From NCBI GenBank assembly GCA_000934665.2, contig JYFJ02004108.1:1-34781 (forward strand): a DNA stretch of 34,781 nt. Reading direction: 5' to 3'. Below the pieces are notes generated by a model. That model saw nothing but the letters and a program-made list of their open reading frames with translations, made no database searches and was not told the origin of the DNA. Within the stretch, counting starts at the first letter, position 1; the number at the start of each line of letters is the position of its first letter. The DNA comes from Catajapyx aquilonaris. Taxonomy: Eukaryota. Made by a program: the position numbers and the translations under genes. This document shows positions 1-34,781 of this stretch, piece after piece.

Positions 1-322
1 GTTTATACATAGTCCGCAAGGATTTTAATATTATAGAAGAAACATGGAATATCCAACTTATTTTTATTAGCTCCTGCTCTTCATTCCACAATGGACTAGC
101 ATTTAGGTACATTCCTGTCAATATACTCCATCACACTCAATAAATACGAATTATTAACACACCAGAGCTTATCCTATCACTTTACCTCTCTCGGAAAAAT
201 GAGAGGAGAATAATATTTCAACAATACATTTAGTAACTCGTCAATCAAGAAAACTTAAAATATTCTTCACATTTATCCAGTAGGATATTCACAGTTCTTT
301 CACTGGCCTGGGGCATTATTGC

Positions 323-1842
323 TCACATGCCAAATGGAGCCACCCTCCACACTGCCACCCTGGCCCTCCCCTTCAATGCTACATCCATCCCCTTGTCCCA
401 CACCAGTTGTCGCACATCATGACTGGGCTGCTTCCTAATGTTGGCCAGCAACCATAAACTCTCCTGACACACATGCTGACACTCATGACCCAACAGCATG
501 TCCATCACTGATGTTGAATTAGGGTGGTACAGGAACTCCATAGCTGCCGATTCACTTCCCCAGCACCAGTTGGCCAGGCAACGGACAGATGGAGTTATCC
601 ACAGGACATCATCGGAAGACGACAGTAAACGTTGCAGGTGTGATGTAAGGTGAAAGATTAGGCGGTTTGACAAGAAGATTCCATCGCAGGTTTGGTGACC
701 AGAGAGGATTGACATCACCCAGTAAGATTCAGAAAGGGTTGGAGATATGACCAGTGGTATGAGTTGGCGGGAGAGTGAAGCAAGTTCTTCATCCCTATAC
801 GTAGGGAAAATTGGAACTTTTATGAGTCAGAATTTCTAGGATCATTGGCTCTATTTTAAGACCTAGCTTACAATATTGTACATACAAAAGTAAAAAGGCT
901 ATCAGTTGACAAGTAATGTCATCGAAGTAGCAGAGTTGGCAGAAGTCTCTCAAGATACTTTTGTTAATTGCAGTGTGTGACATTCTCCACAAACATTGTT
1001 AATCAAGACAACAGACAATCATACTGCATTCATTAAAAGCTTGCCTATAGATATTTAATTAGAAACTATTCCCCACAATTCTTACAACCTCATACTTAGA
1101 GTGTCAGTTGAATAATTTGATCACTTGTACTGGTACCTGACGTTGTGCATGTCGACCCTCACATAGTGATAGGTGGCATACAGTGCGGACTGGACTACAT
1201 TTTTATATGGTGATGATAGCAGCCCCATAAGGCTAACCAGCACATTTTGTGCTCTCAAGACCTGGCATACAGCTTCCCCACTGGCTGCCAGATTTCCAAT
1301 TGCCCAGCAACATGCATCCTGAGCAAGACAAAGGTCAGTGAGATTCAAAATGACATGAGAGAAAAACAACAGCAAATTAGTACCTGCAGGGAACTCCCTG
1401 AGTCCAAGCAAACCACAAGGTATGACGAGCACACTAAGGCAACATGTTTGGGAACATCCCCACTTCCGAGAGCAAGGTTGGTAACAATATTTGCAGCTTC
1501 CAACTGGGTGGCTGCATCACCAGCACTCAAAACAAATCCAATGGCTTCAATGACACCAGGTACATTGGCTACTGCATCTGAAAATCTCCCTCCCTGCGAG
1601 AGCCCTTCCTTCAAGTTCCTTAGTGTTGTAACACTGACTGGTTTTTCATCTTTGAGTATTGTGGCTAATCTCACCACATCTGAAACCGTGTAGGCCTTCA
1701 AAACACCAAACGCATTAGATTCCGGCCCAAATCTGAGACGACTAAGGATCTCATCTCTTCTGAGCTGACGGCCCTGGGACATCAAGGCACGGCGGTGTTG
1801 CCTGCTGTCGTAGTCCTCATTGCTGTCCCTGCTTGTAGACAT
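323..1842 (-). CDS. TMCO6: TMCO6-like importin-alpha-related armadillo-repeat protein, about 370 aa, 3 exons (1842-1384, 1318-1137, 794-323)
   Basis: IBB-like basic N-terminus (RQHRRALMSQGRQLRRDEILSRLR) and ARM-type segments QLEAANIVTNLA, CSSYLVVCL, CCWAIGNLAASGEAVCQVL, QESLWLLANI resembling TMCO6. GT-AG introns 1383-1319 (phase 0) and 1136-795 (phase 2) join into one open frame. An alternative in-frame ATG lies at 1887. Minus-strand AATAAA near 63-68. Confidence 0.8.
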
Positions 1843-2411
1843 CCTTATAGAGCATGTCAATTTCAAAAATTCGCCATGTTTCTTCATTCAGGTCCAAAAC
1901 TTTTCCTGCGACACAGATAAGGATGATTCACTGAATTACTCATCACAACAGCCCGAAACAAAAGGATACTGACATGGTATGCCCTAATTTGCCGCTCTGA
2001 ATTATAAATGTGGAGCTTTCCTTGCACATGGATACTGTCGCCTAGCTTAAATTCTTCAAACACCTGATCACTTTCCAATAGAATGCACTCGTTAAGTGCT
2101 TGGATCCCTTGCTGGTCACTCTCATTGCTTGCTTCCTCTGGCCTTTCAGCATGACCATTGGTGATGCCAGCCCCTTCAGCGGGCTGAGGTTCTTTGTGAA
2201 AGACGGTCACCGGGATGTGGCCAGTCCCGTCATCCACCACGTAGATCCCTTTGTCCCAGGCCTTCTGCTGGCTCACCACCACGCCCAGCACATCCACACG
2301 AGACCTGCACTTCCCATAGAACACGATGGAACTATCGTCCTGGCTCAGTGGACAGGCAACCAGGTCGCAGATCCACAGTTTGGTGTACACATGCTTCTTG
2401 CCTGCAGCCAT
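1817..2411 (-). CDS. STN1: CST complex subunit STN1 (OBFC1)-like, N-terminal OB fold only, 176 aa, 2 coding exons (2411-1970, 1905-1817)
   Basis: Motifs KLWICDL, RVDVLGVVV, YVVDDGTGHI and LGDSIHVQGKLHIYNSERQI match the STN1/RPA2-type OB fold. Removing intron 1969-1906 gives RKVLDLNEETWRIFEIDMLYKDVYKQGQQ*, matching the helix that follows the STN1 OB fold (human-like KVDDP..ARMLELPTIYRKVY). Confidence 0.85.
1906..1969 (-). other. U12-type (minor spliceosome) GT-AG intron of STN1, 64 nt
   Basis: 5' site A|GTATCCTTT is the exact RTATCCTTT consensus. Branch-like TCCTTATC at 1923-1916 lies about 12 nt before CAG|, with no strong polypyrimidine tract. Splicing here restores the STN1-like C-terminal helix. 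Confidence 0.85.
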
Positions 2412-2441
2412 TTGCAAGTGATGCTTCTACAAATCAAACTG

Positions 2442-2498
2442 CTGTCAGTCAAAATAAATATGACTCTGAGGGATCAATTATTTCCGCGAAATACTCAC
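2442..2498 (-). other. Probable 5'-UTR intron of STN1
   Basis: Donor GCG|GTGAGT at 2498 and acceptor TTTTGACTGACAG|CAG at 2442/2439. The 57-60 nt size is slightly below the other short introns in the window. Confidence 0.5.
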
Positions 2499-2729
2499 CG
2501 CATGATCCCACTTGCAAAATCCATCCAAATTAACAGCGATACTAACGATTACATAGCACGCAAATTAGTTCAATGTCCCCAACCGGTTCCTAATAATGAG
2601 AATATGCTGAATTCAATTTTAATATTAAGTATCTTAGCCTAAATTCTCTAAATTCCTCTAATCATCACCCTAACTAAATCATTAACACATAATGACATGA
2701 AGTTCTATTGGCAACTGAAGCTTATAACT

Positions 2730-2788
2730 TCGGCTCACAATTGGCTACATAAGAGCTCGGTGCTCAGACGTAGCCAATTGTGAGCCGA
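2730..2788. repeat. Perfect 19-bp inverted repeat (hairpin) upstream of STN1
   Basis: tcggctcacaattggctac (2730-2748) and gtagccaattgtgagccga (2770-2788) are exact reverse complements around a 21-nt spacer. Confidence 0.9.
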
Positions 2789-4035
2789 GTTTCTACTACT
2801 GGCTCAAATGGCGGAAATTTTTAACAATAACTTATTAATTAAACTGTATATCATGCAGTTTTGAGGCGGTTACGATTGCCACATTCAGTGTTACAAATAC
2901 GACATCCATTCTGTCAAGAGCTAATATATCATAGCAGGATGGAAAAGCCAGCATTAACAACAATAAACCACAGATAAAGCCCTACCTTTTCTCATGGCAC
3001 TGGAAAGGGAGTGCAAATCTGCCTTGGCACGTCTGGAGAGTGGTGACAACAAGAAGAAAACTCGACCTAGCAAAAATGACAGGGACAGGACGACCTAATA
3101 TATTGTTATCAACCAGTTTGTCCATATACCCCATCTCTCAAGATATGCAATGGCTGACAAGTCCGGAGTCTACTAAACAGCATGTTTCCACCCTGGTCAG
3201 CAAACACACACAGAAGGTGAACTAATGTCTGTAAAATCCATTTATCCGGAAAGAAAAGATACCACATGCAACAAGGGGTTACATTTTTGGTGGACACAGA
3301 CTACCAGACTCCTCGGACTACCCACGAATGTGTACATGGACTACCGAGCGGACTACCCTTAGTGAATAACCCCTTGACATGCAACAAAGGATGAGAAAAA
3401 GCACTCAAGGGGAGGTTCAAGGCAATATACGAGTAAGTCTCAGCCATCATTATTATTCTTGGAAACTATTTTCATGCTTTATTTCACTCATATTCAAAGT
3501 TGCATAAAGAATGATCTGCAAAATTACATGGGGATTAGCCAGCACTGATTAAAGATAGATGGTTCCTTTCTCTACTCTTTGTCTAGGGGTCTAGGGTCTA
3601 GACCATTGTGTCACCCCCACACTTACGTAGTGTGGGTGGAAGAACCCACTGGATGACTCCGTTTTATCATATGCGTAATAAAACTAAAATTAACATGAGA
3701 TTATCACCACAGTACAGTTAAAATCACCATGATCAATTAGAGTAACTTCATCTTGGATTATTATCACTTGAAGCTACAGTCCAAGACGTAGTACCACCCA
3801 AAATATGGCCAATGATTATTCATGAGGTTCAACTTGCTAGTTGCAGCACTTTTCATTACTTTCATCAGATATCCCAGTAATAATTATTCTAACAAAATTA
3901 TCCTCAATGTTGCCTTCATGACACTCACATGGCACTGTCAAACCTTCAATATAAACACCTTACAGACTAGCTGGTCACACACCAGTAAATAAATGATTTG
4001 TAATGATCATAGATTCTTGACAAGAAACTATCCGT

Positions 4036-6047
4036 TTAATAGCGTTCTCTTTGATAATGATCCCTCCTGGAGTCTGACCATCTGTCTCTATGTCTGTGAT
4101 GATCCCGGCTAGTGCTCCTTTTCCTGTTGGAGTCCCGAATATTGTCGTATCGACGATGGAATCCTCGCTCAGGTCTCTCAGGTCTTGATGTACTGTCATC
4201 ATTATTACTCTGGACTGTCTCGTTCTCCTCCTCCACTTCATCTCTCGTATCGCAGCTAGGCTCTCCCTTGGAGTCACTCACATCAAACAGAATCTGCATT
4301 TGGCTGTCTATCACTTCCTTCATGATCTGAAATGTCATATATTGGTAGATAATAATTATTACCATATACCTAAACACTGTAGAAAGCTGAAAAGTCAATC
4401 CTAACCTCAGTTTGAGACTTCCTGTTGGTGTGGACTTTCTTGCCCTTGTACGTAGCACGACGGCGCCTAGCATCTCTTTCAGCAGCTAGTTTTTCCATAA
4501 TATCCTTAGATTCTGGCTTGGTTTTATCACTGAAACATTTTCAACGCAAGGTTTTTGTGAAAGCTCCACTTTTACTTTTATTGATGTGATAGTGTTTGTC
4601 GTTAACCATGTAAGTATTCAGCCTTAGAATAGTACTGATGTTTCAGTGGGCAGCAACATCAACAATGTAACTACTGCAGGAGAGTGTGTTGTTGCAAATG
4701 TAATTTCCATCCCTCTATTACAGGTGGCTCATTTCTACCCCATAAAAATGACTAGACCAGGCTTCTTTTCAAAACCACTTTACCCAATGAAATTATTTCA
4801 AAAGCCACTTGCCCTTTTGGAAAAGAAAAAAAACCAATCAGCATTTTTAGGACACAAGATGCTGATTCAATTTTTTATCTTATTTTCGATCATTGCACTG
4901 ATGAGAACATACTTGTATTTATGCCACATGTGCAACTTATCATTATTATTTGTTTCCAAGGTATTCAAAATGCGTAATGTATTTAAAAGTTGCTGTATTA
5001 AGTAATTAGAAAAGAGTACCTATTGGAGATAGAAGAAAGCTCTTCGAACAAAAGACGCTTTTCCTCTGCAGCAGCTGCTGCAGTCTTCTCTACAGCATAA
5101 TCATACAATATTAGCCTCTCCTCCCTGCTGAACTGTGACTGAATCCGATTGGCCGTCTTCGGAACCAGATGCAAATCTGCAATAATAACGTCTTCAGTTT
5201 TTAAGCTACCTGGTTAACTCATTACAAGTGACTTTGAAAAGGATATTTCAAAAAGGATATATCTGCTACACGTCTGAGATGCTGAAAAAGCACAAATAGT
5301 TGGCATGACCCCTGTTTTTTCCAGATTTCGAGAGGCAGTACCCATTTACCTGCACTGTCTTCAGATCCACGCTGATGTGATAATAGAGCCACTTGAAGTG
5401 CTCCATCTGAAATGATGACCAATACATATTACAATGCATCTCAATCTTCTTGGAGCATTCTTATTTAGAACTGTGGCAATTTGTCTTTCACTACATTATA
5501 TTGAGAGCAGAATTGTGTGCTTTTGCATAGCTCCCAAGAGGCTAACTCTGGCGTATAACTTCCGCCTTCTAAAATCAAAGTCGACCGCAGAAGAGATTAT
5601 TACAAATTCAAAATTACATATGTAGGCAAATACCGGCACCTATTGTTATAGACTGAAATCCTGGAGTTTGCGAATTAAACAATCCAGCTGAGGGAAGCGG
5701 TACGTCCTTATCATTGTATCCTTCCCTCTTCCACGAGCATTGTTCCAGGTGCTTCCCCAGAGATTCTTTAGGGACCAGGTGGCCTTTATCCAGTGGGCAT
5801 GTGACAGTCAATAATGATGGTGGATCCTTTAAAAAATTTCACAACTTAAAATGGAGTCACCTGTATCATAAATTGCCAGAACATAACGTACCGTCAATAA
5901 GTGCTTCAAAAATAATACCTGATTGAAATCCCAACCGACTCCCCCTGCGACCCTCTTGAGCGTCTCCTCTGAAGTCTTGATGAACTCCCCCAGGTCTTCC
6001 ACGAGCTTCCTTCGCCTGGAAATCTCCTCAGGGCTTACCGTGGACAT
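4036..6047 (-). CDS. SNRNP48: U11/U12 snRNP 48 kDa protein, about 314 aa, 6 exons (6047-5919, 5826-5640, 5406-5350, 5176-5020, 4529-4406, 4326-4036)
   Basis: CHHC zinc finger (CPLDKGHLVPKESLGKHLEQC), then FSREERLILYDYAVEKT and LAAERDARRRRATYKGKKVHTNRKSQTEIMKEVIDSQM, and an RS/RD-rich tail, all characteristic of U11-48K. All introns are GT-AG and phase-consistent. The exon 2 donor could also be at 5633 (same phase). Confidence 0.92.
5238..5260 (-). promoter_or_regulatory. USSE-type element (tandem U12 5' splice-site motifs) in SNRNP48 intron 3
   Basis: ATATCCTTT-TTGAA-ATATCCTTT (5260-5252 and 5246-5238) lies inside a U2-type intron, 21 nt downstream of a cryptic acceptor TGCTTTTTCAG| (5282). 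Confidence 0.88.
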
Positions 6048-6854
6048 GCTGCACAACCTGCGAGTCCTGAACGCCTACGCCGTGGGAGCCGCCATCTTCG
6101 AATTACAACAGATGCGGAGTAGTACCAAGCTCGTCGATACCATACAGGGTAATTAATATGCAGGTGCGACAGGTGCGCACTTCCTCTGGGAAAACAATTT
6201 CTTTGGAATATTCTAAGGCGAAAATACTCTAGCTGATTTTGGCGATTTAGGTTCAGTTACGGAGATAATGGTAACACAAGTGTATCCTGTACGTCAGGCA
6301 ACCCATCAAGCAGGGTAGATTGGGGGTTGGCATAACCCGCAGGATCCCATCTGTATTTCTTCTACCGACATCAACTAGCACAATTTTGACTTAAAATACC
6401 TGAAGGCGCACCATGCACCAGGTGAATGATGGCAGGGTAAGTAACACCGTGAAACCACGGTAATGACATGGCAAGGTGCATTGCTCATCAATCTAAAAAA
6501 GCAAAAAGCTTTATCGCCAACATGGCATGTGCGCTTGTGCAGCGATACCGGCATTGAAAATTCAACCCTCGTTGCCACCTTTAACCTTCGCATCCCACAG
6601 TGACCTACCCTGACCTCAATTCCCCACTGTCACTCTCACCTCCTTATTCAACCCCCATGCCAAGTACGCACTATTAGTATTCAACCATTGCAACATTGAC
6701 CGTACAGTGTGTCACGACCTTGCGTACATGAGCAGGAAGACGCAGATTAGTGCGGGTTGGTGTGTATTTTGGACAGCTAGGGGTAGGCAAAAAGCGGAGG
6801 GTGCCTAGTGGAGCGTGAAGAAGGAAAAAGGGGCAAGTCCCGGCTGTTGGGCCA

Positions 6855-7075
6855 ATGGGGACCAACCATCAGGGTCTCCCAGAAGGCGCCACAAGGGGAG
6901 GAAACACCACCACCACCGCTCTTCCGACTCGGGGGGGACCCCTCTTCCCGCCTCGATGGTTTGTCCAACAACAGTACGCGCGCTCGCTCGAGTGTGGACG
7001 CACCTTCATGAGTGACCGGTCTGGGATTTGCAGTGGACACCGACGAATTTTTGGACAACTGTTGCGAGTGACAAG
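6855..7075 (+). other. Candidate alternative first exon of the coiled-coil/PDZ gene
   Basis: GC/CpG-rich segment divergent from SNRNP48. ORF from ATG 6855 (or 7008) ends at donor AAG|GTAGGA in phase 2, in frame with exon 13962. Confidence 0.4.
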
Positions 7076-7220
7076 GTAGGACACAAAGGTTTTGGTAGTA
7101 TCAAGGTAGCATCAAGTTCAAATGCAGTTTTCGGACTTTTCTCTCAATCAGTGGCATTTATAAGACATCGGTGTGCCTCAGTTCACTCAGAGGTATATGG
7201 AAGTGGTAGGTAGCCCGGAC

Positions 7221-7263
7221 TAACATACATGCATACAAACTTTCACGTTTATAAGTAGAGAGA
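7221..7263 (-). mobile_element. Possible 5' end remnant of a non-autonomous Helitron-like element
   Basis: Minus strand reads A|TCTCTCTACTTATAAACGTGAAAGTTTGTATGCATGTATGT, resembling arthropod Helitron 5' termini (TC..TATAAA..GAAAG followed by a GTTT/GTAT microsatellite). No 3' hairpin/CTRR end was found. Confidence 0.3.
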
Positions 7264-8705
7264 TAGACCGGATTTACTGCTTTGCCCTATATTCCCAAAA
7301 TAACCGGTACCTTATGGTGTTTAGCAGTTTTATATCGTGACATTCGGTGATCGTGTGGCACAGTTGCCCATATGTTCATGGCATATCCAGCCAACAAAAG
7401 TGGATGACCATTTAAAATATTGCGAGGAAGGGGAATGTGCAAAAAACTCCTTTCATACTTGTGTTGAAAGGGTGTCGTTCTCTCACCGGTTAGAATTAGC
7501 ATTTCAAATCAAGGCTGCTGCTGTCACACCCGAAAACTATCTCAATAGAACCTGCTGCTGGTTGACAGACACTTGCAAACGGCTTACAACAAAACCAGCA
7601 CCCGCTTTTCTACAGCCACATTTGCTTTTTGTTCCAACTTCTCATCTTGAAGAGGCAGGATTCTTCTGGACCCCAGGAGGAATAGACCAGCGACCTCACT
7701 TCTTCCAAACTGGATTTGCCCTGGGCCACTGTCCCTTTCTGAACAATTTTTTGTTGACCTCAGCGATCAGTAACTCTCAACAGCCCCGGTTGGTTCATAG
7801 CTCCCGGGTCATGCACTTCTTCGGGTTGAAACCCTTGGGAAGAAGAAGAAGAAGAAAAAAATCCAAAAGAGGGTTGGAAGTTGCTGCATTCTTTTTGTCT
7901 TAACGTCCTTGAGAAACTTCTTATTTATAAAGACGCCCTTCCTATGTTGAGGCCCTCAGGTTATCCGCTCTTGGGTGTTAATGGCCTTCGAATATCTTCT
8001 GGTGGTTCCTACTTTGTGTTAGGTGCATAGAATCAAATGGAACTGGACAGTGGGAAGCCTTGGATAGAACCAAGGGCAGACAAGGCCAGGGTTCCACGTG
8101 TGTGAAACTTGCTTCTGGATCGTCGTGGGAACATCAAGCTTCTAAAAGCGCCATCGGCCATCTTTTTATCTGACCTCTCAGTTTCCGTTCCGACGCACAC
8201 CTGCCCCATTATTACAGTACCAAATGGGCCTGCTTTTTCCTCGCTGTCATGATAAACGTTGCCACCATAAATGCCCTGGATCCCCCATGTTTTTTTAAAT
8301 GGGATTCTAACAATTCAAGGCTGATACGATCGCAATTGTGACAAAACTGGTTGCATCATTTTGGCAGGGAATTGATACACTTTCGCCCCCTTATTGTTGA
8401 GGCGAATTAATTTTTGAAGAAGAATCTTTCGGGTTGGGTGAATGTGATGGTGGCACTTTTTCTTTCACCTACTTTCTGCCTGGATGATGTGCTAAAAATG
8501 AAGGAGTCGTGCGGTATGCTGTTTTGATAAGGCAGAGTAAGAGGGTTTGTTTTAACACCTCTGTCGAAAGAGGTTGATAAATACTTCATGCAATGCTTAT
8601 TAGCATCTAATGGTAAGGAAGTGGTAGGAAAAATGTTTTGTAACACACTTGCAGCAATTACGCTGTACTACCGATGATCCGGGTGCGGATAATGGGGAGT
8701 GCAGT

Positions 8706-8706
<1 letters not shown>

Positions 8707-8778
<72 letters not shown>
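8707..8778. repeat. (TAT)24 microsatellite
   Basis: Perfect trinucleotide run seen directly. Confidence 0.98.
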
Positions 8779-8779
<1 letters not shown>

Positions 8780-11700
8780 GTGACAGGTCAAGTTCAGGCA
8801 AACTAACAGTATGCATTCGGCATTTTTTTCCTTTTATGAACACGCACGTAGTAAGCTTGCACCGTATATCAATTGTGTGATTTTTAATTGTTCATTGTAT
8901 GGGAGACATACATGAGAATGTACATGAGAAGCAACCAAAGTTGAGGGAACTAATGCGGTCATTAAAACCGGGGTCGTCTCCTGATGAAGTCGGATTTCTG
9001 GTCGTACTCATTTACAGTTTAAAAAATATTGTCACATCATGAGAATCGCTCTTATTAGAACATGGGATTTCACTGCTTGCTGTTATGTTATCCTCATTAG
9101 TTAATGACTTCAGTTACTCGTCGGCATGCTTTGTAACTAGAACAGTATAACTGTGCGTGTACAACGTAATATCGATGTATGCACGAAGAATCCAGGTGTA
9201 AAATAATTAGGCTGCTGTGATATCCAGAGTGTCATGCAGCTGGATGAAGGATTAGGACACAATGGAAAATCCAGTTTTTCATTTGGGTGGGCCATCTTAT
9301 CTCCTGAAGGATAAGGCCGGTTATGTGAAGCGTGGAACCGGCTTTTAATTAACGCCATCTGACAATTCCTTCACTTCTGAGGTTATATCCAAGATGTGCA
9401 TATTTTACTGCAAACAACAGGAACAGAAGACACCACGATATCCTTCCGGATGCAGCCATCCCGCAGATAAGACCACAGATATCACCAAAAATAGGCTCAA
9501 ATTCCTCCTGCGGAAGTTGGGGCGTTGACATCTAGTTATATGAGGGTTGGGTTGTATTCTATTCTACTTTGCCAGCAGCTTCTAGCAACCTCACAGCCTC
9601 TCTCTCACTAGATAGGCGTTCTCCACATTCTTCTCTTCCTCCCCTTGGCCTTCATGCAGCTTCCTGCTGGGCATCTACCACTGATGCTGATGGACCACCA
9701 CCCCCTGTAATTCACCATGAAATATTCACATGCAAGGATTGTAACACATACCAACAGGAACGTGCCACGTGACATTGTCACTGTAACTCCAGAGATGGGC
9801 AGGGTGAAAGTATATTGCGATTCAAATGGGGCGTAATGACCTCAAGTATGTGAAAATGAACTTTGTCCACTGCTTCAGGGGCTATTTTGCAAGCAGTTAC
9901 GAACTCCGGTGGCGTCAGACAATTAGCTATTTTTTTTGTAGCTTCAACCAACTAATCTGTCGTAGATAAGTCTGGTATGGCCACCCAACAGTGGTCATTA
10001 GTTACAGCAACAGGTTTTTGCGAACTAGCTTTTTTTTTGTTGTTTGGTTGGAGACATGACGCGAGGAAAAGAAGTTTGAAATTAACGAGGAGAAGGAACG
10101 GAAGACGTGGGTTGGGCCCAATTGCAGCCCGAATAATAGTTTTCTCCTTGGATGAAATAGAAGAAAGGCCGCGTCCTTCTAATCTGCGTGTGTGCAAATC
10201 AGCATAACCTGAATACATCCCCCATTATTATGCAACTGGATGGAAGAACCGCAAAGGACACTCCCATCATTGGATGCTCAATGGCCTGTAGATGTTTGAC
10301 CTACGTGTTTTTCTTTGGTGACCAATGCATCGTATGGCCCACTTCTTAACCATGGTTTCATTTCGCGCACTGCTGGAAGCATATGGTAGTAGTAATCGGA
10401 TTTCCGGCAGGTGGATGATGTTATCCACTTCAACTTTGCCTTTCGAAACGTATTGCAGGTCATGCACGCCGCTTATTAGCTGTTTTAATACCCCATGGAT
10501 ATGATCATTAAAATATTAAGTTGTATTACCATTCGCATGGGTAATCTTAGCAACCGGCCTCTTTGGTGTTATAGAAAGCAGGCCTTCCGGTTTTGGGCTT
10601 GTACATTTTTTCGACTTTTTTTTTTTTGGGGGGGGGGGNGGGACCAATTTGTAGGAGAAAGCCGGCCATTACGTACGATTCGACACGTGCACACTACTGG
10701 GTACAATACCAGGGTGCAACTCATCGCGAGGGAAAGGGAGTTATTGTATAATTTTACCTGAGGATCTGAAGCACCATTATTTTCCAAACCAGAAACCGGC
10801 TGTACATATGGCTTTCTCCAGAAGGCCACGAGCAGCTGTGGTTGTTGTTGTGGGGGAAATAAATTAAAAGCGGGGTGACCCCCCTCTCCACTTACATATA
10901 TGGAAGGGTCACCCTTCCTGCGAACTACAAGCGGTATACGCACCTGGACCACGTCCGCTTGTTTTTTTTTTCTGAACCTGGCAAAAACCGCGGGAATGAC
11001 ATTCGAGAGCAGTTATTAATCTGTGGTGGAGGATTCGTGTGAGAAACAGCTGACCAACATATATTGCGTGACAGTGACAGATGGTAAATTCATCCCCGGC
11101 TCTTCCCTCCATGGCTCCCCCGAATGGCTCTGTAAGCATACTACTGCGCATGCTCACAAAGCACGGCCGGTGTGACGTCAGTTGGTTCTTTGGAAGGACT
11201 GTATCGAAATATTTCACATTCCTATATGCTAAAACGTCGCTTGCAAACCTTGCTAAAGGTGTGGACAGCCTGAATATTAAATGGCCACCTTTCACACCCA
11301 GGAGTGACAGGCTGCCCTATGTTGGGGTCACGCGCCATATTGGCTAACGGACAGGTCGGCACGAAAAAGAAATGTATTCGGTTCGAACCCAAAAGGCATC
11401 ACCCTTGTCACAACGCCCACAATCCCACCAGATTAAGAGCAGGTAAACATCTCTTCAGCGAGGGTGAACATGTTGACCTAGACGAATGATGGATGACCAA
11501 CAGGATGATATTCGACCTCGAGGCTTCTGGAAAAAAATGACTTATCGCTTCTGGTGTCCACACCCGATGACCTTTGGCGCGACCATCTTTTGCAGATCCG
11601 AATGGAAGAAGGTGGTGGCCTTCTTCTGAGGAAACATATACGAGCCGGTTTCTCTGTTAGGAAACTCTGCGTGACTGGACACCAACTTTGAACCCCCCCA

Positions 11701-12855
11701 ACTCCACCCACTTCTCTTCGCACAATCTGATTGCGGAGCTGGAATATTTCCGAGTTCAATTTGGCCTGACTGGGGGGTTAGAGTTCAGCGGCCCTTGAAA
11801 GTATACAGCAGGGTGAGAAAATGAAAAAAAGCAAATAGGGAAGGAGGGATTTGGCAAGATAAGACCCAAAAATTCCAAGAACTTCCTTAGGGAGCCTTAA
11901 TTATACTGGGGGTCCACGACCCGAATCTGAACTACGGGCCAATTTAGGAGGAATGCTCATTTTCTGGGGAGCAGCTGGAATTTTTGGAGGTCTTGGAATA
12001 TGGGGAGCCTCAGGAATTATTTGGGTGTTATCCCGTGGGAAGGACTAGGCCAGCCCTATAATGGAAGAAAATTATAGTTAGTAGGTGCTCGGAATCAAAA
12101 TGCCTTTTTAATGTCCAAAATAAGAGTGACGCCCAGAACTTACAAAAATTCTGCTTATTGTAATTACTCATTGGAATGTTAATCACATAATGACTCTTGG
12201 ATGACTAAACATGACAGGGTGAAAGTGCCCTTGGCAGCTACCCCGGAATTGCACCCAGAAAAATCCAAATTGGTACATAACTAGACAAAACCTTGACCAG
12301 CAATGCCCGATCAGTATCAATGATTGAACACACTGTCGCTTTTGTACAGGCCACCTGTCAACACCAATACTCACAGAACATGAGAGACTTGAACGAACGA
12401 GTGAGTAGAAATCCGCGTTCTTTCATAATCCCTACAATTTGACATCAGTTGGTTGCAATTTAGTTGAGACCAAACTCTGCCGGTTTGATCCATAATGACA
12501 GAACCGCAACTACCAATTTGCTTGCGAGAAAAGGTTCGCCATAATAAATCGCTTCCCTGATGTGTTGGTCTGCACGGATGGGTATACCTGACAGTCGCTC
12601 AGCTTCTTGCTCTTGTGTGAAATATAATCTCAACTCCAGCCTCCTCAACAAAATCTGAGTCACAATCTGGTGATGATGATGTACAAGTTCCGTACAGAAT
12701 ACACAAGCAGGAGATAATTAAGAGAGTGACATGACTTCCGTTTCATGCTCAAAAAAGGAGGCTCCAAGGTGGAAATGTCTTGATGATGATGGTCTCTTTT
12801 TATCTTTTCAGGTGTGATAGATAGCTGAGGACATGGTGGCAGCAGCATTGACGGG

Positions 12856-15800
12856 ATGGATTCGCCTACTCATTTTAGCGAATCCAATTTACGAAGGTAT
12901 TCTAAGGGACTAAGGTGAGTTGCGTCACTTGTGGTCAATAGCACCGTTTCAGGTGTTTTTCAGTTTGATTTACCATGCGGAATCTGTGGGAAATTTGAGG
13001 CGTGAATAAGGCACCCCAAAAGTGCATTAGACATTGTGGCCATCACTTCCCACCTTGGTGTTACCTTCCTCCACTTTATGGCCTATTTCCTTTCTATGCG
13101 GCATCATTGCTAATCTCCACGCGTGACTTTGTCAAGAAAAAGAAGTGTTCTCCCCATCCATTATTGTTCTTAAAGGTGGGAAAGAGGACGTCGCCACATT
13201 TTTCGTGCGAATTAATTTTCTCGCCAACTTTTCTGTTTGTCCCATACCCGCAAACAGGATTGACGGTGGCTTTACCATTCCGTTATGATGGCCACATTGC
13301 GAGATGAATGAAAAGTAAATAATCCGCTCAGGTGAATTCAGGGATCATAATTTCGTGAGATTGTCTTCATACAACTATTGTTCCTGATGGAGAAATCGTC
13401 CTTTGCAACCGGGGTGAAATCCGTGAAATAATCTGTCCATGGACGTGGAACAATAGTTCGTATATTGTATCAGTCGAGGGTTATATCAACAATCGATTTC
13501 CTGGTAGCCATTTCAGCAGGCATGATGAATGGATATGTGTTCATCTTCATTGCAAACAGAGCCATTGAAACCATGTTTACTGGCGTCGTTATGTCGCCCA
13601 CTTTACCGGGCCAATTTCATAGCTCAACTCGTTCACGGACAGTTCCCTTTTTCGGATACTTAAAAGTCACGTATGATTTGGAGGTCTGCTTACCGTTATT
13701 TGTGAGCAAATAGCTCCATCAATAATCAAATCCTTTCACGCTTTGAGGTTTTATTGCACGAAGCTGATTAGTACAATAAATGGTGTTTAACAGCATATTT
13801 GTAAACCTACATATTGTTTCACAACAATGCAGCAATTGAATAACCTCTTATCAAATTCATAATCATGCCTTGTCACTCTGATGACAGCCTAAGTGCTTTT
13901 AATGGAAGCTTTTTAACACCACTTCCTCATTCCAGCCCTAATAATGGCTCCTTCCTTCTAGGTCCTCCAAGAAGAGTTTATACGCCTATTCAGACTACTG
14001 CGAAGAAAAAGATGGCCACAATCTAGGACCACGTTCCATTTCACTGGTACGTTCCTGCACCGGTAATCCATTGTGTCTATGCAATATTAGGCTCTTTCTA
14101 CCAGGCCTGAGCAGCAGCCCATTTGGGTCAGATCCGCATCATTTCTTTTTTTCCCCCCCTTCTTATTCCTCCACCTCGAAAGCCTTTGGGCTCAGTTGGC
14201 TTTCAGACCGTGTAGGTGAGTTAGGTCCGTCTCTTCGGCGGTGTATTGTTGGAAAAAAGAGGGGGGGGGGGGTTCCCGTTCTATGAAACGGTTCCTGTGC
14301 GGTACCCCCTATTCTGCGTAATTCCATGGAAGGATTTCCGCTGGGTGCTTCCACGTGCCCCTTTTCCGTCGCCGTCACTCGAGCCTGACAGTAATTTTTC
14401 TGGCTTCCGCTACCAATTATCATATGATGGACTGCTCCAGCGCGAGAGTGTCGTGTCAGTGAGGGTTTTCCAGGTGTCGCACAGGGAATAGGGTGACGAC
14501 ACACGGTGGGTGTGGAAGGTAAGATGTCTTTTCGTGGCGTCAAATTAGTGATAGAAGCAAACATTTTTACAGTTGGAGGTAGGGCAAATAGTGGTCAATC
14601 TGAAGGTACCAAAATTTGGTACAATAATTTTAGGCAAATCTCGTAAACTTCGTGTGAGTCAGAGCGTTCTAAACGTACACTGTGGGAGTGAGGTAAGCGC
14701 TTCTTACATTTTGCCTCATAAGTAGCGGTAACAATTTCACTTTTGAAGTTAGGCCAAGAAGGGTCGAAACTGGTGCAACCAAAATCGCAATGTTTTGTAC
14801 AATTTTACATCGGATTTGTAACCTTCGTGTCAGCCCACGATGATACTCCCCGTCCATTTTATATGATTGAGTTCCTTGGTTAGTGTTGTTCGCCAGGATA
14901 TATCCTTGGGCAGCCCAGAATTTATGATTCATTACTGCAACCGAGCCTCTGCACTTGATTTATACACCGAGATACCCACAGATATTGTGCTCACGTCCAT
15001 GTGGTCCCGGCCTCGGGCCCTCCATGTCCACTTTCAATTTATTTGCGGGCCCCGAAGAGAAAGGCAAGATCAGTTTTTTAGTCTCGCTTTCACTCTCATT
15101 GTCAAAGTCAGCTTTGGTTATTCAACCTCCTCGGGAAAGAACCATTTATTTCGCCCAGACTTCCTGTGCTCATTTACATACCCTTTTGTGGAGCTCCTCT
15201 TTTTTTTTTTTTTTTTTTTTTGCAATCTGTCGAAGGCGCTAAGCACGGAACTCGTAATGATGATGATCATCCTAGCGCCTGTATAGCCGTGTAATTATAG
15301 GGATCTAACCCCTTCATCCACCCTTCCTCTACAAACCTCACCTTTGTGTCGAAACCAAATTGAAAGCGTCTTTTATTCCGAACTTGGGAGTGATTAATCC
15401 TCTCGGAGAGGGTCCAGGGTGGGAACCGTTGACCTCGGAGGAATTTTCTCCATCAAAATTACACTGCATGATTGCTCCAAGCCGACAAAACAGCGGGCAA
15501 AAGACAGCATCCAAACAGGTACACGGATGTCATTAATATTTTGTGTGAAAGCCATGGGGTAGATTTTTTTTTTGGATAATATTAATTCATATTTCAAAAC
15601 ACTACATGATAAATTTATAAATATATCTAATGGAGAAAGTAATGTCCTGATATTAACTAAACATCTAATTAATGATACCTTTTGTGAACCTAATAAAGTG
15701 GTAAAGATGGCGTAACGACCTTGAAGGGAAATGGCAATTGCGCGACATTTTATTAACTCTGGGAGATAGATCTCGTGATCTAGCTCCAAGGAAGGCAATC

Positions 15801-18800
15801 AGGCGTGGAAAAAGAATGTGGAAAAGAAACGATGGCATGATGTTGTGAATGTGATCTTCCAGCAACGAAAAGGTGTACTTCTTCTAGCCACTGCCCCCTA
15901 TCGGTCAATGACCATCAGGTGGATACAAAAAAGAGGATGTCTCGAATCCCCAAGGTTGACCTTCTTGTGTGTTGCAACGGACTACAGCGGGGGAAAAAAA
16001 AGTATCTTTCGGAAGGAGTTACGACGCATTTTTCTTCCGTAGTTGCATTTTCGTGGCATCGCCAGCAGGTGTAATTTTTGCCTAATTATGAACCATTAAA
16101 ATTGACTTTTATTGCCACCCCCATCCCCCCTTCTGCTTGATCAAACGTATGGGAGCATAAAAGTCAGGCTATCTCTTAAATTGAATGACAAATTTTGGTG
16201 CTTTGTATATATTCATAAATAAATCAGGGAGGTTCATGCCCTGTTTTGGAAACTTGGAAGAAATCCTTTAATTTCTCAACAACCATTAAAAAAAACCCGC
16301 GACAAGTACATGGCCACAAGAATTCTCACACTGACTACAAATGTCCTTTAATGAGCTGAGAGATACTTGTGCCACCCCGAAAAGCGTCACCTCTCGTGGT
16401 AATTGCCGTATCATAAAACCATTACCCTTGAGGGTGAGTTCAGTTAATCTATGGGGTATGGTTGGTCAAACGAGGAATAGACCGTGACCTAACCTGTATG
16501 ATCCGATAAGACTGTACATTGTCTTTTATTTTTAATTTTCAGACAGCGCTTCATTCGGAGGTGAAGAACGGTGGTCTTGAGCCTCGGATGGCCCAGCTGG
16601 AGACTCTGGAAGCCAAGGTGACTAATTAGCATGCTTGACAAAATAGCAATAATTCCTCCCCTTGTTCATGGTTCCTTGATTTCCGGACCCATTTCCTAGC
16701 CACGCATTTAGTTCCTTTGTCCTGGCTAGGAATGGGACTCACGAAGGGTCTTTTTTTGTTGTTTGTGAGTGCAATTCATGGTGTGGGGATGAGTCAACGT
16801 AGGGCGTGGGGACAACCCCAAGAGACTCATGCAATTCATATGTGAATGCGTGTGGAGCCCAGGAGGCGCCAGTGCTTCTCGACCGCGCCCACTTCAAATC
16901 CATCATTGGGGATGCTTATTGGGGGGTTGTAAAAGTCAAAATGGGGCGTAGGTCCCTCACCTTGCATTTACAAGATTAGATACTTGTGAGTTATTAGGCT
17001 CTATATGTCGTCATTAAAAGAGGAAAAGCATTTGAAGTCATGCTTACAAGTTACAATCTTAACATAACTCATCGTAGCAAGATGAGCATCCCCATTGGGG
17101 GGCATCGTTTGAATTTTCAAAATATATCTGGTCCTTTCCATTCTGAAAAAGTAATATGAAGTTTTATTCCACCAGATGGCAAGCATTGAGGTGTCACTGT
17201 CTACGACAGGACGTAAGAGAAAAAATGGAACTGTAGTCCGCACGCCTAAAGAGTTGGCGAAAGAACTGGAAGTCCTTCGGAATGCTCTTCGAGATAAAGA
17301 AAATGTCATCCAGAGGTAAGGTGTAGGGATTATGTGTACTGATCATTGACTTGTACTTATACACCATTCTTATGGCCAGTTTGAAGAGTCAGCTGAACAC
17401 TCCAGTACAGCATCACAGAGCACCTGGCCATTACCTGAAGAATACAAATGGATGCATAAAACCCCTGAGTGACAATGAGAGGAGAGGAGTTGAAGAGAGG
17501 CTGCAGAAGGTGGACAAAGATATGGACACCAAGAGATTGGCAGCAAAGAATCTCAAGCTGGCATTGGAAAGACTGGACATATCTGAGTAAGTGCAGCTTA
17601 TCATTTCAAAAGGGTTTATCCTGCAAACAGCTAGATTATTGCTATTCATCACTATTTCAAGACCAAGGAGATCTGCAATGATTGGACAATACTCCCAAGT
17701 TAACATATTTATGCAATGTCACATCAATTACTTCCTTACTAATATTTTTAAAAACTCTCATTAAATTGCTTTGCATTCTATTTTACTGATGCATTCTAAT
17801 AAAAAAGTATTGAATCTGATTTTATTTTGCTAAAGTATGGCACTGCTCCTAAGCTGATACTACTCAAATGTCACTTGTAGTACAATGCTGGGCCAAAAGT
17901 CCATCTTTTCTTCTAAACAAGTAAATGTAAACAAATGAATCAAATAGTAGTAATGCCTGTGTGCACAGACACCTCTCAAGTTCATGTTCGGAATTTGTCT
18001 TGGTACAAGTGTTCGCCACAATAATTTATCTGAATAATTCATTTTATGTTTCCAGCAACATTGATGTGAGGATCCAGCAAGCAGAGTTGGAATACCAGTT
18101 GGAACGAGAAGAGCTCAACATCCTAAACCTGGAGGAAGAGTCACGCAACCTGCGCAATTGCCTGGAAGAGAGTGACGCCTATCGACAAAACACCATAGCT
18201 AACAGCCTCTTCTCCTCAGTACCAGACAAGATGAATGTCTCTCTTCATGCCTTCGAGGTTGAGTTTGACCCAGACAACCCACCATTCACAGTAAGCAAGA
18301 AGGATGGAAAGACTGGCCTTTTTGTCACCTGGGCCTCAGATATAACTGATCTTAAAAAAGGTGACCGATTAATAGAGGTAAATGGAGCGCCAACACTGTC
18401 TGGCACTCGAGAAGACCTCGCAAAAACCCTCAGCCTGTCAGATCATCTGCAACCCTCTACCCCACTGCGACTGGTGGTGCTGAGATGCCAACCACAATTG
18501 CCTCAACGTCGTGAGTTGGCTGCCCTAAGAGGTGAGCTGGCTTTAGTGACCTCTCGACTTGAAGAAGAGCGACGAGAACGCCGTGATATGGTCTTAAATC
18601 ACGACAAAGTCACCAAGGAACGAGATTCCCTTCGGGGTGAAAACTTACGTCTGACTCACCGCATCTCATACCTTGAAGAACAAGTGGCTGAACTACAACG
18701 ATTGGTTTGTGGATCAAAGGGCAACAAGATGCGTGATTCATTTTTCCAGAAAGGGCCACAAGTCACCCGTGTTCCAGCAGAAGTGGCAGAGGTAGGATTG

Positions 18801-19271
18801 AGGTCAAAGAGCCCTGAAAATCGCCACCAGTATCCAACTCTTCGAGCTGGTACATCACCTACTCCCCAAAACCACTTACGGGCAAGGCTGCTTGAAACCC
18901 TACGGCGTGTGTCACCTCCTGGTGGTGGGTCAGTTGAGTGCCTGTCAGCAGCATCAGAGCCACACTACTACCAGCAGCGTAAAACTAAGCCAGCCCCGCC
19001 TCGCAAACCAGCACGTTTATCTCTCCCAAGAGCCACCAGTGTCCAATCGGTTGATGGAGCAATGGATTCCTCTCACAAACGTAGCCATGGTGGGCACCAC
19101 AGCCCATTAAGACCGTGGCCATCAGTGGAGCAGAGCATCAGCTCAGCATCATCTGTTGCATCAACACCAATTGGTAAAGCACACAGGTGCTGGCCATCGA
19201 TCATTAGTGGACTAAGGCCAGCCACTAGTTTAGGACTGGCTGCTGCCAAGGGTAGTGAAAAGTGGTGTTAG
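12856..19271 (+). CDS. Coiled-coil and PDZ-domain protein, about 593 aa, 6 coding exons (12856-12914, 13962-14046, 16543-16617, 17176-17315, 17380-17586, 18056-19271)
   Basis: Six GT-AG-bounded exons join in frame (MDSPTH..GLR|SSKKSL..RSISL|TALHSE..LEAK|MASIEVSLS..). Heptad-rich segments flank a PDZ-like core (GLFVTWAS..LKKGDRLIEVNG..LRLVVLR), followed by a Pro/Ser tail (KPAPPRKP) ending EKWC. The last four exons are firm; the first two are less certain. The first exon has an acceptor at 12812. Confidence 0.8.
15200..15221. repeat. Poly(T) tract, about 22 nt
   Basis: Mononucleotide run seen directly. Confidence 0.9.
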
Positions 19272-19444
19272 TGGCTTCTATAGTGTGTGCAATGTAAAGG
19301 AGAGTTTTCCAATAGGTGGACAAATTCATCACATTGACTGCAATTCAGCCAGTGAAAATGTATTCCATGAATTTCCCAGTAATCCCTTCTTGTAGTCCAG
19401 AAAGTGAAAAATTGCAACACGAAATAATTTATTGACTATCTGAT

Positions 19445-20453
19445 TCAGGTGCGCATGTTCATGATGTTGATTTCCTCCTGCTCCCTACGCTCAGCCAGGT
19501 TGCTGATCACAGAGCTAAGCCAGCTGTTGAAGTCAGCCCTCACACGATTGGCATCCTCTTCCAGATTAATTTCCATCTGAGGAACACGTGAGAAGGAGTG
19601 GGACAGGCGGGTGTTGCGACGTCCAACCCCTCCACCTCCTCCAGACCTCCTGTTGGCCAGCACCAGGCACTGGAAGTCCTGGATTCCATGCTGCTCCACA
19701 AACAGGGAATAAAACATGTCCAACTCTTGAGACTGACCTTCTTTTTCAGGGTTGAACACGAACATCACAGCACCCACATCTCTCTGGATTGCTGGCCAGC
19801 ATGGCTCGAACCTTGAGTGGAGAATATTGGCGGATGATTCATAACCGTTAGCTTATACAGTACCCTATATCTGTTGAAATGCGGTGAAATGTATTTATGC
19901 TCAAGTGTACCACCCACGTTAGTAATTAGTTTATGCTAATATATTATAGGAGGCTGTTTTTAACTTGACCTCGACACGCTCAAAGGCTTGCTCAGAGGTG
20001 TACATTATTGGCTGAGGAGGCGGTATCAGTAGCACATTATTTACAACAAGCACCTGATGTGGCATTTAGGTTCTCAGATTATAATTAAGTTTTTACCTAA
20101 TTACCTTTTCATACTCTGCCCCTTACACTAGCCATATAATAGTTACTACAGTAGTAGAAAGAGGGTGATCCCCACTTACTTGTGATCCCCACTGCAGTCC
20201 CACAACTCTATTTCAGCCTTGAAGGCCTTATTGTTGACATTTAGTGTTGGTGACTCAAATTCCAAGACCCTCACTCCCTGTGTGGGACGGTAATCCTTTC
20301 CAACACTCTCAGTTGCATCAGCCAGGAAGTTGGCAATGGCCGTCTTGCCACTCTAGGCACAACAACAGAATTATATATCACACTGCCACAGTAAAATGAT
20401 TGTCATAAACTCACCTCGCAAGGGCCAATAATGAGGACTTTCAAGCGCAGCAT
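19445..20453 (-). CDS. IFT22: Intraflagellar transport protein 22 (Rab-like 5), 192 aa, 3 exons (20453-20415, 20352-20180, 19811-19445)
   Basis: LKVLIIGPCE|SGKTAIANFLAD P-loop, YRPTQGVRVLEFE, ELWDCSGDHK|FEPCWPAI and ERREQEEINIM tail typical of IFT22/RABL5. Phases are consistent. Minus-strand AATAAA at 19433-19428. Confidence 0.95.
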
Positions 20454-20792
20454 GTTCGAGCCGCAGTGTGTGTCAGTGATATCGACCTGAATCGGCAACG
20501 ATGGCAACGGGAATGGAAAAAATCGAAACTTGGGCCACTCAGGCCATAGAAAAAAAGAGCGGGAGAAACTGCGTCTCACCGGAGAGGAGCCATATTGTGT
20601 ACAAAACAATGGGAGATGAGCTACCTGGATCGGTACCGTGAAGATTTCAATCAACTGATTCATCATCGGCGTCTGCGTGTTGAAGGTCTGAGTTCGTGCC
20701 GGAGTCAGGAGCAGTAATGGCGCCCTTTGTGTACGAAGCCATGCCCGCTGGATGCTCATCTGCTGGCACGCTCTAACTAACAGACGCCAGTC
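20454..20792. promoter_or_regulatory. Bidirectional promoter region shared by IFT22 and TYW1, with a candidate RFX X-box at 20494-20508
   Basis: Head-to-head ATGs are 340 bp apart. GGCAACGATGGCAAC has two RGYAAC half-sites 41-55 nt upstream of the IFT22 ATG. Confidence 0.6.
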
Positions 20793-23700
20793 ATGGAGGG
20801 CTTCACCATCCCACTGGTGGGACCCTACTTCTTCCCGACCCTCTTCCTGGCTGCTGTGGTTATCTTCGTGATATTCGCCAACTATGCCAAGTCACTGGTT
20901 CTCTGCGGGAAGCAGCTGGAGGCTGAGCCAGAGGTGGAGGTCAAGCCAGTTGGAGGGGAAGAAGAAGATGAACCAGGGAGCAGCAGGAGGAAGAACAGGT
21001 GCGGTGGGAAGAAGAGCTGCGGGGAGTGCAAGTGCAAGGACAAGGTGGAGGCCGTGCAGGTCTTCTACGGAACGCAGATGGGGAAGGCGAAGAAGTTTGC
21101 GGAGATGCTGGCGGAGGAGGGCAAGAGGAGGGAGTTGGCCGTGAAGATTGTTGACATGGGCCAGTACGACCCAGAGGACAACCTGGTGCAGGAGGTGTGT
21201 GCTGTTGCCAGTACTGGCTGGAGAGCCAAACAGATTGCATGGTTTAAGTGTTACTGAAAGGAGAATGTCTCATGTCAGAAGATCTTGACGCGCATTTATT
21301 AACACTTGTTTGTTAGTAGTTCAGATGCTAACCCAGAAGCTGCAAAATGTCACAGATTTAACACATTGCATACTGTGAATCTATGTTGAAAGCTCTGCTT
21401 GTTCTCATTTCTTAGGTTGCTTAAAATGTCTCATAAGGAAGCCATTTACTAATTCTTTGACTGTGACCTTCACAAGGGGAAATGGTCACTCCATGTAAAT
21501 ATTGCACAAATTATTTCATTAAACAGAGACCATACCAACCAGAGTACATCAGCAGATCAAGTAGTTCAGTCACATGTGGTTGGATCTTGTTTATAAATGA
21601 CGGCAGAGGTCAAGGTTGCTACAAAATTGGCATCATTCCTGGATGTGGGGGTTGTTGACTGGAGAGTTTATTTTGCAATTGGACTTTGGCCATGACACTT
21701 GATATTCCTTGAAACAAGGGCATAAGGTGGCTGTTTTATCCCATTGTAAACAAAGGGTGATCAATATGACAAAAATTTTGGGCATTTTTGCCATGATGGT
21801 TGTATGGAGACAATTGTAAGGATTCCTTGACACGCTATATTTAACAATATTTAGGTAATGGATTGAAAATGCAAGTTGCGATTCAGCCATAATGAGTTGT
21901 TAGATGTAATGTGTAACAAGGGATGTGTCAGAAGGTAGTTTGTTCAATGCCAAAGCATTAGAAAACGTTCCAGTTTCAAACTAATTGATTAATTTTGTAG
22001 CCCAGACATTTCTCCAGGGAAATGTTGACCGAAGTTTGGATCCTTTAATTTTTTTAGTCGCACAAAAAAAATCATTCCTCACTTTTTTGAATGCCACTGA
22101 CTATTACTAATACACCTGTGAACAATAAGTGTAATTGTTGAACCATAAGTGTGTGCAGGAAGCTACAGCCATCATAAAAACTTGTGCATTTTCCATTATG
22201 TAATGTTGTTCAAGTTGTAGTTACGTTAAGCTCTGCTGATAATTTTAAGGGCCTTCTATGAAAATTCTTATTTGCAGGTGTCTGGAACCAATGTGAATGT
22301 GTACATAGTTTCTACCTATACTGATGGGACACCTCCGGAGTCCTGCAGGTGGCATTTCAAGTGGCTGGAGGAGGCCACCAATGACTTCCGCCTCCAGAAA
22401 GGATTGCTTAAAGGGATGAGATACACTGTTTTTGGTCTTGGGAACTCCCTTTATGCTGATCACTACAATCAGGTATTAGTCAAACATGGTGGGAGTGAAG
22501 GTTAGTGCTAATCTTAGTAATTTTATTTCTTCAGGCAGCGAAAAACCTAGACAAATGGTTCCACAAGCTCAAAGCAACTCTATGCTTCCCTCCTGGTCTG
22601 GGTGATGAAAATGCATCCCCTGGCACTGAATCGGATTTTGAAGAGTGGTCCTCCAAGTTCTGGGATTGGGTTGATCGAAGCATAGAGAAACGAGCCAAAC
22701 GGAAATGTGGCTGCAAGAATAAAAACAAAGATGGCATGGGTGCAGAAACAGCATTACCTGAAAGCGAGTCAGAGAATTGTGGCTGCAAGACAAAGGGCAA
22801 TGATGAAGGCATAAGCATGGATTCATCTTCAGATAGCGAGTCAGAATCAATTGACACTGGTATGGTGGATATGGAAGACCTTGGCCGTGTTGTGGCCCGC
22901 CCCCCAAGAAAAGCGGCAAATGGTGTACTTCCAGAGATGGTAACACCCTCATTACGTGAGACCCTCACGAAGCAAGGTTACCGCCTGGTTGGCTCTCATT
23001 CTGGTGTCAAGATGTGCCGATGGACAAAGTCAATGCTTCGTGGTCGAGGCGGCTGCTACAAGCACAGCTTCTATGGTATAGAGAGTCATCGCTGCATGGA
23101 GCTGACCCCAAGCTTGGCCTGTGCCAACAAATGTGTCTTTTGTTGGCGACATCACTCGAATCCTGTCGGAACCAGCTGGACCTGGAAGATGGACCAACCT
23201 GAGATGATTCTGGAGGAAGGACTCGCCAATCATAGGGCAATGGTTAATGAGTTTAAAGGTGTGCCTGGAGTTGTTCCTGAGAAGATTAAAGAAGGAATGG
23301 ATGTGCAGCATTGTGCCCTGAGCCTTGTGGGGGAGCCTATCATGTATCCAGAGATTAACAAGTTCCTGGGAATGCTGCATGGGAAGGGAATCTCCTCCTT
23401 TTTGGTCACCAATGCACAGTTTCCTGATGCTATCCGGTATGAAAGGCTTCAGGTTAAGGAGAAGTGCATCATGTATCTCCTTAATATATCTCATGGTGCT
23501 TTTTTTGAAGGAACCTGGTGCCTGTAACTCAGCTCTACCTCAGTATTGACGCTTCCACTAAGGACAGCCTGAAGAAGATTGATCGTCCATTGTTCCGTGA
23601 TTTTTGGGAGCGCTTCTTGGAGAGCCTGAAAGCCTTGGCTGAGAAGGGGCAAAGGACAGTGTACAGGCTCACCCTGGTTAAAGCTTGGAATGTCGATGAG

Positions 23701-24396
23701 CTTGAAAACTATGCCAAGCTTGTTGGTATTGGACACCCTGATTTCATTGAGATTAAGGTAAATGAAAATGTCTTACAAGTTTGAAGCAAAATGAAGGATA
23801 CAATATGCGTACAAGTTTTGAGATCACAAATTCTGATGCATGGGATCTTGAATAACCAACCACTATTGTCTTTCCAGGGTGTGACATTTTGTGGGACTTC
23901 CAAAGCCAGCAACTTGACAATGGAGAATGTGCCCTGGCATGAAGAAGTGGCAGAATTTGGCGCCAAGCTTGTTGCTGTGCTCCCGAACTATGAGATTGCC
24001 TCTGAGCATGAGCACTCAAACTGCATTTTAATTGCCCACAAGAAGTTCAAGATAGACGATGCATGGTGGACTTGGATTGATTATGCTAAGTTCCACCAGC
24101 TCCTGAAAGCATATGAAGAGTCAGGTGGAGAGAAGACATTCACAGCAGTGGTGAGGAATAGTGTGAACTAATAATTATTGAGAAAATCAAATGGTCTAAA
24201 GGAGTGTGTTGTATTTAAGTTTCTCTCTGAAGATCATTAATCTCAGATAGTGTGAATTGTTAAGTAAAAATTCTTTTTGCAGGATTACATGAGTAAGACA
24301 CCTAGTTGGGCAGTGTTTGGTGCGGCCGAAAGAGGATTTGATCCTGCAGAGACACGATGGCACAGGAAAGGAAAGAAGATGGATGGTGGATGTTGA
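20793..24396 (+). CDS. TYW1: S-adenosyl-L-methionine-dependent tRNA 4-demethylwyosine synthase, about 710 aa, 6 exons (20793-21194, 22278-22472, 22535-23436, 23511-23757, 23878-24150, 24283-24396)
   Basis: N-terminal hydrophobic anchor, flavodoxin domain (FYGTQMGKAKKFA, STYTDG, FGLGNSLY), LTKQGYRLVGSHSGVKMCRWTK, radical-SAM CxxxCxxC (CANKCVFC), EHEHSNC and ERGFDP motifs. All introns are GT-AG and in phase. Confidence 0.97.
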
Positions 24397-24845
24397 ACAT
24401 CCCTGTCAGACCTGACATAATTCAAACGTCCAGATGCGACACTGGATCCTCAACTATGTATGCTGAACTGCCAAATTCATTTGGTTGTGAGGATTCTCTG
24501 GTAATTTGAGCTACGCAGGTTGTAAAGTATTTCTGCCACTCAGGCCAGTCATAATAGTAGTTATATTTATTTGTATGAGCCTTTCTCAAAGCAGAACTTT
24601 TTCAGAAGCCAAAATAGCACAGGCCTGTAATAATAACAGCTGTTTGGAATAAATGAGAATGATAAATGTGACTATATATTATTAAAACATGGGCAGTGCT
24701 TAACAAAAATCCTTAGCACCATAACAGCAGTCTTCTCAAAATGCAACTACCTGGAAAACACCCAGGTAGTATCGAAACAGCAGATATTTCATGTATTTTT
24801 TAACAATACAAAATGAAACAACATAAACAACAACCACAAAGAACC

Positions 24846-27800
24846 TCACGTGAGTTTCTCCCAACACTTGTCCCAGAAGGCTTTAAGCCTGTTTTTATCA
24901 TTGGCACAAAATCCCTGGAAATCCCGCAGCACCTTGTTCTGGAAGTTTTCATCTCCAAGGGTGTGGTTGGGAGAGTATCTCCATCGCTTGCTGACCAGAT
25001 AATTCCAGGACCATAAAAATCCAATCTGAATATAAAACGGTGGCACAATGAGAATTACATGGGCATTCTTGGGACTTGGATGTAATCAGAGCACATTGAA
25101 CTGTCGTAGTAAATGAAGAATATTTACCCTCCGCTCTTCATCGTAGGAGTCTTTATTCTTTCCTGTGACATGCCTGGTGATGTATTCCTCATGTGGGCTG
25201 GGAACAGGCATCTCTCTCTGCACCTTCCTTGCATTTGATAACCTAGGCCCGCGGGAGCTGTTCACAATTGGGGTTCCACCAACTTGCGGATGCAGCTTGG
25301 TTGGGATAAGTATGAACATGTTCCCTGTGGTGTGGACATATTGATGTTGTACAGGGAGATTGGGGCGGCGGTGCTGTTGCTGGCTTTGGTCCAGTTGGCA
25401 ATGAGTGAACCCAAATTGGTGGGCTATCAGTTCTTGGAACAGGAACAGGCGCTGCTCCCAGGTCTCTTCTGGAAATTCTGAAATACGTAAATATGGTTTC
25501 ATTATCAAATTTTGATACTCAACATTGGGTTATGAAACTCTGACTTTAAAAAATAAACTTTCAATGACAGATAGTGTATGAAAAAAAAGAGTAAAATGTT
25601 CTTCGTAATTTTCTACAACTTGTAATAAGACCTCACAACAGCAGCTAATCCAAGATGTCACTGAGGCAAAAGGCTAGGAAAAGATTAAATTTCTTGTGAC
25701 GCAGTTACCTTGAAACAGGTAGCTCTTGTTCTCCAAAAGACACTCGACATCAATGGGTAAAAAGATGGGCCCTCGAAGTGGATCTGACTTGTATGAGTAT
25801 GGCAGAGCAAAGGGATCGTCTGGTACTGGCACAAGTTGGAAGGAGTACAGCTGAGCTTTGCGAGCCCATCCTTGAAGCTGCAATGCAACCACATTGAGTA
25901 ACGTGCACTTACATTAATTAAAATTTCCTTCTACTCATTAAGTGACTGACCAGATCAGTGATGATAGCTCCAGTGGACGTCATCCACTGCACAACTAGCT
26001 CGAATGCTTCATTGGCTTTGTAGATGGACTGATATTTTGCATGCCCCCATTCCTCCCTATCACTCTTAGATCCAATGTCCACATCCAAATAAGCCTCTTT
26101 GTACAGCAGAGCATACCTGACCTTGCTTGGATCTGATATATTTGGGTGGGACAGGTCTTTCTGCAAGAAATCTGGGATGGGGGTGGTGGTTGGGCTACTT
26201 GGCTGGGGGTTTGCAGCAGAATTCAGAGTGCGGTAGAAGAGGGAGCCAACTTCAATCCATTCATTCTGGAAGCTGCTTATGTCACCATTTGGGATGAAGC
26301 CTTCTTCTGTGGTACAAGATACGAATTTATTAGTGCATATTGAACACATCGTTTCTGATTGTAAAATTAGTTTACTGTCGCAATAGATACCAGGGATAAC
26401 CACTACGAGGTTTTAATGGAAGGAAGTGGTGACTACCGATGCATTGCATGGTAGGGAGGCAGGAGAAATAGCCGAGTTAAGCAATTTCACAAACTGGTTG
26501 ATCAATATTGAGCCCTCACCTTTGCTGGATGAATCAATTATATAATACAGGTAGAAGCCGTACTCAAACGGATGGTCAATTTTCCCAGATGCATGACATA
26601 TCAGCTTTTCTTTCAGCATTTCCTAAGGAAAAAATTAATTTATAATAGTTTATTCAGCAAACTAATTAATGGCAAATTACTTTAGGAAAAAGAATTGCTG
26701 TACCTCAAAAATTGAGACGGCTTGCATTTCATTTGCAATGCCTTCCATGTGCTCCACAAGCCACACTGTTGCATCGGCACTTACAAAGGCCAGGTTGGGA
26801 AGGTTTGGATGCTGGCAGAATCCCACACCTGTGACTGAATTTTTCATGGCTTCCAGTATTTCACTGAAGGTGGCAGTGGTCTTCAGAGGTTTTGGATCAA
26901 ATGCCCTGGAAATACACATGAATTGGTCAACATCAGTGCTTGGCTGTTGAGGTTGTCACTGAGGTCATACCCATCATCATGCATGGAGTCTCCATCCTGG
27001 CTGAGATCCAATGAAAGCAGATGAGGTTTCTGATCGCCTACATCCAAGGCTGGGGAGGCCCTTCCATTTGCAGTCCCTTCGCTTTTCATTCTATCCACCT
27101 TGGATCCAGATCTGCAAATGTACATGAAACATTCTGTATATGCAATGTGAACAGCTAGCAATAATCTGAAGAGATATATCGCTTCGGAAACTTTTAAATT
27201 CGTGTTTCACTATATCTCATAGCAGAAATCTTCCAACTATCTGAATACAAAATCCTTGCAGAAGTTATATCCTACTTTTGTTACGCAACTTAAAAACTTG
27301 ACAATATATGTTCCAAACTTTAAGTAATAGTTACAATCAGCCATTATGTGTCATGGATTAGAAGACATAGAAGCACAAGTTACCACACCCAGGATAAAAC
27401 TGATTCTCAAACTTACTTGAAAAGGCCCTTTACCCAATAAAAAATGCAGTATAAAGTTACAAAATTCTGCTGGAACATTTGAAGCCACTCACAGACACCA
27501 AGCAGTGCAAAAATAAAAGGTTGTGACAAGAATCACAGCAACTCACCTGCTGGTTAATCGCTCTACCATGCGAGGGTTGCTTAGCCTTTCCTGTTAGAGA
27601 CAGTACAGGGAAAGTCGTGAATTAAGGCAGGTTCACCTCCACCCAGAACTCAAAAAAAGCTGCAACCCAACCCAACACCATTCCTACTCCCAACAATCAC
27701 CCACCAAAGAACCCTAGGCACAAGTTAAAACGCTGCAGGAGGGGAAAAGAGGCATATGAGTAAAGCTGAGGCCACTGCAGAAGTTAGGCTGTAAATCAAA

Positions 27801-30800
27801 AGCACACTTTTTCTTTTAGTAGGCTGCAAACGAGAACACCACTAGACCCTATACTAGTAATGCCTCACCTGGGTCTGTGCAATTCTGTTATTCGATTGCT
27901 GCCTAGTCGCTCTCTGAAAGAACTCGTGCTGGATGTACTCACCTGAAAAAATAGGCTTTAGTTTCATGTGCTGGTCCTTCAATGAAAACAGTAACTTTTC
28001 AAATTTAACAATGCCACATGCCACATTGAGGTACATTGCCACTGCTTAAGTCCAAGCATGGTTACTGTTAATAAAATATGATGCTAAGCTCAAGCCACTT
28101 AAAGCCTGTTACCCAAGAAAATGTTAAATGCACAACCAAGTATGAGCGTAACTGCAAAAAAATAGTCAGCGTAATTTCAATGTACGAATAAAACCTATAG
28201 TCTTTCCATGTACAAAAAAAGCCACAGCTAATATTAATTCATGACTTTATCTGAACGAAAATTAGACTGTCATGTGATTTTTTTGAAGTTACACCATTAT
28301 AGCATAGCAGCATGGCCCACACTACAAAAAAGCATTAAGGAGCACTCAACACACCTACCGTGTTATTTACATGTACATAAAAATAACTGTCAACAAAAGC
28401 CATTTCATTATTCTTAATACATACCTATTTGGCCAAGTTATGATTCATGGAATCCCTGGCAAAAATGTTTTGCAACAGAGTATCAAAAAATTCAGTCTTC
28501 TTAAATAAGGCTCTGCATCAAAAGATTGCATTCAAAAAGTGAAAATGATGTAAACTCATAAAGTACTGTGACAGTTTGACTAAGATTCAAGAAAGCACAG
28601 GTAAGTGGTAATAAAATTATGGTCTCCTCAACCACAACCGTGTTATTTGTGATATGTACAAGTGCACAGTTTGCAGACTATACATATTTTCCCCTGTACT
28701 GAAGACGGCAAAAAAATGTATGAGATTGCATATGTGCACGCATTGGGCAGAAACCTCGAAAGCAGATGGCAAGAAATTTCAGAAACCAAAAGCAGCAGTC
28801 AAGAGGGGGGTGAGGAAAGTAACCCAAAGGCACATCTCTCCGGAGAGAGATATATTGACAGGTACAGAGATAGAGAACAAGAGGGGAGGGTACACTACCT
28901 GGGTATTAGTTTGCCCTGCTACTTGGAAGACATGCCCTTGTGAAATGAGCCCGCTTTGGCTACTCTTAGTTGGGTAAGGAGTGGCCAAACTAGCACGTCT
29001 GGGCTGGGTTTTGCCAAGCCCTCCCATAACTGGCATCCCAATGTGCCCACTCTGTTGGGTAGACTGTGTTTTGGGTATACCATTCACTTTTGAGAGACCT
29101 CAGGTACACCATCGGACAAAAAAATTTAGCGGATTTTGAACTTTGCTTCAATGGAAAATTGCCTCAATCTGTTTGTCCGATGGAGTACAACGCACTGTAC
29201 ACACTGCGGGAGAGGAATTTGAGGGAGAAAAGTGGTTCATAATAACTTGGCCCATGCCGACATCTAGAATATCGAGAAAATGGTGTTGAAATTGAGATAT
29301 TAGCATTTTCACACTTTTATCCCCAAGTTCCTTAATTTCAGTAATGATGGGCCGTTGTTCAAAAATAAGCTCTAACTCAGTTTCACCGACTAAAGAATAC
29401 ACTGTAACTAACTGATTTTTAGTAATTTGAATGAAGTAACATACAATTAGGAGGAAATTTCATTGTTGTGGGTTCACATAGTGTGGGGATAATCACAAAG
29501 GGCCACATACACACAGTAATGAGTTTTACAAGTACTCCCATGTGAAATTTTGGAATGGTTTTAGACTTAATTTGCATACACACTAACTTCTGCACAACAC
29601 ACACCATTTAAAAAACCTGTGAGTACTGTTTACTAATTCAACTGTGACAGTGCAAATTTGATCCAGTGCTGCAGTTCAGAAAATAACATACTGGAAACAC
29701 AAAACAGTTCACCACAAATTATACACCAATTACTGCTACAAAATTTGATTAGTACTCCCACTTTTAGTCATCATGTTATTTTTTTAAAAATGTACAAAAA
29801 ACACTCTCCACTACACAACAAAAATACATATGATATGTGCCTGTGGGAAAATGTCTAATTTGTAACTAATATCATCATTAATTCCATGCAATTCTTGACT
29901 GGACTTACCTCTCTCCTGCCACGACCCTTTTTGCCTATGTTAGGCCTCCGAATCTTGTTGATGCCATTCTCCATAAAGCGAAGAAATCCATCTACCAAAT
30001 TGCAGCACTCTTCCATGGTGAGATTAGTGTACACATCACAATGCTCCGACCCATCTGAAATCTTCTTAGTGCCAGGATGGTGAAGTGGCAACAGATACAT
30101 ACGAAACCTCCAAAATTTGAAGGACTGAAAAATGTAACAAAATAATCCCAGATGGATTTTAAAACTTGTCACGCCAATCACTCTACTTGCTACTCTTCAT
30201 TTACACTATTCTGGCAGAGAAAACTGACAGATATCCTGCATTTAGCCACATGCAGACAATTGAGCAAAGCCGTCAAAAAATTCAACAGACAATGGTTACC
30301 TGCATTTGTGAGCACCACACTTCCTGCAAAGCAAAGTCAGGGTCGCCACGAGTGCATATATAATGGTCCAGATAATTCCAGTTATAATTTTCCAGCTTCT
30401 CGGTGGTAAATTCCACCCAGGAAACTTCATATGAATTATTATCAGGGCCTTGGAATCGATATCGGTAATGTATGTTCTTCACAGGATATGGATGCCTGTT
30501 GTAAAGCAATGTGAATAAGGTTACTACAAATGTGGAATTGAAATTCAGTTTACCTACCTTGGTCTGTATCGAGTCACAGTTATAGTTGAACCACAGAGTG
30601 CAATTTTATGAAATATTCTTCCAATGCTAAGAAAATACTTCTCCACAGGTTCAGACTCTGCCAATTTTGACCAAGACATTGTTCCCATGTTGCTTTGAAA
30701 CTGTGGCGATACATTGGTCTGCAGCTCAGATGTGGAAGGTGCTGGTGGCGGCGGCAGAATGATCAGCTGAAATCCCTAGAAAAAGAAGAGAACGATTACA

Positions 30801-31189
30801 GCAATAACTGTAAAAAGGGTAAAATCATGTTACATTGTGATACATGCAATATGTGATGCACGAGAGGACTTGCATTGCAAATAAAAATGCTGCAAAGGTA
30901 AGTAAAAAATCAAATGAATCAAACAATTAAAAGGGCGCACCAAGTAAATAATTAAATGACAGACAAGATACCTGTGCTAATCTCTGGGACACTAGTTCTC
31001 TGAACACTTCTCCAGTGGTCAGAGGCCTCCTGTAAATTGCTCTTTGCTGCGCATAATCAGCGTTGACGTCATCTGGCAGCAGATTGTAGTCGGATACCAC
31101 ATAATCATTTTGGAGGCTCCTTTCATCCGGAAAGTAGTCTGTTGTGATTGGCAGGCAGGCTGGGATAGTCAGTGACTTCCAATCCACAC
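24846..31189 (-). CDS. DEPDC5: GATOR1 subunit DEPDC5/Iml1, 3' portion (5' exons lie beyond the window end). Exons 31189-30972, 30775-30558, 30495-30321, 30124-29909, [about 29051-28899], 27942-27869 [or 27590-27547], 27111-26971, 26905-26704, 26622-26520, 26306-25951, 25877-25709, 25477-25128, 25025-24846
   Basis: GVDWKSLTIPACLPITTDYFP, ELVSQRLAQ|GFQLI, LSIGRIFHKI, YNWNYLDHYIC, FWRFRMYLLP, a DEP domain (FVSADATVWL..LICHASG..GFYLY), QYVHTTGNMF and GFLWSWNYLVSKRWR. Splice phases are consistent. Bracketed exons are uncertain or alternative. Confidence 0.95.
27547..27590 (-). CDS. DEPDC5: Candidate alternative 44-nt DEPDC5 exon (ERLSNPRMVERLTSR)
   Basis: Acceptor TTTCCCTGTACTGTCTCTAACAG| and donor CAG|GTGAGT. 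Phase 0 to 2, the same as exon 27942-27869. Confidence 0.6.
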
Positions 31190-32094
31190 CTGAATGGAAA
31201 GTAATGGTGTTTGAATATGAACCATGCTAATTGGGATGGGATGGTTTTATTTAGTCCAATAAAACACAGATATGACTACTAAAAAGAAAGAAAAGCAAAC
31301 AGTCAAACTATTACTCAAGCTGGAGAGGTGACTGAAGATAGAAAGAATGTATAACTGAACCAGGATGACATGTCCATGTTGGGTGCATGGTGATGACTCT
31401 CGTAATACAACAGAACGGAAGGAAATGCTGTGTCGTAAACAACTACATTGGTCACAGAGTAACTCCAATACAAAATGAATCCAACTTGGCAAAGTGAGGG
31501 TCCCGCTTAAAAATCCCCGAGTCAGAGCTGTTAGAGGAACTATGAAGACCACAAAAACATGCATAAATATGTCATTAGGCTGTGGTGCAACCAGAAAGAT
31601 GACCATGTGCATGGTTTTCCCCATTATAATGTACAATAGTTCTACTGTATCCAAAATTATTAAATAAACTTATTTTAATACACAAGAACGTCACGTTATA
31701 ATGAACTGCGCTTATCAATGACTTGTAACTCTTGTGAAATGGCACAAGAACAAATCCTATTAATCATGCAACGTGTGTTGTATATTTACAATTGTGTTTC
31801 ACATCCTCACCACAAATGTGCTGGAATGCAATTTCTGGTTGTACCTTTAATGTACTTGCTAATTCCTACAGTACCAGCCTATTTATTCAATTGCTACATG
31901 ATTATTGTAGAAAATGTCAAGCAACTGAAAAGTTGTGAAAATGTAGCCAAGCACACATGCTAACAGTAAGATGATTAGAATCAGAAGCACATGCCAGAGC
32001 AAAGCCCACACTTACATGCTCTCCTAGTGAAAATCCATGCTCTAACCTCACTAATTAATCTTTATTAAGGATAATGTAAAGGAATGACTCAAAC

Positions 32095-32112
32095 CTATTA
32101 TAACTTTGCCAA
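32095..32112 (-). CDS. DEPDC5: Candidate 18-nt symmetric DEPDC5 microexon (xGKVII)
   Basis: Pyrimidine-rich upstream region, AAG|TTGGCAAAGTTATAATAG|GTTTGA. Phase 1 to 1, in frame with the GVDWKSL exon. Confidence 0.4.
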
Positions 32113-34466
32113 CTTTGGATGAATCCAACATCAGGGCATGGAACGAAAATGAGAAGGTAACAGGCTTCATGAGAATGCATTGAATTTCATTATTCTGATA
32201 AACTCGCTTTACAATAAGTCACTAGTATAAGTTGTAAGATTCAAACATGTGGGTAATGTAAAGAAAGAGTTTACAAAATCATCATCATTGTGCATATCTA
32301 GAAAAAATGTCATTGCTTTTGTGTTTTTGAACTGAAAATCAATGTTGTGTATGGGAAAATAATCAACATCTGGAAATAGAAACTAAGCATACAAGTTACC
32401 ATATTACCCCACAATCTGCAGCTGGTAAAGGCAAGGACGGCTGGTGTGGTTTTATGTATATTTTACCTGATAAAATGGTGTAATTTGTTTGAGCTGCAAA
32501 ATGAAGGAAAACACGCTAAGTTTTATGTCCTTTTCCCCCCATCAACATCACCAGTTAGAAATAGCTTCTGTACCTCACTTCCACTCCATTATCTTAGGAG
32601 TAAGCAGTCAGTGTGTTGGCACTGCACTTTTCCAACCATCCTCCCACCCATCAAACTAAATTATGGCAGCCCTATCTACAGCAATACTATCATTTATGTC
32701 CCTCCACCAGCAGGAAATATTTGTTTGAAAAACACATACTATAAGTACCTTGGTCTTAGAGGACCTCATGATGTAGGCCTATAGAGTATTAATATGTACT
32801 ACAGTATAATGATCTGGTAAGTAGTGAACTATTGCAGATGAAAAATGTTTACTGGTGCTGTGGATTTATTTAATAAACTTCATATCAGTATCCGCATATA
32901 ATATTTGAAATATTTTAAACTATTTTGTATTTTATTGGGAATACCGATAATCTTGAAGAGAAGGAGAAAATCTCCCCACTTTTTAAAAATACTGGCTAGC
33001 TGTTTCCAGTAGGGAATACTGGCTCCCTGGTTGACCAGGTTTTACACCAGCAGGCTGCAGGTTTCAGGGTAATGAGGTAGATTATAGAGTAATTTGAGGA
33101 ACTTGGATTGTTCTTACGTTAATGAGTTATTTAAAATACTGCTGCTGTTCTGGAATAAGCAATGCTCTAATATGCAAATTCTCATGTGTATTATCCTGTT
33201 AGAAACAAGTGTTATATGTATCAAGTGTATTTAATTCAGAGCTTTCTTTGTGTTGTAAGAAAGGACTGCAAATAGTAGCATTAAGACACACAATGATACA
33301 GACTGCCACTTTTTTTTCACATGACCCGGCGAGTGTTTAATATCGCTAGTGGAACTTGAGAGCAACTTGACTTAATGGACAAGTACACTTGTAGCTCAAG
33401 CTATCAAACACTGGACAGGTACAGTTTCACAGCGCAAGCACGAGCAATTGGCAATGGCAGTTTAGATGTGGGCCCATTACAGAGCATCCAATTCATTCCT
33501 TCAAGTTTACAAACACTTTGCATTGAGAGCCCCCTTTGCACATTAGAAATCAATTGGGCACAGCTCAACACATTTACCTCGACTTGCTGCAACAAGAATG
33601 TGTGTGAAAGAACACTCATACCACAATGAATTGGGAATGAGCAGCGCTGACAAAAAGGCATTTCACAGCTGAGTGACCTAAAAGTCAAATTCGGTATTAA
33701 CATTGCATTGCATTTTTGCTAATTCTGGCAGTAAAAATCAGCCAACATAACAGTACATGAATTGTGAAGTGACCAATTTACACACATCTGCTTCACGTCA
33801 ATATGCATGGGTTGATGTTGCATTTACATTGGTCACTCCACAATTATCAGCTCAGTGATAATGACACCATGTAGTACGTACACATGTTAACGTACACACA
33901 CTCACACTTGAAATTGAACAAATTTGCACATGTAGGCTTCCCACTTGTAGGGTACATTGCTATACAGTTACTATTATAACATTTCACATAATATTGATAT
34001 GTACAAAAAAAACTGGCACACTTGCCCATGCAACTCGCCCACCACTGACACCTCCAGGCTGAATGATCCGAATGAAAACATGTAATCTGGATTGATGGAC
34101 CTCAAAAAATACGACAAGTAGCATATTATGGCGAATGGGAGGGATGGGGAACTAAGCCACATATACAGGCGTTACCAGTATTGTAATTTAATATTTCCAA
34201 CCCAACCTTGAAATAAAAGTAAGTCAAATATTAAAGCATGCAAAAGCTAGGCGTTGAGAAGAAAAAAGACTTCAGATGAAGTTATTGTCAGTGAGAATGA
34301 TATCGGGTAATAAACCTTGTGCCCAAATATCAGTAACTTTGTATGATACTCTTTCTGGTATTTAGTTCTGAACACTGCAGATCAAAGAAAATACTTATCT
34401 GCACTTACGCAATTGCACAGATTAATGAATGGCATTTAAGTCCGCAGCCATCTTGCTTCTACTCAC

Positions 34467-34535
34467 CTACTGCAGTGTCGCCATACTCTTGTAACTCAAG
34501 AATGAAGAAATCTCTGTCTCGTTCATTCCAGACAC
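34467..34535 (-). CDS. DEPDC5: Candidate 69-nt symmetric DEPDC5 cassette exon (VWNERDRDFFILELQEYGDTAV)
   Basis: Acceptor CTTCCCTTTGCTAG| and donor TAG|GTGAGT. Open in phase 1 to 1, compatible with the phase-1 acceptor at 31189. Confidence 0.45.
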   Translation of the reverse strand: MSGMNETEISSFLSYKSMATLQ

Positions 34536-34781
34536 CTAGCAAAGGGAAGGTGTTACAACTGTCAACAGCAAAAGTGGCCCATATCCCAAGTAATCTCAAA
34601 AGTAAAATAAATAAATAAAATAAATTCAATGGCATTAATTTGGCACCTGGGGGGGTCATGGTTAGTGACCAAAAAAAAAAAAAGATAAATAAAAACCCAA
34701 CCACACTGGCACACATGACACAAAACTGTTTTAAATCTCAGCTATCATGCATTTCTAATTCACACTGGGGTAAATAAAATT

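Follow-up and report, generated by a model that had tools for sequence, protein, structure and literature searches.

Overlapping STN1-like and TMCO6-like reading frames as a likely dicistronic-type transcription unit in Catajapyx aquilonaris

Near one end of contig JYFJ02004108.1 of Catajapyx aquilonaris, the last codons of one predicted gene and the first codons of another lie on top of each other on the minus strand. One ORF is predicted to encode a counterpart of STN1, and the other an importin-alpha-like armadillo (ARM) protein. This arrangement raises the question of whether two unrelated proteins are made from one shared message and, if so, how ribosomes reach the second ORF. The window analysed is the whole stretch of DNA, 34,781 nt in length, and positions are counted from its first letter. 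On the evidence set out below, the STN1-like and TMCO6-like ORFs probably constitute one dicistronic-type transcription unit, as such units are annotated in Drosophila.

The initial annotation had placed the STN1 stop codon over the start of the TMCO6 frame on the same strand, with a coding overlap of 26 nt. Reading of the sequence and recomputation by script show these coordinates and frames to be exact. The ATG at 1842-1840 does have an A at -3 (1845) and does lie inside STN1 in another frame, 23 nt ahead of the STN1 stop. The features of the locus are collected in Table 1.

Table 1. Coordinates of the STN1-like and TMCO6-like ORFs and associated features in the window
Feature	Position	Strand	Remarks
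STN1-like ORF	ATG 2411-2409 to TGA 1819-1817	(-)	Two exons, 176 aa; read directly and recomputed by script
STN1-like coding exon 1, OB fold	1970..2411	(-)	147 codons + 1 base; contig cover 2368-1969
STN1 intron	1906..1969	(-)	64 nt; donor GTATCCTTT; contig joint 1904/1969
STN1-like end, in shared exon	1903-1817	(-)	Last 29 codons, stop included
Shared exon	1384..1905	(-)	Contig unbroken 1904-1383, 0 other letters, 0 gaps
Upstream in-frame ATG, TMCO6-like frame	1885..1887	(-)	Would add 15 aa; weak context, T at -3
STN1/TMCO6-like CDS overlap	1817..1842	(-)	26 nt, different frames
Candidate stop-start relay	1780..1820	(-)	ATGA 1820-1817, 12-codon third-frame ORF, TGA 1784-1782 overlapping ATG 1782-1780 as TGATG
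TMCO6-like ORF	ATG 1842-1840 to TGA 325-323	(-)	Three exons, 370 codons, +1 frame relative to STN1
TMCO6-like 5' coding part, in shared exon	1842-1384	(-)	First 153 codons
TMCO6-like intron 1	1319..1383	(-)	65 nt, GT..AG; contig joint 1317/1383
TMCO6-like coding exon 2, ARM repeat	1137..1318	(-)	Covered by contig; Pfam Arm
TMCO6-like intron 2	795..1136	(-)	342 nt, GT..AG; contig joint 793/1136; ATTAAA at 1059 inside
TMCO6-like last coding exon	323..794	(-)	Stop TGA 325-323; covered by contig
3' UTR	60..322	(-)	Holds the one AATAAA (68-63) of minus-strand positions 2600-1; end position approximate

STN1 is a subunit of the CST complex, in which it is the partner of TEN1 and CTC1, and it stimulates Pol alpha-primase; vertebrate and yeast STN1 proteins carry tandem winged-helix domains at the C-terminus. 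When the 147 residues of exon 1 of the first ORF were compared with the PDB using phmmer, the best five matches were all human STN1 (E 8.4e-5 to 6.7e-3). The top match, 4joi_A (E 8.4e-5), pairs query residues 9-144 with residues 8-131 of a 166-residue N-terminal-domain chain. The Pfam OB fold (PF01336) is detected in the same exon at 9.1e-6 and 26 bits, just below the cut-off of 27, and the protein is assigned an N-terminal OB fold of the STN1/RPA32 type. The tandem winged-helix domains are missing: the ORF ends 32 residues past the aligned OB fold, compared with 35 residues beyond the aligned part in the crystallised human STN1 domain. Its final codons are AAG GAT GTC TAC AAG CAG GGA CAG CAA TGA, and the contig that bridges the two ORFs (described below) joins no further STN1 exon.

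The nearest neighbours of this protein in the Atlas, a language-model comparison that provides leads only, are clusters of short, OB-only proteins of 138-183 aa. They include an arthropod cluster (183 aa) and a plant cluster designated 'putative CST complex subunit STN1' (159 aa). Word-based protein searches with exon 1, at both the 'near' and the 'longer' length settings, found no relative; the 28-aa peptide of exon 2 had no match in the PDB, and a single-sequence AlphaFold model of exon 1 (mean pLDDT 43) was too poor for use. As judged from these comparisons, the protein is a predicted counterpart of the N-terminal OB domain of STN1 that ends there, with the vertebrate winged-helix half missing, and it appears to resemble the OB-only forms of STN1. 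Such forms, exemplified by plant STN1 and Drosophila Verrocchio (Ver), consist of an OB fold without C-terminal winged-helix domains and are 150-200 aa long. The present protein differs from them in that it still matches human STN1 directly by sequence (E 8.4e-5).

The second ORF is predicted to encode an ARM protein of importin-alpha-like type whose N-terminus is basic and IBB-like. Armadillo repeats are indicated by a Pfam Arm match on exon 2 (3.4e-4; 21 bits, cut-off 20.6); the best PDB matches are designed ARM proteins, and the nearest Atlas neighbours are IBB/Arm importin-alpha-like clusters with scores of 0.95-0.97. An exhaustive HMMER search of 1.84 billion proteins with the TMCO6-like exon returned 19 matches at E<=1e-3, none of which reached E<=1e-10. 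Seven of the 19 match in one stretch over about query residues 28-165, and these were aligned together with P0013 (query 63-165), making eight relatives, or nine sequences with the TMCO6-like protein itself. The sole named relative is a bivalve protein, annotated just as 'hypothetical protein'. On the bivalve relative P0018, Pfam recognises IBB (6e-5; 23.9 bits, cut-off 23.8) and Arm too; on the TMCO6-like exon of the window, Pfam IBB gives no match, and three arginine columns are invariant across the nine-sequence alignment. A word-based protein search with the TMCO6 alignment, in a length window of 768-2190 aa, returned nothing.

The second gene had initially been called TMCO6 and its product importin-alpha-like. 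The IBB/ARM importin-alpha-like nature is what the analysis bears out. No sequence named TMCO6 came up among the relatives, and 'TMCO6-like' is used here as a tentative label. Both ORFs are backed by homology, and at the level of sequence comparison neither looks like a chance frame.

Only one public run, X1, contains DNA of the window (0.50 of words), and no run on record as RNA does. Its contigs were compared with positions 1-3600 of the window, where they leave 2401-3360 and 841-1080 (within intron 2) without cover; these gaps carry no information on expression or on the site of transcription start. A spliced contig of 1604 nt spans the junction of the two ORFs, covering 2368-1969, 1904-1383, 1317-1136 and 793-294; every letter agrees and there is no gap, and the three stretches that it skips have GT..AG ends on the minus strand. 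The X1 contigs come from spliced RNA, and the three introns are as predicted. The STN1 intron is removed in RNA, since the contig crosses the joint 1904/1969 and continues into the second ORF. The contig begins at 2368, 43 nt inside the STN1 ORF, and stops short of the STN1 ATG. A contig is an assembly, and two overlapping messages would yield an identical one, so that a single molecule with both ORFs is not proven by it.

The first of these introns has U12-type signals. U12-type introns have the donor consensus /GTATCCTT and a TCCTTAAC-like branch site 10-15 nt before the 3' splice site. The STN1 intron has GTATCCTTTTGT at 1969 and TCCTTAT, whose A stands 12 nt ahead of the AG, and by comparison with this consensus its donor and branch site are those of a U12-type GT-AG intron; its splicing is confirmed by the contig.

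The position of the STN1 stop inside the second ORF means that every STN1 message must reach into that ORF. Positions 2600 to 1 of the minus strand contain a single AATAAA, at 68-63 past the TMCO6-like stop, and two ATTAAA sites, one in intron 2 (1059) and one at 29; from the first stop to the second, the exonic sequence has nothing but a weak TATAAA at 1207. As no canonical AATAAA precedes 68-63, STN1 messages most likely cross the whole second ORF. X1 contigs cover 294-793 and 112-312 in the 3' region. The simplest reading is that STN1 messages most likely use the common 3' end, with the second ORF included in full. The initial annotation was right in its geometry when it left no room between the ORFs for a promoter or a poly(A) site. 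Its further proposal, that STN1 and TMCO6 share one mRNA, is supported in part: the bridging contig and the lack of an earlier AATAAA make a shared unit likely, whereas the contig may merge overlapping transcripts.

Three in-frame ATGs are available to the TMCO6-like ORF. ATG 1887 would give 385 aa, ATG 1842 gives 370 aa, and ATG 1782-1780 (Met21), which lies 35 nt 3' of the STN1 stop, would give 350 aa; the existence of the third makes the earlier statement that the protein must start at 1842 or 1887 too strong. An in-frame TGA (1890-1888) lies directly 5' of ATG 1887 in the TMCO6-like frame. In the alignment, the column of Met1842 holds the first residue of five of the eight relatives and an internal Met of a sixth, although the relatives' starts were predicted by gene callers and alignment programs are prone to place first residues in one column. 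This column favours ATG 1842, short of proof. The conclusion about the layout is independent of the start chosen: with ATG 1782 the overlap is gone, yet only 35 nt lie between the ORFs.

Two further observations concern this junction. A stop-start relay at 1820-1780 is a candidate element that may be due to chance. A fusion of STN1 and TMCO6 by splicing is excluded by the in-frame TGA at 1890-1888 that precedes ATG 1887 in the TMCO6 frame.

If both ORFs are carried on one message, the second is not easily reached. In the spliced RNA, 13 AUGs lie ahead of AUG 1842, namely that of STN1 and 12 more: nine in the TMCO6 frame before ATG 1887, followed by those at 1887, 1877 and 1855. The nine, which are spread between the STN1 start and ATG 1887, open short ORFs of 6-38 codons, the last of which ends at TGA 1890-1888. 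Because these 12 AUGs and that of STN1 precede AUG 1842, simple leaky scanning is implausible. A first ORF of 176 codons is unfavourable for reinitiation. Restart sites of the TURBS type have, upstream, a UGGGA motif complementary to 18S rRNA (motif 1); over the 200 nt of spliced RNA that lead up to ATG 1842, UGGGA is absent, and the nearest TGGGA sequences are at 2316 and 2258.

Under the dicistronic reading, transcription would begin upstream of the STN1 ATG, the U12-type intron would be removed, and the message would run via the shared exon and the TMCO6-like ORF to the poly(A) signal at 68-63. STN1 would be translated by ordinary scanning. The TMCO6-like protein would come from ribosomes that terminate at UGA 1819-1817 without leaving the RNA and initiate again close by, either by moving back to AUG 1842 or, through the ATGA/TGATG relay, at AUG 1782. 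An internal start site, giving a shorter message, may be an additional or alternative source. We infer the single molecule with both ORFs, the use of a shared 3' end and the restart mechanism alike; on a shared message, restart after STN1 termination is most likely the route to the second protein.

The locus could instead produce two overlapping, separately used messages, a long one for STN1, in which the TMCO6 sequence is 3' UTR, and a shorter one for TMCO6, driven by an internal promoter located in STN1 exon 1, in the intron or where the shared exon begins. The contig fits this arrangement and the dicistronic one alike, and an internal promoter would make an unusual translation step unneeded, while the AUG load of the first cistron and the absence of a TURBS-like motif speak against efficient downstream initiation. 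Such a promoter would, however, sit inside the coding sequence of a conserved OB fold. Drosophila provides precedents for both arrangements: among the 14 overlapping pairs in File S1 of the FlyBase survey (PMC4528330), seven have alternative monocistronic transcripts, mostly via alternative promoters, but the other seven are 'all di/polycistronic'. We regard separate messages as a serious possibility, though on balance an unlikely one. A monocistronic TMCO6 message might also arise if a leader exon upstream of STN1 were alternatively spliced, either to STN1 exon 1 or past it to acceptor 1906/1905. A leader intron is suggested by an acceptor at 2427 together with GTGAGT at 2498, a good GT donor, and the first AUG past acceptor 1905 is that at 1887, in the TMCO6 frame. 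However, acceptor 1906 belongs to the intron with U12-type signals and U2-type donors are not known to pair with U12-type branch and acceptor sites, so that this switch is very unlikely. The corresponding joint is absent from the contigs, as is the loose end at 1905 that bears on a spliced-leader or operon reading, with the proviso that contigs drop rare forms.

The remaining explanations concern the ORFs themselves. The STN1-like ORF might be a truncated relic, its winged-helix half lost, whose only present role is that of a leader or long upstream ORF for the TMCO6-like gene; it does lack the part that forms the C-terminal half of STN1 in vertebrates, and the word-based protein searches gave no relative. 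A relic is nonetheless hard to reconcile with a 176-codon ORF that is intact over a correctly spliced intron and whose residues 9-144 align with the N-terminal domain of human STN1, followed by 32 residues here and 35 in the crystallised domain. Its closest neighbours in the Atlas are themselves short OB-only proteins (138-183 aa), and OB-only STN1 relatives exist in plant STN1 and Drosophila Ver; we consider decay of the gene highly improbable. An STN1-TMCO6-like fusion would result from programmed +1 frameshifting at the STN1 stop or ahead of it, with CAA UGA G read as CAA-[U]-GAG. The TMCO6 frame, open from 1887, stands in +1 to that of STN1, so a shift anywhere in 1887-1817 would suffice, but no known stimulatory element was identified, and the start Met of the second ORF is aligned with the starts of its relatives. 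No protein fusing OB and ARM parts came up when the STN1 exon was searched at the 'longer' setting, which is weak evidence on the same side, and a frameshift seems extremely unlikely. It is just as hard to credit that an assembly or sequencing indel at the junction has created a false overlap. This error, which had been raised as a way in which the overlap might fail, was looked for and is absent: the spliced X1 contig matches 1904-1383 with no differences, which makes an indel artefact very unlikely, and both proteins end or begin where their homologues do. An indel is largely refuted as an explanation.

A dicistronic unit at this locus can be compared with those of Drosophila. In D. melanogaster, Crosby et al. 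(2015, PMC4528330) count 159 dicistronic gene pairs, and in their FlyBase survey the stop-to-start distance of obligately polycistronic loci ranges from -34 to +319 nt. The present locus falls within this range, with two complete, non-homologous ORFs in tandem (176 and 370 codons) at a distance of -26 nt. File S1 of the survey (PMC4528330) has 28 rows, corresponding to 14 pairs, with CDS overlap; the stated lengths are 1, 4, 8, 11, 16, 29, 34 and 103 nt, and that of mei-217/mei-218 is unstated there. It had been claimed at the outset that dicistronic mRNAs are known in arthropods and same-strand CDS overlaps between two conserved genes rare; the latter holds only loosely, with 14 overlapping FlyBase pairs at 1-103 nt. 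CG14550-CG42498 (34 nt) and CG45050-CG43675 (29 nt) resemble the present pair in being same-strand, different-frame overlaps between unrelated genes (PMC4528330). The FlyBase pairs have cDNA clones with TSS data, whereas the shared mature mRNA considered here rests on one assembled contig.

MOCS2A and MOCS2B are encoded in overlapping frames of one locus, and their products are subunits of one enzyme. The present locus likewise has two conserved proteins in overlapping frames; in contrast to the subunits of one enzyme, the pair here is STN1 and a TMCO6-like protein, between which we know of no functional link. The FlyBase survey names MOCS2A/MOCS2B (Mocs2/CG42503) as an example conserved from flies to mammals (PMC4528330). 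The TURBS-dependent coupling of caliciviruses and influenza B is also similar, with a start within a few tens of nt of the upstream stop, as in ATGA 1820-1817 and TGATG 1784-1780 here. It differs in that UGGGA is absent within 200 nt upstream in the present case, which concerns a cellular gene, and the mechanism here is only putative. In the full-text literature search STN1 and TMCO6 were not found together, a search for TMCO6 with importin gave nothing relevant, and TMCO6 gene structure was not treated among the matches listed. In metagenome contigs, a search directed at conservation of the adjacency gave 368 pattern matches with a single protein and 523 with a two-sequence alignment of relatives, none of which was confirmed.

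These comparisons bear on how such loci are annotated and interpreted. Gene predictors would tend to lose a small STN1 gene of this kind or to mis-start the downstream gene. In yeast and human, overlapping upstream ORFs keep STN1 dosage within tight limits (PMC6089452), and this arthropod-type locus, where the first cistron of the overlapping pair is an OB-only STN1, would represent another unusual translational setting. If the shared message is true, the locus would be a natural test of ribosome access to an ORF that starts 23 nt before the stop of a 176-codon ORF.

The closest parallel is moi-Tgs1 (CG31241), which File S1 of the FlyBase survey (PMC4528330) describes as 'all di/polycistronic' and 'OVERLAP 4 nt', and which encodes unrelated proteins. 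Moi is the OB-fold partner of Ver, with which it can be docked like a Stn1-Ten1 dimer (PMC8596017), and the OB fold of Ver is structurally similar to that of Stn1/RPA2 (PMC5389638); Ver itself was not found in the searchable supplementary files of the FlyBase polycistronic survey (PMC4528330). If the message is shared, the present locus would provide a second CST-like telomere protein in a dicistronic gene, beside moi-Tgs1. A bolder proposal, speculative and rather improbable as a whole, is that the message is obligately dicistronic, that synthesis of the importin-alpha-like protein is coupled to STN1 termination (by restart at AUG 1842 or by relay to 1782), and that a slowly spliced U12-type intron sets both outputs. 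Together with moi-Tgs1, this would suggest that overlapping dicistronic genes of arthropods recurrently have a small CST-type OB-fold telomere protein as their first cistron, perhaps as a way to hold its dosage down. The two loci differ in the overlap, which is a 4-nt ATGA in moi-Tgs1 and 26 nt here, and in the partner, which is trimethylguanosine synthase in the former, whereas an importin-alpha-like ARM protein accompanies the STN1-like protein in the latter. They are alike in that a small OB-fold protein, in moi-Tgs1 a telomere-capping one, is combined with an unrelated, larger conserved gene, the coding sequences overlapping in different frames. The layout in Catajapyx aquilonaris appears to be of a known kind, and the gene pair that occupies it is apparently new.

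At the 3' end of the STN1-like ORF, the stop codon is overlapped by an ATG (as ATGA) that opens an ORF of 12 codons, and the TGA of this short ORF in turn overlaps, as TGATG, the ATG at 1782, which is in frame with the importin-alpha-like TMCO6-like ORF. The STN1 intron has U12-type signals and is removed in the assembled contig that bridges the two ORFs. Were the intron retained, the STN1 frame would end at a TGA at 1886-1884, and this stop codon and the ATG at 1887 overlap as ATGA. Within the STN1 cistron upstream of 1887 (1888-2411, minus strand), all nine internal ATGs fall in the TMCO6 frame, each opening only a short ORF (6-38 codons); this placement is probably an effect of codon composition.

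Coordinates of features in and around the STN1/TMCO6-like locus
Feature	Position	Strand	Evidence
Successive stop-start overlaps	1780-1820	-	Sequence reading
STN1 intron, U12-type signals	1906-1969	-	Donor GTATCCTTT; TCCTTAT, its A 12 nt before AG
3' part of gene upstream of STN1	3457-3600	-	1671-nt contig
Flavodoxin_1 and Radical_SAM exons	20781-24171	+	Pfam (6.4e-7 and 4e-5)
DEPDC5_CTD exon	25921-26412	-	Pfam (3.8e-15)

The contig covering the 3' part of the upstream minus-strand gene has a higher depth (31). The last coding exon of that gene (about 4039-4485) is rich in Arg, Ser and Asp, and had no match in a Pfam search. Farther along, the plus-strand exons have an architecture resembling that of the tRNA wybutosine synthesis protein TYW1, and the DEPDC5_CTD exon is part of a large minus-strand DEPDC5-like gene. 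The only N in the window, at 10639, falls within a GC-rich, repeat-rich stretch (about 6.7-15 kb) that contains many spurious long ORFs on both strands.

Upstream of STN1, a possible leader intron of 72 nt (2427-2498, minus strand) has a GTGAGT donor at 2498 and an AG acceptor at 2427, with an ATG (2503-2501) ahead of the donor; the contigs do not extend over this stretch (2427-2503). Removal of this candidate intron would make the ATG the first codon of an ORF that overlaps the start of STN1, a predicted configuration that recalls yeast and human, where overlapping upstream ORFs are reported to restrict STN1 expression (PMC6089452).
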